Of a DNA stretch of 64,000 nt, positions 1-64,000 are shown one piece after another. Positions within the stretch are counted from its first letter, which is position 1. Each line of letters opens with the position of its first letter. Origin of the DNA: Myxococcota bacterium (GTDB lineage: Bacteria > Myxococcota_A > Polyangia > Nannocystales > Nannocystaceae); the NCBI GenBank assembly GCA_039028615.1, contig JBCCHT010000028.1, positions 124,235 to 188,234 of the forward strand, written 5' to 3'. A program made the position numbers and the translations under genes. Under the pieces are notes generated by a model. It ran no database searches and had not been told where the DNA came from. It saw nothing but the letters and a program-made list of their open reading frames with translations.

Positions 1-712
1 CCTCAGCGGAGGCGTGCGCGAGTTCCAGGGCGAAGCCGAGTACGACGCGATGTGCGAAGAGGTGCTGGGTGCCTTCTCCCGCGCCGACATGCCCGAGGCG
101 CTGCGCCTGCTCGACAAGCACTTCCTCGAGCTGACCTACTCGCTGCGCTCGCTGTTCCGCGACGAGCAGCGCCGGGTCCTCGATCTCATCGTCGGCTCGG
201 CCATGACCGACGCCGAAGGCCTCGCGGGTCGGCTCTACGAGGCCCACTCGCCGCTGCTGCGCTACCTGGCCACGCTGAGCTTTCCCCTGCCGCAGCCGCT
301 CGAGCGCCTGGCCAACTTCGTGCTCAACACCACCCTGCGCCGCGAGCTCGGCCGTCGCGAGCCCGATTTTTCCCGCATCCGCACCCTGCTCGAAGAGGCG
401 CAGGGCGTCGGCGTCGAGCTCGACCACCTCGGTATGGGCTACGCGCTGCAGCAGGCGATGGAGAACGCCATGGAGCAGTGGGTCGATCGGCCCGACCAGC
501 TCGGGCGGCTCCGCCGACTGCGACGCACCGCCGAGCTGGCCCAGTCGCTGCCCTTCGAGCTCGACATGAGCGTGGTGCAGAATTACTTCTTCCGCACGCT
601 CGAGACCGAGCTACCGCGATTCTCCGAGCAAGCCGACCGCGGCGACCCGGTCGCGCTCGAGTGGCGCGACAACTTCCGAGCGCTGGGCGGCGCGCTCAAC
701 ATGCGGGTCTGA
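1..712 (+). CDS. C-terminal part of a probable DUF3536 / GH57-associated protein (5' end outside window)
   Basis: Frame is open from the window edge to TGA at 710-712. The segment YSLRSLFRDEQRRVLDLI resembles the DUF3536 C-terminus from memory, and glgC/glgA are nearby. Confidence 0.6.
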   Translation, partial: LSGGVREFQGEAEYDAMCEEVLGAFSRADMPEALRLLDKHFLELTYSLRSLFRDEQRRVLDLIVGSAMTDAEGLAGRLYEAHSPLLRYLATLSFPLPQPLERLANFVLNTTLRRELGRREPDFSRIRTLLEEAQGVGVELDHLGMGYALQQAMENAMEQWVDRPDQLGRLRRLRRTAELAQSLPFELDMSVVQNYFFRTLETELPRFSEQADRGDPVALEWRDNFRALGGALNMRV

Positions 713-784
713 CCGCAGCCCGCCATGCGGATCCGCTGAGGACGAGCGAACACTGTGCGCCCGTGCCCATCGCGAGGCCGTGCA

Positions 785-1144
785 TCAAAGCGGGGGGTCG
801 CCAGAGACGGTCACATAGCCGCCCAAGTCGTTGAAGAAGCGCTCCTCCTTGGCGGCGGCCTGCACCTCGACCGACGCCTCGGGGTTGCGCAAATGCGTGA
901 GCGCCACGGAACCAGACTCGGCCGTCTTCGAGAATTTGATCACATCGGACACGCCCGACGGCAGCATGAAGTAAAACCGCACGGTTTTGCCGTCCGAGTT
1001 GCAGATGAGGGGGGTATCGGCATTGGCACAGTCGAGCTGTTGGTAGTCTCCGTCGTTCGTAGAGAGTTTCCAGCCGAGCACTCCCCCTCCGGCAAAGCGT
1101 TTGTTTTTCACCAGGACGTCCACCGTCTTTATCGTCTCTGTCAT
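785..1144 (-). CDS. small orphan protein (119 aa), no signal peptide
   Basis: ATG at 1144 preceded by GAGGAG; starts 42 bp after the kinase stop on the same strand; visibly more AT-rich than its neighbours. Confidence 0.7.
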   Translation of the reverse strand: MTETIKTVDVLVKNKRFAGGGVLGWKLSTNDGDYQQLDCANADTPLICNSDGKTVRFYFMLPSGVSDVIKFSKTAESGSVALTHLRNPEASVEVQAAAKEERFFNDLGGYVTVSGDPPL

Positions 1145-1186
1145 CTTCGTTCTCCTCGTCGGCACTGGGGCCGCTGTTTGTTCCTG

Positions 1187-4093
1187 CTACAGCTTCTGCT
1201 CAATCCAACCATTGACGCGTTGTGCCATCGGCTCATTGCCGAGTTCACTGAATCCCTTCGCCGCCTGCTCGGCCAGCGTCCGCGCCTCGGCGCTACGCTC
1301 CGCCGACGGCCCGGGCTGCGCCACCAGGACCTTCGCGAGGTTCCAGCGGAGCGCATTGAACATCGCCGGGTTCTGCGACAGTCCTCGTGACACCCCGAGC
1401 GCGCGCCGAATCGTGCGCGCCGCCTCTTCGTAGTCCCCTTCGGACGCCTGCAAGCTCCCCAGGCCGTACAGCGGGTAGATGAGGCGCGGGTCGTCGGGCT
1501 CGGCGTGCTCGTCCAGCACCCGCAGCGCCCGCTCGTAGCGTGGCCGGGCGCGTTCGAACTCCCCCTTGGTCATGAAGCAATCGCCCACGTTGCTGTCGAG
1601 CATGCCCAGCTCGACCTGGTTGGGGCTGGCCATGCTCCGCAGGGCCTCCGCAGACCGGTCATAGGCACCGATGGCGGCGTCGATGTCTCCCGCCATACGG
1701 TGCAGGCTCGCCCGCAGCATCCACGCCTCGCTGGCGAGCATGGGGGAGACCCGAGGCCCGAGGCTGCGCTCGATGAGGTCGGCCTGCGTCGTCGCCTCCT
1801 CGATCTCGCGATGCGTCTGGTGGATCCGCGCCAGCTTCAGGCGGCTGCGGATCGCCGATGGCGTGGACTCACCGTAGATGCCCACGCGAAGCTCGATCGA
1901 GCGCAGCAGCAGCGGGCGCGCCTGGTCGTGGTCCCCTCGAATGAAGTGTAGGTAGCCCTTTTCGTCGCACAACGCCGCGACCATCGGCAGCAAGCTCTCG
2001 CGCTCCGCGACCTCCAGAGCCTCATCGAATACCGCGAGCGCCTCGTCGTCTCGTTTTGCGTCCCGATACGCCCGCCCGAGCAACATCAGGCCGCGCGCGA
2101 GCTCGAGCTCGTGGCCCGGTCCCGCCTCGCGACGCCACGCGGTGGCTTCGACGAGGGCCTCGGCCGCCGCGTCGTGCTGCTTGCGAAACGACGCCACCAT
2201 CCCCTCGAGCTGCTGTGTGGTGGCCACCGCATCGGGGCCCGCCGCCGACAGCTTGCCGCGAAGGCTGGGCATCCATGCATCGATGGCCGACGCGTCGCCC
2301 TCGTCCACGGCCACCGCCAGCAGACGGCGCAGCGCGTCGACGGCCAGCCCCTGGTCACCGGAGGCCTCCGCCATCTGCAGCGCCAACGCGAGGTCCTCGC
2401 GAGCTTCCTGTAGGCGTCGGGCCCAGCGATAAAGATGACCGCGGTTGTACAGAGCCTCGGCCAGCAGGCGCGGCGCCTCGTCCAGCGCCCTCGCCTGCTC
2501 GACCGCCGTCTCGGCCTGATCCAAGCCACGCGCGCCCTCACCCGCCGCCTGCGAGACCCAGGAACGAGCAATGGACGCCCGGACATCTCGCGCGGGGCCC
2601 TCCAACGCCGCGGGCACGGGCGAAGGGCCGCGATGCAGGGCTTGTTCGTCGTTGCACTCCTGCAACGAAGGAAGGCTGCGCACCAGGGCCGCAGCGTGAG
2701 CCGCCGTGCTCGCGTTCGCCTGCGCCAGCTGCTCGACCACCGCCTCGAGCCCCACGGAGTGGCGATCGAGGCACGCCATGCGTAGGGCCAAGGTCTCGTC
2801 CCCCGCCCGGTGGTGCACCCGTGTCTGCATGCACGCGTCCATGCGCGCGTCGGACCACTGCTCCGCGTAGCGCGACAAGTGGGTCTGCGCCTGCTCCCAC
2901 GCGGCCGTGCCCCGCTCGGCATCGGCCGCCTCGAGCCCCGACCGAACCGCGGTCTCGTCGGCATCGGTCCAGCCCGGCACCTCCGCCTCGGCCAGCGTCT
3001 CGCACGGGCGCTCGTTCCACATCGCAAACGAACCCGCCGCGACCGCGCCTCCCACCGCCCCGAGGGCTCCGAGTCCGAACACCGCGCTGCGGATCCGCCG
3101 TCGCCGTCGAGGGACTCGCTCAAGTTCATCGAGCAAGGCCCGCATGCTGTCGAAGCGCTCCGCCGGCTCGGGTGAGAGGCCTCGGAGCACCACCTGCCGC
3201 AGCCAGGGCGGCACCACGCCGGGGAACGGAGCTTCGCGCGGCTCGATGCACTGCTGCTCCTCGATCGCCACCAGCAAGGCGCTGGCCGTCCCGCCCGCGA
3301 AGGGCCGCACGCCGTACAGCGCCTCGAACAGCGAGACACAAAAGCCGAACTGATCACTGCGAGCATCGGCCCCGCGTCCCCGCAGCTGCTCGGGAGCCAT
3401 ATACGCCACCGTGCCCAGCACCGTGCCCGGTCGCGTCAGCTCCAAGGCGAGCGCCGAGCCCCCGGGATTGGTCTCGAGGGTGTCCGGTTCGGACTGGGCG
3501 TCCTCGCTGCGATCCCGCACGAGCCCGAAGTCCAGCACCCGCACCCGCCCCTCGTCGTCGATGATGCAGTTGGCGGGCTTGAAGTCGCGGTGCACCATGC
3601 CCTCGCCGTGGGCCGCCACCAAGCCGCGCCCCGCCTGCGTATAGACCTGCAGGCACGCTCTCCACCCCCGCGGCTCGGCTTGCCACTCGCGAAGCGTCTG
3701 CCCCGAGACGAGCTCCATCGCGATGAACAGGCGCCCGTCGAAGTACCCCGTCTCGTAGACCTGCACGACGTTGGGGTGCGACAGCTTGGCCAGCGCCTGG
3801 GCCTCGCGGAGCAGCCGTTGTTCGTGCTGACGACCGGTATCGGTGTGCAGCACCTTGATGGCGACCTTGCGCCCCAGCGTGTCGTCGTAGCCTTCGAAGA
3901 CGGTCCCCATGCCGCCCTGCCCCAGCCGCCGCGCCACCCGAAAGCGACCGAGGGTCGGCGCGAGCTCGGGCTTGTCGAACAGCGCCGCCCGCATGCGAGC
4001 CTTGCGAAGCTCTCGCATCGCCCCCGGAGAATTCCCGGGCGGCTCCGGCGTCGGTGAGGCGGCCAGCTCGTCGTCGACACGGGTCTCGTCCAC
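1187..4093 (-). CDS. membrane Ser/Thr protein kinase with C-terminal TPR repeats
   Basis: GQGGMG, VAIK, HRDFKPAN, DFG and YMAPE motifs; RRRRR then a TM helix, a Cys-containing segment and TPR-like helices. Start chosen at GTG 4093 (GGAGG upstream); 4135 or 4213 also possible. Confidence 0.92.
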   Translation of the reverse strand: MDETRVDDELAASPTPEPPGNSPGAMRELRKARMRAALFDKPELAPTLGRFRVARRLGQGGMGTVFEGYDDTLGRKVAIKVLHTDTGRQHEQRLLREAQALAKLSHPNVVQVYETGYFDGRLFIAMELVSGQTLREWQAEPRGWRACLQVYTQAGRGLVAAHGEGMVHRDFKPANCIIDDEGRVRVLDFGLVRDRSEDAQSEPDTLETNPGGSALALELTRPGTVLGTVAYMAPEQLRGRGADARSDQFGFCVSLFEALYGVRPFAGGTASALLVAIEEQQCIEPREAPFPGVVPPWLRQVVLRGLSPEPAERFDSMRALLDELERVPRRRRRIRSAVFGLGALGAVGGAVAAGSFAMWNERPCETLAEAEVPGWTDADETAVRSGLEAADAERGTAAWEQAQTHLSRYAEQWSDARMDACMQTRVHHRAGDETLALRMACLDRHSVGLEAVVEQLAQANASTAAHAAALVRSLPSLQECNDEQALHRGPSPVPAALEGPARDVRASIARSWVSQAAGEGARGLDQAETAVEQARALDEAPRLLAEALYNRGHLYRWARRLQEAREDLALALQMAEASGDQGLAVDALRRLLAVAVDEGDASAIDAWMPSLRGKLSAAGPDAVATTQQLEGMVASFRKQHDAAAEALVEATAWRREAGPGHELELARGLMLLGRAYRDAKRDDEALAVFDEALEVAERESLLPMVAALCDEKGYLHFIRGDHDQARPLLLRSIELRVGIYGESTPSAIRSRLKLARIHQTHREIEEATTQADLIERSLGPRVSPMLASEAWMLRASLHRMAGDIDAAIGAYDRSAEALRSMASPNQVELGMLDSNVGDCFMTKGEFERARPRYERALRVLDEHAEPDDPRLIYPLYGLGSLQASEGDYEEAARTIRRALGVSRGLSQNPAMFNALRWNLAKVLVAQPGPSAERSAEARTLAEQAAKGFSELGNEPMAQRVNGWIEQKL

Positions 4094-4240
4094 GGTCCTC
4101 GGCCTCCGCACGAGCCGAACTCGCGCAGCATCCATGGTAGTCGAAGCGTCGGTGCTCCGCGGGTGACCCGGCCTCACATCCAAAGGAGTGTCGCGACCCC
4201 GGATCGGGATCACGGCCGCCGTACGAACGTCGTTCGCCCG

Positions 4241-4858
4241 TCAGGACGGGGACAGAGCGAGGTCGCGGACTTGGGCGGCCCAGCCATCGAGCCCGCCGAG
4301 GGTGCTGTCGGTCATGGCCTGCTCGGTGGACAGCTCGGCGATCACATCGTGCAGCCGCTCTCGAGCCCGACGCATGCGACTGCGGACCGTGCCCACCGGG
4401 AGCTCGAGGACCTCGGCGATGTCGTTGGTGGTCATCGTCTCCCAGTAGTGCAGCTCGAGGATCATCTGCAGATCCATGGGAATGCGCCGCAGCGCCTCGA
4501 CCAGCAGTCGCTCCTCTTCGCGCCGATACAGCATGGTGCTGGGCCCAGGAGCGAGATCGTGGGCCGAGCACGAGTCGAAGCTGGCGCTGGCGCTGCCCGC
4601 TTGCTTCTTGCGGATGTAGCCGCGCAGCACGTTGCAGGCCACGCCATACATGTACGCCCGAAAGCTCGACCCTTCACGCACCCGGTCACGGCCCCGCACA
4701 CAGGCCATGAAGGTCTCCTGCACCAGGTCGTCGGGATCGCCGCTGACCTTGTTGGCAAAGAACCTCGAGATGGGATCGAAGTAGCGCTCGAAGAGCTGCT
4801 CGCCCGCGTCCTTGTCCCCGTTGCGCCACCCCTCGAGAAGGGCTGCATCATCTACCAC
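4241..4858 (-). CDS. ECF-type RNA polymerase sigma factor
   Basis: Sigma2 region (DDLVQETF...SSFRAYMYGVACN) and sigma4 region (IAEVLELPVGTVRSRMRRARERL); GTG start at 4858 within the long ORF 4241..5923. Confidence 0.9.
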   Translation of the reverse strand: MVDDAALLEGWRNGDKDAGEQLFERYFDPISRFFANKVSGDPDDLVQETFMACVRGRDRVREGSSFRAYMYGVACNVLRGYIRKKQAGSASASFDSCSAHDLAPGPSTMLYRREEERLLVEALRRIPMDLQMILELHYWETMTTNDIAEVLELPVGTVRSRMRRARERLHDVIAELSTEQAMTDSTLGGLDGWAAQVRDLALSPS

Positions 4859-4899
4859 GGAAGGAACGATACCCGGGCCAGCCGGCCCCGGGCAAGCGA

Positions 4900-6159
4900 C
4901 TACAGCTCGGCGAGCATGGCCGGCGTGACCAGGGTGACCCCGCCCTCGCTGACGTAAAAGCGCTTCGAATCGAGCTCGCGATCCTGACCGATGACCATGC
5001 CCTCGGGGATGTTGCAGCCCTCGGCCACGATCGCCTTGTGAACGCGGGCGTGTCGGCCGACGTTCACCTGCGGAAGCAGCACCGAGTCTTCCACCACGCT
5101 GAACGAGTTCACGCGAACGTCGTTGAAGAGCATGGTGCGGCGCACGACCCCGCCCGACAAGATGCAGCCGGCCGAGACCATGGAGTCCACCGCCATGCCC
5201 CGTCGCTCGTCGTCGTCGAACACGAACTTCGCCGCCGGTCGCTGGTGGTGATACGTCCAGATCGGCCAGCGACCGTCGTACAGGTCGAGCGACGGCGTGA
5301 CGTGCACCAAGTCGAGGTTGGCCTCCCAGAACGCGTCGAGGGTCCCGACGTCGCGCCAGTAGGGCTCGATCGCCCCCGGGGACATCACGCAGCTGTGGGC
5401 AAAGGGGTGGGCGTAGACCTTGGTGTCCTTGCGATCGACCAGGTGCGGCACGATGTCGTGGCCGAAGTCGTGCGACGACTCGGGGTCGGCGGCGTCCCGC
5501 CGCAGCTGCTCGCGCAGCAGGTCGGCATTGAACACGTAGATGCCCATGCTCGCGTAGCAGGTGTCGGGCTTGCCGGGGATGCAGGGCGGCTCCACCGGCT
5601 TTTCCAAGAAGCCCTCGATGCGGCCCTCTTCGTCGGCGTCGACGATGCCGAAGCCGCTGCCCAGCCGTCGCGGGACCTCGACACACGACACGGTCACGTC
5701 GGCACCGCGCTCGAGGTGCCACGCGAGCAGGCGGCTGTAGTCCTGACGATAGACGTGGTCGCCGGCGAGGATGACCACGTAGCGCGGGCCGTGGCTCTCG
5801 ATGATCTCGAGGTTTTGATAGACGGCGTCGGCGGTGCCCATGTACCAGCTGCCCGCCGCGGTCTGCTGCTGCGCCGGCCACAGCTCGACGAACTCTCCCA
5901 GCTCGGCCCGCAGGAAGTTCCACCCCCGCTCGATGTGGCGGATGAGGTGATGCGCCCGATACTGCGTGATCACACTGATCCGTCGCACCCCCGAATTGAG
6001 GCAGTTCGAGAGCGGAAAATCGACGATGCGAAACTTGCCTCCGAAGGGCACGGCCGGCTTCGCGAGCTGGTCGGTCAACGAGCGCAACCGGCTGCCTCGA
6101 CCCCCCGCCAAGACCAGAGCCAGGGTATTGCGCACCGCGTCATTGAGGTCGTAGCTCAC
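4900..6159 (-). CDS. glgC: glucose-1-phosphate adenylyltransferase
   Basis: LAGGRGSRL, AKPAVPFGGKFRIVDF, ILAGDHVY, FLEKP, ASMGIYVF, DFGHD and YWRDVGT motifs; GTG at 6159 with AAGGA RBS. Confidence 0.97.
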   Translation of the reverse strand: MSYDLNDAVRNTLALVLAGGRGSRLRSLTDQLAKPAVPFGGKFRIVDFPLSNCLNSGVRRISVITQYRAHHLIRHIERGWNFLRAELGEFVELWPAQQQTAAGSWYMGTADAVYQNLEIIESHGPRYVVILAGDHVYRQDYSRLLAWHLERGADVTVSCVEVPRRLGSGFGIVDADEEGRIEGFLEKPVEPPCIPGKPDTCYASMGIYVFNADLLREQLRRDAADPESSHDFGHDIVPHLVDRKDTKVYAHPFAHSCVMSPGAIEPYWRDVGTLDAFWEANLDLVHVTPSLDLYDGRWPIWTYHHQRPAAKFVFDDDERRGMAVDSMVSAGCILSGGVVRRTMLFNDVRVNSFSVVEDSVLLPQVNVGRHARVHKAIVAEGCNIPEGMVIGQDRELDSKRFYVSEGGVTLVTPAMLAEL

Positions 6160-6237
6160 GATGTTCCTTTTGCCATGACGCCCCCTTTCACGCCAAGGAC
6201 CATCGCGGACCGGGGCAGACCGGGATACCCTCCGCGC

Positions 6238-7692
6238 ATGCGCGTGCTGATGGTCGCCTCCGAGCTGTTCCCCCTGGTCAAGACCGGGGGCCTCGCCGAC
6301 GTTGCGGGCGCGCTTCCGCGGGCTTTGTGTCGTCGCGGTCACGACGTTCGCGTGCTCGTACCCGGCTATCGCGGCGTGCTGGAAGCCGCCGAGGAACCCG
6401 AGGCTCCCATCCCGCTGGGCGACCCGCTGGGCGCCGGCCCGGCAGAGCTGGTGCCGGCGAAGTTGCCGAACCTCGGCACCCCCATCTACGTGCTGCGCTG
6501 CCCTGCCCTCTACGACCGCCCGGGCGGCCCCTATCTCGATCCGCACGGCAATGATTGGACGGACAATCACCTGCGTTTTGCGTTGATGGCTCGCGCCGCC
6601 ACGATCCTGGGCGTCGCCGGCACCCCCCTGGGCTGGGCGCCTCAGGTCATTCACGCGCACGACTGGCAGGCGGGCCTGGTCGCCGCCTATCTGCAGCTAT
6701 GGGGCGGCGCGCGGCCGGCTACGGTGTTCACGATCCACAACCTGCACTTCGCCGGGCGTTTCCACCCCGTGCTGATGTCCGCCGTCGGCCTGCCGCACTC
6801 GCTGTTCTCGCCCTACGGCGTCGAGCTGTACGGCGCGATATCGTTCCTCAAGGGCGCGCTGTATTACTCGGACCGGCTCACCACCGTCAGCCCTACGTAC
6901 GCGCGCGAGATTCAGACCTCCGAGTACGGCGAGGGGCTCGAAGGGCTGCTGGCGGCTCGAGACCCGCACCTGCACGGCATCCTCAACGGCATCGACGACG
7001 AAATCTGGAACCCGGCGACCGATCCCGCGCTCAGCGAGCACTACGACGCGCAGGACATGGCGGGCAAAGAGCGCGCCAAGGCGGCCCTTCAGCAGGAGGT
7101 GGGCCTGCGCGTCGATCCCAAGGCGCCCGTGTTCGGCATGGTCACCCGACTCACCGGACAAAAGGGCGTCGACCTGGTGCTGGCCAACATCCCGCTGCTG
7201 CTGCAACGCGGCGCGCAGCTGGTGGTGCTCGGCTCGGGTGCCGCCGCCTACGAGCTGGGCCTGGCCGAAGCCATGCGTCAGAACCCGGGGCAGGTCGCCT
7301 ACCGCAACGGCTACGACGAGCCGCTGTCGCACCGCATCATGGCCGGCTCCGACTTCGTGCTCGTGCCCTCGCGCTTCGAACCCTGCGGGCTCACCCAGAT
7401 GTACGCCCAGCGATACGGCGCGATTCCGATCGTGCGCGAGACCGGCGGCCTCGCCGACACCGTGCACGACTGCTGGGCCCACCCCGACCACGGCACGGGC
7501 TACTCGTTCCGCGATGCCACCGACTGGGCGATGGGCAACGCGATGTGGCGCGGCATGGAGAGCTTCGGCACGCCGCGACACGCCCAGCTGCGGCACCGCG
7601 CCATGCAGCGCGACTTCGGCTGGGGACCCTCGGCGGCGAAGTACGAGGCGGTCTACGACGCGGCCCTGCGTGCGCCCGCCCGCCTGCTCTAG
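6238..7692 (+). CDS. glgA: glycogen synthase
   Basis: KTGGLADV, HAHDWQ, TIHNL, TTVSPTYA, RLTGQKG and PSRFEPCGLTQ motifs. Confidence 0.97.
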   Translation: MRVLMVASELFPLVKTGGLADVAGALPRALCRRGHDVRVLVPGYRGVLEAAEEPEAPIPLGDPLGAGPAELVPAKLPNLGTPIYVLRCPALYDRPGGPYLDPHGNDWTDNHLRFALMARAATILGVAGTPLGWAPQVIHAHDWQAGLVAAYLQLWGGARPATVFTIHNLHFAGRFHPVLMSAVGLPHSLFSPYGVELYGAISFLKGALYYSDRLTTVSPTYAREIQTSEYGEGLEGLLAARDPHLHGILNGIDDEIWNPATDPALSEHYDAQDMAGKERAKAALQQEVGLRVDPKAPVFGMVTRLTGQKGVDLVLANIPLLLQRGAQLVVLGSGAAAYELGLAEAMRQNPGQVAYRNGYDEPLSHRIMAGSDFVLVPSRFEPCGLTQMYAQRYGAIPIVRETGGLADTVHDCWAHPDHGTGYSFRDATDWAMGNAMWRGMESFGTPRHAQLRHRAMQRDFGWGPSAAKYEAVYDAALRAPARLL

Positions 7693-7707
7693 GCGAGCAT
7701 CACCGCG

Positions 7708-9246
7708 TCAGCCGACGTGCCAGTGCGGCATGATGCCGTGCGGCGAGATGAAGTACTTCGACGGCGACACGTAGCGCAGGTTGGTCACGCGGCTGGTGTA
7801 GATGCACGCGTAGTACTCGACCTGCGACCCGAAGCGGCTCATGTCGTAGCGCTCGGCGAAGCTGCTGCCCCAGTAGGGATTGAAGGCCTCGTCGACCTCC
7901 TGGCTGCGTCGCGCCAGGGTCTGGCGGGTCTGGTCCTCGTAGGCCCGCAGGCGCTCGACCTCGTGCCGTACCGCCGTGCGCCCCTCCTCGAGCATGCGCT
8001 CGGCATCCTCTCGCGACAGCTCCCCGTGGTCGGCCAGGGCCTGCACAGTGGTGCGCCCGAGCACTCGCCCCAGGTGTCGCTGCAACGAGATCTTGGCCGA
8101 GATGCGCGCGCGCAGGGTGTAGAGCGCCTCGATCTCCTCGAGGGTGATGGAGTGCGCATGGCGTACGGCCAGCTCGTGCTGGAGCTCCTGCACGATGAGA
8201 GCGGTGCGCCACCCCGAGCTCTTCTTGCTACGCACGATGTCGCCGTAGATATGGTCGCCGACGTAGAGGACCTCGTCGGGGTAGACACCGAAGGAGCGCT
8301 GAAGCACCTGCTGGTTGCCGCCCTGGTAGATCTTGCCGCGCTGCACCTCTTGCCGCGGCGCGCCCACGGCCTTGCCGTCGCGATCGAGCTCTTGGAAGGG
8401 TCGCTCGTCGCCGAAGAAGCCGGGCTTGCCCGAGCCCACCACCACCCAGTCGAAGTACGCCAGCCAGTCGGAGTAGCTGGGTGAGCTGTCGTTGAGCAGG
8501 TAGCTCATGACCACGTTGGTATAGGGGAAGAAGCTGTTGGTGAGGACGAAGAGCTTCTTGCCCGCCGAGCGGAGCTTGTGCAGCGTCTCGGGCAGATCGG
8601 AATCGCGATCGATGTAGCGGCCCGGATCACGCGCGATGAGGTCTTTGATCGAGCCATCGCGGTGGCTCTCGTCGATGCACTCGCGAACGTCCTGCCACAT
8701 CTCGGGGTAGCTCGGCGGCGACGAGCCCGGCCACAGCTCGGGGTTGTTGTCGATGAGCTCGACGATCTCCGCACACAGCGTGACCTCGGGGAGTTCGAAG
8801 AGCGTGTCGACCTCGGCGAAGCGTTCCTTCTCCTGCCCGAGCCGCTGCACCCGATAGATCGAGCGCCGCTCCTCCCGGCTCAGCAAGCGGCGTCCGTGAT
8901 AGGCACGCCCCACGTATCCGTGCCGATCGAGCTTGATGACGTTGCCCAGGTGCTTGTCGAAGACGAGCCCGCGGATGGCGAAGCGAGAGTCCGCATCGAT
9001 CTCGCGGAGCTTGTCCGGGTAGCCCCGTGACACCAGCTTGTCGAGCGTCGCCACCAACGACAGCTCCTCGATCCCGTCCTGCCGATAGATCGCCAGGGTG
9101 TAGTCCATGTCGAATCCCATATGCGAGACCCGATCGAGGTTGAGGTCGCGATTGGTGAAGATGCGACGCTCGGGCGGCGGATCGGGCTCGAGGCCTTCGT
9201 CGACCAAGAGCCGACGCAATGCGGTGGGAAGCTCGGAATATGACAC
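7708..9246 (-). CDS. HAD-IG family 5'-nucleotidase (cN-II-like)
   Basis: GFDMDYTL, LTNS, KPGFF and YVGDHIYGDI motifs. Start uncertain; GTG 9246 chosen. Confidence 0.9.
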   Translation of the reverse strand: MSYSELPTALRRLLVDEGLEPDPPPERRIFTNRDLNLDRVSHMGFDMDYTLAIYRQDGIEELSLVATLDKLVSRGYPDKLREIDADSRFAIRGLVFDKHLGNVIKLDRHGYVGRAYHGRRLLSREERRSIYRVQRLGQEKERFAEVDTLFELPEVTLCAEIVELIDNNPELWPGSSPPSYPEMWQDVRECIDESHRDGSIKDLIARDPGRYIDRDSDLPETLHKLRSAGKKLFVLTNSFFPYTNVVMSYLLNDSSPSYSDWLAYFDWVVVGSGKPGFFGDERPFQELDRDGKAVGAPRQEVQRGKIYQGGNQQVLQRSFGVYPDEVLYVGDHIYGDIVRSKKSSGWRTALIVQELQHELAVRHAHSITLEEIEALYTLRARISAKISLQRHLGRVLGRTTVQALADHGELSREDAERMLEEGRTAVRHEVERLRAYEDQTRQTLARRSQEVDEAFNPYWGSSFAERYDMSRFGSQVEYYACIYTSRVTNLRYVSPSKYFISPHGIMPHWHVG

Positions 9247-9334
9247 GGGCCGGTCCAGCGTAACGCGGGCCGACCCGTTGACCCAAACCCGGGCCCAAAA
9301 CGAAGCCCCGCGAGCGCGGAGCGACGCAACTTGC

Positions 9335-10102
9335 TCAGCCCGAACCGACCGCGACGTAGTCGTCGAGGCACACGGACACCGCGGAGTTGTCGTTGTTGTG
9401 CCCGCCGCCATAACCCTCGTCGGGCGACTGCGGCAGCAGAGCCGTGGGGCCGCCGCTGATGGTCAGCAGCATCTCTTGCTCGACGGCGACCGTGGTGTTG
9501 CGAACCGTGGCCATCGCGGTCAGCACGACGCGGCCATCGTCGTCGTCGATCCAGTTGCCGATCGAACCACCACCCAGGGCATCGGCGGTGTTGTTTCGAA
9601 TCCAGACGGAGACCTGCGCCTCGGCGTCGCCACCGTTGACCAGGTCGCGCAGCGGGACGTCGCACCAGTCGACCAAGTCGTTGCTCGCACTCTGCAGCAC
9701 CGCCAACGAGCCTTGGCGCATGCAGGGTCGACCACCGCACGAGACGTCGTTGCCCGCGAGGATCTCGTTGCGCTGCCCGGTTACGATGTCGGTGTCGTCG
9801 GGGATGCAGTCGCCACAAGGATCGGAACACGTGGCGCCCTGCGGGTGCGAGCCGACCAGCGCGTCGTCGATCTGCGTGTCGTTCATCGTGAGGTACTGGG
9901 CCGCCGCCAGGTCGAGCGCGCCCTGAGCCGCCATCAAGGCCCGCTCCCGAGCCACGAGCTGCCCTGCCTGCGTCACGTCGCGAGCCGAGCTCCGCACGGC
10001 GAGCAACCCGAGCGTCATCAAGGAGACGGTCAGCAGCATCACGCTGACCATGGTGGCTCCGCGCTGGCGCGAAGCATCGGGACGACTGACACGGGTACTC
10101 AT
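9335..10102 (-). CDS. type IV minor pilin, PilX-like
   Basis: Prepilin leader RQRG|ATMVSVMLL lacking Glu5, as expected for PilX; A-x-x-AA-x-GA motif; last gene of the pilin operon. Confidence 0.8.
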   Translation of the reverse strand: MSTRVSRPDASRQRGATMVSVMLLTVSLMTLGLLAVRSSARDVTQAGQLVARERALMAAQGALDLAAAQYLTMNDTQIDDALVGSHPQGATCSDPCGDCIPDDTDIVTGQRNEILAGNDVSCGGRPCMRQGSLAVLQSASNDLVDWCDVPLRDLVNGGDAEAQVSVWIRNNTADALGGGSIGNWIDDDDGRVVLTAMATVRNTTVAVEQEMLLTISGGPTALLPQSPDEGYGGGHNNDNSAVSVCLDDYVAVGSG

Positions 10103-10167
10103 GCTGGCCCTTCCTTGCAAATACGATTCTACAGTCATGGCAACGACTCGACTACAGCGTCCGTCCC

Positions 10168-11790
10168 TCACAGGACGGTCGGATCCCGCCATCGCAAGTT
10201 ACGTGGAGTGAAGACCTCGGTGAGGGTGAAACGCTGACGTGTACCTACCGGGGAGTTCATCGGCGCTCGATCTTCGACGGCGAGCACGAGCGGAGTCGCG
10301 AGGCCGCCCGCCACTTCGTCGGTCTCGGACGAGCCGACGAGCGTGATGCGAATGGACTGCGGGCTCATGCGGAACGCCGGCGGAGGACCGGAGTCGCCCT
10401 CGACGCCGACCCACCCCGCGTTGTTCCAGTCGGCCGTGCCGTGGAAGACGCAGTCGGGCGCCGACTGCTCGTTGCGCGCGTTGCCGAGCCACTCGTCGGC
10501 ATCGCGCAGGTTGCCCGAGGGGTTCTCGTCGATCTGTAGGTTGGCCACGCCCACCCCGACGCCTTCGGCCGGGCCCAGATCTTCGTAGCCGACGTCGGGG
10601 TTCGGATACGGTGGTGACGCGGCCGCAGCCGACAACGCCGTGTAGCCATCACAGCCGACCGCGACCTGCATGTCTTCGATCATCGGCCCCACTGCCACCG
10701 CGGCGGGTGGGCTGTCGCTGCCGGGCAGGTGCAGCTGCGCCGCCGTGCACGTGCCGGCCGAGCAGTGCGGGTAGTCGACCGCGCCCAGGCTGTCCGGGTC
10801 CTCGCCCTGACGGTGGCCGATGATGTCGTAGCGCACCAGGTAGGGCAGCGTGGGGATGGTGTAGTCGATCTCGTAACGAGACCAGCGCAGGCGCCCCAGC
10901 GGGACGATGCTGGAGTCGACGACGAGGTCGGAGGTCTCGTTCCAGTCCACCATGCCCTGGTCGTTGTCGATCAGCTCGTCGACGTCGCTATTGAAGCCGG
11001 AGATGGTGCCGTCGATGGGCAGCTGCCACTGCTGATTGTCGGCCGGCGACGGCTGCACGTCACCGGTGATCTGGAACAGCGGGCACTGCCCCTGCGTGTC
11101 TGCCCGCATTGGGTTCGTGGCCGCGATCGGGGTCCGAGCGACCACGAAGAAGCTGCCCGGCGGGAACAGCTGCTGCACCTGCGCCACGTGATCGGGGTTG
11201 GTGTTGTCGAGCAGCGGCGAGCCCTCGATGGTGATGAAGTCGTCGTCTTCATCGATGGTCTCGGCGAGCTGGAAGACGCCGAAGGAATCGACATAGGCCG
11301 GCTCGGCGAGCACGACGTCGAAGCTGTCGGCGACGCTCGTCGGGGTGGCCGAACGATCTTGGTCCCCAGCGAAGGAGCCCCCGATCGAGCTGTTCCAGTG
11401 CGCCTGCACGCCGTCGCGCAGCACCCAGTACGCTTCCTCGGTCACCGCGTCGGTGGAGGATTGCGCCGCGTCGAGGAACGCCCCCGGGTTGATGAGTCGG
11501 CCGGAGCTCTGGTCGAAGATCCGCAGCTCGCTGCACAGTCGCGCGAACCCGAGACCCGAAGACCGAACATCCTGGGCCATCGTCCACATTGCGCCCTCGA
11601 GCGCCTGCTGGATCTTGACGTTGCGCTCGTGCAAGCCGGCCGTGGATTGCTGGATGGTGGAGAAGGCGTAGACGCCGAGCACGACGATGGCCGACACGAC
11701 CATCGCCACCATCAGCTCGATGAGCGTGAAGCCGGCCTGCGCTCCGCGACGGAGGCGACGAGTGCGAGTGCGATGCTTCGGTACGCGCAT
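10168..11790 (-). CDS. type IV minor pilin, PilW-like, unusually long (540 aa)
   Basis: AQAG|FTLIELMVAMVV N-methylation motif; QDVRSSGLG and GPMIEDMQV segments typical of PilW. Confidence 0.85.
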   Translation of the reverse strand: MRVPKHRTRTRRLRRGAQAGFTLIELMVAMVVSAIVVLGVYAFSTIQQSTAGLHERNVKIQQALEGAMWTMAQDVRSSGLGFARLCSELRIFDQSSGRLINPGAFLDAAQSSTDAVTEEAYWVLRDGVQAHWNSSIGGSFAGDQDRSATPTSVADSFDVVLAEPAYVDSFGVFQLAETIDEDDDFITIEGSPLLDNTNPDHVAQVQQLFPPGSFFVVARTPIAATNPMRADTQGQCPLFQITGDVQPSPADNQQWQLPIDGTISGFNSDVDELIDNDQGMVDWNETSDLVVDSSIVPLGRLRWSRYEIDYTIPTLPYLVRYDIIGHRQGEDPDSLGAVDYPHCSAGTCTAAQLHLPGSDSPPAAVAVGPMIEDMQVAVGCDGYTALSAAAASPPYPNPDVGYEDLGPAEGVGVGVANLQIDENPSGNLRDADEWLGNARNEQSAPDCVFHGTADWNNAGWVGVEGDSGPPPAFRMSPQSIRITLVGSSETDEVAGGLATPLVLAVEDRAPMNSPVGTRQRFTLTEVFTPRNLRWRDPTVL

Positions 11791-11792
11791 GG

Positions 11793-12476
11793 TCAGGTGT
11801 CTCCGTCCAGGAGCATGGCGTCGTTGACTCGGACCGTCCGCAGAGTCACGTGCCCGATATAGGGTCGGAAGTTCGGGTCGTCCGCGTCGGCCATCTCGGG
11901 CAGCAGGTCGGTGACCCGCAGGCCGTCGGGGGGCGGATAGATCGGGTTGGTCTGATCGATCCACATCACCAGCACTTCGAGCTCGAGCCCGTTGACGCGG
12001 GAAATCTCGTTGCTGGTGTCGTTGAGGTCGACGTTGGGCGGGTTGCTCGGCGGGGCCGCGTCGTTGATGACCCAGTCGACGCTGCGGTGCACGATGAAGC
12101 TGCCCCGCACCGAGCCCACCACTTCCTCGTCGTCGGGAATGTCGGCGGGCGGGCGCCCCATGTCGGCCACGCGCTCACCGGGATCGATGGCTTGGTCGTC
12201 GTAGGGAAAGAGCGGGTTGGCGTTGCCGGCGAAGTCCTGCTGCAGCAGCTGAAGGAAGCCGAGGCTGCGCAGCTCGGCCATCGCCTCCTGAGCGATGCGC
12301 TCGCCTTCACGAATCTCTCGGGAGGCTCGCTGCGACTCGATGCTCCGGGCCTCGAGCGCGACCAAGCCGACGACGGAGATGGCGAAGATGGCCATCGCCA
12401 CCAACACCTCCATGAGGGTGAAGCCGCCTTGGTTGCGACGACGTCGCTTCGCGTTTGCGTTCGCGTTGACCATCAT
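11793..12476 (-). CDS. type IV minor pilin, PilV-like
   Basis: NQGG|FTLMEVLVAMAIFAI motif and IAQEAMAELRS segment. Confidence 0.85.
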   Translation of the reverse strand: MMVNANANAKRRRRNQGGFTLMEVLVAMAIFAISVVGLVALEARSIESQRASREIREGERIAQEAMAELRSLGFLQLLQQDFAGNANPLFPYDDQAIDPGERVADMGRPPADIPDDEEVVGSVRGSFIVHRSVDWVINDAAPPSNPPNVDLNDTSNEISRVNGLELEVLVMWIDQTNPIYPPPDGLRVTDLLPEMADADDPNFRPYIGHVTLRTVRVNDAMLLDGDT

Positions 12477-12477
12477 C

Positions 12478-13107
12478 TCACTCGACCTCCTCGAACACGC
12501 GAATGAGACCACCGGGGAAGACTTGGATCATGCTGTAGGTCGTCTGCGACGGCACGCTGCGGTCCCCGATCCACAGGGTCACGCCGGCGTTGGGCACGGC
12601 CGAGAAATCGCCGAGCGGATCTTGGAAGGTGCCGTCGGGTTCGAAGCGCAAGCGCTGCGTGTCGGCGAGGCAGTCGTCGGGAGGATCGACGGTGGCCGAC
12701 TGAGCCGGCGCCTGCACTCCGGTGCCCAAGCCGAAGATGCAGACGCGGTTCTCGGCGAGCAGCAGCGCTTCCTTCTGGTCGGTCATCGCGATGCGATGAA
12801 ACAGGTTCCACGTCTCCGTCACCGAGTCGTACGAGGTCAGCGTCAGCGACGTGGCATCGATGTCGACCCGCACCGGAGTCTGCTGATCGATCGCCAGGTT
12901 GCGTGCTTGTGTCAGTGCTCCCCGCACCCCGTCGACGAAGCGGCGCATCTGCCCCGACTGCTCGTTGCGCCGAAAGCCTTCGAACGCGATGGCGGCGATC
13001 ACCACCAGCACCACCAGGGTGACCATCAGCTCGATGAGCGAGAAACCACGCTGACCGCAGCGACTGCGGTCGGTGTGAAGTTTTTGCGTAGCCCGGTGAC
13101 GAGCCAC
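12478..13107 (-). CDS. type IV minor pilin, FimT/FimU (GspH-like)
   Basis: QRG|FSLIELMVTLVVL, ALTQARNLAI and LRFEPDG motifs. Start uncertain (13107, 13170 or 13230). Confidence 0.85.
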   Translation of the reverse strand: MARHRATQKLHTDRSRCGQRGFSLIELMVTLVVLVVIAAIAFEGFRRNEQSGQMRRFVDGVRGALTQARNLAIDQQTPVRVDIDATSLTLTSYDSVTETWNLFHRIAMTDQKEALLLAENRVCIFGLGTGVQAPAQSATVDPPDDCLADTQRLRFEPDGTFQDPLGDFSAVPNAGVTLWIGDRSVPSQTTYSMIQVFPGGLIRVFEEVE

Positions 13108-13279
13108 GCGAGACGACCGCGAGCGACCATTGGCCGAAGGTGTTGGAATCATTGGAGACCGAACAACCATGAAGGAGTGCCCGACACGAACCGTGACGGG
13201 AGATCGAATCGTAGAGGAAATGAGGTGCAACGTTCGTACCGAGCGCTAAATGCAGGCAGTGGTTGGTCTATTGACCGTT

Positions 13280-13295
13280 TGTTATCCAGCTCACA
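13280..13295. promoter_or_regulatory. CRP-type operator TGTTA-N6-TCACA
   Basis: 9/10 match to TGTGA-N6-TCACA, 42 bp upstream of a CRP/FNR gene and just downstream of a TTGACC (13271-13276) candidate -35. Confidence 0.65.
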
Positions 13296-13337
13296 GCATT
13301 GCCGCAGATCGTATTGTCGCGTACATTCCGAGCCTAG

Positions 13338-14057
13338 ATGGTTCGCGCTACCTCCCAAGACTCTGCTGCTCGCGACGAGAAACGCGCTCTTTGGTATCTG
13401 CGCAAGATTCCGCTGCTGGAAGGCGTTCCTGCCGAGAAACTTGCCGAACTCGCCACCGCCGTCGAGCTCCGAGAAATCCCCCGCCGCCAGGTGATCTATC
13501 TGCCAGGCGACCCAGGGGATCGAGTGTTCTTCATCAACGGCGGCCGCGTCAAATGCAGCAAGGTCACCCGCGACGGCAAAGAACTCACCTTGGCCTACCG
13601 CGGCGCCGGGCACATCTTCGGCGAGCTATGCGTCATGGACGGAACGCCTCGCGACGAGATGGCCGAGGCGATGAAGAACGCCATTATCACCGAGCTACCG
13701 CGCGAGATCTTCCAAGAGCTGCTGCTATCGGATGCCAAGCTCGCATTCGCGTTCGCGTGCATCGTGGGTGATCGCCGCCGCCAGATCGAGACGAAGCTCG
13801 AGCACCTGGTGTTCCGCGACGTACAGGCCAAGCTCGCATCGCTGCTGCTCGAGCTCGGCGAAGAGTACGGCGTCGAGCACGAAGACGGCCTGCAGATCGG
13901 CCTGAAGATCACCCACCAGGAGATGGCCAACCTGATCGGCTCCACCCGCGAGACGATTTCGTTGACCCTCGCTCAGTTCAAGAAGAAGAGCCTGCTCGAT
14001 CTCAACGGGCGCACGGTCATCCTCAAGGACCAGAGCGGGTTGTCGGCCCTGACCTGA
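13338..14057 (+). CDS. Crp/Fnr family transcriptional regulator
   Basis: cNMP-binding domain (FGE...PR) and HTH ITHQEMANLIGSTRETIS. Confidence 0.95.
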   Translation: MVRATSQDSAARDEKRALWYLRKIPLLEGVPAEKLAELATAVELREIPRRQVIYLPGDPGDRVFFINGGRVKCSKVTRDGKELTLAYRGAGHIFGELCVMDGTPRDEMAEAMKNAIITELPREIFQELLLSDAKLAFAFACIVGDRRRQIETKLEHLVFRDVQAKLASLLLELGEEYGVEHEDGLQIGLKITHQEMANLIGSTRETISLTLAQFKKKSLLDLNGRTVILKDQSGLSALT

Positions 14058-14106
14058 TCGCGGCCACCACCGCGGCGGCCCGGCATATCGGGTCCGCAAC
14101 GCATCG

Positions 14107-14138
14107 AGGGGATGAAGGACGTGATGCCTTCATCCCCT
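14107..14138. terminator. hairpin between the convergent crp-like gene and uvrA
   Basis: Perfect 12-bp stem AGGGGATGAAGG/CCTTCATCCCCT with an 8-nt loop; no clear U-tract. Confidence 0.5.
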
Positions 14139-14162
14139 TCGTGCGTCGGGCCGCCGACAGGA

Positions 14163-17258
<3,096 letters not shown>

Positions 17259-17272
17259 ATCCCGGCGGCGCG

Positions 17273-18211
17273 TCACGGGGTGCCCCCGCGAGCGATCGCG
17301 ATGGCCTGCTCCATGCTCGAGCAATCGGCGATGCCCTGCCCGGCAATGTCGAGCGCAGTGCCGTGATCGGGCGAGGTCCGCACGAAGGGCAGGCCCAAGG
17401 TCATGTTCACGCCGTCGGTGAAGTGCACCAGCTTGAAGGGACCGAGCCCTTGGTCGTGATACATCGCGAGCACCGCGTCGTAGCGACCCCGATAGTGCGC
17501 GGGCAAGGCCGTGTCGGCCGGCACCGGGCCAAACACCTCGGCGAACTCGCAGGCCTCGGCCAAGGCCCGCACCGCCGGCTCGATGATCGTGGAGTCCTCG
17601 TCGCCGAGCAGTCCCCGCTCGCCCGCATGGGGATTGAGCCCGGCCACGGCCAGCCGCGGTCGCGCAAAGCCGAAGCGATCGCGCAGCGCCGTCGCGAGCA
17701 GCACGCCCGCGCGAACGATGCCCTCGGTGCTGAGCACCCGCGGCACCTCCCGTAGCGGCACGTGAATGGTGACCGGAACCACGCGCATCTTGGGGCCCAC
17801 CATGAGCATGGCGACGTCGACGTTCCCGGCCCGGTGAGCGAGATACTCGGTGTGCCCCGGGAAATCGAAGCCGGCGTCGTTGCACGCTCGCTTGTCGATG
17901 GGCGCGGTGACCAGCGCACGGCCGGGCTGCTCGAGCACCAGGTCCACGCCGCGGGCCAACGCCGCGACCTGAGCCGCTCCCGGCTCGCGCTCCTGCACGG
18001 GCACGAGTCGCTCGCGAACTCGCGCCCAACCCGCCGCGGCCCACGGCTCGGGTAGACGCTCGGCCCACTGCTCCATGTGATGTGGAGTCGCAACGACGAC
18101 GTCGTTGGGTTGGAGCAGCCCCTCGGCGGCGAGCCGCAGGATGAGCTCGGGTCCGATCCCTCGCGGATCCCCTTGCGTGAGCACCAGTGCCGTATCTGCG
18201 CTTGGTTCCAT
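17273..18211 (-). CDS. pdxA: 4-hydroxythreonine-4-phosphate dehydrogenase
   Basis: GDPRGIGPE, TAPIDK, PGHTE, GLNPHAGE, MYHDQG and RTSPDHGTA motifs. Confidence 0.95.
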   Translation of the reverse strand: MEPSADTALVLTQGDPRGIGPELILRLAAEGLLQPNDVVVATPHHMEQWAERLPEPWAAAGWARVRERLVPVQEREPGAAQVAALARGVDLVLEQPGRALVTAPIDKRACNDAGFDFPGHTEYLAHRAGNVDVAMLMVGPKMRVVPVTIHVPLREVPRVLSTEGIVRAGVLLATALRDRFGFARPRLAVAGLNPHAGERGLLGDEDSTIIEPAVRALAEACEFAEVFGPVPADTALPAHYRGRYDAVLAMYHDQGLGPFKLVHFTDGVNMTLGLPFVRTSPDHGTALDIAGQGIADCSSMEQAIAIARGGTP

Positions 18212-18249
18212 GGCGTGACGGGGGCGAGCATCCTACCATTGGCCTCGTC

Positions 18250-19407
18250 GTGCGAACCGGCCCCAGCGCGCCCGCCAACGTCCGTTCCCGCGTCATCTCG
18301 TGGTGGCGCGCCGCGGCGCTCGTCTCGATGGTAGGCGCCACCGCGGGTTGGGCACCGACCGAGCCCGCCGCGCCCGCGTCGTCGCGACCCAATCGCATCA
18401 ACGTGCGCAACCAGATGCCGCCGCCGCGCGGGGCCACGCCCGCCGCCGACGCCAGCGCCATGCCCAGCATGCGGACGCCTCCGGTCGTGAGCACCGGATC
18501 ACGAAGGCCCGGTGCCAAGCCGCGACCGACCACGAAGAACCTCGTCGGGTTCAGCCGCTCGCTGTGGTCTCCGCCCGTGGTCGATCGTCGGCGTCGCCAT
18601 GCTCGGACCAAGCGCCCCTCCGACTTCGGCTCGACCCTGCGGATAGGAGAGCGCTTCCGCTTCGACGTGTCGTTCGCCGGCAACCCGGCCGGCCTCGCCG
18701 AGGCCGAGGTCGTGGCCGTCGAGCCCGATCCGCGTGGGCCCGTCCCCGCGGGTGCCCCCATGGTCCGCATCGAGGGCCACGCCCGCACCAGCGGCGTCGT
18801 GTCACTGCTGGCCACGGTGACCGACGACATGGTCACCTACGTCGACGCCACCACGGGTGCGGCCATCACCAGCCACAACGTGCTGCACTACTCGGGCATC
18901 GCCCCACGCAAGTACAAGCACCGCGACACCAAGCACGCCTACGAAGGGCGCGGCCAGGTTCGCATCGTCGACGCCAAAGACGACAAGATCAAAAAGAAGC
19001 TCGAGCGGGTGCCCAACGACACCTACGATCCGCTGTCGATCATGGCGTGGGTCCGCTCGCTTCGGCTCGAAAAGGGCGACAAGGCCAAGGCCCACGTCGT
19101 CGACGGGCTCACCCTCATGCGCGTGGAGATCGAGTCCTTCGGTCGTGACCGCCTCGATCCCATGCCGAGCATGGTGGCCGCGCTCGGCTTGGCGCCCGAC
19201 GACGTCATCCGCATCGACGGCACCATCACGCGCGTCGATGAGCACGGCGCCGCAATTCCAGGCAAGAAGGCGTTCTCGATGCGGGCGTGGTTGTCCGCCG
19301 ACGAGCGGCGGATCCCCTTGGTCATGGAGAGCGACCTGTGGGTCGGCGCGATCCGCCTGGTGCTGAGCGGCTACGACCCGCCAACCGCCCAAAACCCCTC
19401 GCCCTGA
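18250..19407 (+). CDS. DUF3108-like exported protein
   Basis: Signal-like N-terminus; GERFRFDVS, YDPLS and WLSADERRIPL...GAIRLVL segments resemble DUF3108. Start uncertain. Confidence 0.7.
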   Translation: MRTGPSAPANVRSRVISWWRAAALVSMVGATAGWAPTEPAAPASSRPNRINVRNQMPPPRGATPAADASAMPSMRTPPVVSTGSRRPGAKPRPTTKNLVGFSRSLWSPPVVDRRRRHARTKRPSDFGSTLRIGERFRFDVSFAGNPAGLAEAEVVAVEPDPRGPVPAGAPMVRIEGHARTSGVVSLLATVTDDMVTYVDATTGAAITSHNVLHYSGIAPRKYKHRDTKHAYEGRGQVRIVDAKDDKIKKKLERVPNDTYDPLSIMAWVRSLRLEKGDKAKAHVVDGLTLMRVEIESFGRDRLDPMPSMVAALGLAPDDVIRIDGTITRVDEHGAAIPGKKAFSMRAWLSADERRIPLVMESDLWVGAIRLVLSGYDPPTAQNPSP

Positions 19408-19636
19408 CAAAACCTTCCTCGAAGTCGGCCCCGCGACCGCCCTTTCCCCCGCACAGAGCCGCCCATCCGGCCTGCCCGCGAGATCGCGCCGATCGCTCGA
19501 ACAGTGCTCCCGCTCATTTTTCGGGCGAATGCCGCCGTTTTGGGCTCCTGGCCAAGAGCCGACCAGGGTACAATCCGCAGCGATCGCTGGTTGGCGCGCC
19601 CAATTCGCCACCGGCTCCCCCAGGTCGAATTTCAAG

Positions 19637-20983
19637 ATGACGGAGCGCTACCGCCCACTGTTCAAGCTCGACGCCGGAGGCATGGCCGAGGTCTATGTCG
19701 CCGAAGCCGAGTCCATGGCGGGCTTCAAGAAGAAGGTCGCCATCAAGCGAATTCTTCCCAACCTCCTCAAGGACGAGCGCTTCGTTCGCATGTTCTTGGA
19801 CGAGGCACGGCTCTCGCTCCATCTCAACCACGCCAACATCGTCAACGTCTTCGACATCGGGAAGAGCTCGTCGACGTATTTCATCGTCATGGAGTACGTC
19901 GAGGGGGTCAACCTCAAGGCGATCCTCCAAGATTTCGCCCGTCGGCGCATCTCGGTCCCCGTCCAGCTGACGGTCTGGATCCTCAACGAGATCCTCAAGG
20001 GCCTCGACTACGCCCACCGCCTCACCGACAACGACACCGGCGAGGTCCTCGGCATCGTCCACCGCGACATCTCCCCGCCCAACATCTTGGTGTCGTGGAA
20101 CGGCGAGGTGAAGCTGACCGACTTCGGTCTGGCCAAGGCCTCGACCCAGCTCGAGTCCACCGATCCCGGCGTGGTCAAGGGCAAGTTCTCGTACCTGTCC
20201 CCCGAGGCTGCGAGCGGACTCGAGGTCGATGCCCGCGCGGACATCTTCGCCGTCGGCATCCTCGCCTACGAGATGCTCACCGGGCGGCGGCTATTCCTGG
20301 GTGAGTCCGACTACCAGACGGTGCAGCTGGTGCGTGCGGCCGAGGTCCCGCCCATCTCCGAGCAGAACCCCGACGTCGCCCCCGAGCTCGAGCGAATCAT
20401 TCGCAAGTCGCTCGCTCGCGAGTCCAACGACCGCTACCAGACCGCCAACGATTTCGCCGACGACCTGCTCGCGTTCCTGTTCTCGCGCAGCCTCAAGGTC
20501 TCCGCCCGCGACGTCTCGCATGTCATCGGTGACCTGCGCAAGAAGACCAAGCCCAAGCAGGAGCCCAAGGCCAACGACTCGAACCTCATCCTCAAGCTCA
20601 TCGAGGACGAGTTCGCCGACATCCGCTCGCTCGACGACGACGAAGAAGGGCCGCCCACCGGCTCGATGCCCCTGACCTCGCTGTCGGGCTATGACCCCTC
20701 GGCCCCGCTCGCGCTCGACGACTTCGGCGCGGGCGACGTCTCCCCTGCGCCCACGAGCCCGCGGGAGTCCGAGCCGACCCCCGTGCCCGCGCCCGGCTCC
20801 GCGCCGATGCACATGGATGGCGACGAGGATGCACCCGTGCCTCGCCCCACCGCGCACTCGGGCGGCATGAAGAGCCCGGCTCCCCGCTCCGGCGGAGGCA
20901 TGGGCATGTGGGTCGTGCTGTTGCTGCTGCTCGCCGCGGGCGGCGGCGGTGCGTACTACTGGTTCGTCGTCCTCGGCAACTAG
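19637..20983 (+). CDS. Ser/Thr protein kinase with C-terminal membrane anchor
   Basis: GGMAEVY, VAIKR, HRDISPPN, DFG and YLSPE motifs; C-terminal TM helix. Confidence 0.95.
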   Translation: MTERYRPLFKLDAGGMAEVYVAEAESMAGFKKKVAIKRILPNLLKDERFVRMFLDEARLSLHLNHANIVNVFDIGKSSSTYFIVMEYVEGVNLKAILQDFARRRISVPVQLTVWILNEILKGLDYAHRLTDNDTGEVLGIVHRDISPPNILVSWNGEVKLTDFGLAKASTQLESTDPGVVKGKFSYLSPEAASGLEVDARADIFAVGILAYEMLTGRRLFLGESDYQTVQLVRAAEVPPISEQNPDVAPELERIIRKSLARESNDRYQTANDFADDLLAFLFSRSLKVSARDVSHVIGDLRKKTKPKQEPKANDSNLILKLIEDEFADIRSLDDDEEGPPTGSMPLTSLSGYDPSAPLALDDFGAGDVSPAPTSPRESEPTPVPAPGSAPMHMDGDEDAPVPRPTAHSGGMKSPAPRSGGGMGMWVVLLLLLAAGGGGAYYWFVVLGN

Positions 20984-21528
20984 GCCTCGCTCGCCGAGCC
21001 GACGACCTCTGCCACGTCGCCGGGGGCAACGGCGCCCGGCTGTACGACGCGGGCGTTGATGCCTCGCAGGCGTCGAGCGGCGTGGTCGTCGTGGTTGATC
21101 CAGCGCAGGGCGTCCTCGCCGAAGCGGGTCTTGAACTTCAGGCAGCCGGTGTGGGGCTTGGCGGTGACCTCGACCACCGCCTCCCCCACGCGAATGCGGG
21201 TGCCAGGGGGCGCCGTGGCCACGTCGAGGTCGAGGTCGACCAGCAGGTTGTCGCCCGGCATGTGCAGCGGCTGGTCGTCGACCACCAGCTCGGCCGACCG
21301 CACGTCCATCAGGGTGAGCTGGCGTTCGATGCTGGGCTTCGAGCCGTCGATCCAGCGATCGCCGACCAAGCCTTGCTCCACCGTCAGTTGACCCTTCGCC
21401 AGCACCTCGTGCTCGCCCTTGCCGAGTCGGGCGACGACCAGTCGCACCGTGCCCCGCCTTCCGGTCCGCGGCGGCAGAGCCTGCCACCCGCGCTCGAGTT
21501 CGTCGAAGCTCCTCACGCCTCGGACCAT
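20980..21528 (-). CDS. MOSC domain protein
   Basis: GLVGDRW, RQLTL, GDNL, PHTGC and RGINARVV motifs. Confidence 0.85.
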   Translation of the reverse strand: MVRGVRSFDELERGWQALPPRTGRRGTVRLVVARLGKGEHEVLAKGQLTVEQGLVGDRWIDGSKPSIERQLTLMDVRSAELVVDDQPLHMPGDNLLVDLDLDVATAPPGTRIRVGEAVVEVTAKPHTGCLKFKTRFGEDALRWINHDDHAARRLRGINARVVQPGAVAPGDVAEVVGSASEA

Positions 21529-21607
21529 AGCCGAGCCTCGCCGGCCGGTCATGCGACACCGAGATGCCTCGCCGCGGCGCGAGGGGCCGAGTAGACTCTC
21601 GCGTCTG

Positions 21608-22885
21608 ATGAAGCCTCGCCCGTGGTTCTTGGTGCTGCTGTGGCTCGGCCTGTGGCTGTGGCCGGGCATCGGTCATGGTGCTTCCGCCACCCCCGGCGCC
21701 GAGGCCTCCGCCTCCTCCCTGCGCGTCGATCTCGTGACCGTCGGCCGCGGCACGGGCCTGTTCACCCGCGGAGGCCATACCGCGCTGGCGATCACCGAGA
21801 CGCGCCCCGACGGGCGCGTCGTGGAGACCGTCTACAACTACGGCGACACCAACTTCGAAGACCCCCTGCTCGCGTGGCACTTCGTGGCGGGTGACATGGA
21901 TTTTTTCGTGTCGGTGGCCGGTGATCTGTACGACGTCGCGGAACGATACGGGCTGCTTCAGGATCGCGACGTCGTCAAGCAACGGCTGGCGCTTTCGCAG
22001 GCGCAGGCGAAGACGCTCAGCGACATGCTGGAGCTCGAGATTCAGCCGGACAATCGCACGTATCGGTTCCACCACCTCGAGCACCTGTGCAGCACCGAGA
22101 TCCGCGACCGCCTCGACACGCTCGTGGGAGGCGAGATCCAGCGGCAGCTCGCGGACACCGATCCCTGGACGGTCCGCGACATTCAGCACCACACCTTCAA
22201 CGCGCACCCCGGCGGCACCTTGATCGGCGACCTGTTCTACGGACGGCGTCACGACCTGCCTATCGATCGCTACTACGCGCTGCTCATGCCCGAGCGCATG
22301 CGCGACGACCTGCAGACGGTCATGGTGCCCGACCCCGACGGTGGGGATGGCCTGGTGCCCTTCGCGGGCGAGCCCGAGGTCCTCGCCGCCCGTGGGGCTC
22401 CGCCCTGGTCCGACGATCAGAGCTCCGAGACCTGGGTCATCGCCATCGCATTGGCCGGGGTCGGCATCGTGGGCGGGTTCGTGCTGGCGCGACGCGGCAC
22501 CGACTCCCCCCGCTCGAGCGCCGCGTGGCTCGTCGCCTGGTCGTTGCCCATCGGGCTGGGTGGGCTGGGGCTCGTGCTCCTGCCGCTCGTCTCCAGCGTG
22601 CCCGAGCTGCACGACAACGAGCTCGTCGTCAGCTGGCTCGTCACCGATCTCGCGCTGGTCCCCGTGGCGGTTCGATGGTGGCGTAAGGGTGTGACCGCAC
22701 CCGCGTGGGTGTGGCGCTATGCCCAGGTCCGGTTGGTGGTGGTGACCCTCGCCGTCGCCGCGCGAGCGGGGGGAGTGTTCATCCAGCAGCCGTGGATCCT
22801 GCCCGTCGCGAGCCTGGGATGCTCACTGGGGCTGTGGTGGTTCGTTCGAAACCTCCGCGCGACCGCCCCGGATGCTCACCCCTAG
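21608..22885 (+). CDS. DUF4105 / Lnb-like membrane protein
   Basis: Signal peptide; GHTAL, YNYG and YRFHHLEHLCSTEIRD (His and Cys present); several C-terminal TM helices. Confidence 0.75.
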   Translation: MKPRPWFLVLLWLGLWLWPGIGHGASATPGAEASASSLRVDLVTVGRGTGLFTRGGHTALAITETRPDGRVVETVYNYGDTNFEDPLLAWHFVAGDMDFFVSVAGDLYDVAERYGLLQDRDVVKQRLALSQAQAKTLSDMLELEIQPDNRTYRFHHLEHLCSTEIRDRLDTLVGGEIQRQLADTDPWTVRDIQHHTFNAHPGGTLIGDLFYGRRHDLPIDRYYALLMPERMRDDLQTVMVPDPDGGDGLVPFAGEPEVLAARGAPPWSDDQSSETWVIAIALAGVGIVGGFVLARRGTDSPRSSAAWLVAWSLPIGLGGLGLVLLPLVSSVPELHDNELVVSWLVTDLALVPVAVRWWRKGVTAPAWVWRYAQVRLVVVTLAVAARAGGVFIQQPWILPVASLGCSLGLWWFVRNLRATAPDAHP

Positions 22886-23041
22886 TCGTGGTGTTCCCCA
22901 CGAAAGCCGGCACACAACGTTGTCCGGCTGACGCTCTCGACGAGCCGTTGCCGCGATCCCGCACCGGCCGCCACGAGGCCTCACATCGAGGCCCGCAAAC
23001 GCAGATCAGTGCGCGATCATCCCCGTGCTACGGTCCGCGCC

Positions 23042-23761
23042 ATGCGAATCTTGCCCTTTGGTGGCTTTGTTGCACTAACTCTCCTCGTTGGCTGTGGTGA
23101 CGACTCCAGCGGTGACACCGGTGCCGGCAGCACCAGCACGACCGACGCGGTGACCAGCTCCAGCGGCGGCGCCGCGGAGAGCTCCACCGGCTCGGCCGAG
23201 GGCGAATCGACCGCGGCCGACTCGACCGGCAGCGCCGACAGCAGCGGCGGCACAGACTCCACGGGCGAAGGCGCCGAGAGCTCGTCGGGCGTGATGGTCG
23301 ACTTCGGCATGAGCAGCCCCGCGTTCGAGCCCGACGGTCCCTTCCCCGGCACCATGCACGTCGCTGGCGGCAACATGAGCCCCCAGCTCGACTGGGAGGG
23401 CGCCCCCGCCGACACGCAGAGCTTTGGCATCTTCTTCCACGACGAGACCATCTCGTTCAACCACTCGGCGATCTGGAACATCCCGGGCGACGCCGAGGGT
23501 GTGCCCGGGAACATCGAGCTCGAGGCCATGCCCGCCAGCGTCGCCGGGGCCGTGCAGTGCCAGAGCTGGATCGATGAGTTCGGCTACGGCGGCCCCGGCT
23601 CGCCCGCCAACTTCTACGTGTTCACGCTCTACGCCCTCGACATCGACGACCTGAGCGGCGAGATCGACCAGAACTCCTCGCTCGGCCAGGTGCGCACCGC
23701 CCTCGAGAACCACGCGATCGAGTCGGTCACGCTGCGCGGCCAGTCCGCTGGCCCCGGCTGA
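23042..23761 (+). CDS. YbhB/YbcL (PEBP family) lipoprotein
   Basis: Lipobox LLVG|C, Ser/Thr/Gly tether, then SPQLDW, WNIP, GYGGP and YVFTLYALD. Confidence 0.88.
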   Translation: MRILPFGGFVALTLLVGCGDDSSGDTGAGSTSTTDAVTSSSGGAAESSTGSAEGESTAADSTGSADSSGGTDSTGEGAESSSGVMVDFGMSSPAFEPDGPFPGTMHVAGGNMSPQLDWEGAPADTQSFGIFFHDETISFNHSAIWNIPGDAEGVPGNIELEAMPASVAGAVQCQSWIDEFGYGGPGSPANFYVFTLYALDIDDLSGEIDQNSSLGQVRTALENHAIESVTLRGQSAGPG

Positions 23762-23781
23762 TCCTCTTCGTCGAACCCCAT

Positions 23782-23820
23782 AAAAAAAGAGCCGCTCCGA
23801 AGCATCGGAGCGGCTCTTTT
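23782..23820. terminator. bidirectional intrinsic terminator
   Basis: Perfect 16-bp inverted repeat (23785-23800 / 23805-23820) with an A-run on the left and a T-run on the right, between convergent genes. Confidence 0.92.
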
Positions 23821-23842
23821 CGTGGTGCCTACCGGGCGCGGG

Positions 23843-26734
23843 CTAGATGCACGCGCCGACCAGCGGACCCACGCACGCGTTCACCTGAGACAGCGTCGTC
23901 GAGCCGAAGGAGCCCGAGGGGAACACTGCGTCGTTGATGGTGAAGTCGGCCAGCTCCACCCCATCCGAGTCACGGGTGATGGTGATGTCGCTCTGCGTCT
24001 GCGTGTAGTCGATGGTGATGGTGTAGGACTGCCCCTCGACCCAGCCATCGGCCAAGCTGTCGCCCGGCGCGGCGAGCAGCGTGGAGTTGGCGGTGTCGGC
24101 GGGGCAATAGAAGTCCGCCCCGCTCAGCGCGGCGAAGTTCGGCCCCTCGATGCGCTTGACCACCACGCCCTCCGGCGTCGTGCACCCGAAGAAGCTCTGG
24201 GCGCCGTTCTTCCAGGCGAGCGAGTAGTAGTTCGACTCGTCCTGAGCACCCCAGATGAGGCCGACCCAGTCGTCGTCGCCCCCGTCGTTGGTGACCTCGA
24301 CCGTGCCTTGGAGCTGCGTGTCCTCGAACACCACGTCCGAGCACAGGTGCAGGCCGAACTCGTTGTTGCCCAGCTCGCACGCCCGCGATCCGCCCATGTC
24401 GTACGTGATGGTCGCGGACGCTCCCGTACCGCTCGCGCCGTAGTTGGCGGTGAGCAACGTGCAGTTGTTCTGCAGATCGAAGGCCTCGGGCACGACCACC
24501 AGCGCGGTGTCCTGGGCCATGTTGAAGCCGTCGTCCACCGTCACCGTGTAGCTCTGGAAGCCGGCCGGCGACGCCTCGGTCACCGCCATGTTCGGAGCGG
24601 AGAGCGTGCCGTCGTCCGGCGTCCACGCGTAGGTGTAGGGGCCTCCGGTGCCGCCCGAGGCGGTGGCCTGCATCGTCACTGGACCAGCCACGAACTCGGA
24701 GCACGTCGGCGTGGTCTCGACCGAGAGCAGGTCGTTGCAGACCAGCGAACCGGCATCGCAGCCCGCCGACACGCAGTCCCCACCGATGAGGCAAGACTCG
24801 CCCGGATCGCAGGTCATGCCGCAGGCACCACCGCAGTCCAGATCCGTCTCATCGCCGTTTTGCAGGCCGTCATCGCACGCAGGCGGCTCGCACAGGTCGA
24901 GTTCGTTGCAGACCCCGGACTCACAGTCGAGCCCGTTGTCGCAGCCTTCGCCGTCCTCGCAGGGGTCACAGGTCGGGCCGCCGCAATCCACGTCCGTCTC
25001 GGCGCCGTTTTGCACGCCGTCGTCACAGGTCGGTGGCTCGCAGACGTTGCCCGCCGGGTCGCAGACCTCGGACATACAGTCCATGCCCGCCATGCACATC
25101 TCGCCGTCGTTGCAGGGCTGGCAGTCGGGACCGCCACAGTCCACGTCCGTCTCCGCACCGTTTTGGATCCCGTCGTCGCAGGTCGCCTCCTGGCACTCCT
25201 CGTCGAGGCAGACCATCGACTGACAATCGAAGATGGTGATGCAGGCCTCGCCCGTGTCGCAGGGGTCGCAGACCCCTCCGCCACAGTCGACGTCGGTCTC
25301 GAGCCCGTTCATGACCCCGTCGGTACACGACGGATCCTCGCAGACGCCGGCATTGCAGACCTCCGACTCGCAGTCGGCGTCGTCGTTGCACATCTCGCCG
25401 CCATCGCAGGGCAGACAATCGGGGCCGCCGCAATCGACGTCCGTCTCGTTGCCGTTCATCAGACCGTCGTTGCAGGTCGGGTCCTCGCACTCGCCCGCCG
25501 CCGGATCGCAGGTCTCGGACATGCAGTCGCTGTCCATCTCGCAATCTTCACCGTTGTCGCAGCCGTCGCAGTCCGGGCCGCCACAGTCCACGTCCGTCTC
25601 CAGGCCGTTGAGCAGCCCGTCGTCGCAGGTGGCCGGCGTGCACACGCCTGGCACGGGCGGCATGCCCATGCAGATGCCCGACTCGCAATCGGTGGGCTCG
25701 AGGCAGATCTCGGCGTCTTCACAGGGCTGACACTCCGGCCCGCCGCAGTCTACGTCCGTCTCCAGGCCGTTGATTTCACCATCGGCGCAGGTGGGCGGCA
25801 CGCAGTTGCCGTCGTCGCACTCGCTCGACATGCAGTCCGTGTCGACCTCGCAGAGGCCCGGCTCGTCGCACGCCGGGCAGTCGGGGCCGCCGCAGTCTAC
25901 GTCCGTCTCGTTGCCGTTCGGCGTGCCGTCGGTGCACGACGGCTCGTCGCAGGTCCCCGCCGCGGCGTCACACACGAAGTGCACGCAATCGACATGGACC
26001 TCGCAGCCCTCGCCGGGCTCACAGGTCGACCCACAGCTGCCGCCGCAGTCCTGGTCGGTCTCGTCCCCGTTCTGCACGCCGTCGTCGCAGGTCGGCGGCT
26101 CACACATGCCGGTCTCGGCGTTGCAGACCTGCGACTCGCAGTCCTCGGGGCCATCGCAGTCGTCGGCGGGCGGGCACGGGTCACACGAGCCGCCGCAATC
26201 CACGTCGGTCTCGTCCCCGTTTTGTATCCCGTCGTCACACGAGGATCCGTCGCAGGTACCGTCGTCGTTGCACTGCCCAGACTGGCAGTCTTCGCCGTCC
26301 TGACACCCGTCTCCGTCCGGGCATGGTTCACACGAGCCGCCGCAGTCCACGTCGGTCTCGTCCCCGTTTTCGAACCCGTCGGTGCACGTCGGGTCGGTGC
26401 AGGTCATGCCGTCGCCGCACCACTCGGTCTGGCAGTCCTCGTTGCTCTCGCACCCCTGGCCGCTGCCGCACTGCTCGTCGCACGAGCCGCCGCAGTCCAC
26501 GTCGGTCTCGTCCCCGTCTTGGACGCCGTTGGAGCAGCTGCCCCCGCCCCCGGAGGAGTCGGCCGCCGTATCGGCCGCGGTGGCGCCGTCGTCGTCCGTG
26601 CCCCCGCCCGTGACGACGGGGCACCCCGCATCCGCGGTCTGCAGCAGGCCGTCGTCGAAGCAGTTGTTGGCACAACCCGGCAAGAAGATCAGGCCGAAGG
26701 TCCCGGCCGCTATGGTCAATGTCTTGGTGTTCAT
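23843..26734 (-). CDS. surface lipoprotein: 12 Cys-rich ETDVDCGG repeats, PKD/Ig-like module, thrombospondin C-terminal-like domain
   Basis: Lipobox FLPG|C; 12 repeats counted; SGGTGGPYTYAW...YTVTVDD Ig-like segment; C-terminal DDDWVGLIWGAQDESNYYSLAWK...GW...SQ. Confidence 0.85.
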   Translation of the reverse strand: MNTKTLTIAAGTFGLIFLPGCANNCFDDGLLQTADAGCPVVTGGGTDDDGATAADTAADSSGGGGSCSNGVQDGDETDVDCGGSCDEQCGSGQGCESNEDCQTEWCGDGMTCTDPTCTDGFENGDETDVDCGGSCEPCPDGDGCQDGEDCQSGQCNDDGTCDGSSCDDGIQNGDETDVDCGGSCDPCPPADDCDGPEDCESQVCNAETGMCEPPTCDDGVQNGDETDQDCGGSCGSTCEPGEGCEVHVDCVHFVCDAAAGTCDEPSCTDGTPNGNETDVDCGGPDCPACDEPGLCEVDTDCMSSECDDGNCVPPTCADGEINGLETDVDCGGPECQPCEDAEICLEPTDCESGICMGMPPVPGVCTPATCDDGLLNGLETDVDCGGPDCDGCDNGEDCEMDSDCMSETCDPAAGECEDPTCNDGLMNGNETDVDCGGPDCLPCDGGEMCNDDADCESEVCNAGVCEDPSCTDGVMNGLETDVDCGGGVCDPCDTGEACITIFDCQSMVCLDEECQEATCDDGIQNGAETDVDCGGPDCQPCNDGEMCMAGMDCMSEVCDPAGNVCEPPTCDDGVQNGAETDVDCGGPTCDPCEDGEGCDNGLDCESGVCNELDLCEPPACDDGLQNGDETDLDCGGACGMTCDPGESCLIGGDCVSAGCDAGSLVCNDLLSVETTPTCSEFVAGPVTMQATASGGTGGPYTYAWTPDDGTLSAPNMAVTEASPAGFQSYTVTVDDGFNMAQDTALVVVPEAFDLQNNCTLLTANYGASGTGASATITYDMGGSRACELGNNEFGLHLCSDVVFEDTQLQGTVEVTNDGGDDDWVGLIWGAQDESNYYSLAWKNGAQSFFGCTTPEGVVVKRIEGPNFAALSGADFYCPADTANSTLLAAPGDSLADGWVEGQSYTITIDYTQTQSDITITRDSDGVELADFTINDAVFPSGSFGSTTLSQVNACVGPLVGACI
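24737..26539 (-). repeat. 12 x ~150-bp coding repeat (CxDGxxNGxETDVDCGGxxC..., 8 Cys per unit)
   Basis: Counted directly in the translation. Confidence 0.95.
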
Positions 26735-26751
26735 CTCGTCCCCCCCAGTCC

Positions 26752-28215
26752 TCAACGCTCGAGCAACTTGAACTCGATGCGGCGGTTCTTGGCCCGCCCC
26801 TTCTTGGACTTGTTGCTCTGCCTCGGCTCCGTCTCACCGGCCCCACGCGTCTTGAATCGAGACGCCTCGAGCCCTGCCGCCACGAAGTAGTCGCGCACCG
26901 CGTTCGCGCGATCCTCGGACAGCTGGCGGTTGTACTCGTCGTTGCCGCGATCGTCGGTGTGCCCGACGATCTCGAGCCGCACGTTCGGGTACTCGGCCAG
27001 CACCTTCACGGCGCGATCCAGCAGCGGCTGCGACTTCTTGCGAATCGTCGCCTTGGCAGTGTCGAAGTAGATGCCCTCGATGACCCCGCTGAACTTCTCG
27101 ACCGCCTTGGGCACCTCGTCCGGGCAGCCGTCTTCGTCGTCGAAGCCGTTGCTCGTCTCCGGCTCCTCGACGCACTCGTCGTCCGGATCCAAGATCCCGT
27201 CCCCGTCCGTATCGGGAATCGGGCAGCCGTTGTAGGCCTCGACGCCCGGCACATCCACGCACTCGTCGTCCGGATCCAAGATCCCGTCCCCGTCCGTGTC
27301 GGGAACGGGGCAGCCCTCGAACTCCTCCACGCCCGGCACGTCGACGCACTTGTCGTCGGGATCCAGGATCCCGTCTCCGTCCGTGTCGGGGATGGGGCAG
27401 CCGTCGTACTCCGGTACGCCCGGCGTCTCGACGCACTCGTCGTCTGGATCCAAGATCCCGTCCCCGTCCGTATCCAGCGGGCCCTTCTTCGGCTCCGCGT
27501 TCTTGCGGCCGAGCACCAGGCTCAGGCCCAGCAGGACCTCGGGCGAGTGCACCACGCTCTCGCCCACGCCCCGCCGCGCCGTCATGTTGTCGCGCACGTC
27601 CAGACGCAGCGACGAGTAGCGGCTCATGTAGATCTTCAGGCCACCACCGAAGTGAAAGCCCAGGTCGATGTCGTTGCCGACCGCGTCGCGCTCACTGGCC
27701 ACCCCCAGTCCCGACGCGCCCGCGAGCACGAACGGCGTCACGCTCCACTTGGGGAGCTGCAAGATGACGTGACCCCGCGCGCCGTAGACCAGCGCGTTCT
27801 GGCCACCTTGGGTCTGCGTGGGCAGGACCGCGCCTTCGGCCTCGAGCCCGAGAATCCGCAAGACGTTGTATCCGACCCGTAGACCGCCCTCTGGGGCCCA
27901 CGAGCGCAGGGGCTGAAAGCCCTGGTCGACCAGCGTCAGGTCCGATTCGAATAGCTCGACGCGAGAGTGCGGAAACAAGACGCCGCCGAAGACACCCAGC
28001 TCCCAGGTGTTGCGCTCGGGCGCCCAGCGATGGATCCACTTCTGATCCTTGCGCTTGTTCTTCTTGGCGCGCTTCTTCTTCTTCTTCTCACCCCCGTCGG
28101 CCTCCGCCGAACCGGTGGCTTCGGTGGAATCACCACCGACCGAAATCTCTCCTGCTGCACCCGCGCCTGGCCCCGCCAGGGCCAGGGCTGAACCAACGAT
28201 CCAACTGATCCCCAT
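26752..28215 (-). CDS. OmpA-family outer membrane protein with thrombospondin type-3 repeats (TraB-like architecture)
   Basis: Signal peptide, amphipathic beta-barrel-like region, 4 x DTDGDGILDPDDxC...GCP, and an OmpA C-domain (GHTDDRG, LSEDRA, NRRIEF). Confidence 0.92.
   Translation of the reverse strand: MGISWIVGSALALAGPGAGAAGEISVGGDSTEATGSAEADGGEKKKKKRAKKNKRKDQKWIHRWAPERNTWELGVFGGVLFPHSRVELFESDLTLVDQGFQPLRSWAPEGGLRVGYNVLRILGLEAEGAVLPTQTQGGQNALVYGARGHVILQLPKWSVTPFVLAGASGLGVASERDAVGNDIDLGFHFGGGLKIYMSRYSSLRLDVRDNMTARRGVGESVVHSPEVLLGLSLVLGRKNAEPKKGPLDTDGDGILDPDDECVETPGVPEYDGCPIPDTDGDGILDPDDKCVDVPGVEEFEGCPVPDTDGDGILDPDDECVDVPGVEAYNGCPIPDTDGDGILDPDDECVEEPETSNGFDDEDGCPDEVPKAVEKFSGVIEGIYFDTAKATIRKKSQPLLDRAVKVLAEYPNVRLEIVGHTDDRGNDEYNRQLSEDRANAVRDYFVAAGLEASRFKTRGAGETEPRQSNKSKKGRAKNRRIEFKLLER
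27118..27474 (-). repeat. 4 x 87-bp thrombospondin type-3-like repeats
   Basis: DTDGDGILDPDD recurs every 29 aa. Confidence 0.92.
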
Positions 28216-28366
28216 CGACAATGTCCCTCCGCCGTGTGTGTTCAGCAAGAGTCGTTCCAACCGGCCGGTCGGCGGAGAACGAGATTCGCTCAGTGTTCCA
28301 TCACACGTGCCAACGCCGTGGGCGGGGCATTGCGCCCCGCCGCGGCTTTTTACTAGGGACGGTGGC

Positions 28367-29671
28367 TCAGGCCCAGGTGCGCGAGGCGTGGAGGGCCAGG
28401 CCGGAGGCGATCGACATCAGCTCGTCACCCCCTCGCAGCTTGTCCGCCCCGAAGCGCGTCTCGAACTCGCGGCGAACGACGGGGACGAATGCGGTCCCGC
28501 CCGTCATGAACACACGATCGACCTCCGCCGCGGTCACGCCCGCTTTGGCCAGGGTGTCGTCGAGGGCCCCCGCGATGCGAGCGACATGGTCGGCGATCCA
28601 CGCCTCGAACTGGCTGCGCTCCACGGGCGCCTCCACCTTCACCGGGCCGTCCTCGTAGTGAAAGGTGCCCTCGGCCGCGGACGACAGCGAGATCTTGAGG
28701 CGCTCGACCGCCTTGTGCAGGTGAAAGCCCTGGTTGTTGTCGATGACGTGGATGAGCGCGCCGATGGCCTCTGGCTGGCGCGCGAAACGATGCAGCCGGT
28801 CGAGCTCGGCTCGGGTGCGCTTGCCTTTGAGAAACGACAGATGATGCCAGCGGGAGAGCTTGTAGTAGTACGAGTTGGGGATGGCCAGCTCTCGGCCCAT
28901 CTCCACGTAGGTCGAGCCGCGCCCCAGCTGCGGGCAGACCAGGTGCTCGATGATGGCGGCATCCAGGTCGTCGCCCGCCACCGCCACGCCACCGGTCGCA
29001 ACGATGTCTCCCACGCGCTCGGTCTGCTGGTGGCGCTGCGGGCCCAGTCGCATCAGGCAAAAATCGCTGGTACCACCGCCGAAGTCGGCCACCAGCGCCA
29101 GTTCGGGCGCCTCGAGGGTTTTTTCGTAGTGATACGCGGCCGCGATGGGCTCGAGTTCGAAGAGCACCTCCTCGAACCCGGCCTTGGTCGCCGCGGTGGC
29201 CAGGCGCTGCTGGGCTTCCTCGTTGGCCTCGTCGGTGTCGGCACCCGCGAAGCACACCGGGCGCCCCAGCATCGCGTGCCGAACCTCGACGCCCCGCTGC
29301 TCGCTCAGGCACTGCCGTAGCCGGAAGAAGAACAGGGTCAGCATGTCGTCGAGGGTGACGCCGTGGTGACCTATCTGCGTGCGCCCCAGCGACAAAGTGG
29401 TGAGGTGCGTCTTGAACGACTGCACCAGCCGCCCCTCCCCCATCGCCTCGAGGTAGGCCTCGATGGCCCCCACCCCGGCGTGGAATTGGATGGGCAGCCG
29501 GACCTCCTGCTCGTCGGGATCGAAAAAGAGCAGGGTCCGGTAGCTCTGGGTCAGCGCGCCCAGCAGGGTGAACTCCAAGAAGCTCACCTGCCCGGTCGCG
29601 TCCGCCAGCGCGAGCGCGGAGTTGGAGGTGCCGAAGTCGATACCGACGCAAGGAGTGCGGGGCTGCCCCAT
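28367..29671 (-). CDS. Hsp70-family protein (YegD-like)
   Basis: GIDFGTSNS, GRPV, EPIAAA, DFGGGTSDF and MTGG motifs; no DnaK substrate-binding domain. Confidence 0.9.
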   Translation of the reverse strand: MGQPRTPCVGIDFGTSNSALALADATGQVSFLEFTLLGALTQSYRTLLFFDPDEQEVRLPIQFHAGVGAIEAYLEAMGEGRLVQSFKTHLTTLSLGRTQIGHHGVTLDDMLTLFFFRLRQCLSEQRGVEVRHAMLGRPVCFAGADTDEANEEAQQRLATAATKAGFEEVLFELEPIAAAYHYEKTLEAPELALVADFGGGTSDFCLMRLGPQRHQQTERVGDIVATGGVAVAGDDLDAAIIEHLVCPQLGRGSTYVEMGRELAIPNSYYYKLSRWHHLSFLKGKRTRAELDRLHRFARQPEAIGALIHVIDNNQGFHLHKAVERLKISLSSAAEGTFHYEDGPVKVEAPVERSQFEAWIADHVARIAGALDDTLAKAGVTAAEVDRVFMTGGTAFVPVVRREFETRFGADKLRGGDELMSIASGLALHASRTWA

Positions 29672-29772
29672 GAAGCGACACAGACTACACGGGGTTGGGC
29701 GAGAGTCCAGGCGCAACGAGGGCCCGACCGAAGTCGAGCCCTGCGAGCGAGCTCAATCGGTACGAGGGCGAC

Positions 29773-30261
29773 TCAGATGCACTGCGCCGCGCAGCCAGCC
29801 GAGCACATGACCAGCATGGTGATCAGCTCGTTTTCGGCGGCGTCGCACTCCGTCGTGCAGGCCTCGACCCCGGCCACGCCGGGCATCGTCTCGACGCAGG
29901 CCTGGAAGCACTGACACTCGCCGGACTCGTCGGCGTCGCAGGCCTCGAGCTGCGGGCAGCAGCTCTCCTTGACGCAGGTCGCACACTCGTCGTCCGAGGC
30001 CTCGGGGTCACAGGCGCCCGCCGCCTCGGTGTCGTTGGCGGTCTCGTCGCCCGGGTCGGTGGTGGCGACGTCGGTGGTCGCCGCGTCGGTGGTCGCCTCG
30101 GTCGTGGCCGACTCCGTGGTGGCGGCCTCGGTAGCCCCGGCTTCCGTGGTCGCGGCCTCGGTGGTCGCGTTGCCGTCGGAGTCCCCCGTGCTGCTGTCGT
30201 CACCGCAGGCGGTGGTCGCGAGAAGGAGGCCGAGCGTGAAGGTCGAGACGAGTCGTTTCAT
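29773..30261 (-). CDS. small lipoprotein with Thr/Ala/Glu tether and Cys-rich C-terminal domain
   Basis: LATTA|CGDD lipobox; 15-bp TTEAA-type repeats; CxxCxxxxCC...CxC tail. Confidence 0.85.
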   Translation of the reverse strand: MKRLVSTFTLGLLLATTACGDDSSTGDSDGNATTEAATTEAGATEAATTESATTEATTDAATTDVATTDPGDETANDTEAAGACDPEASDDECATCVKESCCPQLEACDADESGECQCFQACVETMPGVAGVEACTTECDAAENELITMLVMCSAGCAAQCI

Positions 30262-30482
30262 GAAAGCGCGTTCCGTAGTCGAGGCGCGGGATGGTGCCAC
30301 GGAGCCGGAAGTCACAGCAATGCCGGCTCGGGCCCCGCTGCGGCCCATGTCACGGCCCCGCGCAAACTCTCGCGCACCGTTTTGATTCAATCGTTGGGAA
30401 CGCCGGGTTTTGGGGCCAGCCGATGTGGTATCGCAAACCCAGCGTGTTCTCCCTGCCCGGATCGATGGCGCGACTCGCCGCC

Positions 30483-31649
30483 ATGAACGTGGACCCGATG
30501 ATGCCGGTCATCGTGGGGGCGGCGTTCTGCATCCTCGTCGTCGGGCTCGCCCTGCGCCGCGTCGGCCAGCCCCAGGTGGTCGCGTACCTCATCACCGGAG
30601 TCCTGCTCGGACCGCACGTGCTCGAGGTGTTCACCGACCAGGTCGCCATCGCGCGCGTCGGCGACTTCGGGGTGCTGCTGCTGTTGTTCTTCCTGGGCAT
30701 GGAGGTCTGCGTCGACGAACTGGTCCGGGGCTGGCGGGTCGCGATCATCGGCACCGCCTTGCAGGTCTTCGGCAGCGTGGCGCTGTGCTTCGCCATCGGC
30801 ACCCTCATGGGTTGGCCCGTGGCGCGCATCGTGCTGCTCGGCTTCGTCGTCAGCCTCAGCAGCACGGCCGTGGTCGTCTCGGTCCTGCACGCGCGAGAAG
30901 AACTCCACGAGCAAGTGGGCCGAGATGCGCTGTCGGTGCTGCTCGTGCAGGACGTCGCCATCGCGCCCATGCTGATCGTGGTGGGCCTGCTCTCGGGCGG
31001 CCCCGTCGACAAGACCACGCTCATGCTCCAGGTGAGCGGCGGCGCCGTCATCATCGTCCTCGTCGCCATCGTGGTGAAGAAGCGGACGATCCACCTGCCC
31101 TTCGCCAAGCTGCTCGAGGCCGATCACGAGCTGCAGGTCTTCGCCGCCGGGCTGTTGTGCCTCGGCTTGTCGCTGGCGACCGGCTCGATGGGGCTGTCGT
31201 CGGCCCTGGGCGCGTTCGTGGCCGGCTTGCTCGTGGGCTCCGCCCCGGAGACGGACTGGGTGCACCACGTGCTCGAGCCCTTCCGGGTGCTGCTGCTGGC
31301 GCTGTTCTTCGTGTCGATCGGCTTGTTGGTCGACCTGACCTTCATCGCCGAGTACTGGAAGGTCGTCGGCTTTCTCGTGGTCGGCACGCTGACCACCAAC
31401 ACCCTGCTCAACGGACTCATCCTCAAGGTCCTGGGGCGCACGTGGAGCCACTCGATCTACACGGGCGCGGTGCTGTCCCAGATCGGCGAGCTGAGCTTCG
31501 TGCTGGCTGCGGTGGGCAAGGGCATGGGCATCATCGACGACTTCGCCTACGGGCTGGCCATCGCAACCATCGCCTCCACGCTGCTGCTGAGCCCGGCGTG
31601 GACCGGCGCCTTGCGAGCGGTGTCTAGGTTTTCCCGTGAGTCAGAATGA
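30483..31649 (+). CDS. cation:proton antiporter (CPA2 family, no TrkA domain)
   Basis: About 12 TM helices; SLSSTAVV, LLVQDVA and SQIGELSF motifs. Confidence 0.92.
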   Translation: MNVDPMMPVIVGAAFCILVVGLALRRVGQPQVVAYLITGVLLGPHVLEVFTDQVAIARVGDFGVLLLLFFLGMEVCVDELVRGWRVAIIGTALQVFGSVALCFAIGTLMGWPVARIVLLGFVVSLSSTAVVVSVLHAREELHEQVGRDALSVLLVQDVAIAPMLIVVGLLSGGPVDKTTLMLQVSGGAVIIVLVAIVVKKRTIHLPFAKLLEADHELQVFAAGLLCLGLSLATGSMGLSSALGAFVAGLLVGSAPETDWVHHVLEPFRVLLLALFFVSIGLLVDLTFIAEYWKVVGFLVVGTLTTNTLLNGLILKVLGRTWSHSIYTGAVLSQIGELSFVLAAVGKGMGIIDDFAYGLAIATIASTLLLSPAWTGALRAVSRFSRESE

Positions 31650-32442
31650 ACCGAGACACCGCGCTGTCGGCCCGGCCGAGCTCGTGGACGACTTGGTAGT
31701 GATTGAGTGACGGGCACGCGAGGTACTCGAAGGCCGCGTTGTCCCGGTTGTCCTCGTGGAGGCGACGCGATTGCTCGATGAAGAACTCGGTCTCGCCCGC
31801 GCCCACGGCCAGCATGGTCGGGCACGTCACCACGCCGAGGTCGAGCCGGGCGGGGCTGTGGAGCGCGACGTCCGATTCGGTCAGCTGCAGGACCTCGTCG
31901 AGGTAGCTGCCGCGGATGGGCTCGAGGTCGAAGATCCCGCTGAGGCTGCACAGAGCTCGAATCGACGGTCGCAGGGCCTCGTTGCGCAGATAGGCCATGA
32001 GCGCGAGGTGACCGCCCGCCGAGTGGCCAGCAATCGTGAGGGCGCTCGGGTCGGCGCCGAAGCGGGGCCCTTCGCGGCCGATCCAGCGCAGGGCCTCGTC
32101 GATGTCTCCGACCAGGTCCTCCATGGTCACCGCGGGGATCAACCGGTAGTTGAGCACGAAGACCGCGAAACCGGCTTCGACGAAGGGCTCGGCCGTGAAC
32201 CGATAGCTGCGCTTGTCCAACGCCCGCCAGTACCCGCCGTGGATGAACACCAAGACCGGGGCGCCCGAGGCCTGCGCGGGAAACACGTCCATGCGTTGCA
32301 GCGACGCCGGGCCGTACGCCTCATCGAGCGCGCAGGGGACCTGCGCCACGACGCGCGCGCTGTGCTGCTCGTTGATGTCGAGGAAGCGCTGGAAGTCCGG
32401 GTGACGGGCGCGAAGATCGAGCTGCTCGCGGGCGAGTTTCAT
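31624..32442 (-). CDS. alpha/beta hydrolase (arylformamidase-like)
   Basis: FIHGGYW, GHSAGG, SGIFDL and a C-terminal NHY His. Confidence 0.88.
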   Translation of the reverse strand: MKLAREQLDLRARHPDFQRFLDINEQHSARVVAQVPCALDEAYGPASLQRMDVFPAQASGAPVLVFIHGGYWRALDKRSYRFTAEPFVEAGFAVFVLNYRLIPAVTMEDLVGDIDEALRWIGREGPRFGADPSALTIAGHSAGGHLALMAYLRNEALRPSIRALCSLSGIFDLEPIRGSYLDEVLQLTESDVALHSPARLDLGVVTCPTMLAVGAGETEFFIEQSRRLHEDNRDNAAFEYLACPSLNHYQVVHELGRADSAVSRFILTHGKT

Positions 32443-32475
32443 CGGTCGGCCTGATGCGGCCGTACCGTAGCACCG

Positions 32476-33393
32476 CTACCGCACGCAGACGTCGTCTTCG
32501 AAGCTCCCGCACGCACACTCGGCGACCGGGAAGAACACGCCCGAGTCGTGGTCGCACCACTGACACTGGCCCCCGCCCGGGCTGCGGCAGGTCGCGCAGT
32601 CGATGCAGTGGAAGCTGCCGAAGTTCGTCGCGTCGGCGCTGGCCGAGTTGCCGCAGTACGCGGTCCAGCAACCCGTGGTCGGGTTGAGCCCGGTCGCGTC
32701 GCACTGGTGCGGCACCCCCACCGGGACCTCGCAGCCGTTGGCCGCGTTGCCGTCGCAGTCCTCCCACGGGGCCTGGCACTGAATCTGGCAGCTGCCGCTC
32801 ACGCACGCGCCGTCGGCATGGTCGGCGCCCGCACAGGTATCCCCGCAGGCGGAGCAGTTGGAGTTGCTGCCCAGCGTGACCTCGCAGCCGTCGCTCATGT
32901 CGCCGTTGCAGTCCTCGAAACCGTCGAGGCACTCCATGCCCGTGCAGGCTCCGTCGACGCAGGTGCCGGGCTCGGTGTTGTCCGCGGTGCACTCGAGCGG
33001 GGTGCCGACGCAGACCCCGGCGCCGTCGCAGGCGTCGACGTCCGTGCACGGATCGCCGTCGTTGCAGCTCGACCCGGCCATCGACGGGAAGTGCTGGCAC
33101 ATGCCCGCTTGGCAGATGCCTTGCTGCTCGAGGCAGAAGCCCGGCGGCAGCATGCAGTCGGCGTCCGCCTGGCACGTGCCCAGATCGGGCAGCATGGGCG
33201 GACCGTCGTCCGAGCCCTCGCCGGACCCGTCCGCCGGACCATCGCTGGTCAACGGCGGGTTGGTGGACGTGGTGGTGGTGGAGGTCATGGCCTCCCCCGA
33301 GGAGCCCAAGCCCTCGAACGCGGGACCGGTCAGGTCGGGGTCGTCTCCGGTCGCGCAGCCCCCCAGACCCCCGACCAGCAGCAACGCCGCCAT
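32476..33393 (-). CDS. Cys-rich repeat lipoprotein
   Basis: LGG|C lipobox, tether, then CNDGDPCTDVDAC and DCNG...DGCE repeats. Start may lie slightly upstream. Confidence 0.8.
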   Translation of the reverse strand: MAALLLVGGLGGCATGDDPDLTGPAFEGLGSSGEAMTSTTTTSTNPPLTSDGPADGSGEGSDDGPPMLPDLGTCQADADCMLPPGFCLEQQGICQAGMCQHFPSMAGSSCNDGDPCTDVDACDGAGVCVGTPLECTADNTEPGTCVDGACTGMECLDGFEDCNGDMSDGCEVTLGSNSNCSACGDTCAGADHADGACVSGSCQIQCQAPWEDCDGNAANGCEVPVGVPHQCDATGLNPTTGCWTAYCGNSASADATNFGSFHCIDCATCRSPGGGQCQWCDHDSGVFFPVAECACGSFEDDVCVR

Positions 33394-33482
33394 CGCTCCT
33401 CGTGCTCCTGCCGTGCGTCCCACCTCCACGGAGCCATGGTACCGCAAACCCATCGGCACGGTGACGTATCCTGCCGTCGACG

Positions 33483-34250
33483 ATGAGCTACCCCGCCCCG
33501 TTCTACGCCGCCCTGCATCGCGGCACCCCCGGCGACCTCGCCCACTACCGACGGCTGTGCAAAGGCGCGTCGTCCGTGCTCGAGCTGGGCTGCGGTTATG
33601 GCCGAGTCGTAACGTCGTTGGCCGCCCCGAACCGAACGATCGTTGGGGTCGAGCCCGACGAACAGATGTTGGGTCTCGCTCGCGACGCCGTCGCCGGACT
33701 GCCCGAAGAAGACCGCTCCGGGGTCACCCTCATCGCCGGCGACATGCGAACCCTCGACCTGGGTCGCCGCTTCGATCGCGTGCTCGTCCCCTTCGGTGGC
33801 CTCTATTGCATGCTCGACGATCGCGATCTCGATGCCGCGCTAGCCACCGTGGCGCGACACCTGGCGCCCGGGGGCACCGCGGGCTTCGACGTGTATCGAG
33901 CCGATGACTTCCACGCCCACGCCGAGCCCGACGACGTGCCCGACGACGCTCATACCCCGCTGGCCCGGGTCACCGTCGACGGCACCGACTACGAGGTGCT
34001 CGAGCGCAGCACCTGGGACAAGCCAGCGCAGCGCATCGATGCCTCGTACCTCTACGTCGACGAAGTCGGGCGAACGATCCGCGGCGTCATCGAGCAGCGC
34101 TACCTGCTGCAGCCCCAGCTCGAGGCGGCGTTGCAGCGCGCCGGGCTCGAGCTGGTCGAGCAGCGCCGCGACTTCGGGTCGCCCCCCGAAGACGAGGACG
34201 ACGACGAGGGCCTGATCATCGCCACCGTGCGAGCGATGGGCGATTCGTAG
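33483..34250 (+). CDS. class I SAM-dependent methyltransferase
   Basis: VLELGCGYGR, GDMR, FDRV and HLAPGG motifs. Confidence 0.9.
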   Translation: MSYPAPFYAALHRGTPGDLAHYRRLCKGASSVLELGCGYGRVVTSLAAPNRTIVGVEPDEQMLGLARDAVAGLPEEDRSGVTLIAGDMRTLDLGRRFDRVLVPFGGLYCMLDDRDLDAALATVARHLAPGGTAGFDVYRADDFHAHAEPDDVPDDAHTPLARVTVDGTDYEVLERSTWDKPAQRIDASYLYVDEVGRTIRGVIEQRYLLQPQLEAALQRAGLELVEQRRDFGSPPEDEDDDEGLIIATVRAMGDS

Positions 34251-34264
34251 AACAAAAAGTGGTC

Positions 34265-34669
<405 letters not shown>

Positions 34670-34776
34670 TCCCGGCCGGGGTCTAGCACCAAGGGCGGTC
34701 CCAAAACAACGGGCTTCCGTCGAGCCTCGGCGGGTCGCTTGTTCGGCCTCGATCGGCTGCCTATGCTCGACCGACG

Positions 34777-35607
34777 ATGTCCCGCCGCAGGGCAACGAGC
34801 CGGGTCACGGCGTGGGGAGCCGGGCTCGCGCTCGTGGCGGCCTGCGCCCTGCCCCGCCCCGGCTGGTCCGCGACCGTGGCTCCGCCGACCTCCGCCCTCG
34901 AGCAGGCGCGGGCGCAGCTGCAGCAGGACGATCCCCTCGCCGCCATCGCGACCCTCGAGGGCGGCCTGGCCGAGCTCGGCCCCCAGGCGCTGCGGCGGGA
35001 GCCCGACGACCGGGCCCTGCTGCTGCTCGAGCTGTCGACCGCGCTCGAACGAGCCCACGACCAGCAGGGTGACCCCGCGCACCTGCAGCGCGCCCGGGAC
35101 CGTCTCCAGCAGTTGCTGGAAGAGAGCGAGATCCACGGCTACGCCGCGCCCCTGGTCGACCGGGCCCTCGCGGAACGGGACCGCATGGAGGAACGCCTGC
35201 TCGCCGTGCCGGGCCCCGACACGGTATCGTCCCGTCCCCTGGCTCGCCCCGCTCGATCGACCCCGGCCAACCCCGGCCGCGGGTGGATGATCGCTGGCGG
35301 CACCACGATGGGCGTCGGCGTCGGCGTGTCGAGCCTCGCGTTCGTGGGCGTGGCCATGAGCAGCCGAGCCGACTCGGCCGTGGCCCGAACCACCGTGCCG
35401 TCGACCGAGGCGCAGCGCATCGATGCCATCGAGCAAGGTCAGCGCGGCAACCGGTTCGCGATCGCGGGCACCGTCGCCGCGACGGCCCTCGTCGTGGCCG
35501 GCCTCGGTGTGCTGCTGTGGGGCGTTCGAGTGCGGCGCCGTGCCGCACCAGAGCCCGCGGCTCGCCCCCTCGTCCGCGCGTCCTTTCCTGGGGGTCTTTG
35601 GTGGTGA
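34777..35607 (+). CDS. exported TPR-like protein with C-terminal hydrophobic helices
   Basis: Signal-like N-terminus, helical region, then two Gly-rich hydrophobic segments. Confidence 0.7.
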   Translation: MSRRRATSRVTAWGAGLALVAACALPRPGWSATVAPPTSALEQARAQLQQDDPLAAIATLEGGLAELGPQALRREPDDRALLLLELSTALERAHDQQGDPAHLQRARDRLQQLLEESEIHGYAAPLVDRALAERDRMEERLLAVPGPDTVSSRPLARPARSTPANPGRGWMIAGGTTMGVGVGVSSLAFVGVAMSSRADSAVARTTVPSTEAQRIDAIEQGQRGNRFAIAGTVAATALVVAGLGVLLWGVRVRRRAAPEPAARPLVRASFPGGLWW

Positions 35608-36932
35608 GCGCCCGCATCGCGCTGCTGTCGGTGGTCCTGGGCGCGGGCTCGAGTTGCTACGCCGCGTCCACGGTCGAAGGCCTGCCCTGCTCGAGCGACG
35701 CATCCTGCGGCTCGGAGCACGTATGCGTGCTCGGTTACTGCCGCGCCGACATCGACGACGCCTTGGCCGGCTGCGGCGACGGCATCATGGTGCAGGGCGA
35801 GCTGTGCTACCCGCTCAGCGGCCGCGTCGAGCTGATGGTGGGCGATGCTCCGCTCAACGACGTCGCCTGGGCCGACCTCGACGGCGATGGGCTCGTCGAC
35901 ATCACCACCGTCAGCGACGTCGCCACCGTGCTGCACGGCAACGTCGACGGCGGCTTCAGTCCTCGTCTGCTCGAAGCCGAGCTCACGGCGGCCAACCTCG
36001 CCACGCTCGAGCTCCCGCCCGTGCCCGACGACCTGCTCGTCCCCATCGACATTCACCGGGTCGCGGTCGCCGACCTCGTGGGCTCGTCCTTCCCCGACTT
36101 TGCCTTCGTCGCCCGGATCGGGGTCGACGTCCCCGAGCAGCTGCAGCAGTACCAGGCGATCATCGAGGCGCCGCTGTGGGTCGTGGAAAACGACGGAGAG
36201 ACGCTCATCCCGCCGCAGCCGGTCTTGGCCACCGCGGGGCTGGATCTGGGCGCGCAAACCTTGCCTCCCCATGGGCTTCGCGTCGGGGACTTCGACGGCG
36301 ACACGCGCAGCGATCTACTCGTCGCTACGCAGGACGACGAGGGCGCCGTGCACCATCAATGGATTCGCGTCGACCAGGGGCAGTTCTCCGAGCCCATCGC
36401 GCTCCCCCTGCCTCCGACCGAGACCGCAGCCGAGAGCGCCGACATCGACGGCGACGGTCGCAGCGACCTGCTCGTGCTCCACCCGGCCGGCAACGAGCTG
36501 TGGTGGATGCTCGGCCCCCTCGATGCGCCCAAGCCCGAGCGACTGTCGCTGTCGGACGCCCCCATCGCGATGCACATCGGTGCGATCGACGACGCACCCG
36601 GGCTCGACGTCGCCGTGCTGCTACCGCAAGGGCGCCAGCTGTGGTCGTGGCGGAGCGGCGAGTGGGAACTCGTGGCCGAGCGCGACGCGGGGGCGGCCGT
36701 CGACATCGCGGCCGGGGATCTCGATGGCGATGGCTTCGTCGATCTGCTCACCGCGTCCTCCGAGGGCATCGACATCCTCGCCGGCTTTCCCGGCCCGCAG
36801 CTCGGCGCCAGCGTGCTGTTCGTCAGCGAGGGCGCAGCGCAGATCGAAGCCCGCCGCCTCGACGGCGACGACGCCCCCGAGCTGGTGCTCAGCCGCCCCG
36901 AGGGCGTCACCGTGCGATTCGCGGCCCCCTGA
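35604..36932 (+). CDS. FG-GAP/VCBS repeat lipoprotein with Cys-rich N-terminus
   Basis: GTG overlaps the upstream TGA; SS|C candidate lipobox; DLDGDGLVD, DFDGDTRSD, DIDGDGRSD and DLDGDGFVD repeats. Confidence 0.85.
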   Translation: MSARIALLSVVLGAGSSCYAASTVEGLPCSSDASCGSEHVCVLGYCRADIDDALAGCGDGIMVQGELCYPLSGRVELMVGDAPLNDVAWADLDGDGLVDITTVSDVATVLHGNVDGGFSPRLLEAELTAANLATLELPPVPDDLLVPIDIHRVAVADLVGSSFPDFAFVARIGVDVPEQLQQYQAIIEAPLWVVENDGETLIPPQPVLATAGLDLGAQTLPPHGLRVGDFDGDTRSDLLVATQDDEGAVHHQWIRVDQGQFSEPIALPLPPTETAAESADIDGDGRSDLLVLHPAGNELWWMLGPLDAPKPERLSLSDAPIAMHIGAIDDAPGLDVAVLLPQGRQLWSWRSGEWELVAERDAGAAVDIAAGDLDGDGFVDLLTASSEGIDILAGFPGPQLGASVLFVSEGAAQIEARRLDGDDAPELVLSRPEGVTVRFAAP

Positions 36933-37003
36933 GCCCCTTGTGCGGTCCTCGGGCTCCCGCCCTGGGTCTCGGTCGACGTCGATGGTATGAGCCGGCCGAG
37001 ACC

Positions 37004-37948
37004 ATGCTGCTGCTCGAGCGAGGACACTGGTGGAAGCAGATCTTCACCCTCCGAGGGACCACGATCGCACGGATCTGGCCCCGGCTCACCCTGGTGACCT
37101 TGGTCGCCACCGGGGAGACGCTCTATCACCACTACTCCCCCGAGCCGATGTTCGGCCTCAGCCCGATCCCGTTCTCGCTCATCGCGGTGGCCCTCGGCAT
37201 CTTCCTCGGCTTCCGCAACAACACCAGCTACGACCGCTTCTGGGAGGGTCGCAAGCTGTGGGGTCGGCTGGTCAATACCACCCGCAGCACCGCGCGTCAG
37301 ATCCAGATGATGATCGGTCCGCACCAAGAGGCCCCGGGCGTCACCCCCGAGCAGGCCGAGCTGCATCGAAAGCTCGTGTACCGGCTCATCGCCTACGTTC
37401 ACGCCCTGCGCTTGCACCTGCGCGACACCGATGACCTCGACGAGCTGAAGGGTCTGCTGCCCGACGAGGAGCGCCTGGCCTTGCGGGGTCAGCTCAATCG
37501 CCCCCTGGCCATCCTGCGCGAGCTCGGGGCCGAGATCCGCGACGAGTGGCGCCGCGACCGAGTGCACCCCATGCACCTGCCCGCCCTCGAGGCCAGCCTC
37601 ACCACGCTGACCGACATCCAAGGCGCCTGCGAGCGGATCAAGAGCACCCCGATCCCCAGCTCGTACACCGTGCTCATCCACCGGATCGTCGCGGTCTACA
37701 CCTTCGCCCTGCCCTTCGGGATCGTGGAGTCGATCGGTGCCGCCACCCCCGTGGTCGTCGCGATCATCGGCTACGCCTTCTTCGGTCTCGACGCCGTGGG
37801 CGAGGAGATCGAGGAGCCCTTCGGCAAGGACATCAACGACCTTCCGTTGTCGACGCTGTCGCGCATGATCGAGATCAACCTGCGCCAGACCCTCGGCGAG
37901 ACCGACGTTCCCGAAGTTCTCAAACCCGTCGACGGCGTCTTGAGCTGA
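37004..37948 (+). CDS. bestrophin family ion channel (YneE-like)
   Basis: FRNNTSYDRFWEGRKLWG, CERIKSTPIP and EIEEPFG...NDLPL motifs. Confidence 0.93.
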   Translation: MLLLERGHWWKQIFTLRGTTIARIWPRLTLVTLVATGETLYHHYSPEPMFGLSPIPFSLIAVALGIFLGFRNNTSYDRFWEGRKLWGRLVNTTRSTARQIQMMIGPHQEAPGVTPEQAELHRKLVYRLIAYVHALRLHLRDTDDLDELKGLLPDEERLALRGQLNRPLAILRELGAEIRDEWRRDRVHPMHLPALEASLTTLTDIQGACERIKSTPIPSSYTVLIHRIVAVYTFALPFGIVESIGAATPVVVAIIGYAFFGLDAVGEEIEEPFGKDINDLPLSTLSRMIEINLRQTLGETDVPEVLKPVDGVLS

Positions 37949-38026
37949 GTAGAACAGGTCGTCCAGCCTACGCACCCCGCGGCTGACCCCGTGCCCGCTC
38001 GGCGGCCCAGCGCGGTATCGTAGGGC

Positions 38027-39166
38027 ATGCGGGTTCGTCTGGGGTTGGTCTGTCTGTGGCTCGTGCCCGCGTGTGGGGACGACGGGGAACGCAGCGAGAC
38101 CGCCTGGGAGCTGCCGGGCAGCAGCACGGGCTTCGATGCGCCCGGCACCACCGCCCTCGACCCGGACACGGGCGGTATGGGCACGGGCACGGGCGACACC
38201 GGAGACGACGAGGGGCTCGACGAGTCCTCGTCCGGCGGCGAGAGCTTCGACTGCACACCCGCATGGACCTCGACCTTCGTCGGCTCGCCCTGTGCCGCCG
38301 ACTCCGACTGCAGCTACGACGGCGGCTTCTGCCTGCTCGAGGACGACGGCTTCCCCTGCGGCACCTGCTCGCAATCCTGCGAAGACCTGTGCCCCGACCT
38401 CGAAGGCGCCCCGACCACCTTCTGCGTGGACGGGGACTCGCTGATGGTCGACAGCGGCGGGCACTGCCTGTCGCAATGCGACCCGCCGCTACTGGGGGGC
38501 AACGGGTGCCGCGACGGCTACGTCTGCAGCCCGATGAGTCGCTACATGCAGCCCAAGGTCACGGCCGGGGTCTGCGTACCCGAGCCCTTCGGCGGTGAGG
38601 GGGCCACGGCGTGCCAGCAGATGTTGCTCGACCTGGGGGCGGTGTTCGTGCCCGTGGATCACGAGCCGGAGAGCCCGGATGGGCATCCCGATCTGCTGTG
38701 CGAGATCGAGGACCCGGTGTTGCTGTACAGCCCGATCGGGGATGTGTCGATCCGGTACATCGCGTCGGCCGAGGAGGCGCCCGTGTTCATGGGGTGCAAT
38801 GCGGCGGTGTCGGTGGTGGGGAGTGCGGCGGTGGCCGGGAGCTTGGGGGCGACGGAGCTGCTGCACATCGGGACGTACAACTGCCGGACGATTTCGGGGA
38901 CGAGTACGCTGTCGCAGCATGGGTATGCGAATGCGATCGACATCGGGGGGTTCACGTTGGAGGACGGGACGGAGATCACGGTGTTCGATGATTGGGAGGA
39001 TGGGAATCCGAGTCCGCAGACGGAGTATGGGCAGTGGTTGCGGGAGTTTACGGATCAGGTTTGGGCGATGGGGTTGTGGAACATCATCCTGACGCCGGAG
39101 TACAACGCGGCGCATGATGACCATTTTCATATTGATCTGACGCCGGGGGGGAACACGTACGACTGA
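38027..39166 (+). CDS. lipoprotein: Cys-rich domain plus extensin-like C-terminal domain
   Basis: LVPA|CGDD lipobox; GTYNCR...LSQHGYANAIDI...HDDHFHID. Confidence 0.88.
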   Translation: MRVRLGLVCLWLVPACGDDGERSETAWELPGSSTGFDAPGTTALDPDTGGMGTGTGDTGDDEGLDESSSGGESFDCTPAWTSTFVGSPCAADSDCSYDGGFCLLEDDGFPCGTCSQSCEDLCPDLEGAPTTFCVDGDSLMVDSGGHCLSQCDPPLLGGNGCRDGYVCSPMSRYMQPKVTAGVCVPEPFGGEGATACQQMLLDLGAVFVPVDHEPESPDGHPDLLCEIEDPVLLYSPIGDVSIRYIASAEEAPVFMGCNAAVSVVGSAAVAGSLGATELLHIGTYNCRTISGTSTLSQHGYANAIDIGGFTLEDGTEITVFDDWEDGNPSPQTEYGQWLREFTDQVWAMGLWNIILTPEYNAAHDDHFHIDLTPGGNTYD

Positions 39167-39217
39167 CGGGGTTGGGCTTCGTGGCGGTGGAGTTTGTTTT
39201 GAGGTCGGGCGGGGGGT

Positions 39218-39391
39218 TTGAGCTTCGTTGGGGGCGCCTGTTCGCGGGAGTCGGGGTTCCGTCCGTGCTCAAACAGTGGTTTCGCGCCTAGCCTCAGCGT
39301 ACCTACGCGCTCGCATCGGTGGACTCCGATTGGTTGTGGGGAGGCTGCTACCAAAACTGCGCGCGCACGGAACCCCGACCCCCACGAGCGG
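39218..39391 (+). repeat. dispersed structured repeat, copy A
   Basis: Core 39266-39363 is 86/98 identical to 63853-63949; stem arms 39246-39265 / 39364-39383 pair at 18/20 positions. Confidence 0.9.
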
Positions 39392-39535
39392 CGCGTCTTT
39401 GCTCGAAGCTTCCCGGGGGTTTCGGAGTTGCGGTTTGGCTTGGGCGAGCGGAACGCTTCGAGAGCCGAACGCAGCAGCATGCCGCGGTGGGGCGGCGCCG
39501 ACCATCAACTGTCCCTTGGGATCGGGCGCCATTGG

Positions 39536-39658
39536 TCCGCGTGAAGCGGGAGCCGCTCGTCGAGGCGAACAGGCGACCTGCCACACCGGCACGCCAAACT
39601 GGCCGCCGACCCGAGCGCCCGAGCTGAATCGACTCGCGGCTGCCCCCACGAAGCTCAA
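39536..39658 (-). repeat. dispersed repeat, copy B (inverted, hairpin core absent)
   Basis: Reverse complement matches both flanks of copy C (63776-63833 and 63963-63994), joined at a single CGCC (39564-39567). Confidence 0.85.
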
Positions 39659-40404
39659 CGATCGGGCGGTGCTTTGGCTTCGACGCGGACTTCGATTTCT
39701 TCGTCGCCGAAGTCGCCCTGCACGTGCTTGATGTCGATCCTGGCGTGGGCGGGGTCGAAGCCTTGGGCGAGGAGTTCGGCGAGGATTTGGCGCTCGGCTG
39801 CTTCGACGCCGTCGCGATCGAGGGTGAGGTCGAGGAGGTTTCGAGACAGCTTGCCGCCGAGGGTTCCGTGGACGGTACCCGATAGGGGGACCTCTTGGAT
39901 TTCGGCTTCGGCCAAGGCGGGGAACTCGTCTTGGAGTTCTTGCCAGCCCTCTTCCACATTGGCCTCGCCCCCGAAGGCGAAGAGCTGGAGGCGGACTTCT
40001 TCGTGGACGTCGACCTCGCCGTCGGGTCCGGTGCGCTCTTCGATGGCGCGCGACATGTGGATCTCGACGCGCTCGGCCGCGAACTCGTCGCGGAGGTAGC
40101 GGGCGATGGCCTCGGGGTCGACGTCGTCCATGTGCTCGGCGTCCACGGAGATCTCGAGGCCGTGGCCGAGGCTCATGGGGTACTCGGCCGGCAGGGCGCA
40201 GGCTCCCACGGCGGTGGCGAGGGTGAGGCCGCCGGCGATGGCGATGCGGGGCAGCCAGCGCTTGCGCTGTTTGGCGGGCTCGCGACCGGGGGCGCGCTCG
40301 AAGGCGGCCATGAAGGCATCCTCGTGCGCACGCTGGTGCTCGGCCTGCCCAGGCGCGGGGCGGCGATACCAAGACTTCAGTCGGGCGATGAGATCAGATC
40401 GCAT
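39655..40404 (-). CDS. putative membrane-anchored anti-sigma-type protein
   Basis: ATG overlaps the end of the ECF sigma gene; short cytoplasmic N-terminus, one TM helix, acidic extracytoplasmic domain. Confidence 0.7.
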   Translation of the reverse strand: MRSDLIARLKSWYRRPAPGQAEHQRAHEDAFMAAFERAPGREPAKQRKRWLPRIAIAGGLTLATAVGACALPAEYPMSLGHGLEISVDAEHMDDVDPEAIARYLRDEFAAERVEIHMSRAIEERTGPDGEVDVHEEVRLQLFAFGGEANVEEGWQELQDEFPALAEAEIQEVPLSGTVHGTLGGKLSRNLLDLTLDRDGVEAAERQILAELLAQGFDPAHARIDIKHVQGDFGDEEIEVRVEAKAPPDR

Positions 40405-40981
40405 AGCCAGCGGCCTTGTCGTTGGAGGAATCGCGAAGCTTGGCTCGCAGGTCGCGGAGGGTTCGGGAGAAGCGTTGTTTGACGGCGGCCTCGGACAGCT
40501 CCATGAGCTCGGCGATCTCGCGCAGGCGCAGGCCCTCGGCAAAGCGCAGGGAGAACATCTCGCGGACTTCGGGGGAGTAGCCGGCCAACATGACGCGCAG
40601 CTCGGCGTCGCGCTCGTCGTCTTCGAGGGCCTTGGCCGGATCGAGCGCGGCGTCGGCCAAGCGCTCGACGGCATCGGCATCGCCGGCCGCCTTGTGCACG
40701 CGGTAGTGATCGATGACGGCGTTGCGGGCGATGCTCAGCACCCACGCCCGCACGTGGCCCCGCCGCGGGTCGAAGCGTGGCAGGTGCTCGACGACGCGCT
40801 CGAAGACGCGGGCGACCAGGTCTTCGACGTCGGCCTCGGTGTGAATCCGTCGCGACACGTAGCTCCACACGAGCGGATGCATTGCTCGGTAGAGCTTGCG
40901 AAAGGCCGTGGCGTCGCCCGCCGCGGCCGCTTGGGCGAGGCGGGATAGGCGCACGGCGGTGAAGGTTCCGCGCAGCGACAT
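40394..40981 (-). CDS. ECF-type RNA polymerase sigma factor
   Basis: DVEDLV, WVLSIARNAVIDHYR and EIAELMELSEAAVKQRFSR motifs. Confidence 0.92.
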   Translation of the reverse strand: MSLRGTFTAVRLSRLAQAAAAGDATAFRKLYRAMHPLVWSYVSRRIHTEADVEDLVARVFERVVEHLPRFDPRRGHVRAWVLSIARNAVIDHYRVHKAAGDADAVERLADAALDPAKALEDDERDAELRVMLAGYSPEVREMFSLRFAEGLRLREIAELMELSEAAVKQRFSRTLRDLRAKLRDSSNDKAAGYAI

Positions 40982-40995
40982 CGCTCGACCCTCGG

Positions 40996-41556
40996 CTACG
41001 AACCCCGCACGGTTTGGTGACACACCTCGTCGGCCAAATCGAACACGTGGGCATCGTCGTCGCGAGTCGCCCCCAGACCTTGCAGCGCCTCGGCCAAACG
41101 AATGACGTACTCGTCGTTGGGGCCGCTGGGTCCCTCGCTCCGACGAACCTGCGCCGCGATCTCGGGGATCGGGGCCGGCCCCGCGAAGTTGGGGTTGTCC
41201 TCGGTGGCCAGGTACATGACGACGTCGGGACGCTCGGTGCCGTCGGGAAAAACGACGGTGGTGCTGACGCGCCGATAGCCGCCCTTTTCACGGTGATCGA
41301 GCCGCGCGAGCACGGACTCGACCGCATCGGGAGCCACCCGATACGCCATGCCCCAGCAGCGCGCGTCGGCGACGGGCACGAGCGTCACCACCCGCCCGGG
41401 GCTACCCGGCACGCCGCGGTGATCGGTCGAGGCCTGCCAGAACCGACGCGCCCATCCATGGATCCAGCCGGCCTTGCGCTCGACGAAGGGAAACGCCGGG
41501 CGCCAGACCAACGAGCCGTAGCCAAAGATCCACAGGTCGTCGTCGGGGGAGGTCAT
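40996..41556 (-). CDS. ChaC-like gamma-glutamylcyclotransferase
   Basis: WIFGYGSLVW, DHRG...PGRVVTL, REKGGY and GPSGPNDEY motifs. Confidence 0.92.
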   Translation of the reverse strand: MTSPDDDLWIFGYGSLVWRPAFPFVERKAGWIHGWARRFWQASTDHRGVPGSPGRVVTLVPVADARCWGMAYRVAPDAVESVLARLDHREKGGYRRVSTTVVFPDGTERPDVVMYLATEDNPNFAGPAPIPEIAAQVRRSEGPSGPNDEYVIRLAEALQGLGATRDDDAHVFDLADEVCHQTVRGS

Positions 41557-41725
41557 GGGCCTCGTCAACCCTTTGATATCACTGAATTCTCGGCCGCCCA
41601 AGCCCCCGGCGGCAACGGCTCCGTCCGACGGCGACGCCCAAAGTATCCCTCCAGAGACAGCGCGCAGGGCGTACCATGCAATCCTACTGAAGGACGGGCC
41701 ACACTGTGGCCATGGATAGTTAGGT

Positions 41726-43075
41726 ATGTCGGTTATCACTCCCGTTGCTCTGAGCTCCGCCCTGATGACCCTGGCCGCGGCGGGTGCGGGCCCACAGGGA
41801 TTGGTGGGCAGCGGCGGGCCGAGCGATCCCACGGCGATCGTGGGGGGCAACATGGCCGAGCCCTGTCAGTGGCCGTCGGTGGTGGCGATGCTCGAGGACG
41901 ACGACACGCCCGTGATGTGCTCGGGCACGCTGGTGCACCCCGACGTCATCATGACCGCGGCGCACTGCATCATCCCCGAGCGGCCGATCATCGCGGTGGG
42001 CTTCGGTGAAGCGGGAGGCAACGCCGGCGGGGCACCATCTCGGGTGGTCTCGGTCGTCGACTGCATCGGCAACCCCGAGTACTACGAGGGCGAAGGCGCG
42101 GACGTGGGCTACTGCCTGCTCGACTCGCCCGTGCTCGACGTGCCCATCGTTCCGCTGATGGAGGGCTGCGAGGTCGAGGCCCTGGTGCCCGGCTCCGAGA
42201 TCGTGATCATCGGCTTCGGCGCGACCTATGGCTCCTACGACCCGGAGACCGACAGCGTCAACGCGGTAGGCGTCGGCCCCAAGCGCTGGACGACGCAGAC
42301 GGTGCACTCCATCGACGAGTTCGTGCAGGAGATCAACATGCACGGCGACAACGGATCGCAGTCGGCGTGCTTCGGCGACTCGGGCGGGCCAGCCATGGTG
42401 GCGCTGGCCGACGGCAGCTGGCGGGTCTTCGGCACGGGCGGGCACCTGTTCGACCCGGGCGGCCTGCCGCCGCCCAAGCTCGAGGACAACGTGTGCGGCA
42501 GCGGAGCCGCGTATGGCTTCGCCCCCTTCGTGATCGACTGGCTCGAAGCAGAAACGGGCGTCGACCTGACGCCGTGCTGGGACGGCGGAGTCTGGGCACC
42601 CAACGCCGACTGCGGCAACTTCCCCCTCGATCCGGACATCGGTCAGGGGTCGTGGGCGAGCGGCTGCTCCGGCGGCAGCTTTGGCGGGGGCGTGGCGCCG
42701 ACCTGTGATGCCGAGCCGCCTCCACCCGAGCCCCCCGGCACGACCGGAGGGTCGGACGACTTCGGCGAGAGCACCGACGGCTTCGAAGACGACGGCTTCC
42801 CGGGCAGCACCTCGCTCGACTCGGGCCCGCTGGATACCGGCGGCGAAGGTCGACCGTCCGACCCACCCACGCCCGAGCCACCGCTGCCCGGAGGCACGGC
42901 GGCCGAGAGCAGCGGCACGGGAGACGAGCCCGGCGCGGGCGAAGACTCGGGCTTCGCCGGGCGGGGCTGCGGATGCACCACGAGCCAGGATCCGGCCGCG
43001 CCCGCAGCTGCGCTGGGGCTGCTGCTGCTCGGCCTCGGGCTGCGACGTCGCCGTCGCTTCGTCGGCGCCGTCTAG
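41726..43075 (+). CDS. trypsin-like (S1) serine protease with MYXO-CTERM sorting signal
   Basis: IVGG, TAAHC and CFGDSGGP motifs; C-terminal GCGC, hydrophobic helix and RRRRR. Confidence 0.93.
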   Translation: MSVITPVALSSALMTLAAAGAGPQGLVGSGGPSDPTAIVGGNMAEPCQWPSVVAMLEDDDTPVMCSGTLVHPDVIMTAAHCIIPERPIIAVGFGEAGGNAGGAPSRVVSVVDCIGNPEYYEGEGADVGYCLLDSPVLDVPIVPLMEGCEVEALVPGSEIVIIGFGATYGSYDPETDSVNAVGVGPKRWTTQTVHSIDEFVQEINMHGDNGSQSACFGDSGGPAMVALADGSWRVFGTGGHLFDPGGLPPPKLEDNVCGSGAAYGFAPFVIDWLEAETGVDLTPCWDGGVWAPNADCGNFPLDPDIGQGSWASGCSGGSFGGGVAPTCDAEPPPPEPPGTTGGSDDFGESTDGFEDDGFPGSTSLDSGPLDTGGEGRPSDPPTPEPPLPGGTAAESSGTGDEPGAGEDSGFAGRGCGCTTSQDPAAPAAALGLLLLGLGLRRRRRFVGAV

Positions 43076-44157
43076 AGCCCCAGCACGCCCTCGATGGTCT
43101 CCATCATCTTCACCCGTCGCTGGGTGATGGGGCTGGTGCCGTCGACGAGCGCACGGCTCTGCTGGAGCACCGCCTCGAGCGGGAAGTAGGACACCGAGGC
43201 ATCGGAGGTCGGCGTGCCCCCGTCGACGATCGCCTGCCAGGCCACCATCTGATCGGTGCGCCCCTCGAGCAGGGCCCCCACCGCGGCCAGGCCGAGGCGA
43301 CCGGCGACCATGCGATCTTGAAACGTGGGATGACCACCGCGCACGAGGTGCCCGAGCACCGTGCCGCGCACGTCGACGGGGAGGTCTTCGCCGAGCCGCT
43401 CTTGCACTTCGCGAACGAGCCGCGTGCACGGGATGGTGACGCCCTCCGCCTTGAGGATGAGCACCCGCCGCTTGTCTCGCTCGGCGAAGGCCCGGCGAAT
43501 CACGCCCTCGACCGCGGCCACGATGGTCTGGTCGTCGCGGCCCTGCTCGCGAAAGAGCACCGCCTCGGCCCCCACCGCCACCGCCGACGCCATGGCCAGG
43601 TAGCCGCAGTCCCGCCCCATGACCTCGACGACGAAGGCCCGATGATGGGCGCGCGCCGTGTCGCAGATGCGATCGCAGGCGTTGACGATGGTGTTGAGCG
43701 CGGTGTCGACCCCGATGGAGGTCCCGGTACAGCCCACGTCGTGATCGATCGACGCGGGGATGCCGATGACGGGGACCCGGCTCTCCTGCGCCAGCGCGTG
43801 TGCGCCCGCCAGCGAGCCGTTGCCGCCGATGACGACCAAGCCGCGGAGCGACGCCAAGGTCTTCACCGCGGGGGCCCGCCCCTCTTTTTCGAGGAAGCGA
43901 AGCTCTCGCGCCGAGCCCAGCATGGTGCCGCCCACCGAGCCGAGGAAATCCATCTCGGGGTGCACCCGCAGGGTGCCGGAATCGGGCACGGTCAGCGTGC
44001 GGAGGCGGCCCTCGATGAGCCCGGTGAAGCCGTTGTCCACCCCCACCACGGGTACGCCCTGGCTGGCGGCCACCTTCGCGATGGCGCGGACGGCTGCGTT
44101 CATCCCGGGGGCATCGCCACCCGAAGTCAGGACCGCAAGAGGTGCTGCGTCGCTCAC
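43072..44157 (-). CDS. pfkA: 6-phosphofructokinase (PfkA family)
   Basis: TSGGDAPGMNAA, GGTMLGSAR, GGNGS, PASIDHD, VEVMGR and LGHLVRGG motifs. Confidence 0.9.
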   Translation of the reverse strand: MSDAAPLAVLTSGGDAPGMNAAVRAIAKVAASQGVPVVGVDNGFTGLIEGRLRTLTVPDSGTLRVHPEMDFLGSVGGTMLGSARELRFLEKEGRAPAVKTLASLRGLVVIGGNGSLAGAHALAQESRVPVIGIPASIDHDVGCTGTSIGVDTALNTIVNACDRICDTARAHHRAFVVEVMGRDCGYLAMASAVAVGAEAVLFREQGRDDQTIVAAVEGVIRRAFAERDKRRVLILKAEGVTIPCTRLVREVQERLGEDLPVDVRGTVLGHLVRGGHPTFQDRMVAGRLGLAAVGALLEGRTDQMVAWQAIVDGGTPTSDASVSYFPLEAVLQQSRALVDGTSPITQRRVKMMETIEGVLGL

Positions 44158-44232
44158 GAGCTGATCATACCTGCGCCACGACCGAAGCAATATGGGCAAG
44201 CAGCTGCGGGTTTTTCCCAGTAGCATGGGGTC

Positions 44233-45660
44233 ATGCGTTGGCTTTGCATGATGGTGACGGGTTCGCTGGTGGCGACGATCTCGTGTGCGCCCTCCGACAC
44301 GTCCGGCGGGGGCGAAGCCGCGAGCACGGGAGGCGAGGCGAGTTCCGAAATCGGAAGCGAAACGACCGATCCCGCCCCCACCGAGCCTCCGGCCGACAGC
44401 AGCGGCGAGCCGCCCCCCACCGCCGATTCCTCCACCGGCCCCTCCGATGTGTGCGGCGACGGCATCCTCGAGGGCATCGAGGAGTGCGACGACGGCAATC
44501 GCACCAATGGCGACGGCTGCGACAACGACTGCACGCTCAACCTCGACACCAGCATCTGGGAAGCCACGCACCCCGGCGACGCCATGGTTCGCGAGTCCGG
44601 CGAGGGCATCGCGGTGGACTCGATGGGCAACATCGTCGTGGGCGGCTGGGAAGTCGACGCGGTCGGCGATCCCAACATGTGGCTGGCCAAGTACGACACC
44701 GAAGGCACCCAGCTGTGGACGGTCCAGCTCGATCCCTCGGGCGGCATGGACGACCGCATCTACGGCGTGGCCATCGATCCCATGGACAACCTGCTGCTGG
44801 TGGGGGACTCCGACGTCGCGCCCTCGTCCTCGGACATCTGGGTCAGCAAGCGCACGCCCGACGGCGACGAGCTGTGGACGACCACCTTCGACGGGCCCGA
44901 GGGCGGCAACGACGGGGGCCGGGGCATCGCCAGCGACGCCGAGGGCAACATGTTCGTGACCGGCTTCTACCGCGTGGCCAACAACGACAACGACGTGTTC
45001 ATCGCTCGCCTCGGGCCGCAGGGCGACACCCAGTGGGAGCAGACCGTGGCCGGCCCGAAGGGGCTCGACGACCGCGGCCAAGGCGTGGTCGTCGACCCGG
45101 ACGGAGACGCCTACATCGCGGGCTTCGTCTCGCTGGGCGGCTTCAACCGCAACGTCTGGCTCCGCAAGGTCGACGCCGAAGGCGACGAGCTGTGGACCGA
45201 GCAGTGGGACAGCAACACCAACGCCGACGACGCGGGCTTCGGCATCGCCATCGCCCCCGACGGCTCGGTGGCGGTGGCCGGCATGACCCCGGTCGTGGCC
45301 AACAACCAAGACGTGTGGCTCGGGCGCTGGGATGGCGACGGCACGCTCCAGTGGACCAAGCAGTTCGGCGGTCAGGCCTTCGTCAACGACGAGGGTTTCG
45401 CGGTGGCGGCCGATGCCGAGAGCAACTTCATCGTGGTCGGCTTCCGGGGCATGAGCGCCACCGACAGCGACATCTGGATGCGCAAGTACGACGTGGGCGG
45501 CAACGTGCTGTGGTCCCAGGTCGTCGCGGGCACGGGCATGGATCGCGACCAGGCCACCGCGGTGGCGACCGACGGCCTCGACATCGTGGTCACCGGAGAG
45601 ATCCGCAACGCGATGAGCAACGACGGCGACATCTGGCTCGGGAAGTTCGGCCCGGGCTGA
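44233..45660 (+). CDS. lipoprotein with myxobacterial Cys-rich repeat and beta-propeller repeats
   Basis: IS|C candidate lipobox, tether, CGDGILEGIEECDDGN...DGC, then about 7 GIAxDxxGN...W repeats. Confidence 0.88.
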   Translation: MRWLCMMVTGSLVATISCAPSDTSGGGEAASTGGEASSEIGSETTDPAPTEPPADSSGEPPPTADSSTGPSDVCGDGILEGIEECDDGNRTNGDGCDNDCTLNLDTSIWEATHPGDAMVRESGEGIAVDSMGNIVVGGWEVDAVGDPNMWLAKYDTEGTQLWTVQLDPSGGMDDRIYGVAIDPMDNLLLVGDSDVAPSSSDIWVSKRTPDGDELWTTTFDGPEGGNDGGRGIASDAEGNMFVTGFYRVANNDNDVFIARLGPQGDTQWEQTVAGPKGLDDRGQGVVVDPDGDAYIAGFVSLGGFNRNVWLRKVDAEGDELWTEQWDSNTNADDAGFGIAIAPDGSVAVAGMTPVVANNQDVWLGRWDGDGTLQWTKQFGGQAFVNDEGFAVAADAESNFIVVGFRGMSATDSDIWMRKYDVGGNVLWSQVVAGTGMDRDQATAVATDGLDIVVTGEIRNAMSNDGDIWLGKFGPG

Positions 45661-45703
45661 GCGCATGGCCAAGCGCCCCGACCTTGGACTACGGTACTCC
45701 TCG

Positions 45704-46603
45704 ATGGGTCTGTTCCGCGCAGTCGTAGGTCGAGCCCCGGGCTCCCGAGCATGGTTGTCCGCGAGCGTGTTGCTGCTCGCCTGCAAGGCCGCCCCGGCCG
45801 AGCCGACCCAGGCCCCCGCCCCGGATGCGCCCGTCGCCGAGTCCCCGCCGGACGCGACGGAGGCCGACCCCGGGGCGATACCGGAACACCCTCCCTCCGA
45901 CGCGCACCTCACCTCCTCGGGTGTCGCGATCGCGTGGCTGACTCGAGGCGAGACCTCGGGACCGACCCCGGCCCCCGGCGACGAGGTCGAGCTGCAGTAT
46001 CAGGTGTGGAACGAGGCCGGCGAGTGCGTGTCCGAGTCGGCCGAGGGACGCACCGAGACGCTGTCGATGGAGTGGCTCCCGCCCGGCTGGGCCGAGGCCA
46101 TGACCTCGCTGCACCAAGGCGACCGCGCGCAGGTCTGGGTGCCCGCGCACCTGGGCTACCCCAACGATCCCGATGCCCCCCAGGGCGCGCTGCGAATCCA
46201 GCTCGTGGTGGTGGGGGTGCACAACATCAGCAAAGCGACGGGCGACAAGGTGCCGCTGACCGAGCCGCCCTCGTATGCCCTGCGCACCGCGAGCGGGCTC
46301 GCGTTCGTCGTCCTGCAGCCCGGCTCGGGCACCGAGCACCCGATGCCGACCTCGACCGTCACCGCGCACTACGAAGGCTGGACCACCGACGGCAACAAGT
46401 TCGACAGCAGCTACGACCGCGGCCAAGCGACCAAGCTGCCGCTGCAGCACGTCATCCCCGGCTGGCAAGAAGCCGTGCCGCTGATGCTCGTCGGCGAGAA
46501 GACTCGCTTCTGGATCCCGGCCGAGCTCGCCTACGGCGACAAGCCGGGTCGACCTCAGGGCACGCTCATCTTCGACATCGAGCTGATTTCGATCGACGAG
46601 TGA
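45704..46603 (+). CDS. FKBP-type peptidyl-prolyl isomerase (two FKBP domains), probable lipoprotein
   Basis: LLLA|C lipobox; HYEG...FDSSYDRG...VIPGW...IPAELAYG in the second domain; first domain degenerate. Confidence 0.9.
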   Translation: MGLFRAVVGRAPGSRAWLSASVLLLACKAAPAEPTQAPAPDAPVAESPPDATEADPGAIPEHPPSDAHLTSSGVAIAWLTRGETSGPTPAPGDEVELQYQVWNEAGECVSESAEGRTETLSMEWLPPGWAEAMTSLHQGDRAQVWVPAHLGYPNDPDAPQGALRIQLVVVGVHNISKATGDKVPLTEPPSYALRTASGLAFVVLQPGSGTEHPMPTSTVTAHYEGWTTDGNKFDSSYDRGQATKLPLQHVIPGWQEAVPLMLVGEKTRFWIPAELAYGDKPGRPQGTLIFDIELISIDE

Positions 46604-46618
46604 ACGCCGGCCCGACGC

Positions 46619-47641
46619 TCAGTGCAGCTTGACGACGCGGTTGGGCACCCAGGCCAGCTCGAAGTGCCCGAGCATGACCGGAGAGTCTTCGGTCAGGCGG
46701 ACCACGGCGTGGCTGGGGCCTTCGGTCATGCCTGCCGGTCGCACGCCGTTGGTGCTGGCGAGGTCGTAGACCAACAGCGACCGCGGCGCTTCTTCGGTGA
46801 CCAGGGCGTGCACCCGCGAGAGGTTGCGGCCGTGGCCGGCGAGCGAGCACCGGTCGCTATAGCGGCCGATGAGGAGCCCGCGCTGGAGCTGACGACTATC
46901 GAGGTCGAGCTCGCGAACTTCTTCGCCGCGACCGGAAGGCTTGGTCGAGCGCAGTCGCAACACGCCGCGAGGCTGAGGCCGCGCTTCCATGTCGAGACCG
47001 CGATAGCCACCGTACTCGCGGGGCTCTTCGACGCCGAGCTGAGCGACGCCGGGCTCCGAGGTCGCGCTCATGGCCAGTCGCACGCCGTTGCCGGTGGGAT
47101 CGAGGCCGGTGAGGTTGCGGAACGCGTCACCGTCGTCGCCGTCGAGCAACGCGACGCCCTCGGGGCCGCCGGGCGCGACGAACACGACCGTGCGCCCGAG
47201 GCTGATGAGGCCGTGGGCTTGAAACGAGAAGCCCGGTACGCGCTTGCCGTCGGCCAGCAGCACACCCGCCCGACCGCCGAGGTCGTAGCCGCGATAGCGA
47301 ATGGGACCGTCGCCGGGCCAGGCGGTGAGCAGCACGTGACGAAGGCTGACGCGGTTGTCGTTGGGGATGGAGAGCGCGCAGCGGTTGTGCCGCCCGATCA
47401 CCAACGCACGCGGCAAATCGCGGGGTCGGCGAAGAACCCGTTGCGCCACGGGGAAGCCCTTGCGGTCAGTCGCGACGACGAGTGCATCGCCGGAGTCGAC
47501 CCCCGCCACCAGTGCCTGCAGGACAGCCCGGGCCCGACCAAAGCAACCCGCGAGTTGCTCGGTTGGAGTCGTACCGTCGCGTCCTGCCGACGCATCGCCA
47601 GGACGGTTCTGCCCCGCGCTGTCCTCCGGCTTGAGCGCCAC
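46619..47641 (-). CDS. tandem FHA domain protein
   Basis: IGRH...VSLRH and IGRY...LSRVH...STNG motifs. Confidence 0.82.
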   Translation of the reverse strand: MALKPEDSAGQNRPGDASAGRDGTTPTEQLAGCFGRARAVLQALVAGVDSGDALVVATDRKGFPVAQRVLRRPRDLPRALVIGRHNRCALSIPNDNRVSLRHVLLTAWPGDGPIRYRGYDLGGRAGVLLADGKRVPGFSFQAHGLISLGRTVVFVAPGGPEGVALLDGDDGDAFRNLTGLDPTGNGVRLAMSATSEPGVAQLGVEEPREYGGYRGLDMEARPQPRGVLRLRSTKPSGRGEEVRELDLDSRQLQRGLLIGRYSDRCSLAGHGRNLSRVHALVTEEAPRSLLVYDLASTNGVRPAGMTEGPSHAVVRLTEDSPVMLGHFELAWVPNRVVKLH

Positions 47642-47865
47642 CGCTTTGCAGCCTAGGCCAGACCGCGGCAGATGGCCATGCCCAATGCAGGGAAACGATG
47701 GTCGGCCGGCCCGGCGCCCGTTCGCTGAACACCGAGACAGTAGGCACCACGGGCCGTTCCCGGCTAGGTTGCCGGCGCGACCTCGCGTGCACTTACCTTA
47801 CCCTACCCCCTGGTTTCCGGGGCGCCGAAGGGTGGGCTCGGCCGCGAGCGCGGGAGACGTGCCAG

Positions 47866-48255
47866 ATGAACGCGCCGGAGATCGTCACCATTTTGGGTCA
47901 GGGCAGCGCTTTCGAAGGGAAGCTCACCTTTGAAGGCACGGTCCGAATCGATGGGGACTTCTCGGGCGAGATCCGAACGACCGGCACGCTGATGGTCGGC
48001 GAGACCGCCAAGGTCACCGCCCAGATCGACGCGGCCACGGTCGTGATCGAGGGACGAGTCGAAGGCGACATCCGGGCGACCGACTTGGTCGAGCTGCACG
48101 CCACCGCCCACGCGATCGGCACGCTGCACACGCCTAGCCTCGAGATCCAGCGCGGCGCGGTGTTCGATGGCACGACCGTGATGAACCCCGCGAAGGCCCC
48201 GGCCGCCGCGCCCGAGCCGAGCGAAGACGCGCAGTCCGACGACGCCGACGGGTGA
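47866..48255 (+). CDS. bactofilin (polymer-forming cytoskeletal protein)
   Basis: TILGQGSAFEGKL.FEGTVRIDG...GAVFDG beta-helix pattern. Confidence 0.92.
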   Translation: MNAPEIVTILGQGSAFEGKLTFEGTVRIDGDFSGEIRTTGTLMVGETAKVTAQIDAATVVIEGRVEGDIRATDLVELHATAHAIGTLHTPSLEIQRGAVFDGTTVMNPAKAPAAAPEPSEDAQSDDADG

Positions 48256-48554
48256 AGATCTGCGCGAAGCGCCCAGGGGTGTGGGTCCGAAAGCTCACGA
48301 TGACCCGAAGGCCCCGCGGGTGCGGCACAACTCGACCCCCCGCGGGTCGGCAAAACGTCGAACGAGCCCCCGTAGAGGCCGGATTCGCAGCGCTTCGCCC
48401 ACCGTTGACGGGCCATCTACGAAGTGGTAGCTAGCCGCCGCGCCACGCGGGGTGCACTTACCGATTTCAACGGTTTGCGCCCACCTACGGACGCGAATTA
48501 GGCGAATCTCCTCCCCGCTTCCACTGCCGACCCGGTCGGCTCCGTCCCTCGCCG

Positions 48555-49013
48555 ATGGACCTCGCAAGCACCCTCCTCGCCATTCCCGTTGTCGACATCG
48601 ACGGGACCTTCTTCATCCAGGGCGGTATCTACATCGCGCTCGTGGTCATCCTCGGGCCCATGTTGTTCAAGCCCTGGCTCGCTGCGCTCGAGCGCCGCCA
48701 AGAAGCGGTCGACGGTGCGCTGAGCAAGTCCAAGAGCATGCGCGCCGAGGCGGACGAGCTCGCCAAGGACTACGACGACAAGCTCGACGCCGCGCGGGAA
48801 AAGGCGCACGGAGTTCGCTCCGAGGCACGCCGCGAAGAAGAAGAGAGCCAAGCCAAGACCCTGGCCACCGCGCGAAGCGAGGCCAACGACGAGCTCGCCG
48901 CGGCGCGTCAGCGCATCACGTCCGAGACCGACGAGGCGCGCGAAGCCCTGGGCGGCAAGGTCGACGAGCTCGCCAACGAAATCACCACCAAGCTGCTCGG
49001 GAGGGCCTCATGA
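48555..49013 (+). CDS. ATP synthase F0 subunit b'
   Basis: N-terminal TM helix, LFKP...LERR and a coiled coil; first gene of the atp operon. Confidence 0.88.
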   Translation: MDLASTLLAIPVVDIDGTFFIQGGIYIALVVILGPMLFKPWLAALERRQEAVDGALSKSKSMRAEADELAKDYDDKLDAAREKAHGVRSEARREEEESQAKTLATARSEANDELAAARQRITSETDEAREALGGKVDELANEITTKLLGRAS

Positions 49014-49642
49014 GCCGCTCGCTGCGCTGTGTCTCCACCTTCGCCACGCTCACGGCGATCGTGCTCGCTCCGGCCATCGCCATGGCCAGCCCCGAAGAGG
49101 GCGGTCACGGCAGCATCGAGTGGGTCACGCCGGTCTTCAACCACACCGGCAACCTCGGGCTGGTCTGGGCCTTCATCAACTTCGCCATCCTCGCGTGGCT
49201 GCTCGAGAAGATCCTCTTCTCGAAGCTGCGGGCTCGCACCCGCAACAAGCACGACGAGATCAAGAGCGAGATCGACAAGGCCACCTCCGCGCGCGAAGAG
49301 GCCGAGGGCGTGCTCAACGAGTACCGCTCCAAGCTCGACTCCCTCGAGTCCGAGATCGACGGGCTGATGGCCGACGCCAAGAAGCGCGCCGAAGAGGACC
49401 GCGCTCGCATCGTCGCCGACGCGAAGAAGGAAGCCGAGCAGATCAAGGCTTCGGCCAAGGCCACCGCCGAGCGTGAGGCCGCCGCCCGCAAGCGTCAGCT
49501 CGAGGCCGAGATCGTCGACCGAGCCGTGGAGCGAGCCGAGGCTCTGCTCCGCCAGAAGATCACCCCGGCCGACCAGCGCGGCATGGTCGACCAGTACGTC
49601 GACCGCCTCACCCAGGTCGACATCGGAGGTCGCCCCTCATGA
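49010..49642 (+). CDS. atpF: ATP synthase F0 subunit b
   Basis: ATGA overlap with b'; INFAIL TM motif and a long coiled coil. Confidence 0.9.
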   Translation: MSRSLRCVSTFATLTAIVLAPAIAMASPEEGGHGSIEWVTPVFNHTGNLGLVWAFINFAILAWLLEKILFSKLRARTRNKHDEIKSEIDKATSAREEAEGVLNEYRSKLDSLESEIDGLMADAKKRAEEDRARIVADAKKEAEQIKASAKATAEREAAARKRQLEAEIVDRAVERAEALLRQKITPADQRGMVDQYVDRLTQVDIGGRPS

Positions 49643-50190
49643 TCCCCGGAAGCCTCGCTCGTCGCTACGCCCGGGCCCTCATCGGCCTGGCCAGCAGCGG
49701 CCCCCAGCGCGACAAGATCGCCAAGAACCTCGACGCCTTCGCTGAGCTGTGCAAGCAGCCGGACTCCTACGGGACCCCGGTCATGGCCGTGCTCGCCTCG
49801 GATCGCCATCCCGCCGACAAGCGCAAGAAGATCATCGACAGCCTCCTGCGCCGTCTCGGCGCAGACCCGCTGCTCGGCAAATTCCTCCACTACGTTCTCG
49901 ACCGGGGTCGCTTCAACGGCGTCCCCGAGATCGCTCGTGCCTACCGCCGCATGGCGGACGAGGCGGCCGGGCGAGTCAACGCCGAGATCACCACCGCCTC
50001 ACCCCTGTCCCCCGACGCACTCAACAAGATCAAGCGTGCGCTGGAGCAGGCGACCGGTAAGCAGGTCATCGCCACCACCCAGGTCGACCCCGAGCTCATT
50101 GGAGGCGTGGTCGCAAAGGTCGGCTCCTACGTAGTCGACGGCAGCGTTCGCGCATCTCTCAATCAACTCAAGACCTCCCTGCGCAGCTAG
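49639..50190 (+). CDS. atpH: ATP synthase F1 subunit delta
   Basis: ARRYARAL and VDPELIGG...VDGSV motifs. Confidence 0.95.
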   Translation: MIPGSLARRYARALIGLASSGPQRDKIAKNLDAFAELCKQPDSYGTPVMAVLASDRHPADKRKKIIDSLLRRLGADPLLGKFLHYVLDRGRFNGVPEIARAYRRMADEAAGRVNAEITTASPLSPDALNKIKRALEQATGKQVIATTQVDPELIGGVVAKVGSYVVDGSVRASLNQLKTSLRS

Positions 50191-50205
50191 ACAACGGAAC
50201 ACGTC

Positions 50206-51717
<1,512 letters not shown>

Positions 51718-51779
51718 GCCTTCGTGGCGGGCCCTAGCCGGCCCGCCATCTTCTCTGCCCGCCCCACGACGAGCACCCG

Positions 51780-54283
<2,504 letters not shown>

Positions 54284-54319
54284 TCGCCCGCTCGCACCAC
54301 GCACTGAGGAGACGAAGCC

Positions 54320-54733
54320 ATGGCCGAACGCATGAAGCTCGACATCCTGACCCCGCGCGGGGCCAAGCACGAGGACATCGAGGTCCCCGGCGTCGAGGTG
54401 CCGGGCCTGCTCGGCGAGCTCGGGGTCCTGCCCGAGCACGTGCCCTTCGTGACCGCCATCAAGCCCGGCGTCGTTCGCTTCCGCGACGGCAACGAGTCGC
54501 ACCGCCTGGCGGTGGGCGCCGGCTTCCTCGAGGTCACCGAGGTCGGTCGCGTGGTCCTGCTGTGCGAGCGCGCCCTCGCGCCCGACGAGATCGAGGCCGA
54601 CGAGGCCCGAGATCGCCTCAAAGAGGTCAACGCCGAGCTCGCCAAGTACAGCGGCCCGGTCACCGCGGCCACCTACCGCGACCTCGACCAAGAGCGCGGC
54701 TGGCTCGAAGCGCAGCTCCGCTGCGCGGGCTGA
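54320..54733 (+). CDS. atpC: ATP synthase F1 subunit epsilon
   Basis: LDILTP, GELGVLPEH and GFLEV motifs. Confidence 0.95.
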   Translation: MAERMKLDILTPRGAKHEDIEVPGVEVPGLLGELGVLPEHVPFVTAIKPGVVRFRDGNESHRLAVGAGFLEVTEVGRVVLLCERALAPDEIEADEARDRLKEVNAELAKYSGPVTAATYRDLDQERGWLEAQLRCAG

Positions 54734-54760
54734 CGCCCTCCCCTCTTCGGAGAAACCACG

Positions 54761-54800
54761 AACGCGGCTGTGCTCCTCTCGAGCGCGGCCGCGTTTCGTT
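54761..54800 (+). terminator. probable terminator of the atp operon
   Basis: 15-bp stem (2 G-U pairs) 54761-54775 / 54781-54795 with a T-rich tail. Confidence 0.65.
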
Positions 54801-54825
54801 CGTGGACTGATAGGATCTGCAGCTC

Positions 54826-55764
54826 GTGACCGACTCTCCATCCCAAGCCTCCCAAGACGAACGCTGGGCGACGATTGCGGTGCGGCTTCTGGCCGACGAC
54901 CCGAGCGCCGAGCAGATCGATCGCCTGGACACCCTGGGCCTGATGGTCGCGGGCGAGGCTGCGGTGGGCGGGGTCGAGCGTCGCGATGCGGGCACCCTCG
55001 TCGGCGCTCCGAACCCGGAGCAGTGGGTCTACACCACGCCGCCCGCCATCGAAGGGGTGCAGGCCACCATCGCCACGCTGGCGCGCTCGCTCGATCTTCG
55101 CATCGCCACCGCCGTCGAGATCCACGACGACGACCAGTGGCGCGAGGCGTGGAAGCAGTTTTATCCGCCGCAGATCCTGGGCGACGGCGTGCTGCTGCTA
55201 CGCCCGAGCTGGGTGGAGCGGCGACCGGGCGACCCCGAGCGTGAAGTCGTGCTCGATCCGGGTCGAGCCTTCGGCACCGGCCTGCACGAGAGCACCCGCC
55301 TGTGCCTCGACTCGCTGTGCGCCATGGATCTGGGCTCGCCACCGCAAAGCGTGCTCGACCTCGGGTGCGGCTCGGGAATCTTGGTGCTCGCCGCCGCCCG
55401 GCTGTTCCCCAGCGCGCGCCTGTCCGCGATCGACTTCGACCCCGAAGCGGTCGACACCACCCGCGAAAATGCCCAAGACAATGCGCTGCTCGATCGCGTC
55501 GCGCTGTCGGTCGGCACCATCGACGACGTCCCGGCCGAACCCTTCGAGCTGGTCATCGCCAACATTCGCCCCGAGGTGCTGATCCCCGCCGCGCCCGCCA
55601 TGCGCGAGCGGGTCGCCGCCGGGGGCAACGTGCTGCTGTCGGGGATCCTCGTCGAAGAGGCGGCCGAAGTGCAGGCGGCCTACCGCGACGCCGGCTTCAT
55701 CGTGGTCGACGAAGCGGGTCCGGTGATGGGCGAGTGGCAGGCGGTGAAGCTGCGGGCCCCATGA
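54826..55764 (+). CDS. prmA: ribosomal protein L11 methyltransferase
   Basis: WREAWK, LDPGRAFGTGLHESTRLC, DLGCGSGIL, IANI and LSGI motifs. Confidence 0.95.
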   Translation: MTDSPSQASQDERWATIAVRLLADDPSAEQIDRLDTLGLMVAGEAAVGGVERRDAGTLVGAPNPEQWVYTTPPAIEGVQATIATLARSLDLRIATAVEIHDDDQWREAWKQFYPPQILGDGVLLLRPSWVERRPGDPEREVVLDPGRAFGTGLHESTRLCLDSLCAMDLGSPPQSVLDLGCGSGILVLAAARLFPSARLSAIDFDPEAVDTTRENAQDNALLDRVALSVGTIDDVPAEPFELVIANIRPEVLIPAAPAMRERVAAGGNVLLSGILVEEAAEVQAAYRDAGFIVVDEAGPVMGEWQAVKLRAP

Positions 55765-56465
55765 GCCTGCGGGTGTTCCATCCGCCCGGCGACTGGGAGG
55801 TCGGGCAAACGCTGACACTGGACGGCGACGAGTCGCGCTACGTCCTGCGAGTCCGCCGGGCAGGCCCCGGTACCGCGCTGCAGGTCCTCGATGGGCAGGC
55901 CCAAGCCTGGGACGCCACGGTGGCCGAGGTTCGAGGCCGCACCGCGATGGTCGAGCTACACGCGGCCCTGCCCTCGCCACCGAGCGTGCCGCTGCACCTG
56001 CTGCTGGCCATGCCCGAGCCCCGGGCCACGCTCGAGGCCCTCACCCTCGCCTGCGAGCTCGGAGCCACCGACGTGCACCTGGTCCACGGCGACCACAGCC
56101 CGGGCGGATGCCCCTCCCCCGAGCGCATGAGCAAGACGCTGCGGGCCGCTCAGCGCCAGTGCGGGCAGCCACGGCCGCCTCGGATCCACGGCCCCGGAGC
56201 GCTCGCCGACGCGCTCACGGCCACCGCGGCCCAGCCCGGCTTCGTCGCCAGCGCCCCCGAGCGCCACGACCCCGCCCCGCTGCCTGCCCTCGACCCCCAG
56301 CTGGGCGCGCGTTTGCTCGTGGGGCCCGAAGGCGGCCTGTCGCCGGCCGAGCGCTCCCTGGCCCGCGAGGCGGGCCTCCGCTCGCTGTCTCTGGGCCCCT
56401 GGGTGCTCCGAACCCCCACCGCGGTCACGGCCGGCCTGGCACGGCTGCGGGGTGCCGCGGATTGA
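55761..56465 (+). CDS. rsmE: 16S rRNA m3U1498 methyltransferase
   Basis: VLR, ELG, QCG, VGPEGGLS and LGPWVLRT motifs; follows prmA with ATGA overlap. Confidence 0.9.
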   Translation: MSLRVFHPPGDWEVGQTLTLDGDESRYVLRVRRAGPGTALQVLDGQAQAWDATVAEVRGRTAMVELHAALPSPPSVPLHLLLAMPEPRATLEALTLACELGATDVHLVHGDHSPGGCPSPERMSKTLRAAQRQCGQPRPPRIHGPGALADALTATAAQPGFVASAPERHDPAPLPALDPQLGARLLVGPEGGLSPAERSLAREAGLRSLSLGPWVLRTPTAVTAGLARLRGAAD

Positions 56466-56515
56466 CCCCGCGGGCATCGGCACAGCCGTCGCCCGGCCGT
56501 GGTAGGCTGCGCACG

Positions 56516-57094
56516 ATGGGCCTTTGGCGCTCGTCATGCCCAACCGTCTGCCCCGTGTGCGATGCCGCCATCGACCCCAAGGTCGCGGACGCACCGGAAC
56601 CCGTCTGCCCTGAATGCGCGTTCTCCCTGCGACCAGTGCTCGTGGCCGGCTTGTGGCGTCGCACGGCGGCGGGACTGCTCGACGGGATCGTGGTGCTGGG
56701 CACCGCAGGCCTGCTGAATCTGCTGCTGCTGATGTGGCTCGATCCTCCGCCGCTGCTCGGCGACGCCAAGGGCATCGACGCCATGCTGCGCATGCTCGAC
56801 CTCGAGGCGGGCGAGGTGGTCCGGCGCTATGCACCGACGCTCACGATGGCTGCACTGTACTTCGGGTTGTTCTGGTCGCTGACCGGGCAGACCCTTGGAC
56901 ATCGGGTGCTGCGACTGCGCGTCATCGACCCCACCGGGCGACCTCCCCGGCCCTGGTGGGCCGCCGTCCGGGTGCTGGGGCACGGCTTGGGCCTGCTGGC
57001 GGGGGCCATGGGCTGGTTGTGGGTGGGATTCGACCGCGAGAAGCGAGGGCTGCATGATCACCTGGCCCGAACCTATGTCGTGAGGGAGTCATGA
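56516..57094 (+). CDS. RDD family membrane protein with N-terminal CxxC...CxxC zinc ribbon
   Basis: CPVC...CPEC, RRTAAGLLD, GQTLG and RGLHDHLARTYVV motifs. Confidence 0.88.
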   Translation: MGLWRSSCPTVCPVCDAAIDPKVADAPEPVCPECAFSLRPVLVAGLWRRTAAGLLDGIVVLGTAGLLNLLLLMWLDPPPLLGDAKGIDAMLRMLDLEAGEVVRRYAPTLTMAALYFGLFWSLTGQTLGHRVLRLRVIDPTGRPPRPWWAAVRVLGHGLGLLAGAMGWLWVGFDREKRGLHDHLARTYVVRES

Positions 57095-60000
57095 CCCACC
57101 TGCATCGATACATCGAGGACAACGGCACGCTCTACCCGGAGCAGCTCGCCGAGGCCTTGCGCCGCCAGCAGATCTACGGCGGCAGTCTCGATACGGTGTT
57201 GCTCGAGCTGGAGCTCATCGACCCCAAGACGGTCGGCGAGCTGCTCGAGCGTGCCTGTGGTTTTCCTGCCGTCCCCATCGAGCTGCTCGACAACGGACTC
57301 GAGCGCCCCTGGGACGAGATTCCCGAAGACCTGCAGCGCTCCCGATGGGTCGAGCCGCTCGGCAAAGACGGCGACGAAATCCTGGTCGCGGTGCACCCCG
57401 ACCTGCCCAATGATCTGCTGGGCGGGTTGCTGCGCAGCGTTCGGCGTATCCGCCCCATGGTCACGCCCGAGTGCTGCCTCGAGAAAATCGCGGCCGAGCG
57501 CCACGGCTCCGTGGTCCCGCAGCGCTACGCGATCTTGTGCGCGTCGTATCTCAGTGCGCTCCGCCGACGGCCCTCCGTCTCTGGCGTGCACCCCACCGCC
57601 CGCGCCGAGGCGCCGTCCTTCGAGCCGCCCTCGACCCCTACGCTCGACGAGAAGACCGGCAGCGCGACCAGCTCGGGCGACGACAGCACCGCGGCCGGCA
57701 TGATCGACGTGCAGGAGACTCCGCCCGTCGACATTCCCAACGCCGACTCGGGGCCCGCCGATCCTTCGGAGTCATCGCCCTCGCGTCAGACCCTGATCGC
57801 CAGCGGACCGCCGCCGGCCGGGCAAGGACCGGGTGCCGCTCCTTCGCCGCGCCCCCGCGTCCCTCGACCGCCGAAGATCACGGTCAAGGCCGAGCCGCAG
57901 CCCGAGACCGAGCCCGAGCCCGAGCCTCAACCCGAGGCCGAGCCCCCGTCGCGGCAGCCCACGGGCGAGTGGGATCCCAGCGCCGCCCTGCCCACGCCAG
58001 ACGCACCTCCGCCCGCCGCCGCGCCGCTGGAGCGAGACGAGGGCGACGTACGGCGCCGCCTCGAGCAGGCCCGTGCCACCCTCGAAGCCGCCCGCTCCCG
58101 CGACGATGCGCTCGAAGCCATCGCCAACGCAGCGATGGTGCTATCGCCTCGGGTGGGCTTGTTCCGCGCCCGCAACGACGAGCTCATGGGGCTGAGCACG
58201 CCCCGCAGCCTGCTGTCGGATCTCGGGGGCAAGATCGTGGCCGCGCCCGAAGGCTCCGCCGCCCATCAGGCGCTGCACGAAGGGTCCTTCGTCGGCACCA
58301 GCGAAGAGACCGACCTGCAGCTCGCCACGGGCATCGATGTCGACACGCCCTGTGCCCTGCACCGCGTCGAGGTCCGCGGTCGCGCGGTGGTCGTGGTCTA
58401 CCTCGATCGCGACGGAGCGCCCATCGGAGACGACGACCGCGAGTGGCTCGGCGACATCGCCACCCTCGGCGGCAACGTGTTCGAGGAGATTCTCAAGCTA
58501 CGGCGGCGCTCCGGTGGTTCGAGCACGAAGATACCCGTCGCCAAGACCGACGAGCCCGACCCCAAGAGCCCCCCGAAGCTCGGCGACGTGCCGGAGCTGC
58601 GCTGGAACCCGCCCTCGGCTCGAGTCCGGGCCGCCTACGGCGACGACGAGCCCGCGTCGGAGGATCCGCCCACGCCCGTCGAGCCGGTCTCCAGCTCACG
58701 TGTGTCTCGGGGCAGCGGTGCCGCCGTGCCGCCGTCGCTCGTTCCCCCCGAGAGCGCGACGCCCGAGCCGGACTCGTGGCGGCTGACGCCCGAGCTCGCC
58801 GCCCAGGCGCTGGAACAGCGAGACGACGAGACCGAAGCACCCGCCGAGGACGACGCGGAGACGAGCGAGCACGCGGAGACGAGCGAGCCGGCTGTCGCCG
58901 ACGACGACGCGGACGAGACGCCCGCTGTCGAAACACCGGACGCCGAAGAGAACGCGGCGCCCGAGGAGACCGACGACGCCAACGAGACGGCAGAGCCCGC
59001 GCCCGAGCCCGAAGACGACGACAAGTTCTACGAGGTCACCGACGACGACGATGACGAGACCTCGTTCGCCGACCCCCCTGCCGCGGCCAGCGACGACGAC
59101 GAGACCTCGTCCACCGACGCCACGCCGAACGACGACGACGAGACCTCGTTCGCCGATGCCAACCCCGACGACGACGAGACTTCGTTCGCCGACGCCAATC
59201 CCGACGACGATGACGAGACCTCGTTCGCCGACGCCGATCCCGGCGCCGACGACTCGACGACGGCCAGCAGCGAGACCAACGACGAAGCCTCGGAGCCCCA
59301 GCCCGAACCCGAGCCCCAGCCCGAACCCGAACCGCAGCCCGCTCCCGAGCCTCGCGCCACGCTCGAGTACGAGGACATCCCGATCCGCGCCAGCCTGCGA
59401 CCGCACTCGGGCGCCGACGAGCAAGCCGACCCGGAGCCCAAGGCCACCCTCGAGTTCGAGGACGTCCCGCTCCCCCACCGCACCAAGGACATCACGGAGC
59501 GCAACGCCATCGCGACGGCGTTGACGCACACGGTCCCCGACGAGCCCCTGCCCTCCGATCGACCGACGATGGAGCTGTCCAGCGGCGGCCTCGATGGCGC
59601 AGGCGACCCGCCCGACGCCGCGGAGGAGCCCGACGACGGCACGCCGAGCGACGCCGACACCGAGGCGGTCGAGCCCGAGGTTCCGTCGGCCGGCAGCTCG
59701 CTGAGCCGCTCCACGGTGGTGCCCGTGCCACCGCCCTCGGACGAGGCTCCCCTGCCGCCGCCCCCCGAGGCTCCTTTGCCGCCGCCGCCCCCGTCGGCCG
59801 TCGACGAGATCGACGAAAACGGCGTCCGTCGCCCGCGTAGCTCGACCATCAGCGGCCTGCCCCCGCCCGAGCTGGGCAACCGCAGCGGAGCGACCAAGCG
59901 CGTCATGGGCAACCCGGCGGGCGAGCAGCTGCCCCGCGGGGACGAAGAGGTCGAGATCATCCCGCTCGCCCAGCCGATCACGCCGGCCACCGCCCGCGGC

Positions 60001-60909
60001 CGCATCGAGCTCGAAGACGAAGACTGGATGCCCTCGGGCACCTCGCTGGCCAGCGACTCCCAGCAGGGCGAGATCGATGCGGTCATCGATGCGGTGGTCG
60101 CTGGAGACTCCGACCCCGAGAGCCTGGAGCGCTTCGGCGCCACGGGGATGATGCGGCTGGTCGCCCAGTTCCCCGGGCCCCTGGAGGTCCTGCGCCGCGA
60201 CCTTCGTTCGCTGCCGCCGCCCTCCGCTCATGGCCCGCTCATCCGCACCGTCATCGCCCTGCGCGGCGCGGTGGTGCCCCACCTCATCGATCTGTACGAG
60301 CACCCCAACCCGGACGTCCGCTTCTACGCCGCGTTCGTGTTCCACGAGCTCCGCGACGCTCGCTGCATGCGACCGCTGGGCAAGCTGGCCTTCGACGCCA
60401 ATGGCGACGTCCGCATCGTGTCCATGCGGGTGCTCGAGACGTACCGGACCAGCGAGGGCTTCGACGTCGCCGCCTCCATCGTGCGCGAGCAGCTGAGCGC
60501 CGACTCCCGCAACCAGCAGCTGCACGCCGCTCGGGCCGCGGGCACCCTTCGCGACATCGGGGCCATCCCGCGGCTCATCGCGCTGCTGACCGAGGGCGAT
60601 CGCTTCATCCAAGAGGCCTCGCTCGAGTCGCTGTGCTCCATCACGGGCCAGCAGCACGGGCTCAAGCCCCATCGCTGGCGCGCCTGGTACGAAGAGCAGG
60701 GCGAGCTGCACCGCGTGGAGTGGATCATCGACAGCCTGCGCCATCGCGACCTGCCCGTGCGTCGCTGGGCCGCCGACGAGCTGGTCCGCATCACCGGCCA
60801 CCGCGTGCCCTTCTCGCCGATGGGCGACCGCCGCTCGCGTGAGGTCGCGGCCAAGGCCTGGACCGACTGGTGGCTCAGCCGCGGCCGCGAGATGTTCGGC
60901 GCCAACTGA
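57091..60909 (+). CDS. large protein: MshEN/GSPII-E N-terminal-like domain, possible GAF-like domain, acidic linker, HEAT repeats
   Basis: QLAEALRRQQIYGGSLDTVLLEL near the N-terminus; long Asp/Glu/Pro-rich middle; C-terminal HEAT-like repeats (PDVRFYAA, LPVRRWAA). Confidence 0.78.
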   Translation: MTHLHRYIEDNGTLYPEQLAEALRRQQIYGGSLDTVLLELELIDPKTVGELLERACGFPAVPIELLDNGLERPWDEIPEDLQRSRWVEPLGKDGDEILVAVHPDLPNDLLGGLLRSVRRIRPMVTPECCLEKIAAERHGSVVPQRYAILCASYLSALRRRPSVSGVHPTARAEAPSFEPPSTPTLDEKTGSATSSGDDSTAAGMIDVQETPPVDIPNADSGPADPSESSPSRQTLIASGPPPAGQGPGAAPSPRPRVPRPPKITVKAEPQPETEPEPEPQPEAEPPSRQPTGEWDPSAALPTPDAPPPAAAPLERDEGDVRRRLEQARATLEAARSRDDALEAIANAAMVLSPRVGLFRARNDELMGLSTPRSLLSDLGGKIVAAPEGSAAHQALHEGSFVGTSEETDLQLATGIDVDTPCALHRVEVRGRAVVVVYLDRDGAPIGDDDREWLGDIATLGGNVFEEILKLRRRSGGSSTKIPVAKTDEPDPKSPPKLGDVPELRWNPPSARVRAAYGDDEPASEDPPTPVEPVSSSRVSRGSGAAVPPSLVPPESATPEPDSWRLTPELAAQALEQRDDETEAPAEDDAETSEHAETSEPAVADDDADETPAVETPDAEENAAPEETDDANETAEPAPEPEDDDKFYEVTDDDDDETSFADPPAAASDDDETSSTDATPNDDDETSFADANPDDDETSFADANPDDDDETSFADADPGADDSTTASSETNDEASEPQPEPEPQPEPEPQPAPEPRATLEYEDIPIRASLRPHSGADEQADPEPKATLEFEDVPLPHRTKDITERNAIATALTHTVPDEPLPSDRPTMELSSGGLDGAGDPPDAAEEPDDGTPSDADTEAVEPEVPSAGSSLSRSTVVPVPPPSDEAPLPPPPEAPLPPPPPSAVDEIDENGVRRPRSSTISGLPPPELGNRSGATKRVMGNPAGEQLPRGDEEVEIIPLAQPITPATARGRIELEDEDWMPSGTSLASDSQQGEIDAVIDAVVAGDSDPESLERFGATGMMRLVAQFPGPLEVLRRDLRSLPPPSAHGPLIRTVIALRGAVVPHLIDLYEHPNPDVRFYAAFVFHELRDARCMRPLGKLAFDANGDVRIVSMRVLETYRTSEGFDVAASIVREQLSADSRNQQLHAARAAGTLRDIGAIPRLIALLTEGDRFIQEASLESLCSITGQQHGLKPHRWRAWYEEQGELHRVEWIIDSLRHRDLPVRRWAADELVRITGHRVPFSPMGDRRSREVAAKAWTDWWLSRGREMFGAN
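59041..59240 (+). repeat. tandem coding repeat DDDETS(F)AD, 5 copies
   Basis: GACGAGACCTCGT-like units recurring at about 33-50 bp spacing. Confidence 0.85.
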
Positions 60910-60933
60910 TCGAGCGGGTCGAGGCCCGCGTGC

Positions 60934-61860
60934 TCACGAGGGGCGGCGCGGCAGCCCGAGCGCCACGCCGACGAGCAGCACGCCCGCGCCCCATAGCTCG
61001 GCCGACGTCACGGTGTAGCCGAACAGCAGCACCGTCAGCACCGTCGCCCCCACCGGCTCGACCAGGGTCGCCAGCGCGACCACGTGCACGGGCACGAAGC
61101 GCACGGCCCAGTTGATGAGCCCGTGCCCGATGAGGCCCGGGACCAGGCCCAGGTACAGCAACGCCAGCAGGTCCGTCCCGTCCGCCCCGGTCGGCCACGG
61201 CTCGTAGGACCCGAGCACCACCATCAGCCCCAGCAACACCGCGGCCACCAGGTGCACGGTGCCCAGGTACGGCCGCAGGGGCAGCTGCTTGCGCACGCTG
61301 CGGCCCACCGCCAGATAGGCCGCAGCCGCGGCCGCCGCCAGCAGGGCCAGGCCGTCGCCCCCGTTGAAGCCCACCATCCCGGACGGATCTTCGCCGGCCA
61401 CCATCACCAGCGTGCCGGCCAGGGCCACTGCGGCCCCCACGTACAGCGACATGGGGGCCCGATCGCCGACCCAGCGACCCACCAGCCCCGCGAACAACGG
61501 CTGCGTCGCGACCAGGGTCACCGCTCGGGGCACCGTGGTGAGGCTCAGCGAGGCCACCCACGCCGCGAAGTGCACCGCGAGCAGGCCCGCGGCGATCACG
61601 ATCCGCAGGCTCACCCCGCGGTCGCGCAGGGCCAGGCGCAGCGAGCCCAGCTCCTTGGCCCCCAAAAGCAGCAAGGCCAGCCCGGTCACCGTCACCCGCC
61701 CCGCCGCGATCACCGGAGGCGGAAGTGGCTCGGCGAGCAAGATCACCAGCGCCGCGCTCGAGATCGCAGTGACCGCAGCACCGAGGCCGGCAGCGAGCGA
61801 CGCGGGGCGGGGCGAGGACACGGCGGGCTCATGTAGCGCCCGAGAACCCAATTTGGTCAA
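60934..61860 (-). CDS. DMT/EamA family transporter
   Basis: About 10 TM helices; HFAAWVASL, TQPLF, GHGLINWA and EPVGA motifs. Start may be GTG 61821. Confidence 0.9.
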   Translation of the reverse strand: MTKLGSRALHEPAVSSPRPASLAAGLGAAVTAISSAALVILLAEPLPPPVIAAGRVTVTGLALLLLGAKELGSLRLALRDRGVSLRIVIAAGLLAVHFAAWVASLSLTTVPRAVTLVATQPLFAGLVGRWVGDRAPMSLYVGAAVALAGTLVMVAGEDPSGMVGFNGGDGLALLAAAAAAAYLAVGRSVRKQLPLRPYLGTVHLVAAVLLGLMVVLGSYEPWPTGADGTDLLALLYLGLVPGLIGHGLINWAVRFVPVHVVALATLVEPVGATVLTVLLFGYTVTSAELWGAGVLLVGVALGLPRRPS

Positions 61861-61926
61861 CCCCAGGGCCTCGATCGGGCGTCATGTCGTGGAACGCGCG
61901 CCCTAGGGGTGCTATGAAGGCGAGCC

Positions 61927-63675
<1,749 letters not shown>

Positions 63676-63697
63676 ACCCGGGTTCTGCTCCATCCAG

Positions 63698-63735
63698 GCG
63701 AGCGCGGTCCGTTGGATCGCGCTCGTTTTGCGTTT
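63698..63735 (+). terminator. intrinsic terminator after ffh
   Basis: 12-bp stem 63699-63710 / 63714-63725 followed by TTTTGCGTTT. Confidence 0.8.
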
Positions 63736-63749
63736 GGGGGTGCGCGAAG

Positions 63750-63994
63750 TTTGGGGAGGCGCGAGGAGAGCCTGGTCGGGCGCTCGGAGCTTGGGGAGGT
63801 TTGGTGTGCCGGTGAGCAGGTCGCCTGTTCGCCGAGGCGTGGGTACCGGCCGTGCTCAGACAGTGGTTTCACGCCTAGCGGCAGCGTACGTAGGCGCTCG
63901 AGTTCGTGGACTCCGATTGGTTGTGGGAAGGCGCTACCAAAACTGCGCGCGGCCGGTACCCACGCCTCGACGAGCGGCTCCCTCTCCACGCGGA
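63750..63994 (+). repeat. dispersed structured repeat, copy C (may continue past the window end)
   Basis: Perfect 20-bp inverted repeat 63833-63852 / 63950-63969 enclosing the 97-nt core shared with copy A; flanks shared with copy B. Confidence 0.9.
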
Positions 63995-64000
63995 ACACCA

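Follow-up and report, generated by a model that had tools for sequence, protein, structure and literature searches.

What ties a gene for an OmpA-type outer-membrane barrel to a neighboring gene for a lipoprotein with a thrombospondin-like tip? The window, a 64,000-nucleotide stretch of a Nannocystaceae genome (contig JBCCHT010000028.1), carries both open reading frames intact on the minus strand, and a preliminary description had read them as a "split thrombospondin", an uncharacterized Ca2+-dependent pair with TraAB-like logic. The features of the locus are as follows, in window coordinates.

26752..28215, minus strand: gene 1, an OmpA/OprF-type outer-membrane protein of 487 aa, ATG at 28215
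27496..28050, minus strand: barrel region of gene 1, residues 56-240, a WIxRWxPERN segment and then eight strands
27121..27474, minus strand: four thrombospondin type-3 (DxDGDG) repeats of gene 1, residues 248-365
26782..27069, minus strand: OmpA peptidoglycan-binding domain of gene 1, residues 383-478
26735..26751, minus strand: intergenic gap of 17 bp with a purine-rich, ribosome-binding-like stretch
23843..26734, minus strand: gene 2, a predicted lipoprotein of 963 aa
26618..26674, minus strand: N-terminal tag of gene 2, residues 21-39 (Cys21, x3-C-x-D-D-G-L-x-Q, Cys38)
26537..26617, minus strand: Gly/Ser/Thr/Asp linker, residues 40-66, low-complexity and unconserved
24731..26536, minus strand: stalk, residues 67-668, 12 Cys-rich ETDxDCGG repeats
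24479..24730, minus strand: PKD/Ig-like module, residues 669-752
23846..24478, minus strand: TSP_C tip, a thrombospondin C-terminal L-type lectin domain, residues 753-963
24269..24277, minus strand: DDD motif, D820-D822, which in animal TSP_C is the calcium site
23781..23821, no strand assigned: strong hairpin with A and T runs on its flanks

The ORF coordinates agree with the two-gene layout and 17-bp gap given in the preliminary description, and the strong terminator that it placed after gene 2 withstood a shuffle test (−42.2 kcal/mol, z −4.65; 0 of 200 shuffles folded as well). This hairpin is probably a bidirectional terminator, common to the convergent gene at 23009-23761; it was absent from the pattern-scanner listing of the window, and a pattern scan returned no sigma-70-type promoter.

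Gene 1 encodes, in order, a signal peptide, a charged spacer, an eight-stranded barrel, four type-3 repeats and finally an OmpA domain, the last three as previously described and now backed by a structural model, the motifs and Pfam. The AlphaFold2 model of the barrel shows eight strands (residues 70-235, the first loop being long) at a mean pLDDT of 91, mostly over 90, and resembles both OprF (4rlc; Z 17.3, rmsd 1.9, 132 residues aligned) and OmpA (1bxw; Z 16.9, rmsd 2.6, 154 aligned). In the Pfam search the barrel matched PF13505 below the cut-off (E 4e-4), and the OmpA domain matched PF00691 with 81 bits (E 6e-23). The DxDGDG repeats stand at residues 248, 277, 306 and 335, after the last barrel strand, and the type-3/OmpA part is 48% identical to the Capnocytophaga OmpA "periplasmic portion" whose structure is solved (5wtl; profile E 4.5e-91). 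Topology and this match predict that the type-3 repeats are periplasmic, a caveat that the preliminary description had itself raised. Gene 1 thus shares its three-part order with OmpA/OprF proteins that carry type-3 repeats (5wtl; Pseudomonas OprF 4rlc, 5u1h), the identity to Capnocytophaga gingivalis OmpA being limited to the periplasmic part. Unlike those proteins, the gene 1 family has expanded to up to 17 copies in a genome, its barrels have a long first loop and a family-specific N-terminal segment (WIxRWxPERN), and about a quarter of its copies adjoin a tagged lipoprotein gene.

For gene 2, the anatomy described earlier (a lipoprotein with a 12-repeat Cys-rich stalk, an Ig-like module and a TSP_C tip) holds throughout. 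The protein contains 107 Cys and is very acidic (208 D+E, 6 K+R), with a lipobox LPGC placing the putative lipidated residue at Cys21 by reading of the sequence. The stalk repeats are spaced 49-54 aa apart and number 4-13 in homologues; the repeat is an unnamed spacer common among Myxococcota proteins. Neither Pfam nor NCBIfam has a family for the repeat or the tag, and an Atlas search matched the repeat to unnamed clusters only and gave no match above 0.83 for the tag. The Ig module matched PKD weakly (E 0.3), and its model is a beta-sandwich.

The distal domain, noted previously as resembling the thrombospondin C-terminal domain, is a real TSP_C: it scores 30.7 bits against PF05735 (cut-off 25.6), matches COMP 3fby by sequence (E 3e-5), and has TSP1, TSP2 and COMP as its top four Foldseek matches (E 1e-14 to 7e-14; rmsd 2.5-2.9 over 222-228 columns). 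The first and third Asp of the DDD motif are invariant in 24 of 24 aligned tips, and TSP_C domains occur in 34 of 301 genomes of the phylum. Mistletoe lectin, a further candidate relative, reached E 0.02 or worse and was taken as a chance match. Fold and DDD motif are common to gene 2 and the thrombospondin/COMP signature domain (1ux6, 1yo8, 2rhp, 3fby; parts of PMC6526912). In thrombospondins, however, passages of PMC6526912 describe EGF-like domains and type-3 repeats directly ahead of TSP_C in one chain, whereas gene 2 is a bacterial lipoprotein with no EGF or TSP_3 Pfam match, in which ETDxDCGG repeats and the Ig module precede TSP_C. The sections of PMC6792448 and PMC6526912 on the origin of TSP_C place it among eukaryotes only; the bacterial TSP_C domains documented here retain the DDD calcium motif and have no type-3 repeats.

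We then considered whether the two halves form a single unit. Both are genuine homologues of animal domains and their genes lie side by side, consistent with the earlier proposal that the type-3 repeats of gene 1 pack in trans on the TSP_C of gene 2 as one Ca2+-dependent unit. This is now barely credible, and the split-thrombospondin reading is largely refuted. The repeats are predicted to be periplasmic by topology and the 5wtl match, the tip lies about 730 residues away from its anchor, and four-repeat barrels also occur with IgGFc-binding tips, propeller-like tips or none. Furthermore, no DxDxDG occurred over the 420 upstream residues in 20 of 21 readable TSP_C loci of the phylum, and the remaining one had a single match (30 loci checked; nine gave no motif and were left uncounted), and untagged TSP_C genes were never linked to a barrel (0/5).

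The conserved element that explains the linkage is one that the preliminary description overlooked, the Cys/DDG tag at the N-terminus of gene 2. Positions C1, C5, D7, D8 and G9 are invariant in 32 of 32 barrel-linked proteins, and the tag is predicted to form a disulfide-closed docking loop. Tagged lipoproteins (Cys(+1)-x3-C-x-D-D-G...C) number 264 in 65 of 73 Nannocystaceae genomes; the tag was found in 28 of 35 family genomes, compared with two marginal matches in 215 other genomes of the class. It sits at the lipid-proximal N-terminus in 37 of 38 matches, the 38th being an unrelated animal complement-control protein. We found no report of this pair, of the tag or of bacterial TSP_C lipoproteins in the literature searched (open papers, main text without supplements), and the tag is apparently previously undescribed.

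Across 16 better assemblies with 131 barrels, a barrel gene is no farther than 4 kb from 36 of 84 tagged genes (0.64 expected), or from 33 of 79 once the five rows that had gone into the profile were removed by hand; these statistics overstate independence because the genomes are related. The tagged gene may be downstream (13), upstream (11), divergent (10) or convergent (2) relative to the barrel. No barrel was found within 4 kb for 48 of the 84 tagged genes, and no tagged partner for 96 of the 131 barrels. The genome of the window provides a control: a barrel stands no more than 1 kb away from 4 of 7 tagged genes, compared with 6 of about 1370 other lipoprotein-like ORFs. Linkage follows the tag and not the tip, since a barrel adjoins 11 of 15 tagged TSP_C-tip genes and none of five untagged ones (Fisher p 0.008; 20 evaluable genes, fragment L034 left out, kin not independent). 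Tag and barrel copy numbers co-vary (rho 0.73 over 73 genomes, 0.65 with genome size taken into account, 0.88 across 17 genus means). Stalks and tips are exchanged under a constant tag, the tips including TSP_C, VWA, IgGFc-binding, glycine-rich (ALK/LTK), propeller-like and C-type-lectin-like domains. No other consistent partner emerged for 20 sampled unlinked barrels or in 23 of 26 further tagged loci, and in one syntenic locus the tagged gene is present and the barrel gene absent (L028 vs L032). A second N-terminal motif, in a PA14-tipped lipoprotein beside the C40 barrel, was set aside after two marginal matches in 72 other genomes.

The barrel family expands in the same lineage as the tag family. 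This genome holds 12-13 paralogues of gene 1, and we counted 455 barrel matches in 70 of 73 family genomes, compared with mostly one or two per positive genome elsewhere; no tag match turned up about 1.5 kb or less from any of 26 outside-family barrels. The linkage of barrel and lipoprotein recurs in relatives; the earlier view of an uncharacterized pair is upheld, and the pair is conserved. In a quick tree, the window's barrel sits within a group of nine tag-linked barrels, five with TSP_C and four with IgGFc-binding tips (SH-aLRT 87), and the tag-link label needs 11 changes on this tree, of which only two are forced by well-supported branches. Tag-linked barrels differ from unlinked ones in their residues modestly to weakly, and kinship confounds the comparison. 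Family-specific conserved residues lie on both faces of the barrel, so the docking face could be either; a basic cluster (R63, R68, R120, R199, R237) is on the periplasmic side as predicted by the model.

We therefore propose, as a reading of the genes that we hold to be about an even call, that the tag of gene 2 docks on the barrel of gene 1 and ties a swappable surface adhesin to the wall. Gene 2 would be lipidated at Cys21 and exposed on the cell surface, a Cys25-Cys38 disulfide would close the tag loop, and the tag would contact the barrel directly at its extracellular loops, while the periplasmic OmpA domain of gene 1 would secure the adhesin to the cell wall. Both the DDD motif and the type-3 repeats may bind Ca2+, across the membrane from each other, and the tip may act as an adhesin or lectin. 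Orphan tagged lipoproteins (48/84) could use barrels encoded elsewhere, each genome having several. Such a pair would serve to retain, and bear the load of, a set of interchangeable surface sensors or adhesins, and not to form a thrombospondin-like unit. A broader and more tentative generalization is that the tag is of a new kind, for docking or sorting, and is recognized by an expanded family of wall-anchored eight-stranded barrels dedicated to it, through which the TraAB-less Nannocystaceae may display, on stalks of adjustable length, interchangeable domains familiar chiefly from extracellular proteins of animals (TSP_C, VWA, IgGFc-binding, ALK/LTK glycine-rich, C-type lectin).

The tag might instead be an export or sorting signal, read once by the barrel or by a factor such as Bam with no lasting complex; its confinement to the lipid-proximal N-terminus and the excess of orphan over linked tagged genes, as of cargo over translocon, would suit this role, which we nevertheless consider unlikely. 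Judging from OmpA, an eight-stranded barrel whose lumen holds an invariant charged network is too narrow for polypeptide passage, and many paralogous barrels per genome suit stoichiometric partners better than a catalyst. Acidic residues after the lipid Cys also form the Bacteroidetes surface-export signal, as parts of PMC5080379 describe it; the tag, however, contains two more conserved Cys and a DDG that is invariant at +7 to +9, has no K/QA prefix, and shows linkage to one specific barrel family, whereas an acidic pair near the Cys occurs in 423 of 1374 lipoprotein-like ORFs of this genome without such linkage. Moreover, CglB gets to the surface without its barrels, according to passages of PMC9946355. 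It is distinctly unlikely that the genes share only location or regulation, an ancestral neighborhood having been duplicated and the tag serving folding, metal binding or self-association. Most members of both families are unlinked, gene order is common to kin, and in downstream and divergent arrangements the tag adjoins the barrel gene, where tip swaps at the 3' end would keep it by position; yet linkage persists in four arrangements (11 with the lipoprotein upstream) and across several barrel groups, and copy numbers co-vary beyond genome size.

A periplasmic location was also weighed, in which the lipoprotein would sit in the inner leaflet with its acidic tag on the basic periplasmic face of the barrel, as a periplasmic spacer or sensor. 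Most outer-membrane lipoproteins face inward, and the side predicted to be periplasmic holds both the basic residues specific to the family and the WIxRWxPERN segment. We regard this arrangement as very unlikely, as the tips (TSP_C, VWA, IgGFc-binding, ALK/LTK glycine-rich and C-type-lectin-like) belong to domain types that typically bind outside the cell, and a periplasm whose width is given as 30-38 nm in a part of PMC12045341 would accommodate stalks as long as about 1300 residues only with difficulty.

The TraAB-like logic proposed earlier is a fair analogy insofar as a barrel accompanies a stalked surface protein, but gene 1 is not a TraB: its barrel is smaller and shows no profile similarity. 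Against the TraB model NF033763, gene 1 scored 142.5 bits (cut-off 700), matching only positions 320-497 (type-3 and OmpA), and the 185-column barrel profile gave an HHalign probability of 0.2% to TraB and no hmmsearch match, so that any kinship would be very remote. Two TraB genes adjoining TIGR04566 matches have N-terminal regions of 288-291 aa, compared with about 185 aa for the gene 1 barrel. Gene 2 has no NCBIfam match, thus no TIGR04566 domain, and no MYXO-CTERM, as it ends in TSP_C and has an N-terminal lipobox instead. In TraAB of Myxococcus xanthus (parts of PMC3325183, PMC6372800 and PMC12045341), a barrel/type-3/OmpA gene likewise stands beside one for a Cys-rich stalked surface protein, whose membrane-proximal head AlphaFold puts on the TraB barrel (a passage of PMC12045341), a predicted contact like the one proposed here; unlike TraAB, the present system has a lipoprotein anchor, no PA14 variable domain, and many paralogous pairs with unrelated tips in four gene arrangements. 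That the pair substitutes for TraAB, with cells recognizing each other by homotypic tip-tip contact and then exchanging outer membrane, would fit the shared layout of wall-anchored barrel with Cys-rich stalk and tip, the count of TraA N-terminal matches (TIGR04566) over cut-off (0/73 family genomes vs 2/301 phylum genomes), and the traAB table of PMC6372800, which includes no Nannocystaceae genus. It is nonetheless highly improbable: homologue tips are not more variable (56-71% in five pairs) than the last repeats (59-68%) or the OmpA domain (62-71%) of the same pairs, many pairs with unrelated tips per genome contrast with the single traAB locus, and the barrels are unrelated.

How Gram-negative surface lipoproteins are exported and retained is described as a largely open question in sections of PMC9946355. 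That question becomes directly testable with a peptide and a barrel, given a tag of 19 residues, five of them invariant, that occurs on hundreds of lipoproteins and is genetically associated with one small barrel family. If docking is correct, it would be a third myxobacterial way, beside TraAB and GltABH-CglB, of connecting adhesins with the wall across a fluid outer membrane. In the Glt system, as passages of PMC9946355 describe it, the surface lipoprotein adhesin CglB, with a VWA tip as in some tagged proteins, is kept at the surface by the GltA/B/H barrels. That platform is a motor-coupled gliding heteromer, whereas here a single barrel carries its own wall-binding domain, one tag is common to many lipoproteins, and no motor genes lie nearby.

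We found the two minus-strand genes, their 17-bp gap and the downstream hairpin as the preliminary description had stated them; the following features were located in the window:

23009-23761 (+), gene for a lipoprotein-like product containing a PEBP/YbhB domain (PF01161, E 2e-16), convergent with gene 2
23781-23821, hairpin common to gene 2 and the convergent gene
23843-26734 (-), gene 2, predicted lipoprotein with a TSP_C tip
26752-28215 (-), gene 1, barrel/type-3/OmpA protein
near 28321-28345, terminator-like hairpin in the flank of the Hsp70-family gene
28367-29716 (-), Hsp70-family gene (PF00012), sharing the strand of gene 1 and lying upstream of it
29773-30390 (-) and 32476-33459 (-), two more lipoprotein-like ORFs, rich in Cys, that have Ser/Thr linkers but lack a Pfam match
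34272-34658 (-), bacterial class A RNase P RNA (RF00010, 225 bits)

The Hsp70-family gene was not found beside homologous pairs whose flanks were read. Judged by the source names of homologues, the window's organism belongs within or close to Nannocystaceae. Gene 1 (487 aa) comprises, as claimed earlier, a barrel and four DxDGDG (type-3) repeats, as well as an OmpA domain, and its AlphaFold2 model (52 homologues in the alignment, mean pLDDT 91) had eight barrel strands. The make-up given for gene 2 was likewise confirmed: inspection by eye placed a lipobox at Cys21 of the 963-aa product, which also has a Cys-rich stalk of 12 ETDxDCGG repeats, an Ig-like (PKD-like) module and a tip whose TSP_C domain exceeded the cut-off in the Pfam search proposed earlier. 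A model of the last 395 residues matched thrombospondin-1, thrombospondin-2 and COMP with E values of 1e-14 to 7e-14, versus 7e-7 for plant lectins, and the DDD motif aligned to that of COMP and TSP1; in animal thrombospondins, according to PMC6526912, this motif serves calcium binding and the control of matrix retention.

Gene 1 encodes an OmpA/OprF-type protein, not TraB, the barrel partner of the Cys-rich TraA in Myxococcus. Its barrel matched those of OprF and OmpA, and its type-3 and OmpA part resembled Capnocytophaga OmpA (5wtl, solved as the "periplasmic portion"; 48% identity, profile E 4.5e-91). Against the TraB model it scored 142.5 (cut-off 700), with only the type-3 and OmpA region covered, and the N-terminal regions of two real TraB genes (~290 aa, picked from beside TraA hits) showed no similarity to the 185-column barrel profile of the gene 1 family. 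The N-terminal model of TraA detected nothing in the 73 Nannocystaceae genomes (control: 2/301 phylum genomes over cut-off), and the species table of PMC6372800 lists no genus of this family. The pair might still substitute for TraAB, which we consider very unlikely; the tip is no more variable between species than the rest of the pair, which speaks against a TraA-like identity tag. The barrel itself is expanded in the family (455 matches in 70/73 genomes, 12-13 copies in the window's genome); it occurs in 47/301 phylum genomes, outside the family mostly in 1-2 copies.

Four lipoproteins adjoining barrel paralogues in the window's genome share a start, C-x3-C-x-D-D-G-(L/F/V) from the lipobox Cys, with one more Cys about ten residues beyond; three further genes there carry this tag without an adjoining barrel. 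Across 32 barrel-linked proteins C1, C5, D7, D8 and G9 were invariant and the last Cys was present in 30, while the linker that follows was unconserved. A profile built from 19 N-termini yielded 264 matches in 65/73 family genomes. Class-wide, the tag was found in 28/35 family genomes versus two marginal hits among 215 others (28 candidates scored per genome, a depth at which weak relatives may be missed). Furthermore, it was present in 39 of 45 close TSP_C-tip homologues and in 38 representatives of a 1.84-billion-protein library, N-terminal in 37.

A neighbouring barrel gene is predicted by the tag, not by the tip. Genes with a TSP_C tip were linked to a barrel in 11/15 cases with the tag versus 0/5 without it, a count that drops fragment L034, reads locus L041 across a frameshift, places L039 (deviant start) among the untagged and takes L023 as linked on the strength of a barrel gene's 3' end, which lies at the contig edge. 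The frameshift, in the barrel-linked TSP_C gene at L041:6077-7835, falls within a repeat of six bases that lies between the tag and the stalk; either the assembly is wrong there or the repeat has slipped. For 16 better assemblies every match was listed, and 36/84 tagged genes lay within 4 kb of a barrel versus 0.64 expected, and among the best 150 listed tag matches from 73 genomes 44 were linked versus 0.48 expected; these statistics rest on kin genomes, and on a quick tree the linked state takes 11 changes, only 2 of them forced by strong branches. Within 1 kb of a barrel in the window's genome were 4/7 tagged genes versus 6 of ~1370 other lipoprotein-like ORFs, called by a crude predictor that is prone to over-calling and did not pick up gene 2. 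Tagged genes also occur in tandem or clusters (L068, L074, L128, L091), at L091 on either side of one barrel gene.

The tips under the tag are diverse and include TSP_C, VWA, IgGFc-binding and ALK/LTK glycine-rich by Pfam, and propeller-like and C-type-lectin-like by eye. They are borne on stalks of three or more types (ETDxDCGG, MopE-like, DUF4215). The ETDxDCGG repeat, numbering 4 to 13, is a generic unnamed spacer that elsewhere carries CBM3, ricin-type lectin and fibrinogen-like heads. Each single domain is known or common. In the literature searched (main texts) we came across neither the tag, which is also absent from Pfam and NCBIfam, nor its tie to the expanded family of OmpA-type barrels, nor the modular kit that results. 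Gene 1 and gene 2 are a real, uncharacterised pair of the barrel-plus-surface-protein kind.

Because the tag is short, invariant and lipid-proximal, and a barrel gene is kept nearby through rearrangement and tip exchange, the simplest account is that the tag is the barrel's binding site. The gene 2 product would be a cell-surface lipoprotein whose disulfide-closed DDG loop rests on the outer loops of the barrel, while the barrel's periplasmic OmpA domain would grip peptidoglycan; the lipoprotein would then be neither pulled out of the membrane nor shed, and its long acidic stalk could present a Ca2+-dependent binding tip. Precedents for such docking are the predicted TraA contact on the TraB barrel (PMC12045341) and the retention of CglB by the GltA/B/H barrels (PMC9946355).

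Several observations count against this docking. Unlinked were 48/84 tagged genes and 96/131 barrels, and those unlinked barrels and orphan tagged genes that were sampled had no other steady partner; between the syntenic, same-genus loci L028 and L032 the barrel gene is cleanly missing before the tagged TSP_C gene in one. Mere co-regulation of lipoprotein and barrel seems improbable to us; the 36 linked genes lie downstream (13), upstream (11), divergent (10) or convergent (2), and genomes with more tags tend to have more barrels (rho 0.73; partial correlation 0.65 once genome size is accounted for). Family-specific barrel residues are found on either face, and the side predicted to be periplasmic has several arginines; docking on that periplasmic face is a slightly more doubtful possibility. 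The tag could instead be an export signal, as PMC5080379 describes for Bacteroidetes, which is unlikely, though less so than the other alternatives. An acidic pair between +2 and +9 recalls that signal in 423 lipoprotein-like ORFs of the window's genome (~1370 by a crude rule), where the commonest start is CGDD (81).

The preliminary description had proposed that gene 1's type-3 repeats complete gene 2's TSP_C as one split thrombospondin, with the caveat that the repeats may be periplasmic. The caveat gained support, since eight modelled strands would put the repeats on the side of the peptidoglycan-binding domain; the proposal itself did not stand, and we give it hardly any credence. Four-repeat barrels also adjoin IgGFc-binding, propeller-like and other tips or stand alone, and beside the nearest barrels of another genus (61-65% identity, gene order kept) an IgGFc-binding tip replaces Ig-TSP_C. 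TSP_C was present in 34/301 phylum genomes, and DxDxDG was absent within 420 residues upstream of it in 20 of 21 loci with a locatable motif (30 loci checked, 9 unreadable by motif and left out); TSP_C in these bacteria therefore seems not to require type-3 repeats.

Other barrel neighbours were observed. At L048 (G000:C40:63448-67133, in the window's genome) the gene after a barrel paralogue encodes a lipoprotein that lacks the tag and combines DUF4215 repeats with a PA14 domain, the class of tip found in TraA; at its N-terminus this lipoprotein is similar to protein P0038, and a search found no family for this type. At L049 (G000:C7:89527-95662) and L108, a barrel/type-3/OmpA gene is directly preceded upstream by one for a LysM-FecR protein that terminates in the same barrel. 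A third barrel gene is convergent there, and the trio, kept in another genome (G004), possibly reflects a signalling use of the barrel. Finally, loci L172-L201 hold TSP_C with a DDD-type motif (read by eye) within large proteins from numerous families of Myxococcota, in some N-terminal after one DUF4215-like repeat and in others after a VWD-like region; these proteins bear on the origin of the animal domain.

Follow-up and report, generated by a model that had tools for sequence, protein, structure and literature searches.

The hairpins described here form a dispersed, unannotated family. Their kind is known, that of interspersed hairpin repeats at gene ends, and what is unusual is a putative recognition motif shared across phyla. 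This motif is an asymmetric bulged helix and is under strong constraint. The reading that we favour, and to which we give an even chance, is that of a probably mobile, REP-like, non-coding hairpin of gene ends, in which the gene-sense strand is predicted to fold into a long stem, most probably as RNA, and to dock a putative host factor. The first-pass annotation, based on two copies, had suggested a structured ncRNA or an ssDNA mobile-element family; the dispersed, unannotated and structured family has stood, and the retron and HUH/RAYT readings that went with it are not supported (see below). The conservation of the motif in an element that is patchy, multi-copy and non-coding points to a conserved putative partner, and the motif is a clean handle for finding it.

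Copies in the window and in the genome

The window is the whole stretch of 64,000 nucleotides that was analysed (C28:124235-188234 of genome G000, 12.3 Mb); contig C28 stops at window position 64000. It contains two copies of the element, A and C (Table 1). Recounting from the sequence reproduced what had been reported of them. The left arms (39246-39265 and 63833-63852) are identical at 12 of 20 positions, 7 of the 8 differences are compensated in the right arm, and the stem is paired at 18 of 20 positions in copy A (the others being one A.C and one C.C) and at 20 of 20 in copy C. The enclosed cores, of 98 nt in A and 97 nt in C, have 86 identical positions and one 1-nt indel. The outer CTGTTCG/CGAGCGG and inner TGC/GCG extensions with their G.U pairs are both present in the minimum-energy folds, of -91.4 (A) and -99.3 (C) kcal/mol (z -4.65 and -5.77; none of 200 dinucleotide shuffles was as stable). 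Both copies do lie 3' of a + strand gene, encoding an Extensin-like_C protein for A and Ffh/SRP54 for C. The similarity of A and C is far above chance (nhmmer E 8e-48 and 3e-50).

Table 1. Features of the copy A and copy C loci, in window positions
Feature	Position	Strand	Basis
Gene upstream of copy A, 379 aa, Extensin-like_C domain	38027..39166	+	domain match
Module A, ~290-bp conserved unit: G/T-rich 5' flank, hairpin, 3' flank	39175..39460	+	
Hairpin A: outer CTGTTCG/CGAGCGG, 20-bp variable stem, 98-nt core	39238..39391	+	
Conserved motif, 5' half, copy A: CCGTGCTCAAACA (P2 strand, UCAAA bulge, CA of P3)	39263..39275	+	
Conserved motif, 3' half, copy A: AACTGCGCGCG (AA bulge, CUG of P3, single C, P2 strand)	39355..39365	+	
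Reversed partner module of copy A, main subfamily, hairpin deleted	39513..39645	-	
ORF converging on the copy A locus	39655..40392	-	coding-like by codon-position GC content
ffh (SRP54), upstream of copy C	61927..63675	+	
Terminator-like hairpin (GAGCGCG...CGCGCTC) then GTTTTGCGTTT, between ffh and module C	63700..63737	+	by-eye sequence reading
Module C, cut at the end of contig C28	63753..64000	+	
Hairpin C, variable stem paired 20/20	63825..63977	+	
Conserved motif, 5' half, copy C: CCGTGCTCAGACA	63850..63862	+	
Conserved motif, 3' half, copy C: AACTGCGCGCG	63941..63951	+	

Module A begins about 10 nt past the stop codon of the Extensin-like_C gene. It belongs to the 'A' subfamily, together with three copies of contig C1 and the copy that is truncated where contig C2 starts. 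Its reversed partner has lost the hairpin: at the deletion junction CCTGTTCGCC meets TCGACGAGCGG, with the break between two CGCC direct repeats, and slippage across the hairpin is the kind of event that would leave such a junction. The partner starts 10 nt past the stop of the converging - strand ORF, for which Pfam gave no match and which has an ECF sigma gene (40394-41023) upstream of it. At this locus, two modules of different subfamilies stand tail to tail, each sense behind its own gene.

If copy C has a partner, it would lie past the assembly break. Among the public sequencing runs listed for the locus, there is no RNA run and only one DNA run, from a marine metagenome. At the window end, the contigs of that run form a tangled repeat graph, in which a short contig passes the end of C28 and no partner of copy C is visible.

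Beyond the two copies first noted, blastn and an nhmmer profile brought the dispersed, unannotated family to 20 members in G000, 19 of them whole and one truncated where contig C2 begins. At E <= 1, nhmmer returned 22 rows, of which 20 are real (E <= 4.6e-20) and two (E 0.21 and 0.66) are noise. The copies are found on contigs C1, C2, C7, C12, C14, C17, C28, C45 and C91. The hairpin, of about 150-165 nt, sits in the middle of a larger conserved unit, or module, of about 300 bp. At seven loci, two modules form a convergent inverted pair, in which the plus one always comes first and the 5' ends point outward. The arms of a pair measure 229-372 bp and are 88-94% identical, the identity between loci being 70-88% over about 290-300 bp; the spacers between paired arms (221-641 bp) are not alignable across loci. 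Four copies lie at or near contig ends (the C28 end, C91, C12 and the C2 start), so that the repeat breaks the assembly. For annotation, the elements explain assembly breaks, as well as unannotated intergenic blocks of about 1 kb, in large myxobacterial genomes.

Three loci of G000, comprising six hairpins, carry an identical 18-nt stem, though their modules are 12-17% diverged; at the remaining loci, at least 8 of 20 stem positions differ. Derivation of the stem from its target or flank is ruled out, since the stems match nothing else in the genome (a search of G000 with the 18-nt variable stems returned the hairpins themselves and only scattered 2-mismatch matches) and since three loci share one stem. 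An identical stem at diverged loci indicates that stems are inherited lineage marks, not remade at each site. It also suggests that new copies would be made by copying the whole hairpin.

The bulged helix across phylum labels

Throughout the genus, the stems and most of the core vary, and what stays is a 5' stretch, CCGTGCTCARACA, and a 3' stretch, AACTGCGCGCG. The two motif halves, 55-85 nt apart, were used as a pattern to scan 35 of the 64 parts of a collection with one genome per species. The exact pattern was found in at least 116 stretches (about 230 estimated for the whole collection) from at least 43 assemblies, as counted by accession prefix. Most of the matched assemblies are MAGs, and the phylum labels are those of the depositors. 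Among the matches listed, these labels are Myxococcota/'Deltaproteobacteria' (Polyangia, Nannocystaceae, Kofleriaceae, Haliangium), Coriobacteriia (Adlercreutzia, including one cultured gut isolate, Collinsella, Eggerthellaceae, Atopobiaceae), Actinomycetes, Planctomycetota and Omnitrophota. Many of the matched genomes are multi-copy, and convergent pairs recur. The pattern gave 0 matches in a viral contig collection, and blastn gave no match in a plasmid collection.

The architecture was uniform in all the examples folded (15 of 131, chosen across taxa) or read. From the outside in, an outer stem that is long and variable (median about 24-25 nt on each side) leads to the motif helix CCGUGC/GCGCGG with its U.G pair, then to a 5' bulge, UCARA, opposite a single C. 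Inward of this bulge come a CAG/CUG helix, an AA bulge on the 3' strand, and a variable inner stem and loop. The asymmetric motif amounts to 13+11 nt, or about 25 bases, identical letter for letter across phylum labels. Minimal versions of about 45 nt occur in Atopobiaceae.

For a structural alignment, 19 hairpins of the genus were combined with 43 of other assemblies, 62 in all. In the 43 rows that came from the pattern scan, the motif columns are invariant by design. An independent count comes from 43 genus hairpins that a covariance model, not the pattern, had picked out: all 43 have the U of the U.G pair and 40 have its G partner, the three exceptions being G005 variants that have lost one base of the 3' half. 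The inner core was left unpaired by RNAalifold (40 genus sequences).

The bulge, set between the CCGUGC/GCGCGG and CAG/CUG helices, would be the site read on one strand by a trans-acting factor. One might instead suppose that the palindromes have no function, being made and kept by replication errors, and that the motif is conserved by recent common descent only. Stems that behave like DNA palindromes and hairpins that are lost by slippage fit this view. It is nevertheless very improbable, since the motif is the same under different phylum labels while the surrounding stems differ at most positions, and since palindrome correction would erase an asymmetric bulge unless it were selected.

One Polyangia family has, between its two facing arms, a central hairpin that carries A- and T-runs at its sides and looks, from its sequence, like a bidirectional terminator. 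In one Polyangia MAG, the whole element, of about 620 bp, is a foldback palindrome.

No family of Rfam 15 matches the element: at gathering score, the window gave RNase P only. Relaxing the threshold to E <= 10 for the locus brought only weak matches of plant miRNA-precursor models to the long hairpin, and 15 loci from other taxa gave, at E <= 0.01, rRNA and the same miRNA model only. No description of the motif was found in the full-text literature outside subscription journals.

Pairing, strand and transcription

Covariation of the stem, first proposed from two copies, extends to the alignment of 62 sequences, in which 24 of 28 outer-stem pairs show changes on both sides. With bulges disallowed, 82.5% of cells are paired, and the covariation score of 0.48-0.52 was reached by 0 of 500 shuffles and was at most 0.23 with the partners slid. 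G.U pairs make up about 3% of the paired cells. An ungapped count of the variable stem in 141 distinct hairpins gave 119 G.U against 89 A.C, a slight excess only, which lends little support to selection on RNA in this part. Therefore, the caveat that the arms might be homogenised within the hairpin holds in part: the arms may stay complementary mainly through processes at the DNA level, and the functional-structure claim rests more on the invariant asymmetric bulged helix than on covariation in the stem. In the mechanism that we propose, the stems would stay complementary through a structural requirement together with palindrome correction at the DNA level; loss of the hairpin by slippage suggests that it can be extruded in DNA.

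The strand asymmetry, also anticipated from the first two copies, is supported by the U.G pair, the one-sided bulges, the flanks and the gene orientation. The U.G pair, a U/C mismatch and the one-sided bulges belong to the plus strand, and the opposite strand would give C.A and other bulges. In G000, the plus strand of the modules folds better by 27.9 kcal/mol, in 14 cases out of 14, which is partly an effect of their G+T richness; in the wide set, it is the more stable one in 90 of 130. The helices predicted in the module flanks depend on G.U pairs.

Gene orientation was taken from 94 hairpins in 80 loci of other assemblies, with crude gene calls (ORFs by GC-by-codon-position) and with copies of one genome not independent of each other. 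Among the matches listed, where the nearest 5' ORF lies within 250 nt, it shares the strand of the hairpin in 39 cases and runs against it in 6; for the nearest 3' ORF, the figures are 8 and 15, respectively. Without a distance limit, the upstream neighbour is on the same strand in 51 cases and on the opposite strand in 23, with no call in 19. In Adlercreutzia, in the clearly sense cases, the motif starts 39-60 nt past the stop codon. In the seven pairs of G000, both neighbours converge at 4 and the right-hand gene points inward at all 7. In the reading that we favour, each module would end sense behind 'its' gene, and a tail-to-tail pair would offer a sense hairpin to transcription coming from either side.

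A purely ssDNA element is a serious alternative, though less likely than the reading that we favour. It would be selfish and without any RNA role, its hairpin being extruded during replication or repair and recognised by a nuclease or recombinase acting in trans (HUH-, Xer-type or other), and its sense orientation at gene ends would reflect the choice of target, for example terminator hairpins. The long near-perfect stems with few G.U pairs speak for it, as do the hairpin lost by slippage between 4-nt repeats, the assemblies broken at copies, the patchy taxon distribution and the foldback palindrome of the Polyangia MAG. So does the position of modules directly after terminator-like hairpins, possibly a target preference. 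However, the element is not accompanied from genome to genome by a Y1/HUH gene, and no recombinase gene was found close to it. Moreover, each hairpin of a convergent pair is sense to its own gene, which the direction of replication cannot explain, and the copy A locus joins two subfamilies in this same sense arrangement. The predicted flank helices need G.U pairs, which are weak in DNA, and the central hairpin of the Polyangia family, read by eye as a bidirectional terminator, is sensible only if the arms that face it are transcribed. The last four observations are what favours RNA.

An RNA role could also be one that benefits the host, namely that of a processing or stabilising hairpin, or of a non-canonical terminator, at the 3' end, kept by selection gene by gene, its spread being secondary. 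The orientation counts argue for it, and so do the distance from the stop codon in Adlercreutzia and the convergent pairs, which supply both flanking genes with a sense hairpin. The identity of the neighbours is a further argument. The genes that flank the 12 loci of G000 are not related to one another, and most are housekeeping genes (PP2C phosphatase, GcvP, EF-G, GroEL, Ffh, glucokinase, a sigma-54 activator, a TolB-like protein, a dynamin-like GTPase); EF-G, GroEL and Ffh are typically highly expressed. In the wider set, the neighbours are again housekeeping genes, often ones that are typically highly expressed: among the matches listed, a pair lies directly after the 5S gene of rRNA operons at 3 loci in 2 MAGs, and others lie next to rpoC, ClpB (two genomes), IF-1, SecDF and, in Adlercreutzia, once more Ffh.

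Nevertheless, this host-beneficial role is quite unlikely. Orthologous genes of sister species do without the element (see below), and the exact pattern occurs in at least 4 of the 151 genomes of the class, a lower bound, since the class-wide scan used a gap of 40-70 nt and thereby excluded the G000 copies (gap 79); the reversed control pattern occurs in 0 of 151. A U-tract (at least 6 T in the 12 nt after the outer stem) follows only 3 of 112 hairpins, the mean being 2.2-3.7 T, which rules out a canonical intrinsic terminator. In addition, terminator-like hairpins of the canonical kind already precede several modules. Read by eye, such hairpins, with U-rich tails, separate the module from its gene at ffh and EF-G, and also at two pairs, on both sides of which they belong to the inverted repeat; transcription may therefore enter the module by read-through only. 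A terminator/promoter scanner was silent both at copy A and at the EF-G pair, and it also overlooked a hairpin and T-run visible by eye. A script scan of the G000 spacers gave weak candidates only, unlike the clear central hairpin of the Polyangia family.

Turnover, linked genes and known elements

With the module as a query, blastn matches were confined to the same genus, in 4 of 41 genomes including G000. The covariance model, built from 19 hairpins, found copies in 5 of the 6 genomes of the genus: besides G000, there are 15 matches in G002, 9 in G005, 4 in G004 and 3 in G003, and none in G001, which is 72% complete. Most copies in the congeners again form plus-then-minus pairs.

Orthologous sites were defined by mapping the flanking ORFs of the relatives back to G000. 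Two loci are shared, EF-G/DUF5689 (G000 and G005) and a locus beside GroEL (G000 and G002). Three sites that are filled in G002 or G004 are empty in G000, where intergenic gaps of 87-122 bp are found (C31:64147-64241, C11:121375-121497 and C8:17788-17875). Gene identity at the shared EF-G locus is 75-88%, but the two elements barely align (72% over 85 nt), and each resembles the other copies of its own genome. Intergenic DNA is too diverged between species to fix the borders of insertions. Presence or absence at orthologous sites, species-specific subfamilies and patchiness together suggest an element that is mobile or at least actively turning over; mobility, which is likely, is read from presence/absence and patchiness. 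In G004, one hairpin is split by a gene for an IS256-family transposase (PF00872, E 6.5e-125). This gene was rejected as an autonomous parent, since by splitting a hairpin it represents a separate insertion.

No transposase, reverse transcriptase (RT) or recombinase gene was found adjoining any copy in G000, and 125 neighbouring ORFs of other genomes matched no transposase, recombinase or RT family. Clusters of recurrent neighbour proteins consisted only of ABC transporters, of genes held in synteny between close relatives and of spurious ORFs over the repeat. This bears on the two options named in the first-pass annotation. A retron-like msr/msd, or some other reverse-transcribed element, is barely credible: myxobacteria are known retron hosts and the long hairpin is flanked by inverted repeats, but the sole RVT_1 match of G000 (C16:159887-160522) is on a contig that carries no copy, no RT gene lies beside any copy on the other contigs or among the ORFs just mentioned, and a dispersed set of twenty copies, in inverted pairs, does not resemble retron loci. 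The HUH/RAYT option is not supported, since Y1_Tnp (PF01797) does not track the element. This domain matched in 2 of the 6 genomes of the genus, one of which is G000, with a single weak match (25.6 bits) on contig C13, which has no copies; a profile search did not find it in G003, G004 and G005, all of which carry the element.

REP, BIME and REPIN sequences often occur as inverted pairs, without a transposase of their own, and are mobilised by RAYT (TnpA-REP). The element is like them in being non-coding and multi-copy, in forming gene-end hairpins and inverted pairs, and in having no transposase of its own; its extragenic position, seven inverted pairs and converging flanking genes are REP/REPIN-like traits. 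It is unlike REP in its hairpin of 150-165 nt, compared with 20-40 nt, and in conserving the loop-side bulged helix while the stem varies, which is the reverse of REP. It also has no tracking RAYT and a motif common to several phyla. Derivation from a REP/REPIN-RAYT system is not supported, since Y1_Tnp was not found in every carrier genome and the lone match of G000 stands apart from the copies. REP, BIME and REPIN are described as non-coding, multi-copy, extragenic hairpins of gene ends (PMC2817692).

Two kinds of non-autonomous transposon were also considered. An IS200/IS605-type (HUH) derivative (PATE) has left- and right-end hairpins that differ and lie on the same strand; it was rejected because here a single module, inverted, makes both ends, and because the occurrence of a Y1 transposase does not follow that of the element. 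As in a DDE-type MITE, there are terminal inverted repeats, the paired arms; no related autonomous IS with the same ends was found among the neighbours, and this candidate was rejected as well. No direct repeat that could be a target-site duplication flanks the 7 pairs of G000 or 5 Polyangia elements, a weak negative, since the borders are not sharp.

The nearest analogue in the literature covered is TRIT, the 'tuberculosis Rho-independent terminator'. Gardner et al. (2011; PMC3152330) describe 147 copies in M. tuberculosis of a sequence-conserved hairpin tied to gene termini, for which the authors suspected an extra binding factor. TRIT is reported to be restricted to Mycobacterium, palindromic, mostly bidirectional and overlapping with stop codons (around -8) (PMC3152330). 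Like TRIT, the element is a multi-copy conserved hairpin at gene ends; unlike it, the element has an asymmetric motif, lies after the stop codon and is found in several phyla.

Unlike Correia elements, with their short terminal inverted repeats and target duplications, the element described here shows no duplication, and in it the ~300-bp modules themselves form the inverted pair. The MITE-like repeats ERIC/IRU, of enterobacteria, and Correia, of Neisseria, are given as imperfect palindromes of about 100-170 bp, intergenic and near gene ends (PMC2759123). The element is like them in these traits. What sets the present family apart from REP, ERIC, Correia and TRIT is that its stems, loops and flanks are species-specific, yet a helix of about 25 nt is invariant. 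To our knowledge, each of these four is found in a narrow group and uses a dedicated enzyme where it is understood.

Two readings go further, and we hold both to be unlikely: the element would be a protein-free, structured replicator that spreads horizontally, or, equally, a new and widespread class of 3'-end RNA with a dedicated binding protein. If the replicator reading were true, a hairpin would be colonising gene ends in several phyla by means of an invariant bulged helix shown to a universal host enzyme, and would be the bacterial counterpart of a SINE- or viroid-like parasite.

The attC sites of integrons have the core consensus R''/R' RYYYAAC / GTTRRRY. The element resembles attC in its location at the 3' end of genes, in a conserved structure with a variable sequence, in extrahelical bases and in an action as a single strand, which for the element is a proposal. 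It differs in lacking cassette arrays and a nearby integrase, and an attC identity was rejected since the consensus is absent from the motif and no integrase was found among the neighbours. Likenesses to boxA, to inverted repeats of the Tn3 family, to SRP RNA, to the hairpin ribozyme substrate and to kink-turns were judged superficial.

The RNase III signals of phage T7, such as R1.1, consist of a lower stem, an asymmetric internal loop and an upper stem. They are intergenic and read as RNA by a universal host enzyme, and a protective 3' hairpin is left. The lower stem, asymmetric internal loop and upper stem of the element would follow this architecture. By this putative resemblance, RNase III-type processing, or the role of a 3'-protective hairpin, would be plausible for the RNA that we favour. 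Unlike R1.1, the element is chromosomal, multi-copy and dispersed.

Neighbours and architectural variants of the hairpin

Among the places where the hairpin recurs are 23S-5S rRNA operons of two MAGs, in which a convergent hairpin pair stands immediately 3' of the 5S gene; the hairpin nearer the rRNA is oriented in the sense of the operon (L056, L129 and L084). In an Adlercreutzia isolate, one copy (L132) is found 60 nt 3' of ffh, the gene that copy C of the window likewise follows. This agreement may be a coincidence, since the L132 copy is one of about nine in the Adlercreutzia genome.

In two Atopobiaceae MAG loci (L165 and L167) and in L163, the motif is present in a minimal form of about 45 nt, with an inner stem of 3-6 bp and a UAC loop, and is adjoined by partial tandem repeats of its own 3' half. 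In one Polyangia MAG (L082, L101, L105, L128 and L134), the entire element, about 620 bp long, forms a single foldback palindrome. The two convergent hairpin modules are separated by a long central hairpin with an A-run and a T-run on its two sides, a sequence arrangement that reads like a bidirectional intrinsic terminator.

Insertions and repeats within module pairs

In G004, another genome of the same genus, an IS256-family gene (Transposase_mut, PF00872) has inserted into a module pair (L041), within its left hairpin, which is thereby divided into a 98-nt 5' part and a 55-nt 3' part; the orthologous site in G000, the genome of the window, is empty. The spacer of one G000 module pair (L015) contains its own tandem repeats of about 70 bp, which are unrelated to other spacers.

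Other features of the window

RNase P RNA class A, in full length, is the sole Rfam match at gathering score within the window. Repeats were also seen at three places. One is an array of about 11 diverged units (period about 150 bp, range 147-162 bp; identity 60-79%). The units are rich in GCA/ACA, which read as cysteine codons on the opposite (minus) strand and point to a long gene for a repeat-domain protein. About six copies of a 39-bp repeat encode, on the plus strand, acidic D-D-D-E-T-S-F/S-A-D-like units, and 9/18-bp repeats at the 3' end of ffh, immediately 5' of the stop codon, encode a G-M-P-G-M-G-G tail.

Coordinates of the features described, within the window or the extracted locus
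Feature	Sequence	Position	Strand	Score
RNase P RNA class A (Rfam)	window	34272-34658	-	225 bits
Cysteine-codon repeat array	window	24758-26518
39-bp repeats	window	59007-59279
ffh 3'-end repeats	window	63484-63584
Hairpin pair after 5S gene	L056	3003-3106
Hairpin pair after 5S gene	L129	3585-3688
Hairpin pair after 5S gene	L084	2935-3021
Copy 3' of ffh	L132	2501-2579
Spacer with tandem repeats	L015 (G000:C17)	~3958-4589
IS256-family gene	L041 (G004:C56, ~171372-172583)	1683-2894
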